Assembly: GCA_044359955.1 (NCBI GenBank)
Contig: JBIKLF010000014.1
Span: forward strand, 41-64,040
DNA length: 64,000 nucleotides
Reading direction: 5' to 3'
Source of the DNA: Chthoniobacterales bacterium
GTDB taxonomy: Bacteria > Verrucomicrobiota > Verrucomicrobiia > Chthoniobacterales > JACTMZ01
Part shown: piece by piece, positions 1-64,000 of the stretch
How the letters are laid out: each line of letters starts with the position of its first letter
Position numbering within the stretch: the first letter of the stretch is position 1
Position numbers and translations under genes: made by a program
The notes under the pieces: model-generated
Told to the model about the DNA's origin: nothing
The model's input: the letters and a program-made list of their open reading frames with translations, nothing else
The model's database searches: none

Positions 1-1625
1 GAGGGTGTCGTTTTCGGCGGAGCGCGAGTTGAGGCGGTATTTCCAGAACGAGTCCATCCTGCGGCTGGCCTGGATGCAGCGGAAAGCGAGGATCTTTTCC
101 GCGCCGGACTCCCCCCAGAACATGCCCGATTGCTTGCATCGTTTGCCGATGAGTGAGCGGCAGCCGGCTTCGACGACCCCGGAGCCGATGAAGTATTTTT
201 TGGCCCGGAAGGTTCCGTATTGCATGCGGGCGACGTTATTCACGAAGTAGCCCAGGGCGGTTTCGACCTGCGCCACATGGCCTCGAAGGAGAGCTTCTTT
301 GCGCGCCTGCTTGATGATGCGATCGACCCCGTCGTGGGCGAGGAGTTTTTTCCAGTAATGTCTGCGGCGCTTGTTGCGGGCCTCATCGCCTTTGCCCCAG
401 AGGGTTTCGATCAGGGTCTGCAGGTGCTCCATGGCGTGGTAGAAGTCCACGATCTGGACGGCTCCGGCAAAGTAATCGTGCCCGAGCTTTTCCAAGCCCG
501 GGGCACCGTCGATAAGCAGGACGATTTCCGGGACCGAAAACAAGCCCCGCCGAATGGCCTCCCGGCGCAGGCTGATGCCAAAGTCCGAGGGGCTCTGGAA
601 GGCGGAAAGGTAGGTGGTGGAGTCGTGGTCGCGCAGGGGGCGTCCTTGGTCATCTTCCTTGATCTGGGTGAAGACGCAACCCAGCGTGGCCATGCGGGTT
701 TTGGCTTTTCCGTCCGGGGCTTTGCCTTTGCGCCCCGCGAGTTCCTCCCCACGCATGGGCACTCCGGTGGCGTCCGCGCTGACGTAGAGGATTTTGGCCT
801 CACAGGGACCCGGGTCCGATTCTCTTTTCTGCCACGCCACGGCGCACTCACCGGTGCGGCCAACCACCCGCTGGATCTGACGCTCGGAGACGGTGATGCC
901 GCCGGTTTCGGCAAGGTGGAAGGAAGCTTGAAGGAAGCTGGTTTCATCGGCTCCCTCCAGGCAGATGAGCCGGGCGAGAGCCGGGGTGTAGGCCCCTTCC
1001 AAACCGAGGGCGGCATCCGCCGGGAAGTGGCCGCATTTTTTCCCGGGATGGTAGTAGTATTGGCGCATCAGCGCGAAGGTGCCGAACATACCCTGGACCA
1101 TGAGCACCTCGCGCCCCTTGGCCTGTTCGCCCGGCTTGGGGATGTAGGTCTCATCAATGCGCTCGGCGGCTTGCTGCAGGAGCATGGCCACCAGTTCGTT
1201 GGCCGGTTTGAAGATGGCGGTGCGCACAAGGACTTCCAACTCGGCCACGGCGGTTCCGGCAGGCTCTTTGCGGCGGAAAGCCGCCATCAGGTCTTGGATT
1301 TCCGCTTCTTGGGCGAGGCCGATGTTTGGGTCGGGCGTTTTTTTTTGACTCCGGTGAGACGTTCTTCCCGCGAACGGGCACTGAGGGCTTCAACGTAGCT
1401 GGCGACGAGGGTTTCAAAGCGGACATGGGCCTGGAGATTCTCCTGAACCTCACGTGCCTGATCGGCGGGAACATATTCTGAGCGGTTGCGCCCATTCTCC
1501 CATCGCTGGAAATTGAAGGCGGGCCCTTTGGCTGTTTGTCGGATTGTGGAGAGCGAACCCTTCTCCAAGCGTTGGATGGCGGTGACTTCGCGCAGGATGC
1601 TTTCTGGTGTGCTTTTTGTGTTCAT
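1..1625 (-). mobile_element. ISKra4-family DDE transposase gene, interrupted by a -1 frame change at an A9 run; 3' end runs off the window
   Basis: The N-terminal ORF (track 1287..1664; likely Met at 1625, MNTKSTPESILREV...LTGVKKK) stops about 50 nt after a T9/A9 run at 1338..1346. My own translation of the -1 frame from that run down to nt 1 is stop-free (about 445 codons). It carries ISKra4-type motifs (YVSADATGVPM, LLIDGAPG, VDFYHAMEHL, FIGSGVVEAGC, KQSGMFW). It is absent from the ORF track because it has no stop inside the window. Confidence 0.8.
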
Positions 1626-1718
1626 ACGCCAAAAGAATATATGCACATATATCTTTGTCAGCAAAAAAAGATGGGCGTTTCAAAATCTGGAAAAAATTTG
1701 TCCTGCACCCTGCTTACT

Positions 1719-2189
1719 TTAACGCTCCCAGCGGCTGAAGGGATGCACGGCGAGACTGGCGTTGAGGTAGCGAGGATCGGTGGTGACTTCTTCGCCGAGC
1801 CAAGCGGGCTGGGTGAAGACCTCGGTCTCCTCGCGCAGCTCGAGTTCGGCCATGATGAGTCCGGCATTGGCTCCGGCGAATTCGTCGACTTCCCACGTGT
1901 GGCCGTGCCACCCGACGAGATGGCGGGTCTTCTCGACGAGACGTCCGCGGCAGAGCGAAAGCATGGCGTCGGCTTCGCCCGCGGGGATTTCGTATTCGAA
2001 TTCGGGACGGCTGATCCCCTCGCCCCGGCCTTTGACCGTGAGCCAACCGTGCCGGCCGTCGGTGCGGACGCGCACCGTGTTGCCGCCGTCGATGGCGAGG
2101 TAGCCTTGGCGCAGTTGCCGGGTGGAGGAAACGCGGGCGCGCCAGCTGTCGCCCTTGACGAGAAACTTGCGTTCGATTTCCGTGCCCAT
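1719..2189 (-). CDS. CYTH-domain protein (CyaB/ThTPase-like triphosphate tunnel metalloenzyme)
   Basis: ORF 1719..2294. The family hallmark EIERKFLV follows internal Met36 directly (MGTEIERKFLVKG), so the start is set at 2189. The size then fits the family. Confidence 0.85.
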   Translation of the reverse strand: MGTEIERKFLVKGDSWRARVSSTRQLRQGYLAIDGGNTVRVRTDGRHGWLTVKGRGEGISRPEFEYEIPAGEADAMLSLCRGRLVEKTRHLVGWHGHTWEVDEFAGANAGLIMAELELREETEVFTQPAWLGEEVTTDPRYLNASLAVHPFSRWER

Positions 2190-2284
2190 ACACGGAGGAT
2201 GGTGCACGGCGCGACGGCGGCTGACCAGTCCGGGCACGGATGCGAACTTGTCCGGGGCGTGCGCACGGGTCAGTCTGGCGGGCG

Positions 2285-2635
2285 ATGAACTCATTCCTAA
2301 CCACCATGGAACAAGTCGGGATGTTCGTGGATGCGGCGGGGGTCGCCGTGATTGTGCTGGGCATCATCGGCGCGACCGGCCGCGCCCTGCTCAGCGCTCC
2401 GCCGCCGGGACTGGACCGTTACATGGCCTACCGGCAGAATTTGGGGCGGGCGATTTTGCTCGGCCTGGAGCTGCTGGTGGCGGGCGATATCATCAAAACG
2501 GTGGCCGTGGCCCCCACCCTGCAGAATATGGCGGTGCTTGGCGCCATCGTGATCATCCGCACTTTTCTCAGCTTTTCGCTGGAACTGGAAATCAACGGGC
2601 GCTGGCCTTGGCAGCAAAAACCTCCCGTGAAATGA
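2285..2635 (+). CDS. DUF1622 family small membrane protein
   Basis: ORF 2240..2635. LGRAILLGLELLVAGDIIKTV...IIRTFLSFSLELE matches the DUF1622 signature. The start is uncertain (2285 or a nearby Met). Confidence 0.8.
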   Translation: MNSFLTTMEQVGMFVDAAGVAVIVLGIIGATGRALLSAPPPGLDRYMAYRQNLGRAILLGLELLVAGDIIKTVAVAPTLQNMAVLGAIVIIRTFLSFSLELEINGRWPWQQKPPVK

Positions 2636-3408
2636 CGGATCCGGGCGTGGCCAAATTTTGGCGGTTCCTCGAGGCCCGCGCACCGTGGCTCGGCACGCCG
2701 GGCCTCCTCAAGGCGGTGGTGTTGTTCAATGCGCTGACCTTCATGTTGGTCCAGGTGGAACCGGCCTATGCGGGCATGCTCGTGCTTGATCCGGCGAAGA
2801 TCATGCAGGGTGAGGTGTGGAGGTTGGTCACTTATATTTTCATCCCGCAGACGGACAGCTGGTTCTGGCTTTTCTTCCTCCTCATGTTCATGTGGTTTCT
2901 GGCCACGGCGCTGGAGGAGAATTGGGGCGCGCTGCAGCTCAATGTTTTCTACCTCGTGGGGATGATCGGGTGCACGGTCGCGGCCTTTTTCTTCGGCGGC
3001 GCCTCGTCGAATACCTTTCTCAATCTTTCGTTGTTCTTCGCCTTCGCCACGATCGCGCCGAATTACGAAATCTTCCTCTTCTTCATCCTGCGCGTGCGGA
3101 TCAAATACATCGCGTGGGTGCTGGCCGGGCTTTTCGCCCTGCAATTTGTCGTCCTGCCGACTCCGGCCAAGATGGCCATGGCGGCCTCATTGATGAACTA
3201 CCTGGTCTTTTTCCTGCCCGGCTTGGTCAACAGCTGGCGCTCCCAGCGCACCGATGCGTTGCGTTTGGCCAAGTTCCGCCGCGCGGAGGAGGTGACCGTG
3301 CACTGTTGCGGCCATTGCGGTCGCACGGAAGTATCCCATCCGGAACTCGACTTCCGCGTGGCCGCGGACGGCGAGGAATACTGCACGGAGCACTTGCCCG
3401 GAAAGTAA
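2632..3408 (+). CDS. Polytopic membrane protein with C-terminal Cys/His zinc-ribbon-like tail (rhomboid-like fold suspected, no catalytic GxSG seen)
   Basis: This is the C-terminal 258 codons of track ORF 2122..3408. The ATG at 2632 overlaps the stop of the previous gene (ATGA). There are several hydrophobic helices, and the tail reads HCCGHCG...EYCTEH. The N-terminal 170 codons of the track ORF look like non-coding read-through. Confidence 0.7.
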   Translation: MTDPGVAKFWRFLEARAPWLGTPGLLKAVVLFNALTFMLVQVEPAYAGMLVLDPAKIMQGEVWRLVTYIFIPQTDSWFWLFFLLMFMWFLATALEENWGALQLNVFYLVGMIGCTVAAFFFGGASSNTFLNLSLFFAFATIAPNYEIFLFFILRVRIKYIAWVLAGLFALQFVVLPTPAKMAMAASLMNYLVFFLPGLVNSWRSQRTDALRLAKFRRAEEVTVHCCGHCGRTEVSHPELDFRVAADGEEYCTEHLPGK

Positions 3409-3440
3409 GGGTCGCGCCGGGCCGCCGCGGCGAACCCCCG

Positions 3441-5399
3441 CTAAAATTTCCGCGCCGTGCGAGTCTGCTGATACATCTCGTCGACCAGCTCGGAATATTT
3501 TTCGGTGATGACGTGACGCTTGGGTTTGAAGGTGGCGGTCAGTTCATCGCCGACTTCGAAGGGCTTGGGGACGAAGCGCCAGGCGGGAACGAATTCGAAA
3601 GGTTTGAACCCCTGCTCGCGGCTGACCAGACGCCGGACTTCGGCGTTGATGGCCTCGGCGATGCGCGGGTCGCGCCCGGCCGCCGTCAGGTCATCAACGG
3701 CGAAGCCCTGGGCCTTGAGTGCTTCGACGGACGGCACGATGAGGGCGCCGAGATTTTTTTCGTCTTGGCCGACGACCATGCATTGCTCGATGAAGCGCGA
3801 CTCCAGAAGTTTGGCTTCAATGGGGACGGGTTCGACGTTTTCCCCGCTGAGGAGGACGATGGTTTCCTTCGAGCGGCCGAGGATTTTCAGGCAGTCATTG
3901 AAGGTGACCATGCCGATATCCCCGGTGTTCATCCATCCATCCTTGAGCACCTTGGCGGTGGCCTCGGGGTTTTTGTAGTAGCCCTTCATGACCTGCGGGC
4001 CTTTGGCGTGGATCTCGCCCTTGCGGCCCCGGCCGCCTTGGCCGGAAACCCCCGAGGGATAGATCACCGTGCCGTCTGCCGGATCGACGATGCGGATCTC
4101 GGTGTGCGGCCAGAAGGGACCGACGGTGCCGATGACCAGCTGGCGCCAGGTGCGCACGGCGAGGACGGGCGAGGTCTCGGTCATGCCATAGCCCTCGAGC
4201 ACAGGGATGCCGATGAAATTGAAAAATTCATCGATGTGCGGCGGGAGGGCCCCTCCGCCGGAGACCGTGCCGCGGAACTCGCCCCCGACGACACCGCGCA
4301 ACTTTCGGAGCACGAGGACATCGAGAATTTTGTGGGGCAGCGCGTAAAGAAGAAGCTTCACGAGACTGGAGGCGGCTAGGCCGAGAGATTGCGACATGGA
4401 GCGGCCGTGCAGGTCGAGGAGGCGACCGGTGAGAAAAAACCACGCCGATTGGTATTCGCGCGAGCAATGATAGGCGGCGCGGAAGAGGGCGCGGCGCAAG
4501 GGCGGAGCTTGGGCGACATTCTGCAGGATGCGATGGTAGAGGCCTTCCCAAAGCCGGGGAGCGGAGGCCATCCAGGTCGGACGGGCTTTCCGCAAGTCCT
4601 CCCCGACCGCCCGCAGGCTGGTGTAGTAGGTGCAACTGCCGTGGCTGACCGTGACCATTTCGAAGACACGCTCGTAGCTGTGCCAAACGGGCAGGATGGA
4701 GAGGATGCGGTCACCCGGGGTCAGATCGAACGGGAGATAACGCGCCTGGGAGAGCATGTTGTCGTGCGTAAGCATGACGCCTTTGGGTTCCCCGGTGGTG
4801 CCGGAGGTGTAAATGATGGTGAAGAGGTCGTCACCCTTGATGCCGGCGAGTCGTTCCTCGATGACCCGGTCGCCGGTCGCGCGCAGGTGGCGTCCGCGCT
4901 CGAGCAGATCGGATAGTTTGTGCACTCCGCTGCCTTCGGGCGGCTCACCCTCGAGAAGGACGATATTTTTCACCTTCGGCAGAGCGGCGCGGACCGCGAG
5001 CACGCGCTGCAGCACACTCTTGTTCTCGGCGACGAGGAGTACCGCGTCACTGTGGGCCACGATAAAGGCCATCTCTTGTTCGGTGGTATCCGCCGCGCGT
5101 GGCACGTCGGCCCCGCCGCAGAGAAGAACCGCCGCATCGCAGAGCATCCACTCGGGGCGGTTATCCGAGACAATGGCCACCTGCTGACGGGCCTGCAGTC
5201 CGAGCCCGATCAAGGCTGTGCCCAGCGCGCATGCGGTGTCATAAAGCTCACGGTAGCTGCGAGTCTGAAAATCGGCATTCTTCCCCCGGTGGGCTTGAGC
5301 CGGGAAACTCCCGTAGACCTCGCCCGCCAAACGGTAGAGGTCGGCAATATTCGCCGCGCGGTCATAAATACGAAGGTCGCGGGCAGCCGGGGAACTCAT
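3441..5399 (-). CDS. Long-chain fatty-acid--CoA ligase (AMP-dependent synthetase/ligase family)
   Basis: ORF 3441..5477. AMP-binding motif IIYTSGTTGEPKGVMLTH, later GYGMTETS and TGDIG. Start placed at Met27 (MSSPAARD). Confidence 0.9.
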   Translation of the reverse strand: MSSPAARDLRIYDRAANIADLYRLAGEVYGSFPAQAHRGKNADFQTRSYRELYDTACALGTALIGLGLQARQQVAIVSDNRPEWMLCDAAVLLCGGADVPRAADTTEQEMAFIVAHSDAVLLVAENKSVLQRVLAVRAALPKVKNIVLLEGEPPEGSGVHKLSDLLERGRHLRATGDRVIEERLAGIKGDDLFTIIYTSGTTGEPKGVMLTHDNMLSQARYLPFDLTPGDRILSILPVWHSYERVFEMVTVSHGSCTYYTSLRAVGEDLRKARPTWMASAPRLWEGLYHRILQNVAQAPPLRRALFRAAYHCSREYQSAWFFLTGRLLDLHGRSMSQSLGLAASSLVKLLLYALPHKILDVLVLRKLRGVVGGEFRGTVSGGGALPPHIDEFFNFIGIPVLEGYGMTETSPVLAVRTWRQLVIGTVGPFWPHTEIRIVDPADGTVIYPSGVSGQGGRGRKGEIHAKGPQVMKGYYKNPEATAKVLKDGWMNTGDIGMVTFNDCLKILGRSKETIVLLSGENVEPVPIEAKLLESRFIEQCMVVGQDEKNLGALIVPSVEALKAQGFAVDDLTAAGRDPRIAEAINAEVRRLVSREQGFKPFEFVPAWRFVPKPFEVGDELTATFKPKRHVITEKYSELVDEMYQQTRTARKF

Positions 5400-5492
5400 G
5401 AGCCTGTCAGATTTACCGAGCTGAGGCTGGCACGGCACGTCAAAAAAGGCCGCCGCCTGCGACGGGGAGAATACCACGGCTGACGGGAACCT

Positions 5493-5984
5493 CTACCTCT
5501 TCGCTTTCTTTTTCGTCGGGGCGACCGGTTTGAGGAGAACCTCGACCATGACCATCGGGCCGGTCTCCCCGGCGGCGTTGAGATCGTAAACGCCGCGTTC
5601 CACAGATTCACGGAAAAGGACCTCCACGCTGGACGGGACGTTGGCCACAACCCGCACCGTTTCGCCATCATTCCACGAAGAGGCCGTCCCGCCGACGCCC
5701 GCCGCCAAGCGCACCACGCGCTGCAGTTCATCCTCGATTTTCTCCATGGGTAATTCCACGGCCATCGCCCCCTCGCCCAAGGTCGGAGCAGGCAGCAGAA
5801 CATCGGCGGCTTTCTCCAACGATTGCCGGAGCGCCTCGCTGAATTGGGCCTCGGCGGCGCGCTGCTCGGCGCGCTCCTGCCACATGCCGCGGACGCCGGA
5901 GATGATGAGCCCGAGTGGCAGGAGGAGGGCGGCCAAGACCACAACAGCGATGATGATGAGTTTGCGGATCCGCACATTGTCCAT
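5493..5984 (-). CDS. Hypothetical membrane-anchored protein
   Basis: ORF 5493..6041. Met20 is followed by one hydrophobic helix (IIIAVVVLAALLLPLGLII). GC3-rich codons. I recognise no family. Confidence 0.55.
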   Translation of the reverse strand: MDNVRIRKLIIIAVVVLAALLLPLGLIISGVRGMWQERAEQRAAEAQFSEALRQSLEKAADVLLPAPTLGEGAMAVELPMEKIEDELQRVVRLAAGVGGTASSWNDGETVRVVANVPSSVEVLFRESVERGVYDLNAAGETGPMVMVEVLLKPVAPTKKKAKR

Positions 5985-6085
5985 GCCGGCATCATGAACG
6001 AATCCGCCGCCGCGGGCAAACCCCGGAAGACCACGCGGCATTTGACCCCGGAGCGCGCGTCAAGGATACTGCCCGGTCCTACGCC

Positions 6086-7876
6086 ATGCGGAACACGCGC
6101 AATTTTTGCATCATCGCCCACATCGACCACGGCAAGACAACTTTGTCCGACCGCCTGCTCGAGATGACGCGCACCATTTCCGAGCGGGAGAAGCAGGACC
6201 AGTTGCTCGATTCGATGGATCTCGAGCGCGAGCGGGGCATCACGATCAAAATGCATCCCGTGGCCATGCGTTACGTGGCCCAAGACGGCCAAGAGTACAA
6301 ACTCAACCTGCTCGACACGCCCGGGCACGTGGACTTCGCCTACGAAGTTTCCCGCTCCCTCGCCGCCTGCGAGGGCGCCCTGGTCATCGTGGACGCCGCG
6401 CAGGGGGTCGAGGCGCAGACCGTTGCCACCGTGCATCTGGCCAACCAACAAGGGCTCACCATCGTCCCGGTGATCAACAAGATCGACCTGCCGAATGCCG
6501 ACATCCCCACGGTCAAAAAACAACTTGAAGACATCCTGGCCATTCCGGCCAGCGAAGCCATTCTGGCCAGCGCGAAGGCGGGCCTCGGTATCGAGGATAT
6601 CCTTGAGGCCGTCATCCACCGCATCCCGCCGCCGACCCAATGGCCGGACGACAAGGTGCGGGCGCTGGTTTTCGATTCGACCTTCGATTCCTATCGCGGG
6701 GTCGTCACCTACGTCCGCATGATGAGCGGCTCGCTCAAAGCCGGCGACGGCGTCAAGATGATGAGCAACAACCGGCCTTACGAAGTGAAAGAGGTCGGCG
6801 TCTTCACCCCGAAAATGGAGGCAAGGGAAAGCCTCGGACCGGGCGACACGGGCTACGTGATCGCCAATATCAAGACATCGACGGAGATCAAGATCGGCGA
6901 CACGCTCACCGGCACGCGCTTCCCCGCCACCGAGGCTTTGCCGGGATTCCAGGAGATCCAGCCGATGGTGTTCAGCGGTGTTTATCCGATCAACACGGCG
7001 GATTTCGAACACCTCAAAACGGCGATGGCGAAGTTGCAGATCAATGACTCATCGTTCGTCTTCCAGGCCGAAAGCAGCGTGGCCCTCGGTTTCGGCTTCC
7101 GCTGCGGGTTTCTCGGACTGCTTCACATGGAGATCATCCTCGAGCGCCTGCGTCGCGAGTATGACATGGATATCATCGCGACGTATCCGTCGGTCATCTA
7201 CGAAGTGGTGAAAACCAACGGCGAGATCCTCCACGTGGACAACCCGGAGTATCTGCCCGACTTCAGCGTCATCGAGGAAATCCGCGAGCCAATCGTCAAG
7301 TGCTTCATCATGGTGCCGAACGAATACATCTCCCCGCTCCTGCAGCTTATCATGGAGAAGCGCGGCCAACTGGACCACACGGAGTCGCTCGACACACGCC
7401 GGGTCATGCTGACCTGCGTGCTGCCGCTGAACGAAATTCTCGTCGACTTCAACGACAAGATCAAAAGCATCACCCGCGGCTACGGCTCGATGGACTACGA
7501 GCACGCCGGCACCCGGGCCGACAAACTGGTGAAACTCGACCTGCTGGTCAACGGCGAGCCGGTCGATGCCTTTTCCTCCATCGTGCACCGCGACAAGGCC
7601 GAAGCGCGCGGACGCCAACTCGCGGCCAAGCTGAAGGAAGTCATCCCCACCCAACTTTACCAAGTCGCCATCCAGGCCGCCATCGGCGGAAAGATTGTGG
7701 CCCGCGAAAGTGTCAGCGCCATGCGCAAGAACGTCACGGCCAAGTGCTACGGCGGCGACATCACCCGCAAGCGCAAGCTTCTCGAGAAACAGAAGGAAGG
7801 CAAAAAGCGGATGAAGAGCATCGGCCGGGTCAATATTCCGCAGGAAGCTTTCATCGAAGTTTTGAAATCGGGCTGA
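6086..7876 (+). CDS. lepA: Translation elongation factor 4 (LepA)
   Basis: 596 aa. N-terminus IRNFCIIAHIDHGKTTLSDRLLE, DTPGHVDF, NKIDL, and C-terminal LepA-specific KLLEKQKEGKKRMK...IPQEAF. Confidence 0.98.
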   Translation: MRNTRNFCIIAHIDHGKTTLSDRLLEMTRTISEREKQDQLLDSMDLERERGITIKMHPVAMRYVAQDGQEYKLNLLDTPGHVDFAYEVSRSLAACEGALVIVDAAQGVEAQTVATVHLANQQGLTIVPVINKIDLPNADIPTVKKQLEDILAIPASEAILASAKAGLGIEDILEAVIHRIPPPTQWPDDKVRALVFDSTFDSYRGVVTYVRMMSGSLKAGDGVKMMSNNRPYEVKEVGVFTPKMEARESLGPGDTGYVIANIKTSTEIKIGDTLTGTRFPATEALPGFQEIQPMVFSGVYPINTADFEHLKTAMAKLQINDSSFVFQAESSVALGFGFRCGFLGLLHMEIILERLRREYDMDIIATYPSVIYEVVKTNGEILHVDNPEYLPDFSVIEEIREPIVKCFIMVPNEYISPLLQLIMEKRGQLDHTESLDTRRVMLTCVLPLNEILVDFNDKIKSITRGYGSMDYEHAGTRADKLVKLDLLVNGEPVDAFSSIVHRDKAEARGRQLAAKLKEVIPTQLYQVAIQAAIGGKIVARESVSAMRKNVTAKCYGGDITRKRKLLEKQKEGKKRMKSIGRVNIPQEAFIEVLKSG

Positions 7877-7920
7877 CCGGGCGGCCGGGTTCCGGCCATA
7901 AGCAACAACTCGATCGGCGG

Positions 7921-7985
7921 GTAGGGACACGCGGCCCGCGTGTCCGTTGTTCAGAGAGCGGACGAGCGGGCCGCTCGTCCCTACC
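7921..7985. repeat. Paired-hairpin palindromic element (GTAGGGAC ... GTCCCTAC), family 1, copy 1
   Basis: Two 9-bp-stem / 3-nt-loop hairpins (GGACACGCG-GCC-CGCGTGTCC and GGACGAGCG-GGC-CGCTCGTCC) lie inside outer inverted GTAGGGA/TCCCTAC ends. The same architecture recurs at 45016..45082 and 48994..49057. Confidence 0.85.
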
Positions 7986-8136
7986 TTAAGAGGTAAAGTC
8001 CACAACCTTTTCGGGTTTGGTATTAGCCGGAACGATGCCGTTGAAGGCATAAAGTAGCACGGGCATCCTGCCCGTGACTTCAAGACATCATCGGCAGGAT
8101 GCCGATGCCACTCCTGACGAATCTCTGCGGTTTCCT

Positions 8137-10953
8137 CTACGCCGCCGCCATCAACTCCCGCAGCACAAAAGGCAGAATGCCGCCGTGGCGGTAGTATTCG
8201 ACCTCGATCGGGGTATCGATGCGCAGAACGACCGGGACATCTTGGGTAGCGCCGTCGGCTTTGGTGATGCGCAGGGTGAGTTTCTCGCGGGGTTTGACCT
8301 CCTCGGAGAGGCCAAGCACATCAAAGGTCTCCGAGCCATCCAGCCCGAGCGTCTGGGCACTCGTCCCTTCCTCGAACTGCAGCGGCAGCACACCCATGCC
8401 GACGAGATTCGATCGATGGATGCGCTCATAGCTCTGGGCGACCACGGCCTTGACCCCGAGCAGCATCGTGCCCTTGGCCGCCCAGTCGCGGCTGGAGCCC
8501 GTGCCGTATTCCTGACCGGCCAGCACGACCAACGGAGTGCGGTCACTTTTGTAATGTTCCGCCGCATCGTAGATGGCCATGACCTCGCCTTCCTTCGCGC
8601 CCTTGGCGAAATATTTGGTCACCCCGCCTTCCACCCCGGGCACCATCAAGTTTTTGATCCGCACGTTGGCGAACGTGCCGCGGGTCATGATGCGGTCATT
8701 GCCGCGTCGTGATCCGTAGCTGTTGAAGTCCTGCGGTGCGACGCCGTGCTCGACCAGATACCGGCCGGCCGGCGAAGCGGCCTTGATCGCGCCCGCGGGC
8801 GAAATGTGGTCGGTCGTGACCGAGTCGCCGAAAATACCGAGGGGGCGCGCCCCCTTGATGTCGGCCATCGTGCCCGGCTGCATCGAGAAATTGGCGAAAA
8901 ATGGCGGATTCTGGATGTAGGTGCTGTGGTCGTCCCACGCGTAAAGCTGTCCGGCCGATCCGGGAACTTCGTTCCACTTGGGATTCTGCTCGGCAAAGTC
9001 GCGGTAGAGCTTGCGGAAAATCTCCGGCTTGAGCGCCGACTGCATCGCGGTGCGGATTTCCTCCAACGTCGGCCAGAGATCGCGCAGGTAGACGTCCTTG
9101 CCTTCGCTGTCTTGCCCGAGCGGTTCTTTGGTCAGGTCGATGTCGACCCGTCCGGCCAGCGCAAAAGCCACCACGAGCGGCGGCGACATGAGGAAGTTCG
9201 CTTTCACATTCTGGTGCACGCGGGCCTCGAAATTGCGGTTGCCGGAGAGCACGGAGGCGGCCACGAGATCGTGGCTGGTGATCGCCTCTTCGACCGCTTG
9301 CGGGAGCGGGCCGGAATTGCCAATGCACGTCGTGCATCCGTAGCCGACAATTTGAAAGCCGAGCTGGTCGAGGTAGGGCTGGAGTCCGGTGGAACGCAGG
9401 TAGTCCTGCACCACGCGGGAGCCCGGAGCCAGCGAGGTCTTCACCGCGGGCGAAATATGGAGCCCGCGCTCGACCGCCTTCTTGGCCAGCAAGCCCGCGC
9501 CAAGCATGACGCTTGGATTACTGGTGTTGGTGCAACTGGTGATCGCGGCGATGACCACACTGCCGTGGTCGAGGGCCGCGGCTCCGTTGCCGGCGCGGCC
9601 CCGCACATCATCCGGAGTGGGCCGGTCCTCCTCCATTTCCTCCACCTGCTTTTTTTCGTCGGCCGGCATGTCGAAGCGCGGATGATCCACTTTGATTTCC
9701 GCCGGTTGTCCGCGCGAGGCCGCGGGCTTGTTGTATCCGCCCTCGGCCACCGGCTTTTCGAGCAGGGATGCGAAGGTCGCTTTGAGGTCGGGCAGGTTGA
9801 TGCGGTCCTGCGGACGCTTCGGACCGGCCACGCCCGGCTGCACCGAGGCGAGGTCGAGTTCGAGATCGGTGCTGTAGTCGATATCGCCCTTCTTCGGCAT
9901 GCCGAACATTTGCTGCGCCTTGAAGTAAGCCTCGAATGCAGCACACTGCTCATCGGTCCGACCGGTGCTGCGGAGGTAGTTCACCGACTCCGCATCAACC
10001 GGGAAATAGCCCATGGTGGCCCCGTATTCCGGCGCCATGTTGGCGATGGTCGCGCGGTCGGGGAGCGGAAGCGAAGCCGCCCCCTCCCCGTAGAACTCGA
10101 CAAATTTCCCGACCACCTTCGTCTGGCGGAGCAGCTCGGTGACATGCAGGGCGAGGTCCGTCGCGGTGACGCCTTCGCGCAGGCGGCCGGTGAGATGAAC
10201 CCCCACCACTTCGGGGGTGAGGAAATAAACGGGTTGACCAAGCATGCCGGCTTCCGCCTCGATGCCGCCAACCCCCCAGCCCACCACGCCGAGGCCGTTG
10301 ATCATGGTGGTGTGCGAATCCGTGCCGACCAACGTGTCGGGGTAGTAAAGTTCGCGCCCGTCGATCGATTGCGAGAGCACTCCCTTGGCGAGGTATTCGA
10401 GATTCACCTGGTGGACAATGCCGATGCCGGGCGGGATCACCCCGAAGGTCTGGAAGGCCTGCTGCCCCCATTTGAGAAACTGGTAACGCTCGCGGTTGCG
10501 CTTGAATTCCATCTCGAGGTTGAGACGCAGCGCGTCGGCACTGCCGAAGAAGTCCACCTGCACGGAGTGGTCGACCACCAGATCAACCGGAACGAGGGGC
10601 TCGATCATGGCGGGATCCTGGCCCGCGGCGGCGACCGCATTGCGCATGGCGGCCAAGTCGACCAGGAGGGGCACCCCGGTGAAATCTTGCAGCACGATGC
10701 GGGCGACCACGAAGGGAATCTCCTCGGAGGCCGGCTTCTTCGCCTGCCACGCGGCCAGGACGCGCACATCCTGCTCGCGGACTTTTCTTCCGTCGCAATT
10801 GCGGAGCACGGACTCCAAAACAATGCGGATGCTGACCGGCAGCCGCGAGATCGGACCGAGCCCGGCGGCCTCCAGACGGGGCAGCGAATAAAAGACTCCC
10901 TCGCGCCCGGGGGCAGGCGTGAATTTTTCCAGAGCGGCAAACGGATCGTGCAT
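8137..10953 (-). CDS. acnA: Aconitate hydratase A
   Basis: Track ORF 8137..11343. The conserved AcnA N-terminus starts at Met131 ([11 protein letters not shown]...YSLPRLE). Cluster-ligand regions are [10 protein letters not shown] and [10 protein letters not shown]. About 938 aa. Confidence 0.97.
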
Positions 10954-11053
10954 GACCTTCCAAGAAATCTTCGTCGTCGTCTGTCGGCAAGCTTGAATTC
11001 GCCGCACCGCAAGTTGCTCTTGCCACCCCAAGCCCGGCCGTCTTTGCTCTCCC

Positions 11054-12457
11054 ATGCGCAAAACAAAAATTATCTGCACTCTCGGCCCGGCCACGGACTC
11101 GCCCGAGGTGCTCGCCCGCCTCATCGCCGCCGGCGCCAATGTCTTCCGGCTGAACATGAGCCACGGCACCCACGAGTGGGTCCGCACGGTGGTCCCGCGC
11201 ATCCGCGAGGTGGCGCGCCAGACTTCGGCCAATATCGCCATCATGATGGACACCCAAGGTCCCGCCATCCGCACCGGGGACGTGGCGACCAACCTCGACC
11301 TCCATCCCGGCGACAAAGTCGAGTTCACGGTCCGCGGGGCCAAGAGCGAGGAGCACTATTCGGTGGACGTGAACTACGATGGCCTGATTGACGACATTCA
11401 GGAAGGCGATGTCGTCATGGTGGACAACGGCAATATCCACATGAAGGTTCTGACCAAAAAGGAGAACCGCGTGCAGTGCGAGGTCCTCACCCGGGGTGTG
11501 CTCGGCTCGCGCCGCCACATCAATTTGCCGGGAGTGAAAGTCAATCTCCCGCCCATGACGGAAAAGGACCTCAAAGACATCGTGGTCGGGGTGGAAATGG
11601 AGGTGGATTATTTCGCCCTGAGTTTTTGCCGCGAGCGGTCCGACGTCGACGCGATGCAGGCCGAGTTGCGGCGCCTCGGGAGCGACGCGCATATCATCGC
11701 CAAGATCGAGGACCAGCATGCGGTCAAGCACGTCAAAGAGATCATCGAGGCGGCGGACGCCGTCATGGTGGCCCGCGGCGACCTCGGGATCGAATGCCCG
11801 ATGGAAGAACTTCCCATCATCCAGCGCCGCATCGTCAAGGCCTGCCTGCAGGTCGGCAAGCCGGTCATCGTGGCCACCCACATGCTCGAGTCGATGATCA
11901 CCAATCCGCTGCCAACCCGCGCGGAGATAACCGACGTGGCCAATGCGGTCTATGAACAGGCGGACGCCATCATGCTGAGCGGCGAGACCAGCGTGGGCAA
12001 ATATCCGGTGCAATGCGTGGAAACCTTTGACCGCGTGGCCCGGCGCATCGAGCGCAGCGGCGGTGCCGGTTACGCGGGCGAAGCCGTCATCGATGGGCCG
12101 CGGCAGAAGACCGTGGCGGCGGCGGTCTCGTTGGCCAACAGCTTCCCCCACGCGAAGATGGTCGTGTTCACCTTCCACGGTTCCATGGCGCTCTATGTCT
12201 CCCACTTGCGCCCGCTGCACGCCCCCATCTTCGCCTTCAGCCCGGACGAGCGGGTCTGCCGCCGCCTCGCCTTGCTCTACGGTGTGCAGGCCCACCGGTT
12301 GGGATTCGTGGCCGAGCCGGACAAAAACGTTTTCGCCGCCGAGACAGCACTCCTGCTCAAAGGCCTCGCCGAATCCGGCGACCACTTGGTGGTCGTGACC
12401 GACATTCTCGACGGCGATCGCAGGCATGAGTCGGTGCAACTGCGCATCGTGCCGTGA
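11054..12457 (+). CDS. pyk: Pyruvate kinase
   Basis: 467 aa. [41 protein letters not shown]. Confidence 0.97.
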
Positions 12458-12582
12458 AAGCCGAGGGTCGCAACGACCGGCGGCGGACGTCGACCGGATC
12501 GCCACGGCGGCAAAACTAACCGGGCCCGTCAGGAAAACCCGACAGGCCCGGCCCCACCAAATCCTGACGTTGACCCCGCCGG

Positions 12583-13428
12583 TTACGCCGGCTGCGGCTC
12601 GGGAAACTTCAGTTCCTCGCGCTTGCGCAGCGCTTTGCGCATCTTGAGCAGGGCCATGTTTTGCAGCTGGCGGATACGCTCGCGGGTCACGCCGAATTTT
12701 TGTCCCACCTCCTCCAGAGTGCGCTCCCGACCGCCGCTCAGACCGAACCGGAAGGCGATGATCCTGCGCTCACGCGGATCGAGGATATCAAGCAAGTCGC
12801 CGACCTCGTCGCGCAGATCTTTGTCACGCAGGGCCTCGAAGGGATCTTCGGCCCGGTCGTCGCCGACCAGATCGCCAAAGGCCGTATCGTCATCCGCACT
12901 GATCTTCGCGTCGAGCGAGGCCGGGCGGATCGCCACACTTTTCAGGTGGGCCACTTTGGCGATCGGCAAACCGAGTTCCTCGGCCAATTCCTCGGTGGTC
13001 GGCTCATGACCGAGTTCCTCGGTCATCTGCGCGGCCACGCGACGGATCTTGCCGATTTTGTCCACGAGGTGAACGGGCAGGCGGATCGTCTTGCTCTGGT
13101 TGGCCAGGGCGCGCTTGATCGACTGCTTGATCCACCAGGAAGCGTAAGTGCTGAGCTTGCCGCCTTTTTTCGGGTCGAAACGCTCGACCGCTTTCATCAA
13201 GCCGATGTTGCCCTCGGAAATGAGGTCCAGCAGGGGAAGGCCGTAGCTGCCGAAGTCATGGGCAATCTTCACCACAAGGCGGAGATTGGCCGTGATCATT
13301 TTCTCGCGAGCCTTCTTGTTGCCACGCTTGATCTGTCCCGCCAGCTTGACCTCCTCTTGGGGGGTCAACAGGGGCACTTGACTGATCTCGCGCAGGTAGA
13401 GACCGACATTGTTGTCAGGGGATTCCAT
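12583..13428 (-). CDS. RNA polymerase sigma-70 family factor (RpoD/RpoS-like regions 1.2-4, no region 1.1)
   Basis: 281 aa. LYLREISQVPLLTPQEE, ANLRLVVKIA, EGNIGLMKAVERFD, STYASWWIKQSI, and the region 4 HTH LEEVGQKFGVTRERIRQL. Confidence 0.93.
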   Translation of the reverse strand: MESPDNNVGLYLREISQVPLLTPQEEVKLAGQIKRGNKKAREKMITANLRLVVKIAHDFGSYGLPLLDLISEGNIGLMKAVERFDPKKGGKLSTYASWWIKQSIKRALANQSKTIRLPVHLVDKIGKIRRVAAQMTEELGHEPTTEELAEELGLPIAKVAHLKSVAIRPASLDAKISADDDTAFGDLVGDDRAEDPFEALRDKDLRDEVGDLLDILDPRERRIIAFRFGLSGGRERTLEEVGQKFGVTRERIRQLQNMALLKMRKALRKREELKFPEPQPA

Positions 13429-13693
13429 GGTGTTGGGTGGCTGGTTAAGTTTTGTCCGACGCTAATTCAGACACCCATTCCAAACGATCGTTCAATTTAA
13501 TTTGCCTCGGCAAATATCGCTGCGGGGTCGGACAGCGCCGCCACGTGTCACCCGTAAGTTTTCGCCCTCCAACCCGCCAACGGATGCCCCTGCCGCGGCA
13601 CCCGGCGGCATCCCTGTCGACAGTTCCCCCGTCATCGCCTCGCGCCGGGACGGCGCGATCCACCTCAACAACCAACGGAAAGCCGCACCGCCC

Positions 13694-15229
13694 TCACATC
13701 ATGACCGAGCGGTCGAGGCTGCGGTATTGCAGGGCTTCAAGGAGGTGGTCCTCACCAATGCTCTCCGCTTCCGCCAAATCCGCAATCGTGCGGGAGACTT
13801 TAAGGATGCGGTCATGGGCCCGCGCGCTGAGATGGAGATCCTCCATGGCATGCTTGAGCAAGGCATGGCAGCCGGCGGAAATCTGGCAGAACTCGCGCAT
13901 GTGGCGGGGTTGCATGCGCGCATTCAAGGCCGGTTTCAACGTGTCGCCGAAGCACGCAGCCTGCCGCGCGCGGACCTTGGCCATGCGTGCCCGGATGGCG
14001 GCGGAGGATTCTTCCGGGGCACGGGAGGTCAGTTCGTCATATTCCACCGGAGGCGCCTCGATGTGGATATCGATGCGGTCGAGCAATGGTCCGGAAACCC
14101 GCTGCCGGTAGCGTTCGATTTGTCCCTGCGGACAGCGGCACTCGCGCTTCGGGTGGCCGTAATAGCCGCACGGACAAGGGTTCATCGCCGCGACGAGCAT
14201 GATGTCCGCCGGAAAAGTCATGGTGCCGGCGGCACGGGAAATGACGGCACAGCGGTCTTCGAGCGGCTGACGCAGAACTTCCAAGGTGCCCCGGCGGAAC
14301 TCCGGCAACTCGTCCAGGAAGAGGACGCCATGATGTGCGAGGCTGACCTCGCCGGGAGACGGATTGGTCGATCCGCCGAGCAGACCCACATCGGAAATGG
14401 TGTGGTGCGGCGACCGGAACGGACGGATCGCGATAAAATTGTGCTTCCCCGCCAGGAGTCCGCAGACACTGTGGATCTTGGTGGTTTCGGTGGCCTCTTC
14501 CAGGGTCATCGCCGGCATGATGGTCGGAATGCGCTTGGCCAGCATGCTCTTGCCGGCGCCGGGCGAGCCCAGGACCAACAGGTTGTGTCCGCCCGCCACC
14601 GCCACCTCGAGGGCGCGCTTCACGGCGGCCTGACCCTTCACGTCGGCAAAATCCACGTCGAACTGCTGGTTGCGGTGGAAGACGGTGTCCAAGTCCGAGA
14701 CCGTCGCGGGAATTTTCCGCTGGCCTTCGAGAAACTCGAAACACTCGCGAAGATTGCGCACGCCGTGGACGGAGAGGCCTTGGACGACGGAGGCTTCGTC
14801 CGCATTTTCCGCCGGAACAATGAGCACAGGTTTGCCGCGGCGGCGGGCTTCGAGAGCGATGGGCAGCACGCCTTTGATCGAGCGTACGCCTCCATCCAAC
14901 GCCAGTTCGCCGGCCATGCAGCAATCGGCCAAGCGCGGCAGGTCACGCCCATGCACAATGGCCAGCATGCCAATGGCGATGGGAAGATCGAAACTCGGGC
15001 CCTCTTTTTTGATGTCGGCGGGCGCCAGGTTGATCGTGGTGCGTCCGCGGGGCCAGCGGTAGCCGCTATTGGCCATGGCGGTGGTCACGCGGTCCTTGCT
15101 CTCCTTCACCGCGGCATCGGGCAGACCGACGATAATGACCTTGGGGTCACCCCTCCCCTCGTTAACCTCGATCTCGACCTCCTGCGCGTCGGCGCCGTGG
15201 AGGGCGGCGGAGTAGACCTTGGTCAGCAT
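13694..15229 (-). CDS. comM: Mg-chelatase-like AAA+ protein ComM/YifB
   Basis: ORF 13694..15304, start set at Met26 ([10 protein letters not shown], the typical family start). Walker [26 protein letters not shown], and a C-terminal ChlI-like domain. Confidence 0.93.
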
Positions 15230-15574
15230 CGGGCGGATAGTTGCACGGGTGCGGCCAGATGGAAGCCGTAAGTTGGTTGCACATCCGCCGAAGAGGCATG
15301 CCAATTGCCTCTGGTTCGCCTTGTCCGCTTATGCTGTGTTTGTCTATTGCTTATGAGCCGTAACGATGCCGAAGCCGCGGCCGTGGACGGGCTGGTGCAG
15401 CAGGAAATATGTTTCAACTTTCGTCATATAAAACCATCACAACTGCGCTCACGCAGTCCATTTTTCCGGGGGAAGATCAGGTCGCCGACGGCGACCAACA
15501 GATACGACCGCCGCATCCGTTCCCCTCCCTCAAACTCAAGTCTCCAACGCATCCCTCTCTGCGCCCCGCCCTCC

Positions 15575-16207
15575 TCACTCTTGTCCCGCAACCAGCACAC
15601 CCTTCAACACCGGCCACACCGTCTCCGCAATCCGCCGTTGACCCTCCGCCGTGGGATGAATCAAATCCGGTTGATTCATCCCCGGATCACCCGCCACTCC
15701 CTCGAGCAAAAACGGCAACAACACCGCACCGTGCGCTTGCGCCACCTTGCCGAACGCCGCCGCAAAGGACTCCACATAGTCCTGCCCCATACTGCCGGGC
15801 ATCTGCATGCCGGCCACCATGATTTTCACCGCCGGATTCGCCGCGCGCGCCTTCGCCATGATGGCCGCCAGATTTTCCTCCACTTGCGCGACCGGCAAAC
15901 CGCGTAATCCGTCATTACCGCCCAGCGCAATGACCATCACCTCCGCCGCCCCCTCGCCCAGCACCAGATCGACCCGCCGCCGTCCCCCCGCTGTCGTATC
16001 CCCGCTCAGGCCGGCATTGACCACGATGTAATCAAGCCCCGCAGCCTTGATTTTCTCCTGCAGCAACGCAGGGTAAGCCTCTTCTGGTTCCAGATTGTAA
16101 CCGGACGTGATGCTGTCACCGAGAATGACCACACGGCCCGGCTCGCCGGCCGCCGCCCCTGCCGCCACAACCGCACCGAACAACAAAACGTAAAGACTTC
16201 CGCGCAT
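15575..16207 (-). CDS. tesA: SGNH/GDSL arylesterase-thioesterase (TesA-like) with signal peptide
   Basis: This is the C-terminal 210 codons of track ORF 15575..17203. MRGSLYVLLFGAVVAAGAAA is followed by ILGDSITSGY (GDS block), GGNDG and DLIHP. It is divergent from an ybbA-like gene, as in E. coli. Confidence 0.88.
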   Translation of the reverse strand: MRGSLYVLLFGAVVAAGAAAGEPGRVVILGDSITSGYNLEPEEAYPALLQEKIKAAGLDYIVVNAGLSGDTTAGGRRRVDLVLGEGAAEVMVIALGGNDGLRGLPVAQVEENLAAIMAKARAANPAVKIMVAGMQMPGSMGQDYVESFAAAFGKVAQAHGAVLLPFLLEGVAGDPGMNQPDLIHPTAEGQRRIAETVWPVLKGVLVAGQE

Positions 16208-16930
16208 ATGAACTCCCAACAAACCACGGAACCGGCCCCTGCCAAGAGCGAAATGACCGCGCCCATCCTCGCCGTCCGCGGACTCGGCAAGACCTACACC
16301 GCCGCCGGACACCCGCTCACCGTCCTCGCTGACATCAACTTCGACCTCGCCCCGGGCGCGCCCTGCGCCATCGTCGGACCCTCGGGCAGCGGCAAAACCA
16401 CCTTGCTTGGACTCTGCGCCGGCCTCGACCGTCCAACCACCGGCCAGGTCGTCCTCGACGGACACCACCTCGGCGACCTCGACGAAGACGCGCTGGCCGC
16501 CCTGCGCAATGCCACCACTGGTTTTGTTTTCCAAAGCTTCCAACTCCTCCCCTCGCTCACCGCCCTGGAAAATGTCCTCGTGCCGCTCGAGTTGCGCGGC
16601 GTCCGCGGCGCGCAAGCCACCGCCCTCGACAACCTCGCCCGCGTCGGCCTCGGCGACCGCACCGACCACTACCCGAACCAACTCTCCGGCGGCGAACAAC
16701 AGCGCGTCGCTTTGGCCCGCGCCTTCGTCCACCGCCCGAAAATCCTCTTCGCCGACGAACCAACCGGCAACCTCGACGACGAAACGAGCGGACCCATCGT
16801 CGATATGCTCTTCGATCTCAACGCCACCGCCGGCACCGCACTCGTGCTCGTGACCCACGATCCCGAGCTGGCCCGCCGCGCCGGACGCGTCATCACCATG
16901 CGCGGGGGACGGATTTTGTCCGACGCATGA
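16208..16930 (+). CDS. ybbA: ABC transporter ATP-binding protein (YbbA/LolD-like)
   Basis: Walker A GPSGSGKTT, signature LSGGEQQR, Walker B ILFADEPTGNLD. The start may instead be Met16 at 16253. Confidence 0.93.
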   Translation: MNSQQTTEPAPAKSEMTAPILAVRGLGKTYTAAGHPLTVLADINFDLAPGAPCAIVGPSGSGKTTLLGLCAGLDRPTTGQVVLDGHHLGDLDEDALAALRNATTGFVFQSFQLLPSLTALENVLVPLELRGVRGAQATALDNLARVGLGDRTDHYPNQLSGGEQQRVALARAFVHRPKILFADEPTGNLDDETSGPIVDMLFDLNATAGTALVLVTHDPELARRAGRVITMRGGRILSDA

Positions 16931-19488
16931 AGCCGGCGCTGCCGACCAGCCTACCCCGCCTCCTCGTCCATCCGTGGATCTGGCGCATGGCCTGGCGCGA
17001 TTCGCGGCGCGAACGGCAACGTCTCGCCGTCTTCGCCGCGTCCATCGTCGTCGGCATCGCCGCGCTGGTTTCCATCCACGCCCTGCGCGCCAGCCTCGAG
17101 CGCGGCATTGCGCTGCAAGCCCGCGAACTACTCGGCAGCGACCTGCAAATCTCCGCCCGCCTCCCGTTCGACGAAAAGGCCCGCGCTGCCTTCGCTGCCG
17201 CAAGCACCGCCGCCGATTACGAAACGAACTTCACCACCATGATGACCTTCCCGTCGGGCGAAGCGCGGCTCGTGCAACTGCGCCTGCTTGGCGGACAATT
17301 TCCTTTCTACGGAAAAATCGCCACCCGGCCCGCCGAAGCTTGGCCCGCCCTGCGCGAGCAGACCGCACCCGTGCTCTTTCTCGAGCCCGCCCTCCTTGAT
17401 CAATTCGGCGTGGCCATCGGCGACAGCGTCCGCCTCGGCGAAGCCGATCTGGTCATCAGCGGCACCGTCTTGCAAACCGCCCCGCGCACCGGACGCTTCG
17501 CCGGCTTCGCCCCCGACGTCTATGCCAACCGCGCCGCCCTCGACGCCACCGGATTGCTCGGACGCACCAGCCTCGCCGGCTATCACGCGCATTTGCAACT
17601 GCCCGACGACGCCGAACCGTCCCGCGTGGCCGAACGCCTCAACGCCCTCTTCCCCGACGTCAACTGGGAGATCGAAACCGCCGACAGCCGACGCGACCAG
17701 ATCGGCGAAGTGCTCAACCGCTTCGAACAGTTCCTCTCGCTCATCGCCCTCTTCAGTCTCGTCCTTGGCGCCATCGGCGTGGCCAGCGCCATGCACTCGC
17801 AGATCCGCCGCCGCCGTCAAAGCATCGCCATCCTGCGTTGCCTCGGACTCTCCTCGCGCGGCGCCCTCGCCGTTTATTTCGTGCAGGCCGCCGTCCTCGG
17901 CATCCTCGCCACCGTGGCCGGCGCTTTGCTCGGCGTCGCCCTCCATGCCGGCATCGTCGCCTGGTTCCGCGAAGACCTGCCGGTCGCCCTTGCGTTGCTT
18001 CCTCCGGCCGGCGTCATCCTGCGCACCGCTTCGGTCGGCTTTCTCGCCTGCCTCGGCTTCGCCCTTCTGCCGCTCCTGCAAGTGCGCGACATCCCGCCAC
18101 TCGCCGTCCTGCGCGACAACTTCGGTGGTCTCGGCCGCCTCCGCCTCGTCCTGCGCGCCCTGCCGGTCGGACTTTTTCTTTTCGCCCTGCTCACCCTGCT
18201 TTCGATCCTCGGCAGCACCAGTCTGCAACGCGGCCTCGCCTTCCCGCTCGGACTGGCCGGCGTTTTCCTGCTGCTTCTTCTCGCCGGACAACTTCTCATC
18301 ATCGCCGCCCGCCGCGGCGCCAAAGCCTCGCCCGGCTACCTCACCCGCCAAGGCTTGGCCAACCTCTTCCGTCCGCAAAACCAGACCCTGCTTTTCGTTG
18401 TCTCGCTCGGACTCGGCGTCTGCCTCCTCACCCTCACCGTGCTGGCCCGCGCGCAAGTCCTCCGCCAGATCGCGGTCACCGAATCCGGCGCCGGACCCAA
18501 CCTCTACCTTGTCGATGTGCAACCCGACCAAGCCGATGACGTGCGCGCCCTCCTCACGGAGCGCCAACTCCCCGTGATGGAAAGCGCACCGATGGTCAAC
18601 ATGCGCCTCGTCTCGGTCAACGGCACCGAGGTGCGTCAACTGCGCGACGAAGGCCGCGTGCCCGCGTGGGTCCTGCGCCGCGAATTCCGCTCCAGCTACC
18701 GCACCACCCTCAACGAAACCGAACGCGAGATCGCCGGCCAATGGCCGCCCGCACCGTGGAATCCCAACGCCCCCATCCCGCTTTCGCTCGAGACCGGCAT
18801 GGCCGAAGACCTCAACGTCGGCCTCGGCGACCGTCTCGTCGTCAACATCCAAGGGCGCACCCTCGAAGCCGAAATTGTGCACCTCCGCGAAGTCGATTGG
18901 AGCCGGCTCAACCTCAACTTCTTCATGCTCTTCCCGCCCGGCGTCCTCGAGAACGCCCCCGGCTTTCACGTCATCACCACCCGCCTGCCGCAGGACACCA
19001 CTTCCGGACGCCTCCAAGCCGCCCTCGCGGCGAAATTCCCCAACGTCTCCGCCATCGATCTTTCCCTCATCCTCGAAACCGTGCGCGAACTCCTCGGCCG
19101 CGTCGGCCAAGCCGTGCAAGTGCTCTCCGCATTCACCGTCGTCGCCGGGATTTTCATCATGACCGGTATTTTCCTCAACGGACGCGAACAACGCACCCAC
19201 GATGCCGTCCTCCTCCGCACCCTCGGCGCCTCGACCCGCCAACTGCGCACCATTCTCTGCGTCGAATTCGGCGTCCTCGGCTTCCTCGCCGCCCTCACCG
19301 GCAGCCTCCTCGCCCTCGGCGCGCACGTCCTCATCGCCCGCTTCGCCTTCTCCGCCGAACCAGTCTTCCCGCTTGTTTCCGTTGCCGTCATCCTCCTCGG
19401 CGCCGCCGCTCTCTCGCTGCTCATGGGCGGACTCCTCAGCCGCGGCGTCTGCCACGCCCCGCCACTTTCCATCCTCCGCCGCGAATAG
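16927..19488 (+). CDS. ybbP: ABC transporter permease, duplicated FtsX-like domains (YbbP-like)
   Basis: 853 aa. It overlaps the ybbA stop by 4 nt. There are two blocks of multi-helix FtsX-type permease sequence separated by large loops. Confidence 0.88.
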   Translation: MKPALPTSLPRLLVHPWIWRMAWRDSRRERQRLAVFAASIVVGIAALVSIHALRASLERGIALQARELLGSDLQISARLPFDEKARAAFAAASTAADYETNFTTMMTFPSGEARLVQLRLLGGQFPFYGKIATRPAEAWPALREQTAPVLFLEPALLDQFGVAIGDSVRLGEADLVISGTVLQTAPRTGRFAGFAPDVYANRAALDATGLLGRTSLAGYHAHLQLPDDAEPSRVAERLNALFPDVNWEIETADSRRDQIGEVLNRFEQFLSLIALFSLVLGAIGVASAMHSQIRRRRQSIAILRCLGLSSRGALAVYFVQAAVLGILATVAGALLGVALHAGIVAWFREDLPVALALLPPAGVILRTASVGFLACLGFALLPLLQVRDIPPLAVLRDNFGGLGRLRLVLRALPVGLFLFALLTLLSILGSTSLQRGLAFPLGLAGVFLLLLLAGQLLIIAARRGAKASPGYLTRQGLANLFRPQNQTLLFVVSLGLGVCLLTLTVLARAQVLRQIAVTESGAGPNLYLVDVQPDQADDVRALLTERQLPVMESAPMVNMRLVSVNGTEVRQLRDEGRVPAWVLRREFRSSYRTTLNETEREIAGQWPPAPWNPNAPIPLSLETGMAEDLNVGLGDRLVVNIQGRTLEAEIVHLREVDWSRLNLNFFMLFPPGVLENAPGFHVITTRLPQDTTSGRLQAALAAKFPNVSAIDLSLILETVRELLGRVGQAVQVLSAFTVVAGIFIMTGIFLNGREQRTHDAVLLRTLGASTRQLRTILCVEFGVLGFLAALTGSLLALGAHVLIARFAFSAEPVFPLVSVAVILLGAAALSLLMGGLLSRGVCHAPPLSILRRE

Positions 19489-19489
19489 A

Positions 19490-20659
19490 ATGAACATCCC
19501 CACGCAATGTCCTTTCAGCGGTCGGCACCTCCCGCCCGACGACTCCCCGCTGCTGGCTGACGAATCCGGCCACCCCGCCGATCCGGTCGGGGCCGCGCAC
19601 GCGTTCCTCGATCAATTCGCGCAGGAAAACGGCACCGACCCGGATCCCACCCGCCGCCGCGAAGTCGCCGACGAAATCCGCCGCCACGGCTTCTACCACC
19701 AAACACCCGCCGAACTCTCGTTCGCCTGCCGCCTTGCCTGGCGCAACAACCGACGCTGCATCGGCCGACGCTTTTGGGAATCGCTCGAAGTGGTCGACGC
19801 GCGCGAAGTCACCACGGCCGAAGGCATTTTCGAAGCGTGCGTCGCCCACCTCCGCCGCTCGACCAATGGCGGACGTATCCAGCCGCTCATCACCGTCTTC
19901 GCCCCCTCGGGCCTTGGCACACCAAGCCCGCGCATCCACAATTACCAACTCATCCGCTACGCCGGTTACCGCGCCGCCGACGGCACCGTGCTGGGGGATC
20001 CCGCCGAGACCAACTTCACCGCGCGCCTCATCGAAGCCGGTTGGACCCCGCCAACCACGCGCTCCGCCTTCGACATCCTCCCGCTCCTCATCGAAACCCC
20101 CGGCGAAAAACCACGCTTCTTCCCCGTGCCGCCGGATGCGGTGCTCGAAGTCCCCATCACCCATCCGACTCTGCCGTGGTTCGCCGATCTCGGCCTCAAA
20201 TGGCACGCACTCCCCGCCGTCAGCAACATGACCCTGGAGTCCGGCGGCGTGCGCTACACCGCAGCACCGTTCAGCGGCTACTACATGGTCACCGAGATTG
20301 CCGCCCGCAATTTTGGCGACACGCATCGATACAACTTGCTCCCCGCCGTGGCCGACCGCCTCGACCCGCAACTCCGCGCGCACGACCCGTTCTGGCGCGA
20401 CCGCGCCCTCGTCGAACTCACCGCCGCCGTGCTCCACTCGTTTCGCCGCGCCGGCGTCACCATGGTCGACCACCACACCGCGTCGCGCCAATTCATGGAC
20501 CACCTCGAAAAAGAAAAAGCCGCCGGCCGCCGCGTGCCCGGTGATTGGTCCTGGCTCGTGCCACCCATCTCCGGCTCTGCCAGCCCCGTCTTCCACCGCG
20601 CCTACGACCCGCGCCGCCGCTTGCCGGATTTTGCCTCGGAAGCACGGAGGAATGGATAG
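19490..20659 (+). CDS. nos: Bacterial nitric-oxide synthase, oxygenase domain only
   Basis: Track ORF 19202..20659, with the real start at Met97 (MNIPTQ, 19490), 1 nt after the ybbP stop. Heme-thiolate motif WRNNRRCIGRRFW, NYQLIRYAGY, WHALPAVSNM, YYMVTEIAARNFGD..RYN, GDWSWLVPPISGSASPVFH. These are colinear with Bacillus/Deinococcus bNOS as I remember them. Confidence 0.9.
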   Translation: MNIPTQCPFSGRHLPPDDSPLLADESGHPADPVGAAHAFLDQFAQENGTDPDPTRRREVADEIRRHGFYHQTPAELSFACRLAWRNNRRCIGRRFWESLEVVDAREVTTAEGIFEACVAHLRRSTNGGRIQPLITVFAPSGLGTPSPRIHNYQLIRYAGYRAADGTVLGDPAETNFTARLIEAGWTPPTTRSAFDILPLLIETPGEKPRFFPVPPDAVLEVPITHPTLPWFADLGLKWHALPAVSNMTLESGGVRYTAAPFSGYYMVTEIAARNFGDTHRYNLLPAVADRLDPQLRAHDPFWRDRALVELTAAVLHSFRRAGVTMVDHHTASRQFMDHLEKEKAAGRRVPGDWSWLVPPISGSASPVFHRAYDPRRRLPDFASEARRNG

Positions 20660-20689
20660 AGGTTGCCATCGACGAGCCGAACCGCCTCC

Positions 20690-22426
20690 ATGGCCCCGAT
20701 GAAACTCCGTAACCGCCTCCTCACGCTGGTTCTTATGCTGGCCGTGCTCGGCCTGGCTGGTTACGCGGCGGCCCGCATTTTCTTGCCGCAAGTGCTCGCC
20801 CGTTGGGTGGCCGGGCCGCAGTTCGAGCGCATGTTGGCCAACGCCGTCGGCCACGCGCTCAAGGTCGAGGGCAAATTTGGTCCGCTCACCCTGAACCCCG
20901 ACCTTTCGGTCACCGCGGAAAATTTTTCCAGCACCGGCTGGCCGGGACAAGCCATCGGCGGGCTCGACGCGGGCCGGGCCACCGGCTGGTTCAACCCCTC
21001 AGGCATCCTCCGCGGACGCTGGGAGGTCGACCGCATCGATATCGCCCAAGCCAATTTCCGCGTCGTTGCGCCAAACAACGAATTGAAAAAGCAGGACCCC
21101 GTCATCCCGCCCAAGCCTTGGTATGCCTTCCTCATGCCTTCACAATTCCACTGCGGATGGATCGAATGTCCCGACATGACCATTGAGCTGCCCCTCGGAC
21201 CAACCCCGGTGCGCGGGGCCGGCATGCACCTCGGTGCCATGATGGTCGGGAGAAATTTCAAATACTTCGGCCGCGGCGGCCATCTTGTCCTGCCCAGTTA
21301 TCCCGACCTCGCCATCGACGGAATGGAAGTCTATGTCACGCACGAGGTGATCGATATCGGCTACCTCTACCTGCGCGAACCCGCCTCCGCGCAGAGCAAC
21401 CTCGAACTCAAAGCACGCCTCGGCCAGCAAGCCGACAAAAGCATCGACGCCTCCGCGCAGATCACCGCGCTCGACATTGCGCCTTTCCTCCCGCACGACA
21501 TCGCCGCCGTACTCTCCGGCCAGCTCGACGGAAAACTCACCTACCGCGTCGACCCCACCGGGAAAAATGCTTCCGGCGAGGGCCATATCGCTCTGCAGAA
21601 CGCGCGCCTTCGCGACTGGAACTACTTGGACCGCCTTGCCGAGCGCGCCGGCCAACCCGCCTGGCGCAACCTCGCCCTTTCGCGCGTTTCCCTCGACTAC
21701 CAACTCGAAGGGGATCTCCTCCGCGCGAAAAACATCGTCGTTCTCGCCCCCGGCCTCGCCGACCTGCGCGGCTCCGGATCTTGGAATATGGAAACCGCGG
21801 ACGCTGCTGTGGAGATCTCCGCCTCCGGTATTCCCCTCGGCGCCTACCTCCCCGCTTCGCTCACCGGAAGCCTCGCCGGCGAACTTGCCGCCGACCTCTC
21901 CTGGGCTTGGCACGGCACCAAGGTTGCCGAGGGCCGCGGCGGCGGCACGTTGCGCTTCACCGGCGGACGGCTCGAAGGATTCCAATTCCAGAAATTCCTC
22001 GACCGCTTCCTCAAGTCCAAGGCCTACACCACCATCGCAGTCACCCGCGCTTCCGCGCATTGGCAGGAGGACCGTCGCGGCCTCCACCTTGACCAACTCG
22101 ACGTTCTCGCTCCCGATCAAGCCGGATTGCGCGGCGCGGTGCGCGTCGCTCCCGACGGAACCCTCGCCGGCACAGTGCGGGCCGGATTACCCGCCTCCGC
22201 GCTCGCTTGGTTGCCGGACGCCACCAAGACCGTCTTTGCCCGGCAGGAAGACGGCCTCCATTGGTGCGAGATCGAACTTTCCGGCACGGTCAAAAAGCCG
22301 GTCAACAATCTCACCGCTCAAGTCATGCATCAGCTCGAGAAACATCCGCTGGCCATGGCCGAACTCGCGCTGCGCGGCCTCAGTTGGTGGCTCGGTGACG
22401 CTCTTGGCACCGAGGACGAAGGCTGA
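20690..22426 (+). CDS. AsmA-family-like envelope protein (single N-terminal anchor)
   Basis: ORF 20663..22426. N-terminal helix LLTLVLMLAVLGLAGYAAA, then a long beta-rich repetitive body in AsmA style (GKFGPLTLNPDLSVTAENF). Start uncertain (20663/20690/20699). Confidence 0.6.
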   Translation: MAPMKLRNRLLTLVLMLAVLGLAGYAAARIFLPQVLARWVAGPQFERMLANAVGHALKVEGKFGPLTLNPDLSVTAENFSSTGWPGQAIGGLDAGRATGWFNPSGILRGRWEVDRIDIAQANFRVVAPNNELKKQDPVIPPKPWYAFLMPSQFHCGWIECPDMTIELPLGPTPVRGAGMHLGAMMVGRNFKYFGRGGHLVLPSYPDLAIDGMEVYVTHEVIDIGYLYLREPASAQSNLELKARLGQQADKSIDASAQITALDIAPFLPHDIAAVLSGQLDGKLTYRVDPTGKNASGEGHIALQNARLRDWNYLDRLAERAGQPAWRNLALSRVSLDYQLEGDLLRAKNIVVLAPGLADLRGSGSWNMETADAAVEISASGIPLGAYLPASLTGSLAGELAADLSWAWHGTKVAEGRGGGTLRFTGGRLEGFQFQKFLDRFLKSKAYTTIAVTRASAHWQEDRRGLHLDQLDVLAPDQAGLRGAVRVAPDGTLAGTVRAGLPASALAWLPDATKTVFARQEDGLHWCEIELSGTVKKPVNNLTAQVMHQLEKHPLAMAELALRGLSWWLGDALGTEDEG

Positions 22427-22492
22427 GCGCCGCGGCGCACTGGGGGAAGTTTTCCATTGGCGCGACAGCCCTGCAGTCCACAATGGGTGGTT

Positions 22493-24772
22493 ATGACCCC
22501 GTTGTCTTCGGTCACCAAAGTCGCCTTCCTCGGCGACTATCCTCCACGGCAGTGTGGGATTGCCACCTTCACCCGCGACCTGCGCGATGCGGTCGTTGCC
22601 GCGAATCCCGATTGGAGTTGCCCGGTCATCGCCGTTTCCGACCGCGCCGGCACCTACACCTATCCGTCCGAAGTCCGCTTCGAAATTCCCCAACCCGACG
22701 TCGCATCCTACGTGCGGGCGGCCAACTTCCTCAACCTCGCCCACATGGACGTGCTCTGCGTGCAGCACGAATTCGGCATCTTCGGCGGGTCCGCCGGCAG
22801 CCACCTCCTCGCCCTCCTGCGCCGCGTGCGCATGCCCGTTGTCACCACCCTCCATACCGTGTTGGAAAATCCGGACCCCAACCAGCGCCGCGTCTTCCAC
22901 GAACTGGTCGACCTTTCCTCGCGTCTCGTGGTCATGGCCGACCGCGCCCGCGGCATGCTGACCAGTCTTTACGGGGTCGATGACGCCAAGATCGCGGTGG
23001 TCCCGCACGGTATTCCCGATACCGGCTTCACCGATCCGAGTTTTTACAAGGACCAGTTCGAGGTCGCCGGGCGGCCGGTCATGCTCACCTTCGGACTCCT
23101 CTCGCCGAACAAAGGCATCGAATACGTCATCCGCGCCCTGCCCGACATCGTCCGCGACCACCCGCGCCTCGTTTACATCGTGCTCGGCGCCACCCACCCG
23201 AACCTCGTCCGCGAAGAAGGCGAGAGTTACCGGCTGCAACTCGAGCGCATGGCCCGCAGCCTCGGCGTGGAAAACAGCATCCGCTTTGTCAACCGCTACG
23301 TCTCGAACGAGGAACTCCGCGAATACATCGGCGCGACCGACATCTACATCACCCCCTACCTCAACGAGGCCCAGATCACCTCGGGCACCCTCTCCTACTG
23401 CTTCGGCGCCGGCAAAGCCGTGGTCTCGACCCCTTACTGGCATGCCGGCGAATTGCTGGCCAACGAAGCCGGCGTCCTTGTCCCCTTCCGCGACGCCACC
23501 GCCGTGGCCCGCGAGGTCGGAGCCCTGCTCGCCGACGAAACCCGGCTCAATGCCATGCGCAAGCAGTCCTACCTGGCCGGGCGCCACATGATTTGGCCCG
23601 AGGTCGCCTCCGCCTACACCCGGCTCTTCGCCACGGCCGGCGACCACAACGAAGTCCATGCGCACCACAAGCCCCGTCCGGCCGCACCCTTCGGCGAGCA
23701 TTCGCACCTCCCCCCGTGGCGCTTCGATCATCTCCTGCGCATGACCGATAGCACCGGCATTTACCAGCACGCCATTTTCACCGTGCCGTGGTTCGACCAC
23801 GGGTATTGCGCCGATGACAACGCCCGCGCCCTCCTCCTCTCCGTGCTCCTCGAAGGTCTCGACGAATGCCCGGCCGAAATCGGGGTGGCCCGCGCCGCTT
23901 ACTCCGCCTTCCTCCAGCACGCGTTTGTCCGCGACACCGGGCTTTTCCGCAATTTCATGAGCTTCGACCGCAAGTGGCTCGAGAAACATGGTTCGGAAGA
24001 CAGCCACGGGCGCACCCTCTGGGCGCTCGGCGCGGTGGTCGGCCGCACCCGCAACGAAAGCCTCCGCTCCTGGGCCGCACCGCTCTTCGACGAAGCCCTG
24101 CCCGTCGTCGAATCCTTCACCTCTCCGCGGGCCTGGGCCTTCACCATTCTCGGACTCCACGAATACCTGCGCACCCTCGAGGGCGATCTGCTCGCCGCCC
24201 GCATGCGCGAGGACCTCTCCGCGCGCCTCTTCGCTCTTTGGAAACGCGTGGCCACCCCCGAGTGGCCGTGGTTCGAGGAGGTGGTGACTTATGACAATCC
24301 CCGTCTCTGCCACGCCCTCATTCTCTCCGGCCGCTGGACCGCCAACGAGGAAATGCTGCAAGCCGGCCTTACCTCGCTTTGCTGGCTCATGAAGCACCAA
24401 CGCGGCGAAGGCGGATGTTTCCGTCCGATCGGATCCAATGGCTTCTGGCAGAAAGGCGCCCCGCCCGCCGCGTTCGACCAACAACCGGTCGACGCCGCCG
24501 CGGCGGTCGGCGCCTGCATCGAGGCTTACAACGCCACGGCCGACCACGGTTGGCGCGCGGAGGCCATCCGGGCCTTCGACTGGTTTCTCGGGGCCAATGA
24601 CCTCGGTGAATTGCTCTACGATCCGGCCACCGGCGGTTGCCGCGACGGACTCCACCAAAACCGCACCAACCAGAACCAAGGTGCCGAATCGACCCTTTCC
24701 TTCCTCCTCGCCCTCGCCGAGATGAAGGCCCTCGACAACGCCAGCGCCGCTTTCTCCGAACGCCCGACATGA
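22493..24772 (+). CDS. GT4 (group 1) glycosyltransferase fused to a ~370 aa C-terminal domain of unknown function
   Basis: ORF 22457..24772. FLGDYPPRQCGIATFTRDL, the GT4 C-terminal core (FGLLSPNKGIEY...TPYLNEAQITSGTLSYCFGAGKAVVSTPYWHAGELL), then a helical extension. Confidence 0.88.
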   Translation: MTPLSSVTKVAFLGDYPPRQCGIATFTRDLRDAVVAANPDWSCPVIAVSDRAGTYTYPSEVRFEIPQPDVASYVRAANFLNLAHMDVLCVQHEFGIFGGSAGSHLLALLRRVRMPVVTTLHTVLENPDPNQRRVFHELVDLSSRLVVMADRARGMLTSLYGVDDAKIAVVPHGIPDTGFTDPSFYKDQFEVAGRPVMLTFGLLSPNKGIEYVIRALPDIVRDHPRLVYIVLGATHPNLVREEGESYRLQLERMARSLGVENSIRFVNRYVSNEELREYIGATDIYITPYLNEAQITSGTLSYCFGAGKAVVSTPYWHAGELLANEAGVLVPFRDATAVAREVGALLADETRLNAMRKQSYLAGRHMIWPEVASAYTRLFATAGDHNEVHAHHKPRPAAPFGEHSHLPPWRFDHLLRMTDSTGIYQHAIFTVPWFDHGYCADDNARALLLSVLLEGLDECPAEIGVARAAYSAFLQHAFVRDTGLFRNFMSFDRKWLEKHGSEDSHGRTLWALGAVVGRTRNESLRSWAAPLFDEALPVVESFTSPRAWAFTILGLHEYLRTLEGDLLAARMREDLSARLFALWKRVATPEWPWFEEVVTYDNPRLCHALILSGRWTANEEMLQAGLTSLCWLMKHQRGEGGCFRPIGSNGFWQKGAPPAAFDQQPVDAAAAVGACIEAYNATADHGWRAEAIRAFDWFLGANDLGELLYDPATGGCRDGLHQNRTNQNQGAESTLSFLLALAEMKALDNASAAFSERPT

Positions 24773-26250
24773 ACCTCCGTCGCCAACCCTTCGAATTGCG
24801 CCCCGACCCACGGCGCGTGCTCCTCCGCCCCTTCATGGCCTCCGTCATCGTCAAACCGACCGGCCATCCCGAACCCAGCCGCCGCCTCCTCGATGTCCTC
24901 GCCCGTGTCCTCATGCTCGACGATGCCACGGTCGCCGTCACCCTCGACAACGTGCTCGCCGAATTCCACGACCGGCACGTCGACATTCGCGCCATTTTTC
25001 TCGAACGATTCAACAAAATGGCCCCGCTCCTACCCGTCGACCGCCGGCTCGACGAGGCCCGCAAACTCCTCATCGGCTCCTATTTCACCAACGAGTATTC
25101 CCTCGAATCCAGCGCCCTCTTCAACCCGAGCATCGTGGCCGCCCCCGATCAATCCGGTCTCGCCTCCGGAGAATTGCGCTTCGTCCTCAGCCTGCGCGCC
25201 ACCGGCGAGGGACACATCTCGTCGATCACCTTCCGCTCGGGCATCGCCGCGGCCGACGGCACCGTGCGCCTCGACCCGGTCTCGAAATTCGTCCACTCCC
25301 CCCGGCCCGAACCCGCCGCCAAATACGACCTGCGCCTCTTCCGCCGCAAACTTCTCGAATTGGGGGTGCCCCACCATGCGGCCCACGCCGCCACGGCCGG
25401 ACTTCCCGACGTCTTCCACATGCCCGAACTCGTGGCCCGCACCGCCGCCCTCCGCCGTGACGGCAGCGACCCCGAAATCGTCCGCGCCGGCGAGCGCGCG
25501 GTTTCCCTCGCCGAGGCCAACTACGCGGTGCGCTTCAAGGACGGCCTCAACCTCTCCGAGAAAGTCATCTTCCCCTACTCCCCGCTCGAGAGCAACGGCA
25601 TCGAGGACGCCCGTTTCGTGCGCTTCACCGACGACGACGGCAAGGTCACCTACTACGCGACCTACACGGCATATAATGGGGCGGACGTCTTCCCACAGAT
25701 CGTCGCCACACCCGACTTCTGCGCCTTCCACAGCAGCACCCTGAACGGCCCCGCCGTGCGCAACAAGGGGTTCGCCCTCTTCCCGCGAAGAATCAACGGC
25801 CACTACGCCATGCTCAGCCGCCAAGACGGTGTCAATATCCACCTCATGTACTCCGACCATCCCCACTTCTGGTATGAGTCGCAGGTCATTGTCCGCCCGG
25901 CGCAACCCTGGGAATTCACCCAACTCGGCAACTGCGGTTCGCCCATCGAGACCGACGCCGGCTGGCTCGTCCTCACCCACGGCGTCGGCCCGATGCGCAA
26001 ATACTGCATCGGTGCCGTCCTTCTCGACCGCGATGACCCCTCCCGTGTCATCGGACGCCTCAAAGAACCATTGCTCGGCCCCGCCCCCGACGAACGCGAA
26101 GGCTACGTGCCCAATGTGGTCTATACCTGCGGCGCCCTGCTTCACCATGGTGTCCTTGTCATACCCTACGCCGTCTCCGACACCGCGACCCGCTTTGCCT
26201 CCGTCGCCCTTGACGAGTTGATCGACGCCCTCCGCCGCGGCAGCCACTGA
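24769..26250 (+). CDS. GH130-family glycoside phosphorylase/hydrolase (beta-mannoside phosphorylase-like)
   Basis: Track ORF 24637..26250, with Met45 (MNLRRQ) overlapping the GT4 stop (ATGA). NGIEDARFVRFTDDDG, YYATYTAYNG, NKGFALFPRRING, GWLVLTHGVG, VPNVVYTCG. Confidence 0.85.
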   Translation: MNLRRQPFELRPDPRRVLLRPFMASVIVKPTGHPEPSRRLLDVLARVLMLDDATVAVTLDNVLAEFHDRHVDIRAIFLERFNKMAPLLPVDRRLDEARKLLIGSYFTNEYSLESSALFNPSIVAAPDQSGLASGELRFVLSLRATGEGHISSITFRSGIAAADGTVRLDPVSKFVHSPRPEPAAKYDLRLFRRKLLELGVPHHAAHAATAGLPDVFHMPELVARTAALRRDGSDPEIVRAGERAVSLAEANYAVRFKDGLNLSEKVIFPYSPLESNGIEDARFVRFTDDDGKVTYYATYTAYNGADVFPQIVATPDFCAFHSSTLNGPAVRNKGFALFPRRINGHYAMLSRQDGVNIHLMYSDHPHFWYESQVIVRPAQPWEFTQLGNCGSPIETDAGWLVLTHGVGPMRKYCIGAVLLDRDDPSRVIGRLKEPLLGPAPDEREGYVPNVVYTCGALLHHGVLVIPYAVSDTATRFASVALDELIDALRRGSH

Positions 26251-26292
26251 GGCCACGCGACCCGGGCGAACGGAGGCGCCTCACTTGCTGCT

Positions 26293-26709
26293 TCACTGCG
26301 GCAAACGCGCTTCAAGCAGCTTGTAGGCCGCCGCCGCTTTGACCGCCTCGCGGCCGGCTCCCTCGTAGTCACCATGATCCGCGTCGTGCGCCACGGACGC
26401 CCACGCTTTCGCCGTGTTGTTGGCCATGCCCTCGACACGCTGTTTCGCCGTCTCGTCCAAGGATTCCAGCAGGCCGGGAATGGCTTTGACACAAGCTGAC
26501 AGGACATCGGTCACCGCGTGGGCCTCCGCGGCGTTGCCGGCTTTGAGCAGCGCCGTGAGTTCGGGCTGCTTCGCCGCGATCACCGCCCGCACCTCGGGCA
26601 GGGTGGACGGCACTTCGATCTGTTCGTGACTGTGCCCGTGGCCATGGTCCTCACCCGCCTGCAAGTTGAACGGGAGAATGAAAGCGGCCAGAAGAGGGAG
26701 GTATTTCAT
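26293..26709 (-). CDS. Secreted His-rich helical protein, last gene of the RND metal efflux operon (putative metal-binding accessory)
   Basis: 138 aa. Signal peptide MKYLPLLAAFILPFNLQAG followed by EDHGHGHSHEQ. The ATG overlaps the stop of the RND pump gene (ATGA). Confidence 0.75.
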   Translation of the reverse strand: MKYLPLLAAFILPFNLQAGEDHGHGHSHEQIEVPSTLPEVRAVIAAKQPELTALLKAGNAAEAHAVTDVLSACVKAIPGLLESLDETAKQRVEGMANNTAKAWASVAHDADHGDYEGAGREAVKAAAAYKLLEARLPQ

Positions 26710-29700
26710 GATGGTGTCGTTGTTGATTGGGGAAAGGCGCCGGGCACCAGCCGCGCCGAGGCACGGCGGCCAAATTGCCAGAAGACCAGCGGGCGCACGA
26801 GCAAATCAAGCAGCGTGCTGGTGAACAGACCGCAGAAAATGACGACCGCCACGGGATGAAGAATTTCTTTGCCGGGCTGGCCGGCCCCGAGGAGCAAGGG
26901 GAGAAGGGCCAGGCCCGCGGTCAGCGCCGTCATGAGCACCGGAACCACCCGCTCCTGCGTGCCGCGCACAATCATCTCGCGGCCGAAGGGCATCCCCTCC
27001 TCGCGCATGAGGTGCAGGTAGTGCGAAATCATCATGATCCCGTTGCGCGCGGCGATTCCGGTCAAAGCGATGAACCCGACCATCGAAGCGACGGAAAGCA
27101 CCCCGGCCGAAAAAAACTTCACGCCGAAGACCGCACCGACAAAGGCCAGCGGAATGTTCAGCATGACCTGCGCGGCAAACGCGCCGCTTTGGAATTGCAT
27201 GTAGAGAACGAAAAACATGCCCACCAGGCTCAGGGCACCAAGCAGCAGGATGAGTCGGGACGCCCCGGCCTCGCTTTCGAATTGTCCCCCGTAAGTGACA
27301 TAATAGCCCTCGGGCAGCGCGACCTTCTCCGCCACCGCGGCCTGCGCCTCGCGGACCACCGTGACCAGATCCCGGCCGGCCGCGTTGGCCGAAACGTAGA
27401 TGCGGCGCTGCGCATTTTCCCGGTTGATCATGTTCGGCCCCATCGCCTCGCTCACTTCGGCAATCAGCCCGAGGGGCACCAACTGCCCGGCAAGGGTATC
27501 GACCGGAATCGAGCGGATGGCGTCCAGATCTTGGCGCGCCTCGTCGGTCAGTCGCAGCACCACGTCAAAAGTCCGCTGACCCTCGAGCACCTCGGTCACG
27601 GCCGCCCCCTTGATCGCCAACTCCGTGTAACGCGCCGCCTCACCCGGACGCAGCCCGTAGGCCGCGCATTTCACGCGGTCGAAACGCACATGGATCTGCG
27701 GCACCAGGGTGACCCGCTCGACTTGCACGTCGGCCATCCCCGGGACGGCAATCACCGCGTCACGCACCTTCACGGCCAGTTGTCGCAACACCCCGAGGTC
27801 ATCGCCGAAAATCTTGATCGCGATCTGCGCCTGCACCCCGGAGAGGATATGGTCGATTCGGTGCGAGATCGGTTGCCCCACACTGACCCCGACACCCGGC
27901 AAGGTGGCCAACCGCGCGCGGATGTCGGCGAGAATTTCCGCCTTGGAACGTGCGGAGGCATCCAGTTCGAATTCGATCTCCGTCGTGTTGACCTCGAGAA
28001 CATGCTCATCACCCTCGGCCCGTCCGGTCCGGCGGGCGATGGTGCGGGCCTCCGGCACCCCGGACATCAACACCTCCGCCATGCGGCTGATGCGGTTGCT
28101 CTCCTCGAGCGAAGTGCCCGGGGCGGAGACGACAAATGCGGTGATACTGCCCTCGTTGAACTCCGGGAGAAATTCGCGACCGAGCGTCGGCACCGTGACC
28201 AGTGCCGCGGCGAAAAGCGCCCCGGCCACGAGGTAGACGCGGCGCGGTGCGCGGAACCCGACATCCAGCAGCCGCGCTTCCCACTCCTTGATCCTCCGCA
28301 CCAGCCATCCGTCCCTCGGGTGCTCCATGCGTTTCATGCGCGGGAGAAGCAACGCGCACAAGGCGGGTGTCACCGTGAGCGACACGGCAAGGGAAGCGAG
28401 AATGGACACGATATACGCCACGGCCAACGGTGTGAAGATGCGCCCCTCGATTCCCTGCAGGGCGAAAAGAGGGAGGAAGACCAGCACGACCAGCACGGTG
28501 GCATAGACGATGGAATTGCGTATTTCCCGCGAGGCCGAGACCACGACATCGAGCACCGGCCGCGGGTTCGCCGCGTGGCGGTTCTCGCGCAGACGGCGGA
28601 ACACGTTTTCCACATCCACGATGGCATCATCGACCAGTTCGCCGATGGCCACGGCCAGACCACCGAGCGTCATGGTGTTGATCCCGAGACCGGCCGCGTG
28701 GAAGACGATGAAGGTGGTCAGCAACGACAACGGAATCGCGGTCAAGGTGATCGCCGTGGTGCGGAAGTTGAGCAGGAAAATGAAGAGGACGACCGCCACC
28801 ATGAGACTTCCATCACGCAACGCCTCCTCCACATTGCGCACCGCCCGCACGATGAAATTGCTCTGACGGAAAATGTCGGTGTGAACCTTCACCCCCTCCG
28901 GCAGCGACCTCCCGATGACCTCCAACTCGGACTCGATCCTCCGCGTCAAATCGATCGTGTCCGCCCCCGGCTGTTTCTGCACCGTGAGGATCACGCCGGG
29001 ACGCCCGTCGATGCCCGCATCACCTCGCTTGTTGAGCGATGCCCCTTCGCGGACCTCGGCGATCTGCCCGAGCAGGACGCTGGATCCGTCGGGCAACACC
29101 TTCACCACCGTGATGGCCAGATCCTCCGCGCTTTCCACCCGGGCCAGATTGCGGATCAGCCGCTCGTTGTGTGCGTCGGGAAGAAAACCTCCGGAGGAAT
29201 TGACGTTCGACTCGTCGATGGCCGACTGCACCTCGTGCAAGGTCACGCCGGCGGCCACGAGCAGCGCGGGGTCGACCAGCACCTGGTATTGCCGCACGTC
29301 CCCGCCCATCACGGTGATTTGCGAGACCCCGGGAATACTCATCAGGCGGCGACGCAGGTCCCAGTCGGCCAGCGTCCGCAATTCCATCGGCCTCACCGAC
29401 GGATTTTCACTGGTCAGACCGATGGCCATGATCTGGCCCATGATGGACGACACCGGTCCGAGGAACGGCCGGATTTCTTGTGGCAACCGCGGAGTCACCT
29501 CGGCGACTTTTTCCGCCACGATCTGCCGGGCCCGGTAAATGTCGGTCTCCCAGCCGAATTCCACGAAGACCAGCGACAACCCGATCCCCGACATGGATCG
29601 CACCCGCTCCACGCCCGCCGCGCCATTGACCGCGGTCTCCAGCGGCATGGTGACAAGCATTTCCACTTCATCGGGTGCCAATCCGCCCGCCTCGGTGAAA

Positions 29701-29846
29701 ATGGTCACCGTGGGACGATTAAGATCCGGAAAGACATCGACCGGGATCTGGGTCAGCACGTATCCGCCATAAGCGGCGATGAGCGCGGCGGTCGCCACCA
29801 CCAAAAGGCGGTTGCGCACGGAAAAGGCGATCAGGCGGTCGAACAT
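26706..29846 (-). CDS. Heavy-metal efflux RND pump (CusA/CzcA family)
   Basis: 1046 aa with 12-TM RND architecture. TM4 region GGLAVAIGELVDDAIVDVENVFRRL resembles the CusA type more than the CzcA DFG type. Confidence 0.95.
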   Translation of the reverse strand: MFDRLIAFSVRNRLLVVATAALIAAYGGYVLTQIPVDVFPDLNRPTVTIFTEAGGLAPDEVEMLVTMPLETAVNGAAGVERVRSMSGIGLSLVFVEFGWETDIYRARQIVAEKVAEVTPRLPQEIRPFLGPVSSIMGQIMAIGLTSENPSVRPMELRTLADWDLRRRLMSIPGVSQITVMGGDVRQYQVLVDPALLVAAGVTLHEVQSAIDESNVNSSGGFLPDAHNERLIRNLARVESAEDLAITVVKVLPDGSSVLLGQIAEVREGASLNKRGDAGIDGRPGVILTVQKQPGADTIDLTRRIESELEVIGRSLPEGVKVHTDIFRQSNFIVRAVRNVEEALRDGSLMVAVVLFIFLLNFRTTAITLTAIPLSLLTTFIVFHAAGLGINTMTLGGLAVAIGELVDDAIVDVENVFRRLRENRHAANPRPVLDVVVSASREIRNSIVYATVLVVLVFLPLFALQGIEGRIFTPLAVAYIVSILASLAVSLTVTPALCALLLPRMKRMEHPRDGWLVRRIKEWEARLLDVGFRAPRRVYLVAGALFAAALVTVPTLGREFLPEFNEGSITAFVVSAPGTSLEESNRISRMAEVLMSGVPEARTIARRTGRAEGDEHVLEVNTTEIEFELDASARSKAEILADIRARLATLPGVGVSVGQPISHRIDHILSGVQAQIAIKIFGDDLGVLRQLAVKVRDAVIAVPGMADVQVERVTLVPQIHVRFDRVKCAAYGLRPGEAARYTELAIKGAAVTEVLEGQRTFDVVLRLTDEARQDLDAIRSIPVDTLAGQLVPLGLIAEVSEAMGPNMINRENAQRRIYVSANAAGRDLVTVVREAQAAVAEKVALPEGYYVTYGGQFESEAGASRLILLLGALSLVGMFFVLYMQFQSGAFAAQVMLNIPLAFVGAVFGVKFFSAGVLSVASMVGFIALTGIAARNGIMMISHYLHLMREEGMPFGREMIVRGTQERVVPVLMTALTAGLALLPLLLGAGQPGKEILHPVAVVIFCGLFTSTLLDLLVRPLVFWQFGRRASARLVPGAFPQSTTTPS

Positions 29847-29850
29847 GGAT

Positions 29851-30813
29851 TTAGTGCGCGTGATCGTGACCCGCTTCCGCCCCCGCCTTCGCCGCGCTAC
29901 CCGCCGCCGCGTATTGCAATTGGTAATGCCCGTTCGTCACCACGATGTCGCCCGGCAAGACGCCTTCCACCATTTCCACGCGGTCACCGCCGGCCAACCC
30001 GGTCACCACCTCGCGGCGCTCGAAGTACAACGGCTCGGTCTGGACGAAAACGAACTTGGCCCCGAGCTGACCGAGCACCGCCCGGCGCGGCACCGCGACC
30101 ACAGTTTCCGGCGCGCCGGTTTCGATCAGCATGCGCCCGCGGTAATTCGGATGGAGCTTGTCGCCGGGATTCGGCACCAGCGCGTAAATGTGGAAAAACG
30201 GGCTGCCTTCCGCATGGCCCGGATCGACCCGCTGCACCGATCCCTCGAAGCGCTCGCCGGGAAAAACATCGAGCAAGAGCACGGCCTTCTGCCCCGCGGC
30301 CACCCGCGTCAGCTCCGGCGATTGGTAAAAACTCCCCCGCGCGAGCAACTCCCGGTAGTCGCCGGTTTGCATCAGCGTGGTCTCCGGAGTGAAAGGCAAG
30401 CCGATGACCGCCGCCTGCTCGAAAACCACCCCCTCAAGCGGTGCACGGATTTCCTGCGGCGGGCTTCCCACCGCCAAAGGCGCAACGCGCAGCAACGGTT
30501 GGCCTTTTTCCACCTGCTCGCCCAGCTTGGCCAAAAGCTCGGTGACGCGTCCCGCAAATGGTGCCGTGATCCGCGCATGGCGTTCCGGCGGGAGCACAAA
30601 GACCGCGGGCACTTCCAGTGTCGGCGCCATCTCCGTGATCTCCGCCTCGACCGTCTCAAGCTGGAGATTCGCCGCCTGCGTCGCGGTCAGGACGACCGGC
30701 CCATCGGCGATGGCACCACCGGATCCCGGTTCGTTCGGATGGTCGTGGCCCGGCCCGGCCCGCAAGGTCATGGCCGCGACAGCCAGACACCAAATCATCA
30801 TTATGGTCCTCAT
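29851..30813 (-). CDS. RND efflux periplasmic adaptor (CusB/CzcB-like) with His-rich termini
   Basis: 320 aa. N-terminal GPGHDHPNEPG and C-terminal EAGHDHAH. The membrane-fusion-protein core is between them. Confidence 0.9.
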   Translation of the reverse strand: MRTIMMIWCLAVAAMTLRAGPGHDHPNEPGSGGAIADGPVVLTATQAANLQLETVEAEITEMAPTLEVPAVFVLPPERHARITAPFAGRVTELLAKLGEQVEKGQPLLRVAPLAVGSPPQEIRAPLEGVVFEQAAVIGLPFTPETTLMQTGDYRELLARGSFYQSPELTRVAAGQKAVLLLDVFPGERFEGSVQRVDPGHAEGSPFFHIYALVPNPGDKLHPNYRGRMLIETGAPETVVAVPRRAVLGQLGAKFVFVQTEPLYFERREVVTGLAGGDRVEMVEGVLPGDIVVTNGHYQLQYAAAGSAAKAGAEAGHDHAH

Positions 30814-32129
30814 GGTTTTTTCCTCCGATGCAATGGTTTCTCTTCCAGGTAAGCCGCCGCCATGGCGGGATGCGTTCCGCCCGCGGCTTCCAAATCAATG
30901 AGCGCCAGCGCCAGATCTTCGATGATACGCGTCGCCTCGACCTGCAGGGTCGTGCTCTGGGCGCGGACGAGCAACAAGTCGCGGGCCTCGACCCGCCCCT
31001 GCTCGAAACCCTGCACCATCTCGCGGCTCGCGGCGTCGATGACCGGTTGCGTATCGCGACCGTAGCGCCGCCACTGGTCCTCGAGCAGCGAGACCCGACG
31101 GCTCGCGGCGGAAATGTCATTGCCCACCTCGAGTTCCAGCGCGCGCACCCGCGCGGCACGCTCCTCTTCCGTCGCCCGCGCCACGTCGATTTCTCCGGTC
31201 TTGCGGTCCCAAACCGGCAGGGGGAGGCTGACCTTCACGCCGAGAAAATGGCCCGTGTCGATGCCGCCCGGCGCATCGACCCCGCGGTCCTGCATGTATT
31301 CCACGCCCACCCGGATCCCCTCCCACGCCGAGGCCTGCGCCAAGCGCGTCTCCGCCCCGCCGCGGTCCATCCCGAGCAGGGCCAATTCCACATCGGGACG
31401 GTAAGTGGCCCGCGACAAGCCGGCGCGTGCCCGCAAATCATCCACCGCAGACTCGAGCGTTTGCGTCAGCGCGAGCGGAGCGCCAGCCGGCATGCCCGCC
31501 GCAGTTTTCAAATCGAGCAGCAACGTCTCGGCCTCGGTCGCCGCGCTCGTCGCCACGGTGCCCCAGCGCTGCTCGTCCACCCGGGCCAACGCAGACTCCG
31601 CCAGCGTGCCCTGCCCCGCCGTCAGTCGGGTCGCCGCCAACCCGGAGGATGCGGCGGCATCCTCTCTCGCCTCGCCCGCCGCGACGGAACGTCGCCGCGC
31701 CGCCTGCGTCCGCACGTAGAGTTCCTGCACCCGGGCAATGAGCAGGCGCTCGTGATTGCGCACTTCCCGCAGCGCCTCGGCCACCCCGACACGGCTCACC
31801 TCGCGAGCGAGCGGCAACCTCGCGGTCAGCGGCAGCACCTGATGCAAGCCGATGATAAATTCGCCCTCACCGTCACCACTGGTAATGAAATCACTGAATC
31901 CGTTGAACTCGATCTCCGGATTCGGCAACAAGCCCGCCTGCCGCAGGCGCCCCTCCGCTTTTTTCACCGCAAAGCGCGCGGCCGCCAGATCGCGGTTTCC
32001 CATCAAGGCGGCCTGCACGGCACCTTCCATCGACAATTCCGAACCCCATGCGGGGTACAACGGCCCGCAAACAACGACCAGCACCGGGAGAATCCGGCCA
32101 CTCAGCCAATATATGTTTCTTTTTTTCAT
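30810..32129 (-). CDS. TolC-family outer membrane efflux protein (CzcC/CusC-like)
   Basis: 439 aa. It has a signal peptide and two OEP repeats, and overlaps the adaptor gene by 4 nt. Confidence 0.9.
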   Translation of the reverse strand: MKKRNIYWLSGRILPVLVVVCGPLYPAWGSELSMEGAVQAALMGNRDLAAARFAVKKAEGRLRQAGLLPNPEIEFNGFSDFITSGDGEGEFIIGLHQVLPLTARLPLAREVSRVGVAEALREVRNHERLLIARVQELYVRTQAARRRSVAAGEAREDAAASSGLAATRLTAGQGTLAESALARVDEQRWGTVATSAATEAETLLLDLKTAAGMPAGAPLALTQTLESAVDDLRARAGLSRATYRPDVELALLGMDRGGAETRLAQASAWEGIRVGVEYMQDRGVDAPGGIDTGHFLGVKVSLPLPVWDRKTGEIDVARATEEERAARVRALELEVGNDISAASRRVSLLEDQWRRYGRDTQPVIDAASREMVQGFEQGRVEARDLLLVRAQSTTLQVEATRIIEDLALALIDLEAAGGTHPAMAAAYLEEKPLHRRKKP

Positions 32130-32250
32130 GGTCCTGATGACCGGCTAAGGCAAAGCGCCGCGCCGGTCGGCGGCATGGGAATATCCCGTCGGATGTCAGC
32201 TCCGAAGGGCCTATCGGGTCGTCGCACGGGCACACCTCGCCCGTGGATGC

Positions 32251-32571
32251 TCAGGACAATCGAGGGGGTTGATCGATGGACGCGACCAGCGCAACGTGCG
32301 CAGCGAGACTTTCCGCACACAGCGAGGCAACCGACTCCGCCACGGTCAGCACGAAGACCGCTCCGGCCAGCGCGGGGGCATGATCATGCGAAGTGCAGCC
32401 GTGGTCGTGCTTCGGCCCGCCATCCTCATGGTCGGAGTGTCCGTGGGTATGGGCGACACACTCGGAGTGCGCCGCGATCTCCCAATGCTCATAAGCGTGA
32501 ATCCCTTGCGCCACGGCCAGCAACGCCAGGCCGACCAGCCACAGAATACGGAAACAACGCAACCCCGACAT
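32251..32571 (-). CDS. Small His/Cys-rich membrane protein upstream of the efflux operon
   Basis: 106 aa. One N-terminal helix, then HAYEHWEIAAHSECVAHTHGHSDHEDGGPKHDHGCTSHDHAP. I recognise no family. Confidence 0.6.
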   Translation of the reverse strand: MSGLRCFRILWLVGLALLAVAQGIHAYEHWEIAAHSECVAHTHGHSDHEDGGPKHDHGCTSHDHAPALAGAVFVLTVAESVASLCAESLAAHVALVASIDQPPRLS

Positions 32572-32700
32572 GACGCCGAAACTAAGCGGCCACTCTCCCG
32601 AGTCAAGGCCTCACCTTTTTTTTCGCCGTCACCACCCTCCGCTCTCCCGCCAAGGCCTCCCCCAGCCCGAGCACCTCGCGACGCTTAACGCCATCGCCAT

Positions 32701-32861
32701 CACCCAGATGCGCACCCTGCCGCATCGGAAGATTTCACTCTTCCTATTTCACTCTTCACTCCTCTTGCCGCCCGCCAATCTCCCTGACCGGGAAACTCTT
32801 GCGCTTATGACAACCTTCGTTCGTGCCTCCGGCACGGCGTTTGCTGTAAGTTCGCCGCGCC
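32701..32861 (+). repeat. hsdM-type leader repeat, copy A (93-bp conserved core 32769..32861, hairpin 32822..32836)
   Basis: Colinear with 34033..34195 and 35743..35901. It ends exactly at an ATG (32862). Confidence 0.85.
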
Positions 32862-32930
32862 ATGCCGAGACGCCCCACTGTCCAGAAAACACGAGTGACT
32901 CCTACGGCCTTCGCGAGCATCCTCAGCTGA
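32862..32930 (+). pseudogene. Diverged hsdM 5' remnant (22 codons)
   Basis: MPRRPTVQKTRVTPTAF aligns at nucleotide level with the hsdM-like start at 34196 (MPKRSTAKTKAADSTA). A stop follows after 22 codons. Confidence 0.4.
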
Positions 32931-32946
32931 TCGTCCCCAGCAACCC

Positions 32947-34014
32947 ATGAGCCAGAAGAAGTCCACCCCCGGCGGTCGCGCCAAGAAGAAGGCCGAAGTC
33001 TCGCTCGTCCGCTCGTCGGCAGCGGAATACCTCACCTTTGTGGCGGCCAGCGGACAGGGCGGCGTCGAAGCCGTTTACGCCGATGAAAACGTCTGGCTCA
33101 GCCAGAAAATGATGGGGGTGCTTTACGCGGTGGAAACCCACACGGTGAACTACCACCTCAAAAAGGTCTTCGCGGACAATGAGTTGCAGGAGGATTCAGT
33201 TATTCGAAATTTTCGAATAACTGCCGCCGACGGCAAAACCTACGACACCGGGCACTACAACCTCTCTGGCATCATCGCCGTCGGCTACAAGGTGAACTCG
33301 GAGCGCGCCGTGCAGTTCCGTAAGTGGGCCACTGGTATCATCGAGTCCTTCACCATCAAGGGCTATGCGATGGATGACGAGCGCCTGAAAAATGACGGCT
33401 CCATCCTTGGCAAAAAATACTTCGAGGAACAGCTCCAGCGCATCCGGGAAATCCGCCTGAGCGAGCGGAAGTTCTACCAGAAAATTACCGACATTTACTC
33501 GACCGCCATCGACTACGATGTGACTGCCGCCGCCACAAAACGGTTCTTCGCCACCGTGCAGAACAAGCTGCATTGGGCCATCCACGGCCAGACGGCGGCA
33601 GAGGTCATTCTTTCCCGCGCCGATGCCACCAAAGAACGCATGGGTCTCACCACCTGGAAGGACGCGCCCACGGGGAAAATCCAGAAGTTCGATGTTGTCG
33701 TCGCGAAAAACTACCTGACGGAAAACGAAATGGCGCAACTGCAACGCCTCGTCTCCGCCTACCTCGATGTGGCTGAAGACATGGCGCTGCGGCAGATTCC
33801 CATGACCATGCAGGACTGGGAAACCCGCCTCAATCGCTTCATCGCCGCGACCGACCGGGAAATTTTGCAAGATGCTGGCAAGGTCACGGCCGAGATCGCC
33901 CAGGCCCACGCCGAGAGCGAGTTTGAGAAATACCGTATCGTGCAGGACCGCCTCTTCGAGTCCGACTTCGACCGGATGATCAAGCAATTACCGAATGCAG
34001 GAAATCAGCCATGA
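32947..34014 (+). CDS. RhuM-family protein (Virulence_RhuM; frequent passenger of type I R-M loci)
   Basis: 355 aa. YADENVWLSQKMMGVLY, NLSGIIAVGYKVNSERAVQFRKWAT, GYAMDDERLKN, KFYQKITDIY, YLTENEM..L.RLVSAYLDVAE. Confidence 0.9.
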   Translation: MSQKKSTPGGRAKKKAEVSLVRSSAAEYLTFVAASGQGGVEAVYADENVWLSQKMMGVLYAVETHTVNYHLKKVFADNELQEDSVIRNFRITAADGKTYDTGHYNLSGIIAVGYKVNSERAVQFRKWATGIIESFTIKGYAMDDERLKNDGSILGKKYFEEQLQRIREIRLSERKFYQKITDIYSTAIDYDVTAAATKRFFATVQNKLHWAIHGQTAAEVILSRADATKERMGLTTWKDAPTGKIQKFDVVVAKNYLTENEMAQLQRLVSAYLDVAEDMALRQIPMTMQDWETRLNRFIAATDREILQDAGKVTAEIAQAHAESEFEKYRIVQDRLFESDFDRMIKQLPNAGNQP

Positions 34015-34032
34015 AACCTGAAACTCCAGCTC

Positions 34033-34195
34033 TTGAATACCCTTCTCCCCCCATCAAAAATTCATCATCCAACATTCAAAATTAAGCATTCCCCACGCTT
34101 TTCGGACGCCAAACTCCCTGCCCCGGAAACAGTTGCGCCTATGACAACCTTCGTTCGTGCCTCGGGCACGCCTTTTGCTGTATTTTCCCCGCGCG
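34033..34195 (+). repeat. hsdM-type leader repeat, copy B (core 34103..34195, hairpin 34156..34170)
   Basis: See copy A. It ends at ATG 34196, which opens an HsdM-like N-terminus. Confidence 0.85.
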
Positions 34196-34318
34196 ATGCC
34201 CAAACGCTCCACCGCCAAGACCAAAGCCGCCGACTCCACCGCCAATCTCGGCTTTGAGGCGAACAAGGTCTCCCTCGAACTCGTCACCTGGCTCGTCATC
34301 CAGAAGGACAATTTATGA
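34196..34318 (+). pseudogene. hsdM: hsdM 5' remnant (type I R-M methyltransferase N-terminus, 40 codons)
   Basis: MPKRSTAKTKAADSTANLGFEA reproduces the usual HsdM start (..LGFEA..LW.AAD), then diverges and stops. The stop overlaps the next ATG (ATGA). Confidence 0.6.
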
Positions 34319-34575
34319 GCAACGCAAAACGTAGCACCATCGAGGTCCAGGGAACCTCCATCGCTATTCTTTCTCATGAGCGCCAGGACTTCCTTTCGAA
34401 GATGAGCATCGCCTACAAGGAGGCCCGCGAAACCCACCACTGGCTCCGGTTGCTTCGTGATTCCGACATTCTGGACAACCGGCAAGCCGGTTCAGTGATC
34501 GAAGACTGCGCAGAACTTCTGAAGCTCTCCGGTTCCATCATCCGAACGACCAAATCGAACATTCCTAATTCGTAA
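34315..34575 (+). pseudogene. In-frame fusion of a KilA-N gene 5' fragment (26 codons) with the C-terminal half of a four-helix-bundle (23S rRNA IVS-type) gene
   Basis: MSNAKRSTIEVQGTSIAILSHERQDF is the N-terminus of R-M-associated KilA-N proteins. LSKMSIAYKEARETHHWLRLLRDS... is the second half of the four-helix-bundle family. Confidence 0.6.
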
Positions 34576-34581
34576 TTCAAA

Positions 34582-35718
34582 ATGAAGCCGACGCCAACAG
34601 CGCCTGACTACACCAACTTCCTCACCGAGGTGAAGGGCCGGATCCAGACCGCGCGCCTGCAGGCCAGCCGGGCTGTGAACCGGGAGTTGGTGATGCTGTA
34701 TTGGGACATCGGACGCGGGATTGTGGAACGCCAACAGCGCCTTGGCTGGGGTGATGCGGTGGTGGAGCGTTTCGCCGCTGACCTGCGAGTGGAGTTTCCG
34801 GACATGCAGGGCTTCTCTCCGGCAAATGTGTGGCGAATGCGGCAATGCTTCGAGGCGTATTCCGGTCCTGAATTTCTCGCACAGGCTGTGCGAGAATTGG
34901 GTCCGGTTCCCGTTGGGATGGCGCGGGATCAGTTTCTCGCACAAGCTGTGCGAGAATTGGTGGCTGCGGTTCCGTGGGGACATCACGTTTTCCTGCTGGG
35001 CAAAATCAAGGAACCACAGGGCATGTTCTACTACCTCCGCGCCACGGCGCAATTCGGCTGGAGCCGGCGCGTGTTGTTGAACCAGATCAAAGATCAGGCG
35101 TATGAGCGGGCGGTGAAGGAGAAGAAGACGCACAATTTCGAACTGGCGCTGCCGGAGCATTTCGCCGGGCAGGCGGACGAGATGCTCAAGAGCCGCTACA
35201 ACCTCGAGTTTCTCGGAATCGCCCGACCGATGAAGGAGCTGGAACTGGAGGAGCGGCTGATTTCCCGGCTCCAACAGTTCATCATGGAGCTGGGATACGG
35301 CTTCTGTTTCGTGGGCCGGCAATACCGGCTGGCACTGGGGAAGAAGGAATACTTCGTGGACCTGTTGTTTTACCATCGTTTCCTCAAGGCGCTGGTGGCG
35401 TTTGATCTCAAGATCGGCGAGTTTGAGCCGGAGCACGCGGGCAAGATGGATTTCTATTTGAACCTGCTGAACGAGAAGGAACGCGGACCGGATGACCGGC
35501 CATCGATCGGCGTCATCCTGTGCGCGGAGAAGGATGACGTGGAGGTTGAATACGCTCTGAAGACCAAGGCGAACCCGATCGGCGTGGCGGAGTATGTCCT
35601 TTCAGAGAAGTTGCCATCCGAATTCAAGGGCAAGCTGCCAACCGCCAGGCAACTCGCAGATGTGGCGAGAGAATTCCTGCCTGCGCCGAGAAAGACTGCC
35701 AAGAAGAAGAAATCATGA
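34582..35718 (+). CDS. DUF1016 / YhcG-family PD-(D/E)XK nuclease-like protein
   Basis: 378 aa. LVMLYWDIGRGI, VPWGHHVFLL, YNLEFLG, GYGFCFVGRQYRL....YFVDLLFYHRFLKALVAFDLKIGEF.PEHAGKMDFYLN. It contains a 20-codon internal tandem duplication. Confidence 0.9.
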   Translation: MKPTPTAPDYTNFLTEVKGRIQTARLQASRAVNRELVMLYWDIGRGIVERQQRLGWGDAVVERFAADLRVEFPDMQGFSPANVWRMRQCFEAYSGPEFLAQAVRELGPVPVGMARDQFLAQAVRELVAAVPWGHHVFLLGKIKEPQGMFYYLRATAQFGWSRRVLLNQIKDQAYERAVKEKKTHNFELALPEHFAGQADEMLKSRYNLEFLGIARPMKELELEERLISRLQQFIMELGYGFCFVGRQYRLALGKKEYFVDLLFYHRFLKALVAFDLKIGEFEPEHAGKMDFYLNLLNEKERGPDDRPSIGVILCAEKDDVEVEYALKTKANPIGVAEYVLSEKLPSEFKGKLPTARQLADVAREFLPAPRKTAKKKKS

Positions 35719-35742
35719 GTAAGCCCGGAGAGCACAGAACTT

Positions 35743-35901
35743 CACCCGAATGCGCACCCTGCTCGCCGCCAACCAAGGAAAACGCCTGAAATAGCGCCCC
35801 CCACCTTTCGCCCGCCAAACTCCCTGCCCCGGAAACACTTGCGCCTATGACAACCTTCGTTCGTGCCAGCGGCACGCCTCTTGCTGTAATTTCCCCGCGC
35901 G
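35743..35901 (+). repeat. hsdM-type leader repeat, copy C (core 35809..35901, hairpin 35862..35876)
   Basis: See copy A. It ends at the ATG of the GIY-YIG gene (35902). Confidence 0.85.
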
Positions 35902-36753
35902 ATGAACAAACCGTATTCGATCAAGATTTTTCTCCCCGCGGGAGATCCTGAAGGAATCCGCACCATCGAGAAATCAAACTGGACCGGCGCGGGAATTGTC
36001 ATCCCCCGTGCTTTGATGAGCGAAGCCAAGAACCGTCGCGAACTCGCGCGCACTGGCGTGTATGTGCTGATTGGACCGCCCGAGGAATCCGGTTTATCGC
36101 GGGTCTATGTCGGCGAAGGCGACCCGATCAAACCCCGGCTGGAACAGCACGCCGCGAAGAAAGATTTTTGGACCAGCTGCATCGCCTTCACGAGCAAAGA
36201 CGAGAACCTGAACAAGGCTCACGTGCAGTATATCGAATCACGCTTGATCACCTTGGCCGCGCAAGCCAAGCGGTGTGTTTTAGACAATGGAAATGCGCCC
36301 GCTTTGCCGTCGCTCTCGGATGCCGATGGAGCGGACGCGGAAGGGTTCCTTTCGGAAATCATGCTCTGCTTTCCGGTGCTGGGTCTCACCGTGTTCACCG
36401 CCGCCGCTCCGATTCAGAAGAGTGCCAAGCTCCTGTTCATCTCGGCCAAAGGCATCAAAGCTGAAGGCATGGAGACGCATGATGGCTTCGTCGTCCGCAC
36501 GGGCAGCGGCGCGGTCAAAAGTGAAGTCCCGTCGTGTCACGCCTACTTGAAGGAGCTTCGCGCCGCCTTGATTTCCAACGGGGTTCTGAAGCCGACGTCA
36601 GACGGCTATGCTTTCGCCCAAGACTACGTTTTCCCATCACCATCCACTGCCGCGGGAGTCGTGCAGGGACGCGCCGCCAATGGCCGCGTGGACTGGAAGA
36701 CGAAAGACGGCAAAACGCTCAAAGACCTGCAGGAGGCCAAAGCAAAAGAATGA
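35902..36753 (+). CDS. GIY-YIG nuclease-family protein with C-terminal DUF4357 domain
   Basis: 283 aa. [32 protein letters not shown]...[27 protein letters not shown], and a C-terminal [21 protein letters not shown] block. Confidence 0.88.
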
Positions 36754-37190
36754 GCGACCACCACATTTCCCTCACCGACATGCGCAAAGCCAAGGACAGC
36801 CACTTTTCTAATTACGACTGGCTGTGCAAGCGCAACACCGTCGAATTCCTCGGCTTATGGGAGACTGTCTACAACCCAGATTTTAATTCCGGCGAATTCG
36901 CCATAATTGGAAGTCAGGAGGGGCTGAACAACTACAAACTCAGCGTCAAGCAATGGGTTAAAAAGACCAACGACATCCGCCGCGCCCTCGTTGAGGCCGA
37001 CCTCGTGGACACTGCTTTGCGCGATAGCGCATTTCATCAAAGTAAATCCACTCCGCAGGTCCTGAGCGAAGCGAAGAGCAACATGGTCGCCCTCCCGGGT
37101 CAGCTCTTCTACAGCACGCAGATCCCCGTCTGCCTCTGGTTTATTGGGAAAAATGGAAACGCTGGCGGTTCAACTTTCGGCCTCAACTAA
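36750..37190 (+). pseudogene. Chimeric remnant ORF: KilA-N middle part + HsdM C-terminal scraps
   Basis: Residues 6-76 ([10 protein letters not shown]...[18 protein letters not shown]...[10 protein letters not shown]) continue the KilA-N fragment at 34315. Residues 77-87 ([11 protein letters not shown]) and 112-131 ([20 protein letters not shown]) are HsdM motifs. ATGA overlap with the GIY-YIG gene. The stop lies 2 nt before the SIR2 gene. Confidence 0.65.
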
Positions 37191-37192
37191 TT

Positions 37193-38221
37193 ATGCCGTC
37201 CTCAACCGACTCATTCAGTTCCCGCCTCGAAGCGAAAGTTGCCCAACAACTCAATTCGCAACGCGTCGGCTATTTGTTGGGAGCGGGGGCATCGTATCTC
37301 GGTGGGTGCGGATACCCGCTTGCGGGGAAACTCTGGGACTGCATTGCGCCGAAACTGCCGAAGACCGAGCGCGACGAGATTCAAGCAAAGCTCGACGGTG
37401 GCGCTGATGGCATCGAAAACGCGCTTGATTTGCTCGACGATGGTTCGGCCATTGAAAAGCCGCATCGGCATCGCGTCACAGAGGCAATCGCCACCCATTT
37501 CCATTCGATTTCGCCGCCGATTGACGTTCACCAAACTTTTGTTCGCAGGCTCGCCGCAAGGGACGAGCTGAGCACGCCGGTTTTCTGCCTGAACTACGAT
37601 GGCCTGATTGAATTGGCCGCAGATGCAGAGCGGATACGCGTAGTGGATGGTTTCATCGGTCAGGAACGGCTGTTCTTCGACCCTGTGACTTATCAGGAGC
37701 GCACAGCCCTCTCCCACCGCGGACCACGAAAGCCCCAGGCTGATTGGCGGAAAGGAATCCTCCACCTCTACAAGCTGCACGGGTCACTTGGTTGGTTCCA
37801 TTTAGGTGGCACTGATGTGCGCCGTTTCGGCTTGGGTGCGAAAACTCCACCGAACGCGAAGCGCCTTATGGTGCCGCCTCAGCACCGCAAGACCATTGAC
37901 ACCACAGCGCATCCCTATTCGGCCCTCTGGTCAGACTTTCGTGGCCTCCTCTGCCAAGGACCAACCATGCTAAATCGCCTCGCCTGTGTCGGCTACGGGC
38001 TACGCGACGAACACCTGAATGCGGTGATTGAGAACGCGCTTGGAAGAAATGACTTCACCATGCTCGCCTTTGCCCACGCCCTCACCGACCAAGCGTTCAC
38101 TCGATGGAGCGCCAAGCGCAATGTTATCATCGTCACCGAAGATCGGTGCTCCCTCTACGGCGAAGTCGGCCCAGGGCATACCGCACTGTGGAATTTCGCG
38201 ACACTCACTCAAACCATCTGA
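37193..38221 (+). CDS. SIR2-like (SIR2_2) NADase-type defence protein
   Basis: 342 aa. GYLLGAGASY, FCLNYDGLIE, LYKLHGSLGWF. Directly upstream of a HerA-type ATPase. Confidence 0.88.
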   Translation: MPSSTDSFSSRLEAKVAQQLNSQRVGYLLGAGASYLGGCGYPLAGKLWDCIAPKLPKTERDEIQAKLDGGADGIENALDLLDDGSAIEKPHRHRVTEAIATHFHSISPPIDVHQTFVRRLAARDELSTPVFCLNYDGLIELAADAERIRVVDGFIGQERLFFDPVTYQERTALSHRGPRKPQADWRKGILHLYKLHGSLGWFHLGGTDVRRFGLGAKTPPNAKRLMVPPQHRKTIDTTAHPYSALWSDFRGLLCQGPTMLNRLACVGYGLRDEHLNAVIENALGRNDFTMLAFAHALTDQAFTRWSAKRNVIIVTEDRCSLYGEVGPGHTALWNFATLTQTI

Positions 38222-38227
38222 ACATCC

Positions 38228-39919
38228 ATGAGCACATCAACCGGAACACTGATCGGCCACGTCATCGACGTTCGAGGCGATGGATTGACCGCCAATCTTT
38301 TGGCCGACGAGCAAGACGCGGCTCCGAAGATCACCGTCGGCGACGAGGATGTCTTGGTCGGACAACTCGGCTCGTATGTATCGGTTCGGCAAGGCTCAGT
38401 TCGGATTCTTTGCGTCGTCACGCGGGTTTCAGAACTAGAGAAGTTGGCCGATACAAACAACGCATCACCCGACGCGCCAGTCGTCACCTACGCACAGCGG
38501 GCCATCGCACTAATTCCAATCGGCAGCGTGTCAGTCGAAGGCGAGTTTGAACGTGGCGTCAGCAGCTATCCCACAACCGGGGCTGAGGTGCATGTTGTGG
38601 CGGGCAACGAACTGGGCACGATGTTCAGTAAATTTAGAGCGCAGGGCTATGTGGTTGGAAACCTGTCTTCACAGCCTTCCGTTAAGGTCTGCCTTGAGCC
38701 GTCACGTCTTTTCGGGCGCCACTTCGCAATCCTCGGCCAAACTGGAGCAGGCAAATCTTGGGCCGTTGCAAGTCTCATCCAGCAGGCGCTCGCCGTCATG
38801 CCAAAGGCTCACATCATCATCTTGGATCTGCACGGCGAGTATTGCTGGCTTAAACCGGATGGGGAACGAGACGCCGCCTTCAAGGAAGAACATTTTCGAT
38901 ACGTCGATGCCAAAGAATTGGAGATGCCATATTGGCTCATGACTTATTCCGAGCTTTGCGACCTGTTGATCGATCACTCGGAACGGGAGGCCGCAAATCA
39001 AACAGCGTTCTTCAGAGACACTCTCTTTGATTTGAAGCAAGCTGAGAAGAACTCGCTCGGCTTAGACCGAGTCACGATTGATACGCCGGTGTATTTTTCT
39101 TTGGAAGAACTACTTCGACAAACAACCGACAAGAATACTGAGCGCTCACGCAACCCAGAAACTAATCGAATGAATAATGGGCCTTTGTATGGGACTTTTG
39201 ACCGATTTCTAATACGCCTTCAAAGCAAGCTCAATGACGTTCGATACGACTTCCTGTTGAAGCCCCAAAAAAGGACGACATCCGCTTCGCTTGCGGAACT
39301 TCTCCGAGATTTCGTTGGTTTGGGTGACCCCAAGCGGCCCGTGACCGTAATTGACCTCAGCACGGTTCCATTTGATGTTAGGCCAACAGTTGCGGCCCAG
39401 ATTGGGCGGCTCGCATTCGAGTTCAATTTTTGGAACCCGCAATACCGGGAGCTTCCGCTGCTGCTTGTCTGTGAGGAGGCCCACGCCTACGTCAAGCGGC
39501 AACATGACTCCCAATTTGCCGGTGCCCGGAAGTCCATGGAAAGAATCGCCAAAGAAGGGCGCAAATACGGCGTTGGTTTGGCGGTGGTGAGCCAACGACC
39601 CCACGAGCTCTCTGAGACGGTTCTTGCGCAATGCGGCACGTTCCTATGTCTCCGCATTACCAACCCCGACGACCAGTCATACGTGAAAAGCCTCGTGCCG
39701 GAGGGTGAGCGCGGCTTGGTGGACATTCTCGCTGGCTTGGGAAGAGGCGAGTGCTTGGCGCTTGGGGAGGCAGTTCCGCTGCCGACGCGCTTCAAGTTCA
39801 ACAAGCCCGCACCATTCCCGAACAGCGAGGACATAGACTTTTACAACAAATGGAAAGACGGCCCAGATGACATCGATGTCGAGAGCATCGTTGACCGTTG
39901 GAGAAAGCAACAGAGATAG
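38228..39919 (+). CDS. HerA/DUF87-type hexameric ATPase (partner of SIR2)
   Basis: 563 aa. N-terminal HAS-barrel-like IGHVIDVRGD...VGQLGSYVSV, Walker A AILGQTGAGKSWA, Walker B-like LLLVCEEAHAYV, VSQRP. Confidence 0.9.
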   Translation: MSTSTGTLIGHVIDVRGDGLTANLLADEQDAAPKITVGDEDVLVGQLGSYVSVRQGSVRILCVVTRVSELEKLADTNNASPDAPVVTYAQRAIALIPIGSVSVEGEFERGVSSYPTTGAEVHVVAGNELGTMFSKFRAQGYVVGNLSSQPSVKVCLEPSRLFGRHFAILGQTGAGKSWAVASLIQQALAVMPKAHIIILDLHGEYCWLKPDGERDAAFKEEHFRYVDAKELEMPYWLMTYSELCDLLIDHSEREAANQTAFFRDTLFDLKQAEKNSLGLDRVTIDTPVYFSLEELLRQTTDKNTERSRNPETNRMNNGPLYGTFDRFLIRLQSKLNDVRYDFLLKPQKRTTSASLAELLRDFVGLGDPKRPVTVIDLSTVPFDVRPTVAAQIGRLAFEFNFWNPQYRELPLLLVCEEAHAYVKRQHDSQFAGARKSMERIAKEGRKYGVGLAVVSQRPHELSETVLAQCGTFLCLRITNPDDQSYVKSLVPEGERGLVDILAGLGRGECLALGEAVPLPTRFKFNKPAPFPNSEDIDFYNKWKDGPDDIDVESIVDRWRKQQR

Positions 39920-39934
39920 ACTGTTTGTGATGAA

Positions 39935-40945
39935 ATGAAACATAAGCCACTTAATCAAAGCCTTAGCGCCGCTAAGGCGACCAAGCAGGATGAGTTTTAC
40001 ACTCAGCTTTCGGATATCGAAAAGGAACTCCGTCATTACACGAAGCACTTCAATGGCAAGACCGTCTTGTGCAACTGCGATGACCCACGCGTCAGCAACT
40101 TCTTCCACTACTTCTCCCACAATTTTGAGAAGCTAAAGCTAAAGAAACTCATCACCACCTGCTACAAGAACCAAGACGTCGACCTCTTCAGCACCCACAA
40201 GGCAGAACGCGGGGTCTATCTCGAATACAACGGCGACAAAGACGGCAACCGTGTCCCAGACCCGGCAGAGATCGGCGTCCATCCCTTTAAGGGTGATGGC
40301 GATTTCCGCAGCGAGGAATGTATCGCGCTACTCAAGCAAGCCGACATCGTGGTCACCAATCCTCCGTTCTCGCTGTTTAGGGAATATGTCCAGCAGCTCC
40401 TTAAGTATGGCAAAAAGTTTCTTATCATCGGCAACCAAGGCGCGATTAGTTACAGAGAGATTTTTGAAGCTATTAAACGAAACGAGATGTGGCTCGGATA
40501 TACTCATCCCGTCGCGTTTGTTGTTCCAGACCATTATGAGATGCGCGAGGTTAGAAGCTGGCGCGACGAAAGTGGCACGAACTGGCGGAGTTTAGGAAAT
40601 GCCTGTTGGTTCACTAACCTGGATATCCAAAAGCGACACGAAGAGCTGGTTGCTATTAAGCCATATGATCCACTCTCACACCCGCACTATGACAACTACA
40701 ACGCCGTCGAAGTTTCCAGATACAAGGATATACCAACCAATTACGACGGCGTGATGGGCGTGCCTGTAACTTTTCTTGAGTATTACAATCCAGAGCAGTT
40801 CGAGATTGTCGGGTCGGATTACGAAGTGCGGCAGGGCCAGTTGCCTGAAATTCTAAAGGGAGGATGGAACGGAAAGATTGACCGCGGATACGTCAAAGGG
40901 AAGCGGCTGTTCGCGCGAATACTCATACGCCGAAAGACCAAATAG
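39935..40945 (+). CDS. EcoRI_methylase-family N6-adenine DNA methyltransferase
   Basis: 336 aa. AKATKQDEFYT, GKTVLCNCDDP, catalytic IVVTNPPFSLF. Confidence 0.85.
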   Translation: MKHKPLNQSLSAAKATKQDEFYTQLSDIEKELRHYTKHFNGKTVLCNCDDPRVSNFFHYFSHNFEKLKLKKLITTCYKNQDVDLFSTHKAERGVYLEYNGDKDGNRVPDPAEIGVHPFKGDGDFRSEECIALLKQADIVVTNPPFSLFREYVQQLLKYGKKFLIIGNQGAISYREIFEAIKRNEMWLGYTHPVAFVVPDHYEMREVRSWRDESGTNWRSLGNACWFTNLDIQKRHEELVAIKPYDPLSHPHYDNYNAVEVSRYKDIPTNYDGVMGVPVTFLEYYNPEQFEIVGSDYEVRQGQLPEILKGGWNGKIDRGYVKGKRLFARILIRRKTK

Positions 40946-42031
40946 ATGAAAATCGACCTAAACGAAATCAAAGTCAGGGAACTCTTTGAAGACTTCGAAG
41001 ACAATGCCGAGGCCGGTGTCGTCGGATTTGGCGGGAAGCTCGACATTCGTCCGCCCTACCAGCGCGAGTTTATTTACAAAGACAAGCAGCGCGACGCGGT
41101 GATTGACACGGTGCGGAAGAACTACCCGCTGAATGTGATGTATTGGGCGGTGCGGGAGGATGGAAAGTTGGAGGTGATTGACGGTCAGCAGCGCACGCTT
41201 TCGATCTGCCAATATGTGAACGGCGACTTTTCCATCGGCGGGCTGGCCTTTCACAACCTGCAGGACGACCAGCAACAGCAAATCCTCGACTACAAGCTGA
41301 TGGTCTATTTCTGCTCCGGCACGGATAGCGAGAAGCTGGAGTGGTTTAAGACGATCAACATCGCGGGAGAGGAATTGACCGCGCAGGAACTCCGTAATGC
41401 CGTCTATGCCGGGCCGTGGACGGCAGATGCGAAGCGATATTTCAGCAAGACAGGCTGCGCGGCCTATGGTCTGGGCAGCGACTACCTCAAGGGCAGCCCG
41501 ATCCGGCAGGAATATCTGGAGACGGCCATCGAGTGGCACGCAGCAGGCGAAACAATCGAGGACTACATGTCGAAGCACCAGCACGACGAGAATGCCGGTG
41601 AAATATGGCATTACTTCCAAAGCGTCATCGCGTGGGTGAAGGCGACGTTCCCAAAATATCGCAAGGAGATGAAGGGAGGTGACTGGGGCGGCCTCTACAA
41701 CAAGTTCAAAGGTGCAAAGGTGAACCCGGACACGCTGGAAAAGCAGGTCGCCAAGCTGATGATGGACGATGACGTGACGAAGAAATCGGGCATTTACCCG
41801 TATGTGCTGGACGGGAAGGAAAGCCACCTCAGCATCCGCGCCTTCACAGACAACAACAAACGTGAAGCGTATGAGCGGCAAAAAGGGAAATGTCCGGTCT
41901 GCAAAATGCACTTTGAGATCGAAGGCATGGAAGCCGACCACATCACGCCATGGCACGCGGGTGGGAAAACCATCGCAGCGAATTGCCAGATGCTCTGCAA
42001 AGACGACAATCGAAAGAAGTCGGGGATATAG
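40946..42031 (+). CDS. DUF262 (GmrSD N-terminal, ParB-like) domain fused to a C-terminal HNH endonuclease
   Basis: 361 aa. IRPPYQREFIY, VIDGQQRTLSI, C-terminal CPVCKMHF...ADHITPWHAGGKTIAANCQMLCKDDNRKKS. It starts on the nucleotide after the MTase stop. Confidence 0.88.
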   Translation: MKIDLNEIKVRELFEDFEDNAEAGVVGFGGKLDIRPPYQREFIYKDKQRDAVIDTVRKNYPLNVMYWAVREDGKLEVIDGQQRTLSICQYVNGDFSIGGLAFHNLQDDQQQQILDYKLMVYFCSGTDSEKLEWFKTINIAGEELTAQELRNAVYAGPWTADAKRYFSKTGCAAYGLGSDYLKGSPIRQEYLETAIEWHAAGETIEDYMSKHQHDENAGEIWHYFQSVIAWVKATFPKYRKEMKGGDWGGLYNKFKGAKVNPDTLEKQVAKLMMDDDVTKKSGIYPYVLDGKESHLSIRAFTDNNKREAYERQKGKCPVCKMHFEIEGMEADHITPWHAGGKTIAANCQMLCKDDNRKKSGI

Positions 42032-42282
42032 TCAGCGGCAAGAGTTTGCCCAATGCTAGCTTCATCGGCTTCACCCCCAAGCCAAAGGGGTCAGGCCTAT
42101 AATTTAAACATTCCCGATTCCTCTCGCGCGGTCAGCCCACCCCGGATGTCACGCCGCTGGGCGGAGGGGGCTGCCGGCACAACTACCAAGCCCGCAAAAC
42201 CGGCTAATTCCAAAGTATTGTTGTGCGATGGGAAGTTCTCGCCATTCTCCAGGACAAGCCACCACATTAATGCTCTTAAAAA

Positions 42283-43464
42283 ATGCCCAGTCGCCAACCC
42301 TTCCCTGACCTCACGCGCGCCGTTGCCCTCTTCGGCATCGGCGTGGTCAACGTGTTCCTTTTCGCCCAACCGCTCACCGCCAGCTTCGGCCTTGATGACC
42401 AGAGCTCGCCACTCGACATCGGCGCATTATTCCTCGTTTCGGCGTTGTTTGTCAGTAAGTCCTACACGCTGTTTGCTTTCATGTTCGGCGCGGGCGTCGG
42501 GCAACAGATGCAAACCGCGGCGGCCGATGGCACGAGTTTTAGTGCGCGGCACGCGCGGCGAATGCTGGGCTTGATTCTGCTGGGCCTGCTCAACATTTGG
42601 CTGCTATTCTACGGCGACATCCTGATCGTCTATGGTCTGCTGGGGTTTTTGTTGATTCTCTTCTGCGGACTGAGCGCGCCCGCGCTACGGCGCTGGGCCA
42701 TCGTCATCTACTCGATTCAGGTTCTCTTCTTTCTGCTCTGCAGCGGCATTTGTTGGGCGCTCGATGTCCTCGCTCCTGAGGAGGCGGCAAAAGCATTGGC
42801 CGAGCTCGATGCGGAAGCGGCGCGCCGCACCACCGGATTCAGCGCCGCGGCTTTCTCGATTGTCGCCGCGACACGCTTTGCGGCATGGGCAACCGATATG
42901 CCTCTGGTGTTGGCGCAAGTAGGTCTCGGCTTTCTCGCCTTCATGCTCTTCGGACTGTCCGCCCTGAAGTCCGGTGCACTCGAAAACCTCGATGCGCCGA
43001 TCTGGTCGCGGAGCCGTCGCGTTTTTCTGCCTCTCGGCATGGTCATCAGTGCTTGGGGTGCCTGGCACATCGTGCAGAGCGAAAGCCTGTTCGATCCCAC
43101 TTTCATGTGGGGCTATACGCTAATCACGATCGGCGCGCCATTTTCCACCATGGGTTACCTCGGATGGCTCGCGTTCTGGTCTCGCGGTCCCGGGTCGGCG
43201 CTACGTGGATTCCTCGCCCGCGCCGGGGGCGGATCGCTCACCGCGTATTTGCTGCAAGGTTTGCTGATGTCGCTCGTCTTCTGCGGCTACGGCCTTGGAC
43301 TCTATGGCCTGTCGAGCGCCGCCGCGGTGGTGCTGATCGGCAGTGCGGCGGCCGTGGTCTCCCTGCTGTTCGTCGGGTGGTGGCGCGGACGTCATGCCCT
43401 CGGTCCCGTCGAAACGCTCCTGCGCCGCTGGGTTTACTTGGGCGGACAGCACACCCGAAGCTAA
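42283..43464 (+). CDS. DUF418 (YeiB-like) polytopic membrane protein
   Basis: 393 aa. Multiple helices and the C-terminal signature GGSLTAYLLQGLLMSLVFCGYGLGLYG...GPVETLLRRWVY. Confidence 0.85.
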   Translation: MPSRQPFPDLTRAVALFGIGVVNVFLFAQPLTASFGLDDQSSPLDIGALFLVSALFVSKSYTLFAFMFGAGVGQQMQTAAADGTSFSARHARRMLGLILLGLLNIWLLFYGDILIVYGLLGFLLILFCGLSAPALRRWAIVIYSIQVLFFLLCSGICWALDVLAPEEAAKALAELDAEAARRTTGFSAAAFSIVAATRFAAWATDMPLVLAQVGLGFLAFMLFGLSALKSGALENLDAPIWSRSRRVFLPLGMVISAWGAWHIVQSESLFDPTFMWGYTLITIGAPFSTMGYLGWLAFWSRGPGSALRGFLARAGGGSLTAYLLQGLLMSLVFCGYGLGLYGLSSAAAVVLIGSAAAVVSLLFVGWWRGRHALGPVETLLRRWVYLGGQHTRS

Positions 43465-43614
43465 ACGCGCGTGCTCGACCGGCGCGTCTGAGTCCGCGTT
43501 TTTTGGCCAAGCCTGTCACTTGCGCATCCCGCCGAACTGCTCTGCGCCGAATGGGCCGCTTAGTCAGCCCGGCTCGCCGGTTGACGTAATAACATGGGTG
43601 CTTACGCTGGCGTC

Positions 43615-44030
43615 ATGTCCGACCAACTCCGCAGCGGAAAGAGGGCGGCTGGCTGAGCTTACTTGCGACATTCTCACAGACTCGGGGCGCCTGACCGGGC
43701 CAATCCATTCGCCGCATGTGGTCAAGGCGGTGGCTGATTTGGTTCGAGAGATGAATTCCTACTCCTCGAATCTGATCGAGGGGCTCAAAACCACCCCGCG
43801 CGAGATCGGGCGGGCCTTGCACAACGTCAAAACCCAGAGCGGCTGAACTTACCGGATCATTCCGGGCATGTTGCGGGGATTTCATGGTGGACGCCGGACG
43901 TGACACGCCCCCGGATTTTTCCGCTCTACCGGACTTTCTCGAGCACTAGCTTCAATTTTACGGCAGCCCAGACATCCCGCCGACCGAGCGACTCAACGCC
44001 ACCACCGCCGCCTCACGCTGGATTCAAGGA
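43615..44030 (+). pseudogene. Fic/DOC-family gene remnant (frameshifted, truncated before the HPFxxGNG core)
   Basis: MSDQLRSGK in one frame. Then RGRLAELT...VREMNSYSSNLIEGLKTTPREIGRAL (a Fic N-terminal-type block) in the frame of track ORF 43343..43846. Further scraps sit in a third frame. No Fic motif is found. Confidence 0.4.
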
Positions 44031-44257
44031 TGCTCGTTCGAAAAAGCCACCTGCTCGCGCACGATGACATTGGCCATGACCGCCCGTTCGAGGATCAAGA
44101 TCATGTAACGATGGCGTGACATCCCGGATGCTTCCGCTAACTCGTCGAGGCGCTTGATCGTCTGGGGGGTCAACTGCACGGCAATTGCCCGTGTTTTTCT
44201 CACCGTATTCACAATAACAAGGATAAATTGGCCCAGAGCGGCTGGTCGCGCAAGCAT
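44024..44257 (-). CDS. Ribbon-helix-helix (CopG/Arc-like) protein, orphan
   Basis: 77-aa ORF. AIAVQLTPQTIKRLDELAEASGMSRHRYMILILERAV is a typical RHH strand-helix-helix. The true start is probably internal. Confidence 0.55.
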   Translation of the reverse strand: MLARPAALGQFILVIVNTVRKTRAIAVQLTPQTIKRLDELAEASGMSRHRYMILILERAVMANVIVREQVAFSNEHP

Positions 44258-44320
44258 GGAGAAAGCCGCAGGTCAGCACCAAAAGCATTTTCAATTCCTA
44301 TCGTTTTGATATAAATTTCT

Positions 44321-44497
44321 ATGAGAATGGCGACCAAGCACGACGCTGAAAAAGAAACTGTCCTCGTCCACGACATCTCCCCGGAATTGGAGCAGGAGTT
44401 GATCCGCCGGGCGCAGATGCGACACCGTGATGCTGGCACCGAGGCCTCGGAAATCATCGCGCGCCACGTTAGCGAAGAAGACGGCGGCATCGCTTAA
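44321..44497 (+). CDS. Small RHH antitoxin-like protein (FitA/VapB-style), no cognate toxin downstream
   Basis: 58 codons, below the ORF-track cut-off, translated by hand: MRMATKHDAEKETVLVHDISPELEQELIRRAQMRHRDAGTEASEIIARHVSEEDGGIA. An AT-rich promoter-like stretch lies just upstream. Confidence 0.45.
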   Translation: MRMATKHDAEKETVLVHDISPELEQELIRRAQMRHRDAGTEASEIIARHVSEEDGGIA

Positions 44498-44895
44498 ACC
44501 TCCCTTTCCGGCTCTCCATGCAGAGCCTGCAGTCGTTCATCGATCCAGCGCGGATCGCCGAACAAGGGTTCCTCCGTCTCGCTCCCGCGGACCGCGTCAC
44601 CTGCCGCGCCCACGCCGTTGCCAAAATTGTCGGGGATTTGCATCAGCGGCAAGATGATGCCGCGGGACCCGGCCCGCCATGGGGTGAAGACCCGGCAGCC
44701 GGCGAGCACAGCGTGCGCGACCATGGGACGATGAAAAAACCAAAACACTGGTCCCAATCCCACGAACGTGTTCACGTCCCGGCCGAAGACCGCGCACGCG
44801 CTTGGTCCGGCAAAACCACCGACAGCAAAGTCCGCAGCGAAGGCCGCTACCTCGCCGCACTCGAAGCCAAAGCCGGCCCCAAACGCGCTTACCAA
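44494..44895 (-). CDS. Hypothetical protein
   Basis: 133-aa ORF with GC-rich third positions where I checked. I recognise no family. Start uncertain. Confidence 0.3.
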   Translation of the reverse strand: MVSAFGAGFGFECGEVAAFAADFAVGGFAGPSACAVFGRDVNTFVGLGPVFWFFHRPMVAHAVLAGCRVFTPWRAGSRGIILPLMQIPDNFGNGVGAAGDAVRGSETEEPLFGDPRWIDERLQALHGEPEREV

Positions 44896-45015
44896 GCCAG
44901 CGAAGCGAAAACAGACCGCAAAGTCTTAGCCTCCGCTAAGCCGTAACCATGCAAAAGCCGCGGCGATTGACGGGCTGCAGCAAAAGGCCATTGTGTTTCG
45001 ACTTTCGCTCAGCGG

Positions 45016-45082
45016 GTAGGGACGAGCGGCCCGCTCGTCCGCTCCCCAACCAACGGACGCGCGAGCCGCGCGACCCTCCCTA
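45016..45082. repeat. Paired-hairpin palindromic element, family 1, copy 2 (inside composite repeat ~44926..45135)
   Basis: GTAGGGACGAGCGGCCCGCTCGTCC GCTCCCCAACCAAC GGACGCGCGAGCCGCGCGACC..., nearly identical to 48994..49057. Confidence 0.85.
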
Positions 45083-45698
45083 AGTCTGCACATTCTAAGC
45101 CCGTCACGATCAGACCATACGGCCTCCGGTTCCGCTTTCCGGTCTCCATCTCCCCCTTCATCCTTCATCCTTCAAACTTCATCCTTCTCGTCCCGCCGTA
45201 GCCGTTCGCCTCGGCGAACGCAAAGGCGGATCCCCCCGTGCCCCCTGGACAAACCGATCCCAACCGCGTCCGGCACAACGTCATCTTCTTCCATCTTCTT
45301 CAATCCGTGGCCTGTCTCCTCCCCGGCTCCGGACTCCCCGCTCCTCCGCTCTTTCACAGCCACCACCACTCCTCCACGGCGCGCTCGTATCCCCGGCGCG
45401 CCGCGGCTCCCGGTGACCACTCGGCCAGGCTGGCGCCACCGCCTTGTGCCGGCCCCGGCGTTTTCCAACGCCCGGAGTCCGCTTTGGTTTCTTCGATTGC
45501 ATCTTCCTTTTTCCGCTCCGACCCACGTTTTGCTTCGTCATGCGTTTTCATCAGGCCAAGCAAACAACGATCACGCGCCCCCCGCGATAGGGAGTTCACC
45601 TGACCGTAGCCCTCCTCGCACACGGGGCATGCTCTATGGGCAATAGACCCCACAGATGCCCGTCGCCCCGTCATCCTATGCTCGCCGTTGTGAGTCCG

Positions 45699-45884
45699 AT
45701 GTATTCCGAACTGCGCGAAATGCAGGCCGCCCACCGGGCCGAAGTCGGCGCATTGCGTGAAATGCTCGCCGAGCACCGTCCCGCCGAAGGCGACAACCTC
45801 GATGCCGGCACCTCCGACCGGATGCGCAGCACGGTCAGCAATATTCTCCGCCTCCAACGCCTCATCGCACGGCTCGACGAATAA
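45699..45884 (+). CDS. Small coiled-coil hypothetical protein upstream of the diguanylate cyclase
   Basis: Part of ORF 45636..45884, read from Met22 (MYSELREMQAAHRAEVGALREML...). It ends 5 nt before the next gene. Weak support. Confidence 0.3.
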   Translation: MYSELREMQAAHRAEVGALREMLAEHRPAEGDNLDAGTSDRMRSTVSNILRLQRLIARLDE

Positions 45885-45889
45885 CCTTT

Positions 45890-47218
45890 ATGGAAACACT
45901 CGCCGTATCATCCGAGCCCCCCACCGCAGCGCCTTTTCCGCCCCCCACACACCGCGCCATCCTCGATTCCCTGCTCGACCCGCACCTCCTCCTTATCCCC
46001 CTCCGTAACGCTTCCGGCCGGATCACCGACTTCACCATCATGGAGGCGAACACCGCCGCCGCCGAATACTACCATCTCGACCGCGAAACCATGCCCGGTC
46101 GTCACCTTCTGGAATTCCTTCCCACGGACAACATCGGCGCCCTTCTGGCCATGGCCCGCGATGCGTATGAGTCCGGCGAACCGCTCATCGTCAACAACTA
46201 CCCTCTCGCCCTCCATATCTACGGTCAGGAAAACCGCTTCGATATCCGTGCCGTGCGCATCGATGACGAAATCGTCTGGACCTGGCGCGATGTCACCGAA
46301 CGCTACCTCGCCGCCAAACGTCTGGCCGCTTCGGAAGAACGCTACCGCCTGCTCGCCGAAAATTCCTCCGACGTCGTGACCCGCGTCCGCCGCGGCACCA
46401 TCCGATGGATCTCGCCCTCCATCACCCCGACCTTCGGCTGGGCCGTGGACGAATGCACCGGACACCTCGTCTCAAGCTTCATCGGGGAAGAACACCAGAC
46501 GCAATGCGCCGGATACATGGCCGAGCTGGAAGCCGGCCACACCGTGCGCGGACGAACCATCGTGCGCGCCAAGGACGGAACCCGGCACTGGATCGAGACG
46601 CACGCCAGTCCCTACCTCGATGCCAACGGACATCACGACGGCTTCGTCGCCACCAGTCGTATCGTCGACGCGCAGGTGGCCGCCGAGCAAGAACTCGAAC
46701 ACCGGGCCCGCACCGACGACCTCACCCAGCTCCTCAACCGCAAAGAAGTCCTCAGCCGTATCGAAACCCTCGGCGCGCAATCCCGCCGCACCGGACAGCA
46801 ACTTGCCGTCCTCTTCTGCGACCTCGACCGCTTCAAAAACATCAACGACACCCACGGCCATGCCGTCGGCGACGAAGTCCTCCGCACCATGGCCCGCCGG
46901 CTCCGGGAAACCCTCCGCACCAGCGACGACCTCGCCGCCCGGGTCGGCGGTGACGAACTCCTTGTTGTCCTCCACGGCGTGCAAGACACGGAGAACGCCG
47001 CGGCCGTCGCCGAAAAATTGCGCACCGCCGCGATGGAACCGATCTCCACCACCGACGGCCCGGTCGTCGTCACCCTCAGCATCGGAGTCACCCTCGCACA
47101 ACCGGATGAATCGACCGATACCCTCGTCGCACGCGCCGATGCCGCCATGTATCAAGCCAAACACAACGGACGCAACCGCGTGATTTCCTTCAACGGACAA
47201 GAACCCTCACTCCCTTAA
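45890..47218 (+). CDS. PAS-PAS-GGDEF diguanylate cyclase (active-site variant GGDEL)
   Basis: 442 aa. Two PAS-like blocks, then DDLTQLLNRKEV, FCDLDRFKNINDTHGHAVGDEVL, RVGGDELLVVL, MYQAKHNGRNR. Confidence 0.92.
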   Translation: METLAVSSEPPTAAPFPPPTHRAILDSLLDPHLLLIPLRNASGRITDFTIMEANTAAAEYYHLDRETMPGRHLLEFLPTDNIGALLAMARDAYESGEPLIVNNYPLALHIYGQENRFDIRAVRIDDEIVWTWRDVTERYLAAKRLAASEERYRLLAENSSDVVTRVRRGTIRWISPSITPTFGWAVDECTGHLVSSFIGEEHQTQCAGYMAELEAGHTVRGRTIVRAKDGTRHWIETHASPYLDANGHHDGFVATSRIVDAQVAAEQELEHRARTDDLTQLLNRKEVLSRIETLGAQSRRTGQQLAVLFCDLDRFKNINDTHGHAVGDEVLRTMARRLRETLRTSDDLAARVGGDELLVVLHGVQDTENAAAVAEKLRTAAMEPISTTDGPVVVTLSIGVTLAQPDESTDTLVARADAAMYQAKHNGRNRVISFNGQEPSLP

Positions 47219-47409
47219 ATCCGGTGCACATTTCTCCCGCTCTCGCTCAACTCAGACGGCAACAACGTCACTATAAAGAAAGTATTGACACTAAAAACAC
47301 CGGGGACTACCAAGATTATTTAAATTTCTTGTCGAAGGTTTCCCCCCTATTTGTGAAGTCGCCAAGCAAGCAGGCCCGCAAGCGCCGCTCTTCTCTCAGT
47401 GCGAAGAGA

Positions 47410-48216
47410 ATGCCCCCGCAGACCGAGCAACGAAACGGCACGCAGGGCCAGCATGCACCGAACGGCGCCCGCCCCCTCGTTTTGGAACGGCGTGAAAACA
47501 AGGATTCGTTGGGCGACGCGATCTTGCATGTCCGCGAACTTGAGGCGCTGGCGCAGAGCCTGATTCAGACCAGCGAGCAGAAACAGCAAGGCATTAGCCG
47601 TGAACTCCACGACAATATCGCCCAAGTTCTCGCCGCCACCACCAACCGAATCACGCTCGCCAGGAACGAAAAAATGCCTGCCTGGCTGCGCCAGGAACTG
47701 CTCGACCTCCGCGCTCAACTCGAAGGAGCCCTGCAGGATGTCCGCACGCTCGCACGTGACCTTCGCCCCGCCCTCCTCGACCACTTCGGTTTCGCCGCCG
47801 CACTCGAAAAGTGCGCCGACGGCTTCCGCCAGCGTTCCCGCATCACGCTTGATATCCGGATCGAACCCGACACGGTCAACTTCCTCGCCTGCGAAAACCT
47901 CACCCACCTTTTCCGCCTCGCCCAAGAAGCCCTCCAAAATATCGAAGACCACTCCGCCGCAACCCAAGCCTGGTTCACCCTGGCGCAGAACAACGGCACC
48001 ATGCACCTCGAGATTGGCGACAATGGCCGCGCCTTCACCCCGGAGCGCGTGGCCGAAGCGCAAGGCGACGGACACCTCGGACTCCTCGGCATTCGCGAAC
48101 GCGCCGAACTCCTCGGCGGTTCTCTCCTCCTCGAAGCCGTGCCCGACCAAGGCACCACCATCCGCGTCGAAATACCCGTCCCCCCCCCCCCCCGCACGCG
48201 GTCCCGCAAAACCTGA
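47410..48216 (+). CDS. Soluble HisKA_3-type sensor histidine kinase (no TM or recognisable sensor domain)
   Basis: Track ORF 47224..48216 (GTG). Its first ~60 codons are AT-rich and look non-coding, so Met63 (47410) is preferred. H-box ISRELHDNIAQVL, then GDNGRAF and GLLGIRERAELLGG. Confidence 0.85.
   Translation: MPPQTEQRNGTQGQHAPNGARPLVLERRENKDSLGDAILHVRELEALAQSLIQTSEQKQQGISRELHDNIAQVLAATTNRITLARNEKMPAWLRQELLDLRAQLEGALQDVRTLARDLRPALLDHFGFAAALEKCADGFRQRSRITLDIRIEPDTVNFLACENLTHLFRLAQEALQNIEDHSAATQAWFTLAQNNGTMHLEIGDNGRAFTPERVAEAQGDGHLGLLGIRERAELLGGSLLLEAVPDQGTTIRVEIPVPPPPRTRSRKT
48180..48193 (+). repeat. C14 homopolymer in the last codons of the kinase gene
   Basis: 14 consecutive C, read directly from the sequence. 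They encode VPPPPR, 21 nt before the stop and 33 nt before the regulator ATG. Confidence 0.95.
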
Positions 48217-48225
48217 CTAATTAAA

Positions 48226-48912
48226 ATGAAACCAACCTCCGTTCTCATCATCGACGACCATCGAATGATGCGTGATGCTCTCGTCAACATTCTCGGCCGC
48301 CACAAAGATATCCATGTCATAGGACAAGCTTGCGACGGTCGTCAAGGCGCCGAGCAAGCCGCCAAGCTCAAACCCGATGTCGTCACCCTTGATGTCGCCA
48401 TGCCCAACCTCAACGGGCTCGATGCCGCTCGCCAGATCCGCCGCCAGTCGGCCGCCACGCGTATCGTCATCCTCACCGCTTACGAAGACGATCTCTTCAT
48501 CCAGCACGCCCTCGAAGCCGGCGTCGACGGCTACGTCTCGAAAACCTCCGCTGCCGAAACGCTGGCCGAAGCGGTGCGCCAAGTTGCCCAGGGCCACAAA
48601 GCCTTCTCGCCCGCGGTCAAACGACGCATCCCGCAATACGAAAAGTCCGAAGGTGGCCGCAAACTCCGGCGCCGCAAATCCGACACCCTCACCGCGCGCG
48701 AGACCGAAGTCCTCCAACTCATCGCCGAAGGCAACGCCAACAAACAGACCGCGGACCAACTCGGCATCAGCATCAAGACCGTCGAGAAACACCGCCAAGC
48801 CTTGATGAACAAGCTCCACATCCACGACACCGCCAGCCTCACCCGCCACGCGATTGCCTCCGGCATGGTCGAAACTTCCGCCCACTCCCCGCTCAACCAC
48901 CGGTCCAGCTGA
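48226..48912 (+). CDS. NarL/FixJ-family response regulator (REC + LuxR HTH)
   Basis: 228 aa. LIIDDHRMM, DVVTLDVAMPNLNG, LTARETEVLQLIAEGNANKQTADQLGISIKTVEKHR. Confidence 0.95.
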   Translation: MKPTSVLIIDDHRMMRDALVNILGRHKDIHVIGQACDGRQGAEQAAKLKPDVVTLDVAMPNLNGLDAARQIRRQSAATRIVILTAYEDDLFIQHALEAGVDGYVSKTSAAETLAEAVRQVAQGHKAFSPAVKRRIPQYEKSEGGRKLRRRKSDTLTARETEVLQLIAEGNANKQTADQLGISIKTVEKHRQALMNKLHIHDTASLTRHAIASGMVETSAHSPLNHRSS

Positions 48913-48993
48913 CGCAGACAAAACCTTAAGCCTAACCATGCCGAAGCCGCGGCCATGGACAGGCTGTCGCCGAACGAAATGTTCGTTCAGCAG

Positions 48994-49057
48994 GTAGGGA
49001 CGAGCGGCCCGCTCGTCCGCTCCCCAACCAACGGACGCGATAGCCGCGCGTCCCTAC
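48994..49057. repeat. Paired-hairpin palindromic element, family 1, copy 3 (inside composite repeat ~48925..49125)
   Basis: GTAGGGACGAGCGGCCCGCTCGTCC GCTCCCCAACCAAC GGACGCGATAGCCGCGCGTCCCTAC. Confidence 0.85.
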
Positions 49058-49401
49058 CTAAGCCTGCAAATTCTGAGCCCGTCACGATCAGACAACACGG
49101 CCGGTAGGGCCGGGGCCTCCGGACCCGCCGCACGACTATGGATTCGTCGGCGGGGACGCCGACGCTGCAGGAACATGTAGCGGCGCCGTCCCCGGCGCCG
49201 AAGCACCCAGCGACGTCGCGCCCTGCCTTCACAGCGTATAGAGCCCCGCTTACTCCCCAACCACACCCGCCAAAGCGCGGGCTCAGGGACTCCCGCCTAC
49301 ATTAGGGGCGACGCCTTGGCCGACATCAACCGCCTCGCGCCGGACGCAATCATATCGAAGCAGCCGCACCGGCCATCGTGCCGCTGCCCGACGGCCGCTC
49401 C

Positions 49402-49806
49402 CTAAATCCTCAGCGTCTTGAGCGCCGCCAAAGCTGCCTTGGGATGGCTCACGCGCAAGATGAGCAACCCGCGCACATCTGCCGGATGACTCGCGAGGTA
49501 AGCGTAGTCGATGTTGATTTTCTTTTTCGACAGCACCTTGGCAATTTTTGACAGCGCGCCCGGATGGTTGCGATTTTCCACCATGAGGACGTCATGCTCC
49601 ACGACCAGCGTCCCGCGTTCCTCGAAAATCACCAGCGCGCGGTCCGCATCATCGACCACCAAACGCACCACGCTGTGGTCGGTCGTGTCCGACGTGGCCA
49701 AACCCCAGATGCTGATCCCCTCTTGGGCCAGCGCATCGCAGACGGCGGCGAGGGTTCCGGGTTTGTTTTCGATAAAGACGGCGAGTTGGGTGACGATTTT
49801 GACCAT
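49402..49806 (-). CDS. Tandem ACT-domain protein
   Basis: 134 aa. Two ACT-like halves (LAVFIENKPGTLAAVCDAL... and LMVENRNHPGALSKIAKVL...). Confidence 0.85.
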   Translation of the reverse strand: MVKIVTQLAVFIENKPGTLAAVCDALAQEGISIWGLATSDTTDHSVVRLVVDDADRALVIFEERGTLVVEHDVLMVENRNHPGALSKIAKVLSKKKINIDYAYLASHPADVRGLLILRVSHPKAALAALKTLRI

Positions 49807-49982
49807 AAAAGTTTTGGCGGTTGGCAGCCCGCGCCATGAGGACGCGCTGTTGCCTTGAACTTAGCCCTGTCCCACCCGCTGCTCAATCACCATCCTCCCA
49901 TCTTCGTTTCCTTCGTTACCTTCTGTTCAAATCACCCGCTGGCATCCGGCACGCCGCGCGTTTAAGCTGACGGGTTACTGCC

Positions 49983-52130
49983 ATGTCCTTCCGCCTCGCC
50001 TCCCCCCACGCACCCTGCGGCGACCAAGGACCCGCCATCGACAAGCTCACCCGCTCGCTCGAGGCGGGCCATCGCCACCAGACCCTCCTCGGCGTGACCG
50101 GCTCGGGCAAAACTTTCACCGCCGCCAACATCGTCCGCAACCTCGACCGCCCCACCCTCGTCATTTCGCACAACAAGACCCTGGCCGCGCAGCTCTACTC
50201 GGAATTCAAACAGTTCTTCCCCGACAACGCCGTCGAATATTTCGTCAGCTATTTCGACTACTACCAACCCGAAGCTTACATCCCGCGCACCGACACCTAC
50301 ATCGAAAAAGATTCCGCCATCAACGAGGAGATCGAGCGCCTTCGTCTCTCCGCTACCAGCTCCCTCCTGACGCGCCGCGACGTCCTTGTCGTCGCCAGTG
50401 TGTCCTGCATCTACGGCCTCGGCTCGCCGGAGGATTACCAGAAAATGCTCCTTCCCTTGAAAACCGGCGAAGAACTTTCGCGCGAAGCCTTCCTCGGGCG
50501 CCTCGTCGATCTGCTCTACGAGCGCAATGACATCGCCTTCGGGCGCGGCAAATTCCGGGTCCGCGGCGATGTCGTCGAGGTCCATCCGGCCAACCTCGAC
50601 GAAGAAGCCGTGCGCGTGGAATTTTTCGGCGACAACATCGACCGCATCAGCATGTTCGACCCGCTGACCGGCAACGTCTCGGAAACCTTGCCCGGACTGA
50701 CCATTTTCCCGGCCAAACAATTCGTCACCCCGCAGGACAAACTCCGCCGCGCGCTGGGCACCATCCGCACCGAACTCGACGAACGCCTCGCCGAACTCGA
50801 GTCCCAAGGCAAACTCCTCGAATCCCAGCGCCTCAAAATGCGCACCGAGTTCGACCTCGAAATGATGGAAGAAATGGGCTTCTGCACCGGGATCGAAAAT
50901 TATTCGCGCCACCTCAGCGGACGCCCCCCCGGTTCGCGCCCCTTCACCCTCCTCGACTTTTTTCCCAAGGATTACCTCTGCGTGATCGACGAATCGCACG
51001 CCTCCATCCCGCAGATCGGCGGCATGTATGCCGGCGACCGCTCGCGCAAACAGGTCCTCGTCGACTACGGCTTCCGCCTGCCCAGCGCGATGGACAACCG
51101 CCCGCTCAACTTCCCCGAGTTCATGGGCATGACCAACCAACTCCTCTACATGAGCGCCACGCCCGGCGATTTCGAAATCCGCAACAGCCACGTCGGGAAC
51201 ACGGGATTCCTCCCTGCCGTCCGCCCCGACAACCGCCTGACCCTCGAGGAAAGTGCCGCCCTCCTCCAGCGCGCCCGCGACGAGTTCGATGTCTCCACCC
51301 CCGGCGCCCCGCTCGTCGCCGAACAAATCATCCGCCCCACCGGGCTCCTCGACCCGCAAATCACCGTCCGCCCGCTCAAAGACCAGATCGACGAAACGAT
51401 CGAACTCTGCCGTCAACGGATCGAAAAGAAACAACGCATCCTCGTCACCACCCTGACCAAACGCACCGCCGAAGACCTTTCCGACTACCTGCGCGATGTC
51501 GGACTCAAGGTCCGCTACCTGCACAGCGACATCGACACCATCGAACGCGTGGAAATCCTCCGCGCACTGCGCACCGGCGAGTTCGATATCCTCGTCGGCA
51601 TCAACCTCCTCCGCGAGGGCCTCGACCTCCCCGAAGTCGGACTGGTCTGCATCCTCGACGCCGACAAGGAAGGCTACCTGCGCAGCCAGACCTCGCTCAT
51701 CCAGACCGCCGGACGCGCCGCCCGCCACGTCGACGGCGAGGTCGTGCTCTTCGCCGACAACATGACCGGCAGCATCCGTGCCCTGATCGAGATCAGCGAC
51801 TACCGCCGCCGCCGCCAGATGGAATACAACGAGCAGCACGGCATCACCCCCCGCAGCGTGGTCCGCGCCGTGCAAGAAAGCCTCCACGTCATCCTCAAAG
51901 GCAAATCCGAAGAAACCGCCCGCATCGCCGAGTCCGCCGAAGGCCTCTCCCTCTCCGATCTCCTCGGCGAACTGAACCAAGAAATGGAAGAAGCCTCCGC
52001 CGCCCTCGAATTCGAACGCGCCGCCCTCCTCCGCGACCAGATTATGGAACTCAAAGCCGGCACCGGCCTCGAAAAAATCTCCCCGTCCCGCCGCCCCGTC
52101 ACCTACGCTGCCAAAAAACGCCGCCGATGA
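49983..52130 (+). CDS. uvrB: Excinuclease ABC subunit B
   Basis: 715 aa. [22 protein letters not shown]-type beta-hairpin region ([12 protein letters not shown]), DESH, and the C-terminal UVR motif [17 protein letters not shown]. Confidence 0.98.
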
Positions 52131-52207
52131 ACTGCCCTCCCCGCCCGTGACGACCGCTCCATCTGCCCTCTTTAAACTTAAAACATAAAACTTAAAACTT
52201 TCCCCGC

Positions 52208-53341
52208 ATGCCTCCCGCCAAACCCAAAAAAGCCCCCCCCGCCACCGCCATCCACCTCGTCGCCGGCAACGACGAAATGGCCGTCAAATCCCGCGCCAAA
52301 GAACTCGCCGCGGAACTCTCCCCGGCCGAAGGCGGCGAATTCGCGGTCGAGACGATCGACGCCCACGCGGACAACTCCGAGCATGCCGCCTCGATCATCC
52401 GTGAAACCATCCTCTCGCTCAGCATGGCCGGCTTCCTCTCCTCGGAAAAACTCGTCTGGCTGAAGAGCGCCAATTTCCTTTCCGACACCCAACTCGGCGG
52501 CAGCAAGGCCGTTCTCGAAGCCCTCGAGGAATTGCTCAAAGTCCTCGAAGGCGGCTTCCCCGCAGGCACCCGCTTCCTCCTCAGCGCCATCAGCCCCGAC
52601 AAACGCCGCACCGCCTACAAATCGCTGACCAAACTCGCCACCACCGACCTCCGTGACAAACCCTCGGGCGGCCCGCGCTTCGACGAAGACGAAGCCGCCC
52701 GCCAAGCCGCCTCGTCGGCCGCGCGCGAGCGCAAGTTGAAATTCCACCCCGACGCCCTCGAGCGCTTCGCCGCCTACGTCGGTTCGGACACCCGCCAAGT
52801 CCTCAACGAACTCGACAAAATCGACACCTACCTCGGCGACGAGCGCCGCGAGATCCTCGAGGAAGACATCCGCCTCCTGGTCCCCGAAACCCGCCGCGGC
52901 ATCATCTTCGAACTCGGCAACTGCCTCGCCCGCCGCAATCTCCGCGACGCCAGCAATTGCCTGCAAAAACTCCTCGCCCAAGGCGAGGACTCCGTCGGCC
53001 TCCTCTACGCCGCCATCATGCCCACCATCCAGCGCATGACCGCCGCCGCTATCCTCATCGAGGAATACGGCCTCCGCGTGCCCCCGAATTACCAGTCATT
53101 CCAAAGCGCTCTCGACCGACTCCCGGCCGACGCCCAGGAAATCCTCCCGAGAAAAAAGGACGGCACCCTCAACGCCTACGGTTTCTATATGTCCGCCCAA
53201 GAAGCCAAACGCTTCAAAGCCGCCGAACTCGCCGAAGCCACCATCGCCTGCGCCGAAGCCACCACCGCGATCATGTCCACCGGCTCCGACCCCGCCCTCA
53301 TTTTGCAGCAACTGCTGGTGCGAATTCTGACCCCGCGGTAA
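52208..53341 (+). CDS. holA: DNA polymerase III delta subunit (HolA-like)
   Basis: 377 aa. Length, position and N-terminal IHLVAGNDEMAVKSRAKEL-type start fit HolA. Sequence conservation in this family is low, so the call is moderate. Confidence 0.6.
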   Translation: MPPAKPKKAPPATAIHLVAGNDEMAVKSRAKELAAELSPAEGGEFAVETIDAHADNSEHAASIIRETILSLSMAGFLSSEKLVWLKSANFLSDTQLGGSKAVLEALEELLKVLEGGFPAGTRFLLSAISPDKRRTAYKSLTKLATTDLRDKPSGGPRFDEDEAARQAASSAARERKLKFHPDALERFAAYVGSDTRQVLNELDKIDTYLGDERREILEEDIRLLVPETRRGIIFELGNCLARRNLRDASNCLQKLLAQGEDSVGLLYAAIMPTIQRMTAAAILIEEYGLRVPPNYQSFQSALDRLPADAQEILPRKKDGTLNAYGFYMSAQEAKRFKAAELAEATIACAEATTAIMSTGSDPALILQQLLVRILTPR

Positions 53342-53462
53342 GGCCGGCGGCTAAACCCCTGTGATGCAACAGGTAGAAGTGGCCCCGCAGGTGCGGGGAC
53401 GCCGCTTCTGCTTTATCAACATCCCCCTTGACGTCGCCGCCACGAAGATACATTGTAGACAC

Positions 53463-53705
53463 ATGACCACCACCGTCCAGAAGTGGGGCAACAGCCTCGC
53501 CCTCCGCATTCCGAGCGCCTACGCCGCCGAGACCAATCTGGCGGAGAGTTCGCCGGTCGAACTCAGACTAAAAGCCGGCTCGATCGTCATCCGACCCGTC
53601 ACGCGCAAGCGTCACAAACTGGACACCCTCTTGCGCGGCATCACCCCGCGCAACCGCCACACGGCCACCCAGACCGGTCCGGCCGTCGGCCAAGAGGTTT
53701 GGTGA
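53463..53705 (+). CDS. mazE: MazE-type antitoxin (AbrB/SpoVT fold)
   Basis: Met35 of ORF 53361..53705. MTTTVQKWGNSLALRIPSAYA is the classic MazE start. Confidence 0.88.
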   Translation: MTTTVQKWGNSLALRIPSAYAAETNLAESSPVELRLKAGSIVIRPVTRKRHKLDTLLRGITPRNRHTATQTGPAVGQEVW

Positions 53706-54046
53706 TGAGGTATGTTCCGCGTCGCGGGGACATCGTCTGGCTCAGCTTCGACCCGCAAGCCGGGCACGAACAAGCCGGACGCCGGCCTGCGTTCGTCGTT
53801 TCGCCCCAGGCTTACAACGGCAAGACCGGCCTTTTCCTGGCCTGCCCAATCACCTCGAAAGTGAAGGGCTACCCCTTCGAGGTCCGGCTGCCGGAGAACT
53901 TGGAAGTGGACGGGGTCATCCTCGCCGATCAAATCAAGAGCCTTGATTGGAAGGCCCGCCGTGCCAAATTCGCGGCCAGGACGGATGATCGCGTGATCGA
54001 CGAAGTCGCCGCTCTGATTTTGCCCCTCATCGATGAAAACGCCTGA
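53705..54046 (+). CDS. mazF: MazF/PemK-type endoribonuclease toxin
   Basis: Met75 of ORF 53483..54046. YVPRRGDIVWLSFDPQAGHEQAGRRPAFVVSP, LACPITSKVKGYPFEV. The start overlaps the mazE stop by 1 nt. Confidence 0.9.
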   Translation: MRYVPRRGDIVWLSFDPQAGHEQAGRRPAFVVSPQAYNGKTGLFLACPITSKVKGYPFEVRLPENLEVDGVILADQIKSLDWKARRAKFAARTDDRVIDEVAALILPLIDENA

Positions 54047-54090
54047 CGACCCAAATTGACCTTGGACAAATGTGGACATATTTGGTCCAC

Positions 54091-54363
54091 ATGAAAACTG
54101 CCACCGGCCGCGGCCTGCGCAACAACTTCTCCCGCCTCGAAGCCTGGCTGGCCGTAAGCGAGACGGCGCAGATCCGCAAACGCGGCGAGACCGTCGCCGA
54201 ATTGCGCAAGCCCTCGCGCCGCACGAAGGCCGAGCCGCCGATGCCGGATTTCATTCCGCAAGCCATCTCTCCCGCTGCATCAAATCCGCCGAAGGCTGTT
54301 CACCCGGCGAGATGCGAACCAGAAAATAGCGTTTGGGGAATCACGCCCTGGCGAGCTTCATGA
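54091..54363 (+). pseudogene. Phd/YefM-VapB-like antitoxin gene with aberrant C-terminus and no toxin partner
   Basis: MKTATGRGLRNNFSRLEAWLAVSETAQIRKRGETVAELRKP....MPDF fits the antitoxin family. The tail changes character: a family-like ..SPGEM.. ending sits in another frame. No PIN/toxin ORF follows. Confidence 0.5.
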
Positions 54364-54463
54364 ACCCTTTGGCGATGTTTAAGGCCCGCGCGACCGGCAC
54401 CCCGGCGAGCCCGCCGGTCCGGGGTCGGTGGGTTATCGTGACCATGAGCCTAACGCGCTCGAC

Positions 54464-54561
54464 CTCCCGAGTAACTCGAAGCGTTTTTAGGCAGCGACGG
54501 TCATAGACCGCCGCTACAAGTTTTTGTCGAGATGTAGCGGCGCTCTATGAGCGTCGGTGCC
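54464..54561. repeat. Structured interspersed repeat, family 2, copy 1 (17-bp-stem hairpin 54502..54549)
   Basis: CTCCCGAGTAACTCGAAG....GGTCATAGACCGCCGCTACA-14 nt-TGTAGCGGCGCTCTATG...GTCGGTGCC. Second copy at 61005..61103, partial copy at 49176..49296. Confidence 0.85.
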
Positions 54562-54630
54562 TTTGCCCCTGGCAGTGATGGTAGCCCCAGTTACTCCCAG
54601 CACACACCCGCCAACGCGCGGGTTCAGGGA

Positions 54631-54678
54631 CTCCCCAAGAATACGGATGATTTGTTCTAAAGTGTGTCGGTTCTTCAT
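54631..54678 (-). pseudogene. IS3-family orfA 5' remnant (about 16 codons)
   Basis: MKNRHTLEQIIRILGE resembles the start of IS3/IS911-type OrfA (..FT.EQII.IL.E). The reading frame then runs into repeat family 2. Confidence 0.35.
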
Positions 54679-54806
54679 GGGCTCTACGGGTTTCACTCCG
54701 CAGAACTCTCACTCAACACTGTCTAGTTTTCGGGAGCTGGATCATCTTTCATCAAACCCGCTCTCTCAACCCCTCCTCGCCTGAACAACCTTCTGAAACT
54801 TCACAT

Positions 54807-56117
54807 TTAGCCCGCCATCACCGGAGCCAAAATCGCATCCCGCATCCCGTGCAGGAGTTTTTTATCCGCCGGACAAACCGTGGCCAGCACCCCACCAAGC
54901 TTCGTCTCCCGCTCGCCGCAAAAATAATACGGACACAACCGCACGCGCCCCTTCATCCTTTGTAGCGGCGGTCTATGACCGCCGGTCCCTTTCTCCACAT
55001 AATCCATCTCCATCACCCGCGAGTGATGGAACTTCTGCAAAATCCACGGCCGCGCGTCCCAATCGCCCAGCGCTTCATCCACCGCCCGCGCCCAGTCCTC
55101 GTGCGACAAATCCTGCCCGACCTTCACGCTGCGCGATCCCCACGCCAATTCGGAGAACCCGCTGATCTTCAGCACCAGCTCCCGCTCGCGCTGACTGAAC
55201 TTTTTAAGCTCCTCCCAACTCTGGATCTCCAAGCCCGGATAAACCCCCGTTGGCGGCAGCGGCTGCGGATCCATCAACCACGTCCGCGGGATCACTTTTT
55301 GCAGCGCCACAAAATGTTTTTCGCCCAGTTCACGCCTCCAGAAATCAGCCAACGGCCGCAACCAAAACAGTGCAAACCACAATTTCTCCTCGATCCACGG
55401 CTTGGGCGGCGGCGTCATCGTGCGTTTCCCCTCCGCCACGTCCCGCAGCAAGCCCGTCGCCGCCGGAATGTTCGGCAAATCGAACAACTCGAAAAAACGG
55501 TAAACCGCCCCGCGCAAATCCTCCGGCGGATGCTCCGCCTCCACCACCCGCGACCCGACACGCGCCGCCATCCACTCCATTTCCGGACGGTAATCCGCCG
55601 CCTCGCGCGATATGACAATGTCGCCTCCTCCCGCCAGCGCCCGGAAACCGTCATCCATCCCCCGGCCGCCGGTCACCGCGAACCCCTCGGCCGCGTAAAC
55701 CTCGTTCAACCACGCGGTCAACCCGATCCCGCCCGGCACATTGTCCAACTCCGCAATAATAAAACCGTCCTCCGTCAAAATCACATCCGGACGAATGATC
55801 CGCGGCACCGCATCGGCCAGCGCCTTGGCCCGCGCCAGTTCCACCAATTCGCGCGGCTTCCCGCGATCCAGCAAGTCCGCAATCCACGCCGCCCGCTTCC
55901 CCGACACACTCAGCCGGTAAAGCAGATTGCACGCCTCGACAAATTTGCGCAGCCGGAACCCGAGTTTCTCCAACTCCTCGTCCATCCCCGCCGGGAGCAC
56001 GAACGGCTCCGCCGCCACGCGCCATTCCTTGCCGGCAAACAAACCACCCGGCGGCAGGGCCGCCCGGATGCGTTCCGCCCGGGCCACGCGATCATCTTCC
56101 GTCGCGGCCACGCTCAC
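54807..56117 (-). CDS. Conserved hypothetical protein, possibly ATP-grasp / glutathionylspermidine-synthase-like
   Basis: 436-aa ORF with good GC3 bias. It overlaps the ruvA stop by 4 nt. The C-terminal RLCPYYF....LGGVLATVCPADKKLLHGM block reminds me of GSP-synthase-like ATP-grasp proteins. The function call is weak. Confidence 0.8.
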   Translation of the reverse strand: MSVAATEDDRVARAERIRAALPPGGLFAGKEWRVAAEPFVLPAGMDEELEKLGFRLRKFVEACNLLYRLSVSGKRAAWIADLLDRGKPRELVELARAKALADAVPRIIRPDVILTEDGFIIAELDNVPGGIGLTAWLNEVYAAEGFAVTGGRGMDDGFRALAGGGDIVISREAADYRPEMEWMAARVGSRVVEAEHPPEDLRGAVYRFFELFDLPNIPAATGLLRDVAEGKRTMTPPPKPWIEEKLWFALFWLRPLADFWRRELGEKHFVALQKVIPRTWLMDPQPLPPTGVYPGLEIQSWEELKKFSQRERELVLKISGFSELAWGSRSVKVGQDLSHEDWARAVDEALGDWDARPWILQKFHHSRVMEMDYVEKGTGGHRPPLQRMKGRVRLCPYYFCGERETKLGGVLATVCPADKKLLHGMRDAILAPVMAG

Positions 56118-56716
56118 ACCAATCCCTTCAAAGCCAACCGCACCAACTCCTCCGTCCCCGCCTCCTTGTTTTTCAGCGCCACCTCCCGCACCGACTTGGC
56201 CGCATCGACCTGCCTGTAGCCCAGCGCGATCAAGGCCAGCACCGCATCATTGGCCGCCCGCGCCTCCACGCTCGGCGCCTGGTCTGCGCTGGCCGCTTCC
56301 CACGCCGCCGCCACCCCGAGTTTGTCCTTCAACTCAAGCACGATCCGTTCGGCCGTCTTCTTGCCCAGTCCGCTGATCTTGGAAATCGACGCGATATCCG
56401 AGTCCACCACCGCCGCCTTGAAGCGCATGACATCCATCCCGCTCAGCACGGCCAGCGCCAACTTCGGGCCCACCCCGCTGACCCGCGTGACCAGCAAGCG
56501 GAACAAATCCCGCTCCTCCGGCGAAGCGAAGCCGAACAAAATATGCGCATCCTCCCGCACCTGCAGGTGAGTCAGCAGCCGCACCGGCTGGCCCGGCTGC
56601 GGCAGACGATCGTAGCTGGAGAGCGGGATCAAAACCTCGTAGCCTACCCCGTGAACCTCCACCACCACCTGCGTCGGCCACACTTCGCGCAGGGTGCCAT
56701 CGAGATACGTAATCAT
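56114..56716 (-). CDS. ruvA: Holliday junction DNA helicase subunit RuvA
   Basis: 200 aa. MITYLDGTL......VVVEVHGVGYEVLIPLS, and the HhH motifs GVGPKLALAVLS and ISGLGKKTAERI. Confidence 0.96.
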   Translation of the reverse strand: MITYLDGTLREVWPTQVVVEVHGVGYEVLIPLSSYDRLPQPGQPVRLLTHLQVREDAHILFGFASPEERDLFRLLVTRVSGVGPKLALAVLSGMDVMRFKAAVVDSDIASISKISGLGKKTAERIVLELKDKLGVAAAWEAASADQAPSVEARAANDAVLALIALGYRQVDAAKSVREVALKNKEAGTEELVRLALKGLV

Positions 56717-56721
56717 TGCCC

Positions 56722-57330
56722 ATGACCGCTACCAGACCACGCCGCCGCGGCAAGCGCGCTTTTCTCGTCTTCTTCGGCGTTGCCACATCGGCCCTGGCCA
56801 ACGACGCCCCCGATCCCGGTTGGCGCGTGGTTCTCGTGCCGGCCTTCGAACGCCCCTCCCTGCACGAGAACATCCCCGGGGCGGACACCGCCATCCTTGC
56901 CGTCGCCCGTCCCGGCGAACTGGGCCTCTTCGAATACGCCACGACCCGCGGAGCCATGCGCTGGGCCCGGGATCATGCCGCGAAACATGGCGAAGCCTGG
57001 CTGGCCGCCGCCGACGTGGAGATTCGCCGCGGCAAAGGACGGGTCATCGACCGCATTCTCATCACCGGCGAAAACCCCCTCCTCTCCTCTCTCGTGACAA
57101 CCCCCGCCTTCTACCGCCGCTTCGAACCGCTGCTCGGCACCGGGTTCCATGTCATCGTGCCGCACCGCAACACCATCGCCCTCTACCCGCGTCTGGCCGG
57201 ACGCATCCCGCCGCTTGAAGCCGGGGCCCTTCTTCGAAGCCATCTGATCGCCTCGCACCCGGTCAGCCGGGAGGTCTTTCGCGCAACCCCCGGTGGCCTC
57301 GAGGCCGACGGAATCCTGAGCGAGGAGTAA
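56722..57330 (+). CDS. Secreted hypothetical protein
   Basis: ORF 56716..57330 (TTG), with ATG at 56722. Signal-like RRRGKRAFLVFFGVATSALA. No family recognised. Confidence 0.55.
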   Translation: MTATRPRRRGKRAFLVFFGVATSALANDAPDPGWRVVLVPAFERPSLHENIPGADTAILAVARPGELGLFEYATTRGAMRWARDHAAKHGEAWLAAADVEIRRGKGRVIDRILITGENPLLSSLVTTPAFYRRFEPLLGTGFHVIVPHRNTIALYPRLAGRIPPLEAGALLRSHLIASHPVSREVFRATPGGLEADGILSEE

Positions 57331-57475
57331 ATTTTGCTTGTCCGCCGGGGGCGCGCCGCTATGGTGGCGGGTCGCGCGTCACCAATCGCGCCGTAGGTCC
57401 TTGGGCCCCGGAGCCTCGTCTCTCGGGTCAAACGCGCCAAGGGAAACCCGGCGACACATCATACCAATCAACATT

Positions 57476-58522
57476 ATGCCAGTTCGTCTTGGACGTTTCG
57501 AAATGCCCAAGTCTCTCGTTAAGGACGAGATGACTTCCACCGCCACCTACGCGAAATTCACCGCGGAACCCTTCGAGGCCGGCTACGGCCATAGCGTCGG
57601 CAACTCGCTCCGCCGCGTGCTCCTCTCCTCGCTCGAGGGTGCCGCCATCACCTCGATCCAGATCGAGGGAGTGAACCACGAGTTCCAGACCATTCCCGGC
57701 GTCGTCGAGGACGTCGTGGAAATCATCCTCAACCTCAAGCAGGTCAAATTCAACACCCACGACCACGACACGCACCGCGTCGTGCTCAGCGTGAACAAAG
57801 AGGGCGCCATCACCGCCGCCGATATCGCTTCGACCAACCAGTGCGAAGTCCTCAACCCCAAGCAGCACATCGCCACGCTCGACAGGAAAATGAAGTTTTC
57901 CATCGAGATGAACGTGCGCAAAGGGCGCGGCTTCTCCACCGGCGATGAAAACAAGACAACCGATCAAGCCATCGGCGTCATCGCCATCGACTCCATCTTC
58001 TCGCCCGTGACCCGCGTGAAATATGCCGTCGAAGCCACCCGCGTCGGACAGCGCACCGACTATGACAAGCTCGTGCTCGAGGTGTGGACCGACGGACGCA
58101 TCACGCCCGAGGAGTCCCTGCTCCAATCCGCGGCCATCCTCCGTCACCACCTCGATGTCTTCGTCGGCAACGACGACGCGCAGGTCGAGTTCGATCAGAC
58201 TCCGGAAGCGGTCAGCCAGGAAAACGCCAAGCTCAAGAAATTGCTCAACATGTCGGTCAACGAGATCGAACTGAGCGTCCGCGCGGCCAACTGCCTCAAC
58301 AACGCCAACATCACCACCGTCGGTCAACTGGCCTTGAAGTCCGAAGCCGAGATGCTCAAATACCGCAACTTCGGCAAGAAGTCGCTCAACGAGATCAAAG
58401 ACAAACTCGAAGAACTCCAACTCGGCCTCGGCCTGAAATTCGAGCCCGGCCTCATCGAGGTCCAGCCCGAAGCGGAAAAACCCGCCGGCGACGAAGACGA
58501 GACCAAGGCCAAAAAGAAGTAA
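57476..58522 (+). CDS. rpoA: DNA-directed RNA polymerase alpha subunit
   Basis: Met47 of ORF 57338..58522. GYGHSVGNSLRRVLLSSLEGAAITSIQIEGV.HEF, and the C-terminal domain ELSVRAANCLNNANI..VGQL. Confidence 0.97.
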   Translation: MPVRLGRFEMPKSLVKDEMTSTATYAKFTAEPFEAGYGHSVGNSLRRVLLSSLEGAAITSIQIEGVNHEFQTIPGVVEDVVEIILNLKQVKFNTHDHDTHRVVLSVNKEGAITAADIASTNQCEVLNPKQHIATLDRKMKFSIEMNVRKGRGFSTGDENKTTDQAIGVIAIDSIFSPVTRVKYAVEATRVGQRTDYDKLVLEVWTDGRITPEESLLQSAAILRHHLDVFVGNDDAQVEFDQTPEAVSQENAKLKKLLNMSVNEIELSVRAANCLNNANITTVGQLALKSEAEMLKYRNFGKKSLNEIKDKLEELQLGLGLKFEPGLIEVQPEAEKPAGDEDETKAKKK

Positions 58523-58525
58523 GCC

Positions 58526-58966
58526 ATGAGGCACCAAAACAAGACCGTCAAACTCGGCCGCTCGCAGGCTCACCGCGACGCATTGCTGGCCAATCAGGTT
58601 TGCAGCCTGATCATCCACCAACGCATCCGCACCACCCTGGCCAAAGCCAAGGCGACGCGCCCGCTCGCGGAAAAAATGGTAACCCTCGGCAAAAAAGGCA
58701 CCCTGCATGCCCGTCGCACCGCGACCGCCTATCTGCACCAGCCGGCCGCGGTGAAGAAATTGTTCGAGGAAATCGCTCCCCGCTCGGCCTCCCGCGCCGG
58801 CGGATACACCCGGATTACCAAACTCGGACCCCGCAAAAGCGACAGCGCCCCGATGGCCGTCCTTGAGTGGGTGGACACCGCCACGGTGGAAACCGTAGTC
58901 GAGCCCGCGGCCGAAAAGCCGAAGGCTGCCAAGAAAAAGCCCGCGCCGAAAAAAGACGCCGAGTAA
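58526..58966 (+). CDS. rplQ: 50S ribosomal protein L17
   Basis: MRHQNKTVKLGRSQAHRDALLANQ......I.TTLAKAKA.RP.AEK. Confidence 0.97.
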   Translation: MRHQNKTVKLGRSQAHRDALLANQVCSLIIHQRIRTTLAKAKATRPLAEKMVTLGKKGTLHARRTATAYLHQPAAVKKLFEEIAPRSASRAGGYTRITKLGPRKSDSAPMAVLEWVDTATVETVVEPAAEKPKAAKKKPAPKKDAE

Positions 58967-58993
58967 ACTTGGCGGCCCCGCCGCAATTCACAC

Positions 58994-59036
58994 CACGCCG
59001 CCGCGGCCCGCAAAGCCCGGCGGCGTGTTTCTTTTC
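58994..59036 (+). terminator. Rho-independent terminator after rplQ
   Basis: 10-bp perfect stem CACGCCGCCG (58994..59003) / CGGCGGCGTG (59018..59027), followed by TTTCTTTTCC. Confidence 0.75.
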
Positions 59037-59132
59037 CGCCCTGCAATCAGGCCCCGAGCGCGGCACTCCCTACCGCGTTCCATTGGTCCCCCCAGTAGGG
59101 CACGCTGGCCCCAGCGGGCCGCTGCCCCTCCG

Positions 59133-59351
59133 CTACCGATCTAGCACCGTCACCGGCAAGGAAGCCTCGAACCGGCTATTCGCCGGCGCGCTCACCGCGG
59201 CACCCGCAATCTGCACGATATTCACATCCGTGACCTGCGGCCCCGTCTGCGCATGAGCGGCAGGGACGAGCGTAATATCCCGCCCGACCATGAAGAGCAG
59301 GCAACCGGCAATGACCGTGAGAACAATTTTCGTGTAAGCGTCGATATTCAT
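59133..59351 (-). CDS. Small membrane-anchored hypothetical protein
   Basis: Met93 of ORF 59133..59627: MNIDAYTKIVLTVIAGCLLFMVG then a soluble tail. Weak support. Confidence 0.4.
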   Translation of the reverse strand: MNIDAYTKIVLTVIAGCLLFMVGRDITLVPAAHAQTGPQVTDVNIVQIAGAAVSAPANSRFEASLPVTVLDR

Positions 59352-59385
59352 AAGGGCTCCACCCTTCACAACCCGCCGCAGACCG

Positions 59386-59967
59386 TCAAGACCCGCGCAA
59401 TTCGCGGCGGAGCCATTCGCCCAGGCGCTCGGCGCACTCGTCGACCGACTCCCGCCACGTCCGGGCCGCTCCCTCGTCCGCCGCATCACTGATCTCCTTG
59501 ACCAGCGTGACCGGCAGCCCGAACTGACGCGCCGTGAACGCGACCGCGTAGCCTTCCATATCGACCAGGTCAATCCCGCGACCGACCAACCCCGCTCGCT
59601 TCGCCGCGCTATCGACAAAAAGATCACCCGACCCGAGCACCAGCCCGCTCACCCCCAAGTCGATGGCCGCGCCGAAGTGCTCGCCGGTCAGCCCGAAAAT
59701 CGCCTCGTCATCGAAATCATGCTGCTCGACACGCCCGACCACCTGCGTGCCTTTCATCCCCTCGCGCAAGCTCCCCGCGGTGCCCAGATTGATCACCCGC
59801 GAAGGACGCTGCCGCGCCAAGATCGAGGCCAAAGCCGCAGCCGCACAAACCTTGCCCACTCCCGTAACCAAAACCGGCAAATCGGAGACATGCAAATGCT
59901 GCGCCTCTTCCTCCAGCGCCACGACGAGCAAAGGACGGTCCAACGAAATGGTCTGATGCAACTTCAC
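59386..59967 (-). CDS. PNP_UDP_1-family nucleosidase (MTA/SAH nucleosidase or futalosine hydrolase-like)
   Basis: ORF 59386..60081. LVTGVGKVCAAAALASIL, NLGTAGS, DMEGYAVA. The start is tentatively the GTG at 59967, to avoid overlap with the upstream gene. Confidence 0.8.
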   Translation of the reverse strand: MKLHQTISLDRPLLVVALEEEAQHLHVSDLPVLVTGVGKVCAAAALASILARQRPSRVINLGTAGSLREGMKGTQVVGRVEQHDFDDEAIFGLTGEHFGAAIDLGVSGLVLGSGDLFVDSAAKRAGLVGRGIDLVDMEGYAVAFTARQFGLPVTLVKEISDAADEGAARTWRESVDECAERLGEWLRRELRGS

Positions 59968-59983
59968 GGCGGGAATTGAATCC

Positions 59984-60814
59984 TCAACCCGCCACCAGAT
60001 CAATCCCGTGGAAAATCCGCGCGAGGATTTCCACTCCATGGGCCAAGGATGGCGCCGGCCGCACGAAGAACCGGTCGGCATCCACCGCCATCACCCGGCA
60101 CCCGACCTCAATCAGCGCCGCCTCCCGGGCCGCACGCTCCTCGTCGAAGCCGCATGGTGCGGCGATGACCAACTCCGGCCGCGCCGCCCGCACCGTCTCC
60201 CACGTCGTGCGGACCGAGCGCTCGCCCGCCCGGCCCAACACCTCCTCACCTCCCGCCGCCTCGACCATCTCCGGAATCCAATGACCACTGGCAAACGGCG
60301 GATCAATCCACTCCGCCACGAAAACCCTCAGGCGCCTCTTGCCTTCGACCGCCTGCCGCACCCGCGCGATCCGCTCCGTCATTTCCCCGGCCAATACCTC
60401 GCCCTTTTCGGCCGCGCCCAACTCCCGCCCGAGATACCGCACCGACTCCGCCACCTCGGACAGCGTCCGCGGCCCAAGCGAAATCACCCGCGCGCCGACC
60501 TCGCCCAGATCGCCGCCGGACACCGCACAAACCCGGCAAAGATCTTGCGTGATGATCACCTCCGGCCGCAGCGCCGCCAGCAACTCCCCGTCCACCGCGT
60601 AGAGCGCCTCGCCCTTCTCCACCGCCGCTCGCACCGCCTCATCGATTTGCCGGCCGTCCAAGGCCGCCGTATCAATCCGGCTCGCCGAAACCACCGGCAC
60701 CGCCCGCACCTCCTCCGGCCATTGGCACTCATGCGACCGCCCGACCAAATCCCCCGCCAGTCCGAGATCCGCCACGATCTCCGTCGCACTAGGCAGCAAA
60801 GAAACAATCCGCAT
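59984..60814 (-). CDS. BtuF-like periplasmic-binding-protein fold protein (cobalamin/iron-siderophore binding family), no obvious signal peptide
   Basis: 276 aa. MRIVSLLPSATEIVADLGL, PEVIITQDLC, WIDPPFASGHWIPEMV. Confidence 0.8.
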   Translation of the reverse strand: MRIVSLLPSATEIVADLGLAGDLVGRSHECQWPEEVRAVPVVSASRIDTAALDGRQIDEAVRAAVEKGEALYAVDGELLAALRPEVIITQDLCRVCAVSGGDLGEVGARVISLGPRTLSEVAESVRYLGRELGAAEKGEVLAGEMTERIARVRQAVEGKRRLRVFVAEWIDPPFASGHWIPEMVEAAGGEEVLGRAGERSVRTTWETVRAARPELVIAAPCGFDEERAAREAALIEVGCRVMAVDADRFFVRPAPSLAHGVEILARIFHGIDLVAG

Positions 60815-61004
60815 GACGGAAACCTAAGCCGTATCCATGCAGCCGGAAACGCAATAAAAGCGCGGCTTGGCTCGGTTTTTCCAGGGGGCACGGCCGTCCC
60901 GGCCGTGTTGTCTGATCGTGACGGGCGGGACGCCCGTGCCCCTTGGCCACGTGCCAGCTCGCTCACCAAATAGTTATTTATACCAACGTCCTTTTGCTTT
61001 CCGA

Positions 61005-61103
61005 CTCCCGAGTAACTCGAAGTGTTTTCAGGCAGCGACGGTCATAGACCGCCGCTACAAGTTTTCGTCGAGATGTAGCGGCGGCGTCCCCGCCGTCGGT
61101 GCC
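61005..61103. repeat. Structured interspersed repeat, family 2, copy 2
   Basis: CTCCCGAGTAACTCGAAG..GGTCATAGACCGCCGCTACA..GATGTAGCGGCGG..GTCGGTGCC, colinear with 54464..54561. Confidence 0.85.
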
Positions 61104-61233
61104 CTGCTCGAATCGGCACCGGTTTTGAATTTTCACGGCTAAGAAACCAGCTCTTTCAGGTCAATACCGATAATGACCATACACAGACGGATTTTTTTGC
61201 ATCCCGGCGGGATTTTGTCCACGTTCGGAACAA

Positions 61234-62133
61234 GTGACGTTGTTGCAAAAATCCGCGTTGGAGCAGGCCGCCCCGCTTTGGCAAGGGCTGCAGCGCAACG
61301 ACGAGCTGCCCGGCGAGATGGCTATCGCCGTCCGCGCCGGAGTGGGTCGCACCGTGGTGCGGGGTCTGCTCCGCCATCTGGGCCGCCGCGGGTTTATTGC
61401 CCGCCGGGGAAGGAAGTGGGTCCTCAAGCGTCCGTTGCCGGCGCCACCGGAGGGTGGCATCGACCGGGCCCATGGACCGCGCAGCAAGAAGGATCTGGTC
61501 AAGGAGCACCTCTTGGCCGGGGTGACCGGAGGAGGACTGCAGGCCGGGCAGCGTATTGTCGAACTGGCCGTGGCCCGCGAGTTGGGTGTGTCGACCGCCG
61601 TAGTCCGCGAGGCCCTGCTGGAACTGCGCCCGCTCGGGGCCTTCGTCAAAAAGGAAAGCCGCCATTGGCAAGTGGCTTCCGTTGATGACAAACAACTCGA
61701 AGCCTTGCGGGAATTCCGGGAAATGGTCGAAATCTTCGCCCTGCGCCGCTTGTTCGAACGGCCACGGTGCCCGCTCGTGGCGACCGCCCTCGCCCGCAAC
61801 CGCCGGCGCACCGAGGAACTGCTGGCCAACCGGCGGGCGACCATCCGCGAGATCCTCGCCGTGGATTTGGAATTCCACCGCCTGCTGCTCGAGGCCTCCG
61901 GAAATCCCTTGCTGCCGGAACGCGCCGGCTTCATTTACCTCATCATCGAATTCCAGCTGGTCAGCCCCCACTTCCGGATCGCGAGAGGCAGGTTCGGCCT
62001 GCGCCAGCACCTGCGTATCCACTGGTCGCTGGAAAAAGGCCGGCCTGATCTGGCTGAAAGCGCCCTGCGCCGGCACCTGCAAGCCGCCGACCAGAGCATC
62101 TGCGCCATCGCCCGCCGCATGCGGCGGAATTGA
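61234..62133 (+). CDS. GntR-family transcriptional regulator (winged HTH + FCD-like domain; apparent extra N-terminal wHTH)
   Basis: 299 aa (GTG start). IVELAVARELGVSTAVVREALLEL, then an FCD-like helical domain (LEFHRLLLEASGNPLL). Confidence 0.8.
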   Translation: MTLLQKSALEQAAPLWQGLQRNDELPGEMAIAVRAGVGRTVVRGLLRHLGRRGFIARRGRKWVLKRPLPAPPEGGIDRAHGPRSKKDLVKEHLLAGVTGGGLQAGQRIVELAVARELGVSTAVVREALLELRPLGAFVKKESRHWQVASVDDKQLEALREFREMVEIFALRRLFERPRCPLVATALARNRRRTEELLANRRATIREILAVDLEFHRLLLEASGNPLLPERAGFIYLIIEFQLVSPHFRIARGRFGLRQHLRIHWSLEKGRPDLAESALRRHLQAADQSICAIARRMRRN

Positions 62134-62216
62134 CGGTCGCCTTAAAGCCGCTTCCTGCTCCAATGTTCACCGCAGCCTTGACACGGGCCTGATCGCGAAT
62201 TTCACCCTAAAGCCGC

Positions 62217-63185
62217 ATGATCCCGACACAAAAGCCCCCCCACATCGTTGTCCTCGACGCGGGACATTTGCTCGATGGTGGCCTCGACTGGGGTGACGTG
62301 GCCCGGCTCGGCCGGCTCGAAGTGCACCATTCCACCGCGCCGGCCGAGGTGACAGCGCATGCCGCGGCGGCGCATGTCGTGCTGACCAACAAGACACCGC
62401 TGACCGCCGAAACCATCGCGGCTTTGCCGGACCTCCGGTTCATCGGCGTGCTGGCCACCGGCTACAATGTCGTGGACGCCGCCGCGGCCCGCGCCCGCGG
62501 CATCCCGGTGAGCAATGTGCCGGCCTACGGCACGGAATCGGTCGCCCAGCACGTCTTCGCCCTCATCCTCGAACTTTGCAACCGCGTTGGGGCGCAGGCC
62601 GCCGCCGTGGCGGACGGCCACTGGTCCGCCTCGGGCCAATGGTGCGCGCCGCTCGCCGGCATCACCGAATTGGACGGTCGGTGTCTCGGCATCATCGGAC
62701 GCGGACGCATCGCGCGCCGCGTCGCGGACATCGGCCGCGCCTTCGGGATGCGCGTGATGATGGCCAGCCCGTCGCTCCCGGCCGGAGGTGACGGGTTGGA
62801 CGCGCTGGACGAAGTTGTCGCGGGCGCCGACATCCTTTCTCTGCACTGCCAACTGACGCCGTCCAACGCGAGAATGGTGAACGCGGAGTTTCTACGCCGC
62901 ATAAAAGCGCATGCTTTCCTGGTCAATACGGCGCGCGGAGGCCTCGTTGATGAAAACGCCTTGGCTTGCGCCTTGCGCACCGGCGGGATCGCCGGCGCCG
63001 CGCTTGATGTCCTCGCCGCGGAGCCACCAGCAGCGGACCACCCGCTTTGCGCCCTACCCAACTGCCTAGTCACCCCGCACATCGCGTGGATGGGTCCGGG
63101 CGCGCGGCGCCGCCTCATCACCATCACCGCGGAAAATATCCGCGCCTTCCTCGGGGGAAGCCCGGTCAATGTGGTCAACCCCTAG
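62217..63185 (+). CDS. D-isomer-specific 2-hydroxyacid dehydrogenase (glycerate/hydroxypyruvate reductase-like)
   Basis: 322 aa. GIIGRGRIARRVA, LVNTARGGLVDE, AALDVLAAEP, VTPHIAW. Confidence 0.92.
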   Translation: MIPTQKPPHIVVLDAGHLLDGGLDWGDVARLGRLEVHHSTAPAEVTAHAAAAHVVLTNKTPLTAETIAALPDLRFIGVLATGYNVVDAAAARARGIPVSNVPAYGTESVAQHVFALILELCNRVGAQAAAVADGHWSASGQWCAPLAGITELDGRCLGIIGRGRIARRVADIGRAFGMRVMMASPSLPAGGDGLDALDEVVAGADILSLHCQLTPSNARMVNAEFLRRIKAHAFLVNTARGGLVDENALACALRTGGIAGAALDVLAAEPPAADHPLCALPNCLVTPHIAWMGPGARRRLITITAENIRAFLGGSPVNVVNP

Positions 63186-63200
63186 CCGACCAGCCGAGCC

Positions 63201-64000
63201 ATGCGCATCCTTTTCGCCCCCGACAAATTCAAGGGATCGCTCGGCGCGAGAGAAGCCGCCGCGATCATGGCACGCGGTTGGCGGGCGTCGTGGCCGGAGG
63301 CGGAGACCGTCCTGCACCCTTTGGCCGACGGTGGGGATGGATCACTCGACGTTCTCGAGGCCGCGCTCGGCGGCGAGTGGAGGGAGACCCCGGCCCGCGA
63401 CGCCCGCGGCGTCATCCGGCCTGTCCGCTGGTTGTGGCAACCCACGGAACGCACTGCTTGGATCGAAGCCGCCCGCGTGGCCGGCTTGGCCGGACTGTCC
63501 GCCGACGAACGGCGGCCGGCCACCGCGACCAGCGCGGGACTGGGCGATCTCATCCGCGCCGCCGAACGCGAAAACGCCCGGCGCATCTTCGTCTGCCTCG
63601 GCGGCAGTGCGACCAACGACGCCGGTTGCGGCCTGGCCGCCGCACTGGGTTTCCGCTTCCTCGACCGCGAGGGGGACGAAGTGGAACCGCTCCCGGCCTC
63701 CTTGCCCCGCGTGGCAAAAATCGTGCCGCCGCGGACGCCGACCGGCGCGCAAGTGATCGCCCTCGCCGACGTGCGCAATCCCCTGCTCGGGCCGGAAGGC
63801 GCCTCGCGGGCCTACGGCCCGCAAAAAGGTGCCGACCCCGCCGAGGTCGATTTCCTCGAGGACGCGCTGCGGCATACCGCCGACCTGGCCCGCCGCGATC
63901 TCGGCGCACCCGACCCCGCGACGCCCGGCGCCGGCGCGGCGGGGGGGCTGGGCTTCGGCGTTATGACATTCCTCGGCGGATGCGTCCGGCCCGGATTCGA
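63201..64000 (+). CDS. glxK: Glycerate kinase, 5' part (runs off the window)
   Basis: Hand translation from ATG 63201: MRILFAPDKFKGSLGAREAA...PLADGGDGSLDVL...GGSATNDAGCG...GAGAAGGLGFG. It is absent from the ORF track because no stop lies in the window. Confidence 0.88.
   Translation, partial: MRILFAPDKFKGSLGAREAAAIMARGWRASWPEAETVLHPLADGGDGSLDVLEAALGGEWRETPARDARGVIRPVRWLWQPTERTAWIEAARVAGLAGLSADERRPATATSAGLGDLIRAAERENARRIFVCLGGSATNDAGCGLAAALGFRFLDREGDEVEPLPASLPRVAKIVPPRTPTGAQVIALADVRNPLLGPEGASRAYGPQKGADPAEVDFLEDALRHTADLARRDLGAPDPATPGAGAAGGLGFGVMTFLGGCVRPGF

Follow-up and report, generated by a model that had tools for sequence, protein, structure and literature searches.

A six-ORF defence string, probably an accretion composite within a degenerate type I restriction-modification locus

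Introduction

SIR2-HerA is a two-gene abortive-infection system that depletes NAD+, with structures from Paenibacillus sp. 453MF and others (PMC11472057, PMC11514289). GmrSD, BrxU and SspE are type IV, modification-dependent nucleases in which a DUF262 domain is combined with a His-Me nuclease domain (reviewed in PMC12707154). Defence cassettes embedded in type I restriction-modification (R-M) loci have also been described, with the 'guilt-by-embedding' PDC families of Payne et al. (bioRxiv 10.1101/2024.01.29.577857), and PrrC in EcoPrrI is a known case of a defence gene in such a position.

We analysed a string of six ORFs, all on the + strand (35902-42031), in a 64-kb window, by which we mean the whole stretch of DNA under analysis (64,000 nucleotides). 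We consider it likely that the string is an accretion composite inside a decayed type I R-M locus and not a single system. It would be made of four parts: a DUF4357 single-gene defence candidate (PDC-S14), a pseudogene scrap of KilA-N N-terminal and HsdM fragments, an autonomous two-gene SIR2-HerA abortive-infection module, and a second autonomous pair, a type II R-M module composed of an EcoRI-family adenine methylase and a DUF262-HNH nuclease. The systems, as well as the phenomenon, are known ones, with defence modules simply packed end to end.

Results and Discussion

Gene content of the string and of the upstream island

The features of the island are collected in Table 1. Adjacent ORFs of the string are separated by -4, 2, 6, 15 and 0 nt, the first junction being an ATGA overlap at 36750/36753 between ORF1 and ORF2. 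The six ORFs and five junctions of the preliminary description were all found again, and its view of the string as packed like an operon was supported; short junctions on the same strand are, however, an ordinary operon trait and the pattern is statistically unremarkable. Its domain calls were reproduced as well, with the exception of GIY-YIG in ORF1: Pfam gives DUF4357 alone (E 9e-20, 70.8 bits, cut-off 38.4) and no GIY-YIG domain at E<=0.01, and the GIY-YIG-like motifs GVY…YVG are seen by eye only. ORF1 matches the PDC-S14 profile PDLC04923 over its full length (E 6e-106, residues 1-282 of 283). All five real genes of the string match their profiles in full length and have retained the catalytic motifs.

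Table 1. Features of the island, with positions in the window
Feature	Position	Strand	Evidence
KilA-N C-terminus relic (…RQGLPQPEHLATLNAIAITQMRTL)	32552..32719	+	tblastn of L006 KilA-N protein, E 2.6e-7; blastn matches to L006, L026
Leader copy A	32755..32886	+	repeat-family detection, alignment, pattern search
RhuM-family gene, PADLOC PDC-S05	32947..34014	+	Pfam Virulence_RhuM E 6e-107; PDC-S05 E 1e-150
Leader copy B, then short ORF MPKRSTAKTKAADSTANLGFEA…	34089..34220	+	repeat-family detection, alignment
Four-helix-bundle protein, 23S rRNA IVP family	34315..34575	+	TIGR02436 E 3e-11; PF05635 on record
DUF1016/YhcG PDDEXK nuclease-family gene, PADLOC PDC-S02	34582..35718	+	profile matches (Pfam, PADLOC)
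Second KilA-N C-terminus relic, degenerate (…FTRMRTLLAANQGKRLK, stop)	35672..35791	+	weak tblastn, E 0.27; blastn to L026
Leader copy C (putative promoter/operator)	35795..35901	+	repeat-family detection, alignment, pattern search
ORF1, DUF4357 protein, single-gene defence candidate PDC-S14	35902..36753	+	PADLOC PDC-S14, Pfam DUF4357
ORF2, chimeric pseudogene scrap	36750..37190	+	partial PDC-S22/KilA-N and N6_Mtase matches; alignment to L006 KilA-N protein and L006 scrap
SIR2-family NADase (predicted) of SIR2-HerA system	37193..38221	+	Pfam SIR2_2, PADLOC SIR2 PDLC04081
HerA ATPase partner	38228..39919	+	PADLOC HerA PDLC04105 E 4e-153; DUF87 E 9e-39; HerA_C
EcoRI-family N6-adenine DNA methyltransferase, M half of type II R-M pair	39935..40945	+	Pfam EcoRI_methylase, PADLOC MTase_II PDLC03297
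DUF262 (DGQQR) + HNH nuclease, R half of type II R-M pair	40946..42031	+	PADLOC REase_II PDLC03418; GmrSD_N + HNH

The SIR2 protein is short (342 aa). It scores 31.9 bits with Pfam SIR2_2 (cut-off 24.5) and matches the PADLOC SIR2 model over its full length (E 4e-32, residues 14-340), and its motifs GAGAS30-34, NYD134-136 and HGS196-198 are intact and invariant across 14 homologues. HerA carries the Walker A motif GQTGAGKS, with LLLVCEEAH as its likely Walker B. Both proteins stay below the equivalog thresholds of NCBIfam (SIR2_antiphage, 63.7 bits, cut-off 500; HerA_antiphage_2, 363 bits, cut-off 850). Judged by architecture and by the PADLOC models, the two genes are a divergent SIR2-HerA subclade. 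The methyltransferase (MTase) matches EcoRI_methylase (E 3e-130, 434.9 bits, cut-off 26.4) and, over its full length, MTase_II (E 1e-124), with the catalytic motif NPPF at residue 142; the nuclease (361 aa) matches REase_II, also over its full length (E 8e-149). By these family assignments the two form a type II R-M pair, for which we found no solved structure with detectable sequence similarity.

ORF2 begins with an N-terminal piece of KilA-N (about 36750-36970), to which an HsdM motif fragment (36975-37187) is fused; the latter carries a 69-nt insertion in comparison to locus L006. The HsdM motif reported earlier for the ORF preceding SIR2 is indeed there, in a remnant of ~50 aa that matches Pfam N6_Mtase in part (profile positions 209-234 of 311). 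The window and L006 have this hsdM relic in common, and also the point at which it is truncated (…GLN, stop). An hsdMS query against the whole 64-kb window returned nothing but one chance match at E<=1, and no relatives of hsdS or hsdR were detected in the window. We thus rejected an intact type I R-M system at this site; the HsdM fragment alone is left.

Upstream of the string, the island contains three leader repeats of ~100-130 nt, at 32755, 34089 and 35795, with a pairwise identity of 83-89%. The conserved core of copy A includes the palindrome CGTGCC-N3-GGCACG, and the motif GGCACG-N4-TTGC lies ~17 nt before an ATG. The KilA-N relic directly upstream of copy A is the left edge of the island. 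The second relic resembles it in the terminal motif and in its placement, just before copy C. Copy C is the sole non-coding DNA upstream of the six ORFs, and we regard it as their putative promoter/operator region; its RNA folding was not significant and it had no match in Rfam.

The island is flanked by efflux-pump and DUF418 genes. The stretch 37.2-42.0 kb had been pointed out as AT-rich, and it does lie below the GC content of the window (0.624). However, values of 0.50-0.58 extend across the entire island (32.7-42.2 kb) and ORF1 (0.575) equals SIR2 (0.577); the earlier remark is half correct. Lower GC is confined to part of HerA and to the MTase (0.495), and the string reaches its highest AT content around the MTase and in the 3' half of herA.

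Two cassettes behind an hsdM relic

To examine the conservation of the neighbourhood, we surveyed 80 loci from each side, drawn from metagenome contigs and from genomes (one per species); a rare lineage with all four genes may have escaped a survey of this extent. The SIR2 survey comprised 80 genome loci, found with an alignment of SIR2 homologues (relatives of 47-93% identity). HerA adjoins SIR2 in 78 of them, and downstream of HerA the loci have different ORFs (IrrE/M78-HTH, Metallophos, NERD, a DUF4011 helicase-nuclease, or none). The MTase and nuclease were found near SIR2 in none of the 80 loci at E<=1e-5, and still in none at E<=1, with 70 loci having at least 2.2 kb downstream of HerA, enough to show the R-M pair. 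The survey from the other side comprised 80 metagenome loci, found with the nuclease (REase) as the query (relatives of 66-80% identity). An EcoRI-family MTase lies directly upstream of the nuclease in 71/71 assessable loci, the other nine having upstream sequence of <=746 nt. SIR2 was not found near the nuclease in any of the 80 loci, in 27 of which the sequence before the MTase is 2.8 kb or longer; the lone HerA match (locus L149) was weak, with 28% identity, and on the opposite strand.

Members of the same >=90% protein clusters carry each pair without the other. The SIR2 relative P0265 is preceded by KilA-N, DUF1016 and hsdM scrap and followed by HerA and then an unrelated ORF of 628-651 aa, whereas the nuclease relative P0248 has the MTase as its only partner, between housekeeping genes. 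The relatives P0121 (90% identity) and P0133 (84%) occur in other contexts, one of them between type III R-M-like and Gabija-like genes, and the same M-R pair is present on plasmids of Firmicutes, Bacteroidota, Proteobacteria and Actinobacteria.

The DNA homology is divided in the same way. The window aligns with L006 at 36974-37010 and 37082-39919 (86% identity) and with L007 at 37190-39912, and the SIR2-HerA block ends precisely with the HerA stop codon (39919). The R-M relatives match the window at 39929-42034 only, from 6 nt before the MTase start. Taken by these homology blocks, the four genes are two separately acquired two-gene cassettes and not the one imported four-gene cassette that had been proposed. 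The proposal that the cassette had landed inside hsdM survives in part: SIR2-HerA does lie directly behind the truncated hsdM relic, a junction shared with L006 and with the near-identical contigs L179-L182, but the R-M pair did not belong to the same cassette.

The preliminary description had named beforehand what four genes never neighbouring elsewhere would mean, namely ordinary defence-island juxtaposition. In the surveyed loci they were never neighbours, and we therefore read the arrangement as such juxtaposition. A fixed four-gene module of SIR2-HerA and R-M was rejected on the counts from each side and on the occurrence of each pair alone in the closest relatives. The same four-gene order does recur in several metagenome samples; however, the proteins are identical, therefore these copies are one population and give no independent support.

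SIR2-HerA would have been inserted behind the truncated hsdM, a state common to L006, and in a separate event the R-M pair, cut down to its two ORFs, would have been joined to the end of HerA at its stop codon; this is the order of acquisition as we infer it. Gain of the R-M pair in the window lineage and loss and replacement in the L006 lineage cannot be told apart; downstream of the modules no homology is left. As predicted from the protein families, the methylase would mark host DNA and the HNH nuclease would cut unmarked incoming DNA, while phages escaping this layer would trigger the HerA-SIR2 complex and NAD+ depletion. The two layers would act independently.

Transcription of the string and alternative explanations

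Of the DNA that natively precedes the R-M pair, just 6-15 nt are left here. Among its assessable relatives, a same-strand ORF lies within 25 nt upstream in just 2/47 and the spacer is otherwise usually hundreds of nt long. Co-transcription of the string is plausible, because the pair is without the upstream spacer usual in relatives. The lost spacer together with junctions of 0-15 nt would make read-through, either from leader C or from promoters inside the upstream ORFs, the most likely state, and the string would then be an operon by juxtaposition. Only weak terminator-like hairpins were found, at 36252, 37118, 39408 and 40748. The earlier statement that there is no room for internal promoters was an inference and not an observation; promoters may sit within coding sequence.

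Alternatively, the juxtaposed modules could be transcribed independently, from promoters in the scrap ORF (for SIR2) and in herA (for the MTase), and their packing would have no regulatory meaning. R-M and defence loci often have promoters within coding sequence, and the high AT content around the MTase and in the 3' half of herA would suit one. However, no R-M genes come after herA in L006, whose herA 3' end shares 86% identity with the one here, and there is no hint of a newly evolved promoter in it. A consensus scan of 35.9-41.9 kb found no sigma-70-like site, a result that is uninformative insofar as this consensus may not fit the probably verrucomicrobial host. Considering also the lost spacer, we find independent transcription rather unlikely.

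A more far-reaching version of the composite would see the island as an accretion platform, on which layered immunity is assembled, in an integron-like manner, out of what is left of a type I R-M operon. Each of the three diverged leader copies would follow a KilA-N 3' relic and drive a different captured defence gene, and promoter-less cassettes trimmed exactly to their ORFs, SIR2-HerA and then the R-M pair, would have been lined up head to tail after the last copy. If this were true, first-line R-M and the abortive-infection backup would share one regulatory input; we think it improbable.

It is very doubtful that the island is simply decaying, with the type I locus destroyed and some of the remaining modules silent or becoming pseudogenes. 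The reduced hsdM, the undetected hsdS and hsdR relatives, the KilA-N relics and the chimeric scrap ORF would be expected of such a process, but the five real genes are full-length with catalytic motifs and identical copies persist across several samples.

In a lineage-specific coupling, the separately acquired pairs would now cooperate; for example, the HNH nuclease could supply HerA with DNA ends and so trigger SIR2, or shared regulation could make protection synergistic. The two pairs are probably co-transcribed, and the SIR2-HerA clade, in other lineages, often lies directly behind type I R-M genes (hsdMS or hsdS), which hints at an affinity for R-M loci. Methylase_S was found in 9/27 tight upstream ORFs of SIR2-HerA relatives and HsdR in 1/27. 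However, these are assorted type I genes and never this type II pair, the majority of the relatives have no R-M neighbour, and many unrelated defence genes are commonly embedded in R-M loci, which leaves the coupling highly improbable. That SIR2-HerA and the methylase/nuclease, or all six ORFs, are one integrated defence system, imported as a single cassette and conserved as a module, is hardly credible: the gap-free same-strand genes behind a single non-coding leader, the four intact genes and the arrangement stable across samples of the same population stand against the absence of co-occurrence from either side, the pairs found alone within their clusters, the homology break after HerA, and the unequal GC of SIR2/HerA (0.58/0.54) and MTase/nuclease (0.50/0.55).

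Comparison with known systems

Read as a composite of autonomous modules, the string can be compared with known systems part by part. The SIR2-HerA pair resembles the described system in its intact Rossmann and catalytic N/H motifs, in the HerA ATPase with Walker A that follows after 6 nt, in the partnership retained by nearly all relatives (78/80), and in the full-length PADLOC matches to SIR2 and HerA. In contrast to the characterised systems, it belongs to a divergent subclade with a 342-aa SIR2, and scores far below the NCBIfam equivalog cut-offs; moreover, in the string and in several relatives it follows directly on type I R-M genes or their relics.

The MTase and nuclease share with the PADLOC type II pair (MTase_II PDLC03297/REase_II PDLC03418) the M-then-R order and the abutting or overlapping ORFs, and differ from the pairs of relatives in the upstream spacer, 15 nt here. 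With GmrSD, BrxU and SspE the nuclease has in common the N-terminal DUF262/GmrSD_N domain with DGQQR and the C-terminal His-Me (HNH) nuclease. However, with 361 aa it falls short of them in length, it has a classical HNH (PF01844) in place of DUF1524 as its nuclease domain, and it is always paired with a methylase. This pairing would argue for a modification-blocked, type II-like enzyme and not a modification-dependent one.

The locus as a whole resembles type I R-M loci with embedded defence genes. RhuM (PDC-S05), DUF1016 (PDC-S02), DUF4357 (PDC-S14) and a KilA-N fragment (PDC-S22) represent the embedded PDC set, and SIR2-HerA occupies a comparable position, following the hsdM relic in the string and hsdMS or hsdS genes in relatives. 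Unlike in the described loci, the host type I system is gone, leaving the hsdM fragment and the three copies of the shared leader; the embedded genes have therefore outlived it.

Results

Genes and base composition of the six-ORF string

We confirmed the six plus-strand ORFs of the string (35902-42031) and their junctions exactly at the coordinates of the preliminary description. The junctions, in order, were an ATGA overlap, 2, 6, 15 and 0 nt. Profile searches bore out the domain calls of that description with the exception of GIY-YIG in ORF1, for which Pfam returned DUF4357 alone and only GVY…YVG motifs were visible. The catalytic motifs of SIR2 (GAGAS, NYD and HGS), the Walker A motif of HerA (GQTGAGKS), the catalytic motif of the methyltransferase (MTase; NPPF) and the DGQQR and HNH motifs of the nuclease (REase) were all intact. 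Sequence searches with MTase and REase gave no match among solved structures, and a literature search for named type II enzymes of the DUF262-HNH type led only to type IV GmrSD/BrxU material.

Features of the island, in window coordinates
Feature	Position	Strand	Description
Leader A	32755-32886		repeat copy before the RhuM gene
Leader B	34089-34220		repeat copy before the four-helix-bundle gene and DUF1016
Leader C	35795-35926		repeat copy before the six-ORF string
ORF1	35902-36753	+	DUF4357; PADLOC candidate PDC-S14 matched full-length, E 6e-106
ORF2 (scrap)	36750-37190	+	KilA-N N-terminal fragment joined to HsdM motif fragment
ORF3	37193-38221	+	SIR2_2 (profile search)
ORF4	38228-39919	+	HerA (profile search)
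ORF5	39935-40945	+	EcoRI_methylase, 435 bits
ORF6	40946-42031	+	GmrSD_N/DUF262 and HNH; PADLOC REase_II PDLC03418 matched full-length, E 8e-149

The stretch 37.2-42.0 kb had been described as more AT-rich than its flanks, which turned out to be half right: the entire island (~32.7-42.2 kb) had a GC content of 0.50-0.58 in comparison to 0.624 window-wide, ORF1 (0.575) and SIR2 (0.577) did not differ, and the lower dips were confined to part of herA and the MTase (0.495).

Relatives of the R-M pair

The nuclease family proved to be very large and highly conserved, with more than 8000 matching proteins, of which the best 120 were at least 76% identical. We surveyed 80 metagenome loci with nucleases of 66-80% identity, and the EcoRI-family MTase lay directly upstream of the nuclease in 71 of the 71 assessable loci (the other 9 had at most 746 nt of upstream sequence). 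The MTase and nuclease were also annotated as a pair on plasmids of four phyla. SIR2 was found in 0/80 loci, and the sole HerA match, at 28% identity, lay on the opposite strand; in 27 loci at least 2.8 kb was available upstream of the MTase, enough for SIR2-HerA to show. A member of the window nuclease's own 90% cluster (P0248) had the MTase as its only partner, between a 6-phosphogluconate dehydrogenase and unrelated genes, while a 90% relative (P0121) occupied a different, unrelated context. An 84% relative (P0133) was placed between type III R-M-like genes and a pair of OLD-TOPRIM ATPase and UvrD helicase, which by domain content would be Gabija-like. In L172 (1592-13113), an 84%-identical R-M pair lay in another defence island, between type III R-M-like neighbours (N6_N4_Mtase and ResIII/RE_endonuc, with DUF4391) and such a Gabija-like pair of OLD-TOPRIM ATPase and UvrD helicase.

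Relatives of SIR2-HerA

For SIR2, the query was an alignment of 14 homologues, the 13 others being 54-92% identical to the window SIR2, and the survey covered 80 loci in a genome collection that represents each species once. HerA followed SIR2 in 78 loci, the remaining two being cut or rearranged. A relative of the MTase or nuclease was found within 10 kb in 0/80 loci at E<=1e-5, and likewise at E<=1; at least 2.2 kb of sequence was present downstream of HerA in 70 loci. The gene 3ʹ of HerA varied by locus (IrrE/M78-HTH, Metallophos of the SbcD-like type, a NERD nuclease, a 2021-aa DUF4011 helicase-nuclease, unknowns or nothing on the same strand), and some of these junctions were just as tight (-22, -4, 0, 4 and 7 nt). 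A member of the window SIR2's own 90% cluster (P0265) had, in this order, KilA-N, DUF1016, an hsdM scrap, SIR2 and HerA, and then an unrelated ORF of 628-651 aa; the R-M pair was absent there.

Metallophos (SbcD-like) genes flanked SIR2-HerA in three closer relatives, upstream in one and downstream in two (L007 2766-6748, with an SMC-like gene; L008 12784-14046; L011 4982-6301), and may represent another recurrent neighbour or defence module. The relative L006 (CAMAUZ010000087.1) is labelled as an Akkermansia muciniphila MAG, yet its SIR2-HerA is 86% identical in DNA to that of the window, which has 62% GC. Contig L179, nearly identical to L006, has planctomycete-type PSCyt/PSD1 genes close by, and the label of L006 looks doubtful.

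Homology boundaries within the string

At the DNA level, the window matched L006 over 36974-37010 and 37082-39919 (86% identity), ending at the HerA stop codon, and matched L007 over 37190-39912, starting 3 nt ahead of the SIR2 ATG. The matches to relatives of the R-M pair were confined to 39929-42034. These homology boundaries and the contexts of the nearest relatives show the four distal genes to be two blocks of separate ancestry, each trimmed to two ORFs, with 15 nt between them. The preliminary description had proposed a fixed or single-cassette four-gene system, and had itself made this depend on the genes being neighbours in other genomes; with 0/80 loci from the SIR2 side and 0/80 from the nuclease side, the proposal is refuted. 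The joined state could have arisen either by gain of the R-M pair in the window lineage or by replacement in the L006 lineage. An alignment of the L006 sequence behind HerA with the window sequence behind the REase scored no higher than shuffled sequence; no homology was left beyond the modules, and no clean R-M insertion site was found.

The related suggestion of one cassette that had landed in hsdM held for SIR2-HerA and failed for the four genes together, which fall into two homology blocks. In the window and in L006 alike, the hsdM relic (…IRRAL(V/I)EAD…(V/I)CLWF…GLN-stop) stopped 2 nt short of the SIR2 ATG. In comparison to L006, the window relic had an extra in-frame 69 nt (23 codons; 37011-37081) between …EADLVD and MVALPGQ…, and the ORF was still open to the SIR2 start.

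Island context and the leader repeats

The island is bordered on the left by a minus-strand efflux operon (AcrB, OEP) and on the right by a DUF418 membrane protein with host-like GC. The genes behind the leaders were, in order, RhuM (PDC-S05), a four-helix-bundle gene with DUF1016 (PDC-S02) and the six-ORF string. The window was devoid of intact hsdM, hsdS and hsdR. Families of RhuM, DUF1016, DUF4357 and KilA-N have been catalogued as embedded in type I R-M, BREX and DISARM loci (bioRxiv 10.1101/2024.01.29.577857). Since intact hsd genes are missing and the families are of the embedded kind, we read the island as the remnant of a type I R-M locus that was outlived by its embedded cargo. Relics of the KilA-N C-terminus preceded leaders A (32552-32719) and C (35672-35791), and a KilA-N N-terminal piece opened the scrap ORF (36750-36970); this scatter suggests repeated duplication or recombination of a KilA-N/leader unit. 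Contigs with an identical DUF418 flank protein were either short or had the same arrangement, so that they offered no island-free allele, and the window contained no tRNA or tmRNA.

The leaders were ~100-130 nt long and pairwise 83-89% identical, with a different defence gene behind each. The palindrome CGTGCC-N3-GGCACG was perfect in all three, with varying loop bases. GGCACG-N4-TTGC, in which GGCACG doubles as a palindrome half, was exact in all three ~17 nt ahead of a conserved ATG and fits the sigma-54 -24/-12 consensus. The three exact matches are not independent, because the leaders are repeats of each other, and with one mismatch the whole window gave 11 matches against 9.2 expected; we thus treat a sigma-54 promoter as a lead only. 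More generally, the leader may serve as promoter, operator or both, and the recycling of three such copies is a residual point worth noting. A structured RNA was rejected, as the folding z-scores (-1.3, +1.1 and +0.9) gave no significant fold, and Rfam gave no match in the whole window at gathering thresholds or in 32.5-36.0 kb at E<=1. The ORF behind leader B (…ANLGFEA…) was considered as a possible HsdM N-terminus, which found no confirmation: tblastn against plasmids gave no match, and it was unlike four hsdM N-termini from the retrieved loci.

Several further features were noticed in the window. The DUF1016 gene contained a 28-nt direct repeat (34873-34900 and 34933-34960; 96% identical, spaced by 60 nt), which duplicates the peptide FLAQAVREL in the N-terminal domain. 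A 121-nt direct repeat (45004-45124 and 48982-49102, 91% identical) enclosed a PAS-GGDEF diguanylate cyclase, a histidine kinase and an ORF of ~230-240 aa (48.2-48.9 kb). The OEP/AcrB efflux operon was headed by a small His-rich ORF on the minus strand (32251-32571, 106 aa, …HTHGHSDHEDGGPKHDHGCTSHDH…), which by eye looks like a metal-binding accessory protein.

Transcription and proposed mechanism

A consensus scan of 35.9-41.9 kb revealed no sigma-70-like site and only weak terminator-like hairpins, and the consensus may not be the promoter type of the host. A long upstream spacer was normal for the R-M relatives, only 2 of the 47 assessable ones having a same-strand ORF whose end lay no more than 25 nt from the MTase start. 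The window pair has 15 nt left upstream, and its homology to relatives starts 6 nt before the MTase ATG. Since the spacer is so reduced here, read-through into the R-M pair is indirectly favoured, and we consider it somewhat more likely than not that at least SIR2, HerA, MTase and nuclease are co-transcribed. Promoters within coding sequence are possible.

SIR2-HerA has been described as a complex whose NADase is activated by infection, leading to NAD+ depletion (PMC11472057, PMC11514289), and the window proteins, as members of this family, would act in the same way. Judging by their families, the methylase would modify adenines of the host DNA and the DUF262-HNH nuclease would cut incoming unmodified DNA. 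The DUF4357 protein would be a single-gene defence candidate, as yet uncharacterised. The layers of defence would be independent, sharing the strand and probably the transcript.

Discussion

Had the four genes proved to be a new system, this would have been of note, but the evidence speaks against it; what lies here is a compact defence island of known modules. For annotation, co-oriented and gap-free packing calls for caution and is no proof of one system. In this string the module boundaries fall where ORFs end, and each module is found circulating by itself. The R-M pair, stripped of its own upstream region, could serve as a natural test case for tolerance of a foreign promoter.

The position of SIR2-HerA behind type I R-M genes recurred among its relatives. 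In three loci (L026 7424-12730, L028 2680-7929 and L051 7397-12724) SIR2-HerA began a few nt after the end of an hsdM-hsdS fusion, the order in L026 being hsdR, KilA-N, hsdMS, SIR2, HerA. Shorter matches to the hsdM-hsdS C-terminal part lay directly upstream of SIR2 in four others (L035, L042, L043 and L055). Among the 27 upstream ORFs tight to SIR2 that were scanned, Methylase_S was found in 9 (in 3 fused to N6_Mtase) and HsdR in 1. This SIR2-HerA clade therefore has an affinity for type I R-M operons at large and not for the EcoRI-family/DUF262-HNH pair, and the widespread short-SIR2 subclade in this position could be a guide to studying expression of the cassette. Attached as it is to type I R-M genes, the clade matches the published pattern of 'embedding'.

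Follow-up and report, generated by a model that had tools for sequence, protein, structure and literature searches.

A conserved gene pair of an EcoRI-family adenine methylase and a DUF262-HNH nuclease as a putative, possibly Type III-like, restriction-modification module

Introduction

The window analysed here, a 64,000-nucleotide (64-kb) stretch of DNA from a Chthoniobacterales bacterium, carries the gene of an adenine methylase that runs without a gap into the gene of a nuclease combining a DUF262 domain with an HNH domain. What does such a nuclease do beside a methylase? A sequence-only reading of the locus started from the premise that known DUF262 nucleases do not need a cognate methylase, and offered two explanations: either the methylase shields the cell's own DNA from a DUF262-HNH enzyme directed against unmodified DNA, or the two proteins deal with different modifications. 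SspE is already an example of a DUF262 nuclease tied to a host modification system.

The module is not new at the annotation level. PADLOC has Type II methyltransferase (MTase) and restriction endonuclease (REase) models that cover it, and a homologous pair on the Sulfitobacter indolifex plasmid pDSM14862_g was noted in 2022 as a possible novel restriction-modification (R-M) system (PMC9025767). In the literature searched (to 2025-2026) this was the sole relevant paper, and the searches brought up no named, characterised prototype and no family member that had been studied biochemically or by other experiments; a 2025 EcoSal review mentions DUF262 only with GmrSD and SspE. The comparative analysis described below indicates that the two-gene module is real, widespread and conserved, and that it is a putative self-contained R-M system.

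The locus and its two proteins

The first gene (39935-40945, + strand) encodes an EcoRI-family (gamma-class) N6-adenine DNA methyltransferase of 336 aa. The second (40946-42031, + strand) encodes a nuclease of 361 aa made up of a DUF262 domain (ParB/Srx-fold, NTPase-like), a helical middle region and a zinc-finger HNH domain. The junction (40943-40948, + strand) reads AAA TAG, then ATG AAA, with the stop codon at 40943-40945 and the start codon from 40946, so that the 0-nt gap noted in the earlier reading is exact; the motifs quoted from the two translations were likewise all present.

Assignment of the MTase to the EcoRI_methylase family was borne out by Pfam, where the full-length match to PF13651 (E=3e-130) scores 434.9 bits over residues 10-334 against a gathering cut-off of 26.4. 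The protein also matches the PADLOC MTase_II model PDLC03297 over its full length (1.2e-124) and is about 48% identical to M.EcoRI from E. coli plasmids. Besides DEFYT (aa 19-23), its N-terminal part holds the family-conserved CNCDDP block (aa 46-51; 40070-40087, + strand), which M.EcoRI shares and which lies in a region of conservation 0.83 across 140 homologues; its position suggests a role in AdoMet binding. Catalytic motif IV, NPPF (aa 142-145; 40358-40369, + strand), falls in the most conserved 10-residue bin of the protein (aa 141-150; 0.98 in the 140 homologues). A PDB sequence search with the MTase gave no match, the M.EcoRI family being without a structure there.

The nuclease is a DUF262 protein with a canonical HNH domain, as had been proposed: Pfam finds GmrSD_N/DUF262 (PF03235, 7e-20) and HNH (PF01844, 1.6e-10), and the PADLOC REase_II model PDLC03418 covers residues 1-359 (7.7e-149). 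In the C-terminus only the HNH families PF01844 and PF14279 match at E<=0.01, and DUF1524 does not. The contrast that had been drawn with GmrSD thus stands for the domain families but not for the folds, because DUF1524 is itself a His-Me/HNH-like finger. The motifs of the DUF262 nucleotide pocket (41048-41197, + strand) are RPPYQREFIY (aa 35-44; 41048-41077) and DGQQRT (aa 79-84; 41180-41197), and Q39, R40, D79, G80 and R83 are invariant even in homologues only 37-59% identical. DGQQR is an NTP-binding motif in GmrSD, BrxU and SspE (PMC4619093, PMC10952713). The HNH active site and zinc ligands (41891-42022, + strand) comprise CPVC (aa 316-319), D331-H332 within ADHITPWHAGG (aa 330-340), and N346, C347, C351 and N355 within NCQMLCKDDNRKKS (aa 346-359); C316, C319, D331, H332, N346, C347 and N355 are invariant across 88 sequences. 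The catalytic motifs are, in short, intact and strictly conserved in both the MTase and the nuclease family.

No solved full-length structure was found, and a PDB sequence search with the nuclease returned weak HNH matches only (best E=0.032); by phmmer the HNH stretch aligns with the Gme HNH nuclease 4h9d. An AF2 model built on an 88-sequence alignment reached a pLDDT of 87.9, and an earlier model from 38 sequences was discarded for its poor N-terminal half (pLDDT 65.5). In Foldseek searches the modelled N-terminus appears to resemble ParB, Noc and BrxU, the BrxU and ParB matches being weak, and the modelled C-terminus resembles the HNH domains of the Gme HNH nuclease, McrA, Cap5 and Cas9. 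The model also has a helical region of about 200 aa.

The tight junction is shared by the family. Among 140 non-redundant homologous pairs, the spacing between the two genes is -4 nt in 53, -1 in 7, 0 in 15 and 1-4 nt in 31 (106 of the 140), the commonest arrangement being the 4-nt overlap. The 0-nt gap of the window is one instance of these overlapping or abutting junctions, and chance is not the cause. A scan for promoters and terminators gave sites no more frequent than in shuffled controls. A SIR2-HerA pair and the downstream DUF418 gene were considered as further parts of the module and ruled out by tblastn over 196 loci, in which DUF418 and SIR2 had no matches and HerA one weak, distant match.

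Linkage of nuclease and methylase

All 80 genome loci that bear the nuclease have an EcoRI-family MTase gene beside it, and in 79 of them the MTase gene precedes the nuclease gene in the same orientation. These loci show 67-88% nuclease identity and represent many phyla, with CPR and a Pacearchaeota MAG among them. Such an MTase was likewise found in 77 of 79 viral nuclease loci, and the other two end at a contig edge (77/77 evaluable). Overall, the linkage holds in 157 of 157 evaluable loci, which are the best-scoring relatives and not a random sample. Linkage extends to more distant pairs, of 36-41% identity, which occur on viral contigs, E. faecium plasmids and Flavobacterium phage laban6-1. 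The module is common: at least 587 matches were found among one-genome-per-species representatives, and its range takes in bacteria, CPR and a DPANN archaeon MAG as well as plasmids and phages. The usual label is often no more than "DUF262 domain-containing protein".

The methylase, in contrast, is sometimes alone. Orphan MTases occur in 8 of 34 evaluable MTase-seeded viral loci, in phage-like contexts, and mycobacteriophage Hami1 has kept the MTase and reduced the nuclease to a stub of about 46-50 aa. A nuclease always found with an MTase that can itself stand alone is typical of a toxic restriction enzyme that depends on protection by a methylase, and the loci show this generic R-M pattern. 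Comparative genomics shows that the nuclease was in no evaluable locus without the methylase, and that the genes, methylase first, are translationally coupled. One natural MTase-nuclease fusion, P0267, counts in favour of the mode of action proposed below, but its MTase part is degenerate, with FPSF where NPPF is expected, and it may be a decaying gene.

Together, the 80/80 and 77/77 linkage, the orphan MTases and the Hami1 stub lend strong support to the first of the two explanations, in which the methylase protects the host from an enzyme attacking unmodified DNA; the second is without support. It is very improbable that the nuclease is a GmrSD-like, modification-dependent (type IV) enzyme whose MTase neighbour is unrelated or handles another modification. 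Such a role would agree with the fact that the biochemically studied DUF262 and His-Me nucleases of the GmrSD/BrxU kind all cut modified DNA. However, the nuclease is bound to a single MTase family with gene order and overlap conserved, the MTase persists without the nuclease and never the reverse, the C-terminal domain is a PF01844 HNH and not DUF1524, and with its 361 aa the protein falls well short of the 580-residue BrxU chain.

Putative target-recognition cassettes

Two stretches of the MTase vary strongly and are putative target-recognition cassettes: VR1 (aa 188-224; 40496-40606, + strand; conservation 0.35-0.49) and VR2 (aa 288-330; 40796-40924, + strand; conservation 0.18-0.34, with many indels), the latter flanked by the conserved anchors QFEI.G and Y/F-x-RI. 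At 60% identity the 140 non-redundant pairs contain 29 VR1 and 55 VR2 types in 96 combinations. At 50% identity VR2 forms 39 clusters in total, with lengths of 28-74 aa among the 12 largest. The VR2 type of the window recurs in loci L008, L010, L011, L018, L020 and L023, and the two cassettes reassort independently of each other and of the nuclease, which is conserved uniformly.

Cassette sharing suggests that these elements behave as specificity determinants. The VR1 of M.EcoRI is 80% identical to that of the nuclease-linked MTases L041 and L087, and M.EcoRI-type VR1 (80%) and VR2 (89-93%) are found in the nuclease-linked L041, L058 and L068, whose overall identity to M.EcoRI is only 61-69%. 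The cassettes of the S. indolifex homologue differ from the M.EcoRI type, and PacBio sequencing of that strain found GAATTC unmethylated and a strain-unique m6A motif, the asymmetric GGCATC (PMC9025767). GGCATC is a candidate motif for the Sulfitobacter MTase, an assignment left unproven by the authors (PMC9025767). Their position and variability, together with these two data points, mark VR1 and VR2 as probable elements of target recognition. As the cassettes of the window MTase also differ from those of M.EcoRI, its recognition sequence is probably not GAATTC. In the supplements of Blow et al. 2016, the EcoRI-like MTases of A. marincola HL-49 and B. longum ATCC 15697 are predicted to recognise GAATTC and listed as "Not Detected", and no motif there is unambiguously attributable to either enzyme; the Nanomotif supplements contain no PF13651 entries. 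Derivation of the recognition site from site counts was dropped, the 64-kb window being too uninformative.

The nuclease has no counterpart to these cassettes. Conservation in its 10-residue bins is 0.51-0.91, against 0.18-0.49 in VR1 and VR2, and MTase-core identity predicts nuclease identity (R2 0.470) with almost no gain from adding cassette match or mismatch (R2 0.473). Nucleases 89-91% identical accompany MTases in which both cassettes are unrelated (L045/L091 and L014/L088) or VR2 alone differs (L053/L133 and L014/L016), and the residue differences between such nucleases are few, scattered and mostly conservative. Since the nuclease lacks a matching variable part, it is most likely a generic cleavage subunit. 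About 30% of its positions do vary, however, and a few of these residues might be enough to change specificity. The earlier suggestion of a new R-M architecture goes too far as regards annotation, and the confinement of specificity-like cassettes to the MTase suggests more than a simple Type II pair.

These patterns bear directly on an orthodox Type II arrangement, in which the nuclease would be an independent, sequence-specific REase that recognises the site of the MTase through its DUF262 and middle domains and makes no contact with the MTase. The HNH enzymes KpnI and Hpy99I are stand-alone Type II REases; two separate genes are the classical Type II arrangement, the PADLOC REase_II and MTase_II models match in full, and the helical region of about 200 aa could accommodate recognition. 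Yet no segment of the nuclease tracks the cassettes through 96 combinations in 140 systems, nearly identical nucleases serve MTases with differing cassettes, and invariant NTP-pocket motifs are unexpected in a cofactor-free Type II enzyme. On balance, this arrangement appears rather unlikely, though it deserves more weight than any other alternative to a methylase-directed nuclease.

Absence of co-variation would be accounted for by a generic reader as well, for which SspE sets the precedent: this DUF262 nuclease reads the host phosphorothioate mark and is coupled to NTPase and nicking activity, and DUF262 is described in the literature as a sensor of modified DNA. In a system working in this way, DUF262 would sense m6A regardless of sequence context, NTP hydrolysis would switch the HNH domain onto unmarked DNA, and the MTase would only write the mark, with no guiding role. 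If any m6A sufficed, however, lone nucleases would be expected beside other adenine methylases, and none was seen in 157 evaluable loci; the MTase core and the nuclease, moreover, co-diverge and are translationally coupled. We regard this scheme as having little probability.

Proposed mode of action

The reading that we favour, at somewhat better than even confidence, is a Type III-like R-M module in which the MTase reads the target and the DUF262-HNH protein cuts generically, probably under NTP gating. As judged from what is known of these families, the MTase would write m6A at its own target sites and so protect host DNA, the HNH domain would cut unmodified incoming DNA, and, as in BrxU and SspE, cleavage would be gated by NTP binding or hydrolysis in the ParB/Srx-like DUF262 domain. 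The present comparisons further suggest that sequence specificity sits in the two swappable cassettes of the MTase, and that the nuclease, as a generic cleavage subunit, would be targeted or licensed by an MTase bound at an unmethylated site.

A more far-reaching version is tentative, and we place it somewhat short of an even chance. The module may represent a distinct NTP-dependent R-M class in which a monomeric EcoRI-type MTase with freely reassorting cassettes is the sole reader and recruits or licenses the nuclease. As a clamp gated by nucleotide, the nuclease may then communicate between sites, so that hemimethylation could protect asymmetric ones, and the family would be a modular toolkit of dozens of specificities served by one small nuclease.

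Implications

Should specificity reside in the methylase subunit alone, the module would be a compact two-protein R-M system that works like Type I and Type III systems with different machinery, in which an HNH finger is combined with a ParB/Srx-fold NTPase. It would also extend DUF262 nucleases from type IV, modification-dependent restriction to the classical restriction of unmodified DNA, and would connect M.EcoRI, a textbook enzyme, with a much larger family, in which another nuclease is the partner of most sampled members. A repertoire of 29 x 55 cassettes on a constant nuclease could serve the engineering of new specificities. Further, the GAATTC motif predicted by homology for PF13651 methylases in methylome pipelines is likely wrong in many cases.

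Comparison with known systems

The EcoRI system shares its methylase family with the module (about 48% identity), and some nuclease-linked members even carry M.EcoRI-type VR1 and VR2, unlike the MTase of the window. R.EcoRI, a PD-(D/E)XK enzyme, is in contrast unrelated to the present nuclease and is encoded upstream of its methylase on the E. coli plasmid.

With GmrSD and BrxU the nuclease has in common an N-terminal DUF262 domain with QR and DGQQR, a set of helices and a C-terminal His-Me-finger nuclease. It differs in having a PF01844 HNH with CxxC/CxxxC zinc ligands in place of the C-terminal DUF1524, in reaching only about 60% of the length of BrxU, and in its obligate linkage to an MTase (157/157 loci), where GmrSD stands alone without a cognate methylase. 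Further, GmrSD and BrxU cut modified DNA, whereas the module nuclease is predicted to attack unmodified DNA. In SspABCD-SspE, too, restriction within a host DNA-modification system falls to a DUF262 and His-Me nuclease. The mark of that system, however, is a backbone phosphorothioate made by four proteins, and that of the two-gene module would be m6A made by one methylase; the nuclease domain of SspE also belongs to a different family from the HNH of the module. The pDSM14862_g pair of S. indolifex is the same two-gene module, with a nuclease 64% identical to that of the window, a 4-nt overlap and different methylase cassettes.

Type III systems (Mod/Res, e.g. EcoP15I) are built from other domains, and Pfam finds neither an SF2 helicase, a PD-(D/E)XK domain nor a beta-class Mod in the window pair. 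Mod is beta-class and the MTase here an EcoRI-type gamma-class PF13651 protein; the SF2 helicase fold of Res is replaced by a ParB/Srx fold in the NTPase-like domain, and its PD-(D/E)XK nuclease by a zinc-finger HNH, all within a cleavage protein of just 361 aa. Targeting by the methylase would be a shared feature only if the favoured reading holds. The likenesses lie in organisation: the nuclease gene follows and overlaps that of the MTase, the putative recognition cassettes vary in the methylase alone and the sequence of the nuclease subunit is conserved, no nuclease was found lacking its methylase, the cleavage subunit carries an NTPase-like domain, and one candidate recognition motif (GGCATC) is asymmetric. 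Taken together, the module probably has its closer parallel in Mod/Res of Type III, and less in an orthodox Type II enzyme that works on its own.

A two-gene module in a defence island

The methylase gene (39935–40945, + strand; 336 aa) encodes a full-length member of the EcoRI_methylase family (PF13651, E=3e-130) and ends in a TAG at 40943–40945. The nuclease gene (40946–42031, + strand; 361 aa) opens with an ATG on the very next base, confirming the 0-nt gap described in the sequence-only reading. Its product joins a GmrSD_N/DUF262 domain (7e-20) to a canonical HNH domain (PF01844, 1.6e-10), and a Pfam search of the window nuclease gave no match to DUF1524. All motifs quoted in the same reading were found where it had placed them, and the NPPF, QR/DGQQR and zinc-HNH motifs are intact and strongly conserved.

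The pair forms the last part of a low-GC island (~32.6–42.1 kb; GC 0.555 vs ~0.64 in the flanks). Read along the + strand, the island also encodes a RhuM protein (32947–34014), a DUF1016/YhcG PD-(D/E)XK nuclease (34582–35718), a PDC-S14/DUF4357 protein (35902–36753) and a remnant of the C-terminal part of a Type I HsdM (N6_Mtase; about 36750–37190). The segment 32570–37190 resembles a Type I R-M locus that has decayed and in which defence genes are embedded. A SIR2 (342 aa) and HerA (563 aa) anti-phage pair follows (37193–39919, + strand; PADLOC HerA 4e-153, SIR2 4e-32), the HerA stop codon lying 15 nt before the methylase start. Since SIR2–HerA was not found beside the module in 196 other loci, and the downstream DUF418 gene is no companion of the pair elsewhere, the pair is best described as a two-gene module in its own right that happens to sit in a defence island. 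Neither a tRNA nor an integrase was detected in the window. Shortly beyond the island are a small ribbon-helix-helix/NikA-like ORF with weak Pfam matches (44024–44257, − strand) and a PAS-GGDEF diguanylate cyclase (45890–47218, + strand), neither with an apparent tie to the pair.

Linkage of the nuclease to the methylase

A nuclease-seeded scan of contigs from one genome per species returned at least 587 confirmed matches, the best 80 of which (nuclease identity 67–88%) served as the genome sample. These 80 come from Verrucomicrobiota, Acidobacteriota, Bacteroidota, Bacillota, Actinomycetota, Campylobacterota, CPR and one Pacearchaeota MAG. An EcoRI-family methylase adjoins the nuclease in every one of them and sits directly upstream on the same strand in 79. 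On viral contigs (54–78% identity) the methylase accompanies 77 of 79 nuclease loci, the other two being cut by the contig end. Remoter pairs (36–41% identity) are likewise linked, and Flavobacterium phage laban6-1 also carries both genes. These linkage data contradict the view that a type IV nuclease merely neighbours an unrelated methylase, which is very improbable; the suggestion that the two proteins deal with separate modifications thus finds no support.

The methylase is sometimes found by itself. Eight of 35 methylase-seeded viral loci lack the nuclease despite 2–3 kb of flank, with phage-like genes as neighbours. In the temperate Mycobacterium phage Hami1 (1425–2653 of the collected locus), a 54%-identical methylase is followed by a 50-aa ORF corresponding to nuclease residues 1–46 (61–63% identity). 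The temperate mycobacteriophages Marchy and Norz share this arrangement. Either the nuclease was recently deleted, leaving the stub behind, or the N-terminal peptide has been kept for a function of its own.

Such an asymmetry, in which only the methylase is ever found alone, is classically the mark of a toxic restriction enzyme and the methylase that protects against it. Further, the intergenic distance among 140 non-redundant pairs is −4 nt in 53, −1 nt in 7, 0 nt in 15 and 1–4 nt in 31, so the window's 0-nt gap is one variant of a translational coupling that is conserved among these pairs. On these grounds the proposal of an R-M pair with a protective methylase was essentially right, and the pair is very probably a bona fide R-M module. 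Nucleases 72% identical to the window's were also seen in a Candidatus Pacearchaeota (DPANN archaeon) MAG and in a Candidatus Campbellbacteria (CPR) genome; if MAG binning is correct, these copies point to very wide horizontal spread.

Variable methylase cassettes and a constant nuclease

When the 70 pairs taken from genomes are compared two by two, the nuclease is better conserved than the methylase 93% of the time (mean identity 70.7% vs 61.6%). Conservation in 10-residue bins along the nuclease ranges from 0.51 to 0.91, and these bins reveal no hypervariable segment. The methylase has two indel-rich ones: VR1 (aa 188–224, conservation 0.35–0.49) and VR2 (aa 288–330, conservation 0.18–0.34), the latter flanked by the conserved anchors QFEI.G and Y/F-x-RI and spanning 28–74 aa in its 12 largest clusters. 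Their location agrees with the usually C-terminal target-recognition domain of gamma-class methylases.

When clustered at 60% identity, the 140 systems show 29 VR1 and 55 VR2 types in 96 different combinations. Several VR2 partners are seen for nine of the VR1 types, and several VR1 partners for 21 of the VR2 types. In two pairs of loci (L045/L091 and L014/L088) the nucleases are 89–91% identical, yet both variable regions are unrelated, while in two others (L053/L133 and L014/L016), with nucleases equally close, VR2 alone differs. Conversely, one VR2 type can accompany nucleases just 53–58% identical. Methylase-core identity explains nuclease identity with an R2 of 0.470, and adding cassette identity barely raises it, to 0.473. 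Near-identical nucleases that serve different cassettes differ at 32–39 positions, which are spread out along the protein and mostly involve conservative changes. Judged from these alignments, exchange of the cassettes is not tied to the nuclease.

This bears on how the target is read. In an orthodox Type II enzyme the nuclease would recognise its own site, an explanation favoured by its PADLOC label; the nuclease, however, shows no co-varying segment and has an invariant NTP pocket, and this explanation is rather unlikely. Because a constant nuclease faces variable cassettes carried by the methylase, a pattern known from Type I and Type III systems, we propose the methylase as target reader for restriction, a version of the R-M module that we favour with modest confidence.

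In a relative on Enterococcus dispar plasmid pK205-4b-C (61–4699), the oxazolidinone/phenicol resistance gene optrA lies between methylase (61–1017) and nuclease (3593–4699), and the window methylase's alignment to its counterpart there ends at window residue 295. A 688-aa metagenomic representative (P0267) fuses an EcoRI-like methylase domain and a DUF262-HNH nuclease in a single chain. Degenerate motifs in its methylase part (CNAGDGEQ instead of CNCDDP, FPSF instead of NPPF) make this fusion weak evidence for methylase-guided cleavage; the protein may carry a methylase-derived DNA-recognition domain or be the product of a decaying gene.

Recognition specificity and previous knowledge

Reference M.EcoRI, from an E. 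coli plasmid where R.EcoRI adjoins, resembles the nuclease-linked methylases of loci L041, L058 and L068 far more in its cassettes (VR1 80%, VR2 89–93% identity) than overall (only 61–69%). These three methylases thus have M.EcoRI-like VR1 and/or VR2, but their partner is a DUF262-HNH nuclease rather than R.EcoRI. The resemblance suggests that the classical EcoRI system may have taken its methylase from the larger nuclease-linked family, or the reverse. The window's cassette combination, common to six other loci (L008, L010, L011, L018, L020 and L023), differs from that of M.EcoRI, so its recognition site is probably not GAATTC.

A homologous pair on Sulfitobacter indolifex plasmids (nuclease 64% identical to the window's) was described in 2022 and suggested to be a novel R-M system; PacBio data showed GAATTC to be unmethylated and revealed a strain-unique m6A motif, GGCATC, without a REBASE match (PMC9025767). 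The cassettes of this methylase, too, differ from those of M.EcoRI. In a 2016 survey of prokaryotic methylomes, Algoriphagus marincola HL-49 has an EcoRI-like methylase for which GAATTC is predicted but scored "Not Detected" and for which no restriction partner is listed.

The pair is already known at the annotation level: in PADLOC, the full-length nuclease fits the "REase_II" model (7.7e-149), and "MTase_II" is the match for the methylase (1.2e-124). The architecture is therefore not new to annotation resources, which already call it Type II R-M, although the system itself is uncharacterised. No biochemical study of a methylase with a DUF262-HNH nuclease was found in the literature, nor anything on such a system in the DUF262 literature of 2025–2026; the GmrSD phylogenomics paper, reviews and the Menshen paper present DUF262 nucleases as type IV or BREX/Ssp-associated.

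Proposed mechanism and comparison with known systems

A Foldseek search with the predicted structure of the nuclease found no solved structure resembling the whole protein at E<=1e-3. Weaker likenesses link its N-terminus to ParB/Noc CTPases and BrxU, and its C-terminus to the HNH domains of Gme HNH nuclease, McrA, Cap5 and Cas9. In the proposed mechanism, the methylase would write m6A and so protect self DNA, and the HNH finger would cut unmodified DNA, with cleavage gated by NTP binding or hydrolysis in the DUF262 pocket, by analogy with BrxU and SspE. The methylase would also supply target recognition for restriction, leaving the DUF262-HNH protein as a generic cleavage subunit. An SspE-like nuclease that senses m6A is improbable, as in none of the loci sampled is the nuclease left to depend on other methylases of its host.

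Type I and Type III systems likewise set mosaic recognition cassettes opposite a constant nuclease, and the asymmetric candidate motif in Sulfitobacter, if confirmed, would suit a Type III-like tolerance of hemimethylation. Modular specificity held by the methylase would set the system apart from orthodox Type II enzymes.
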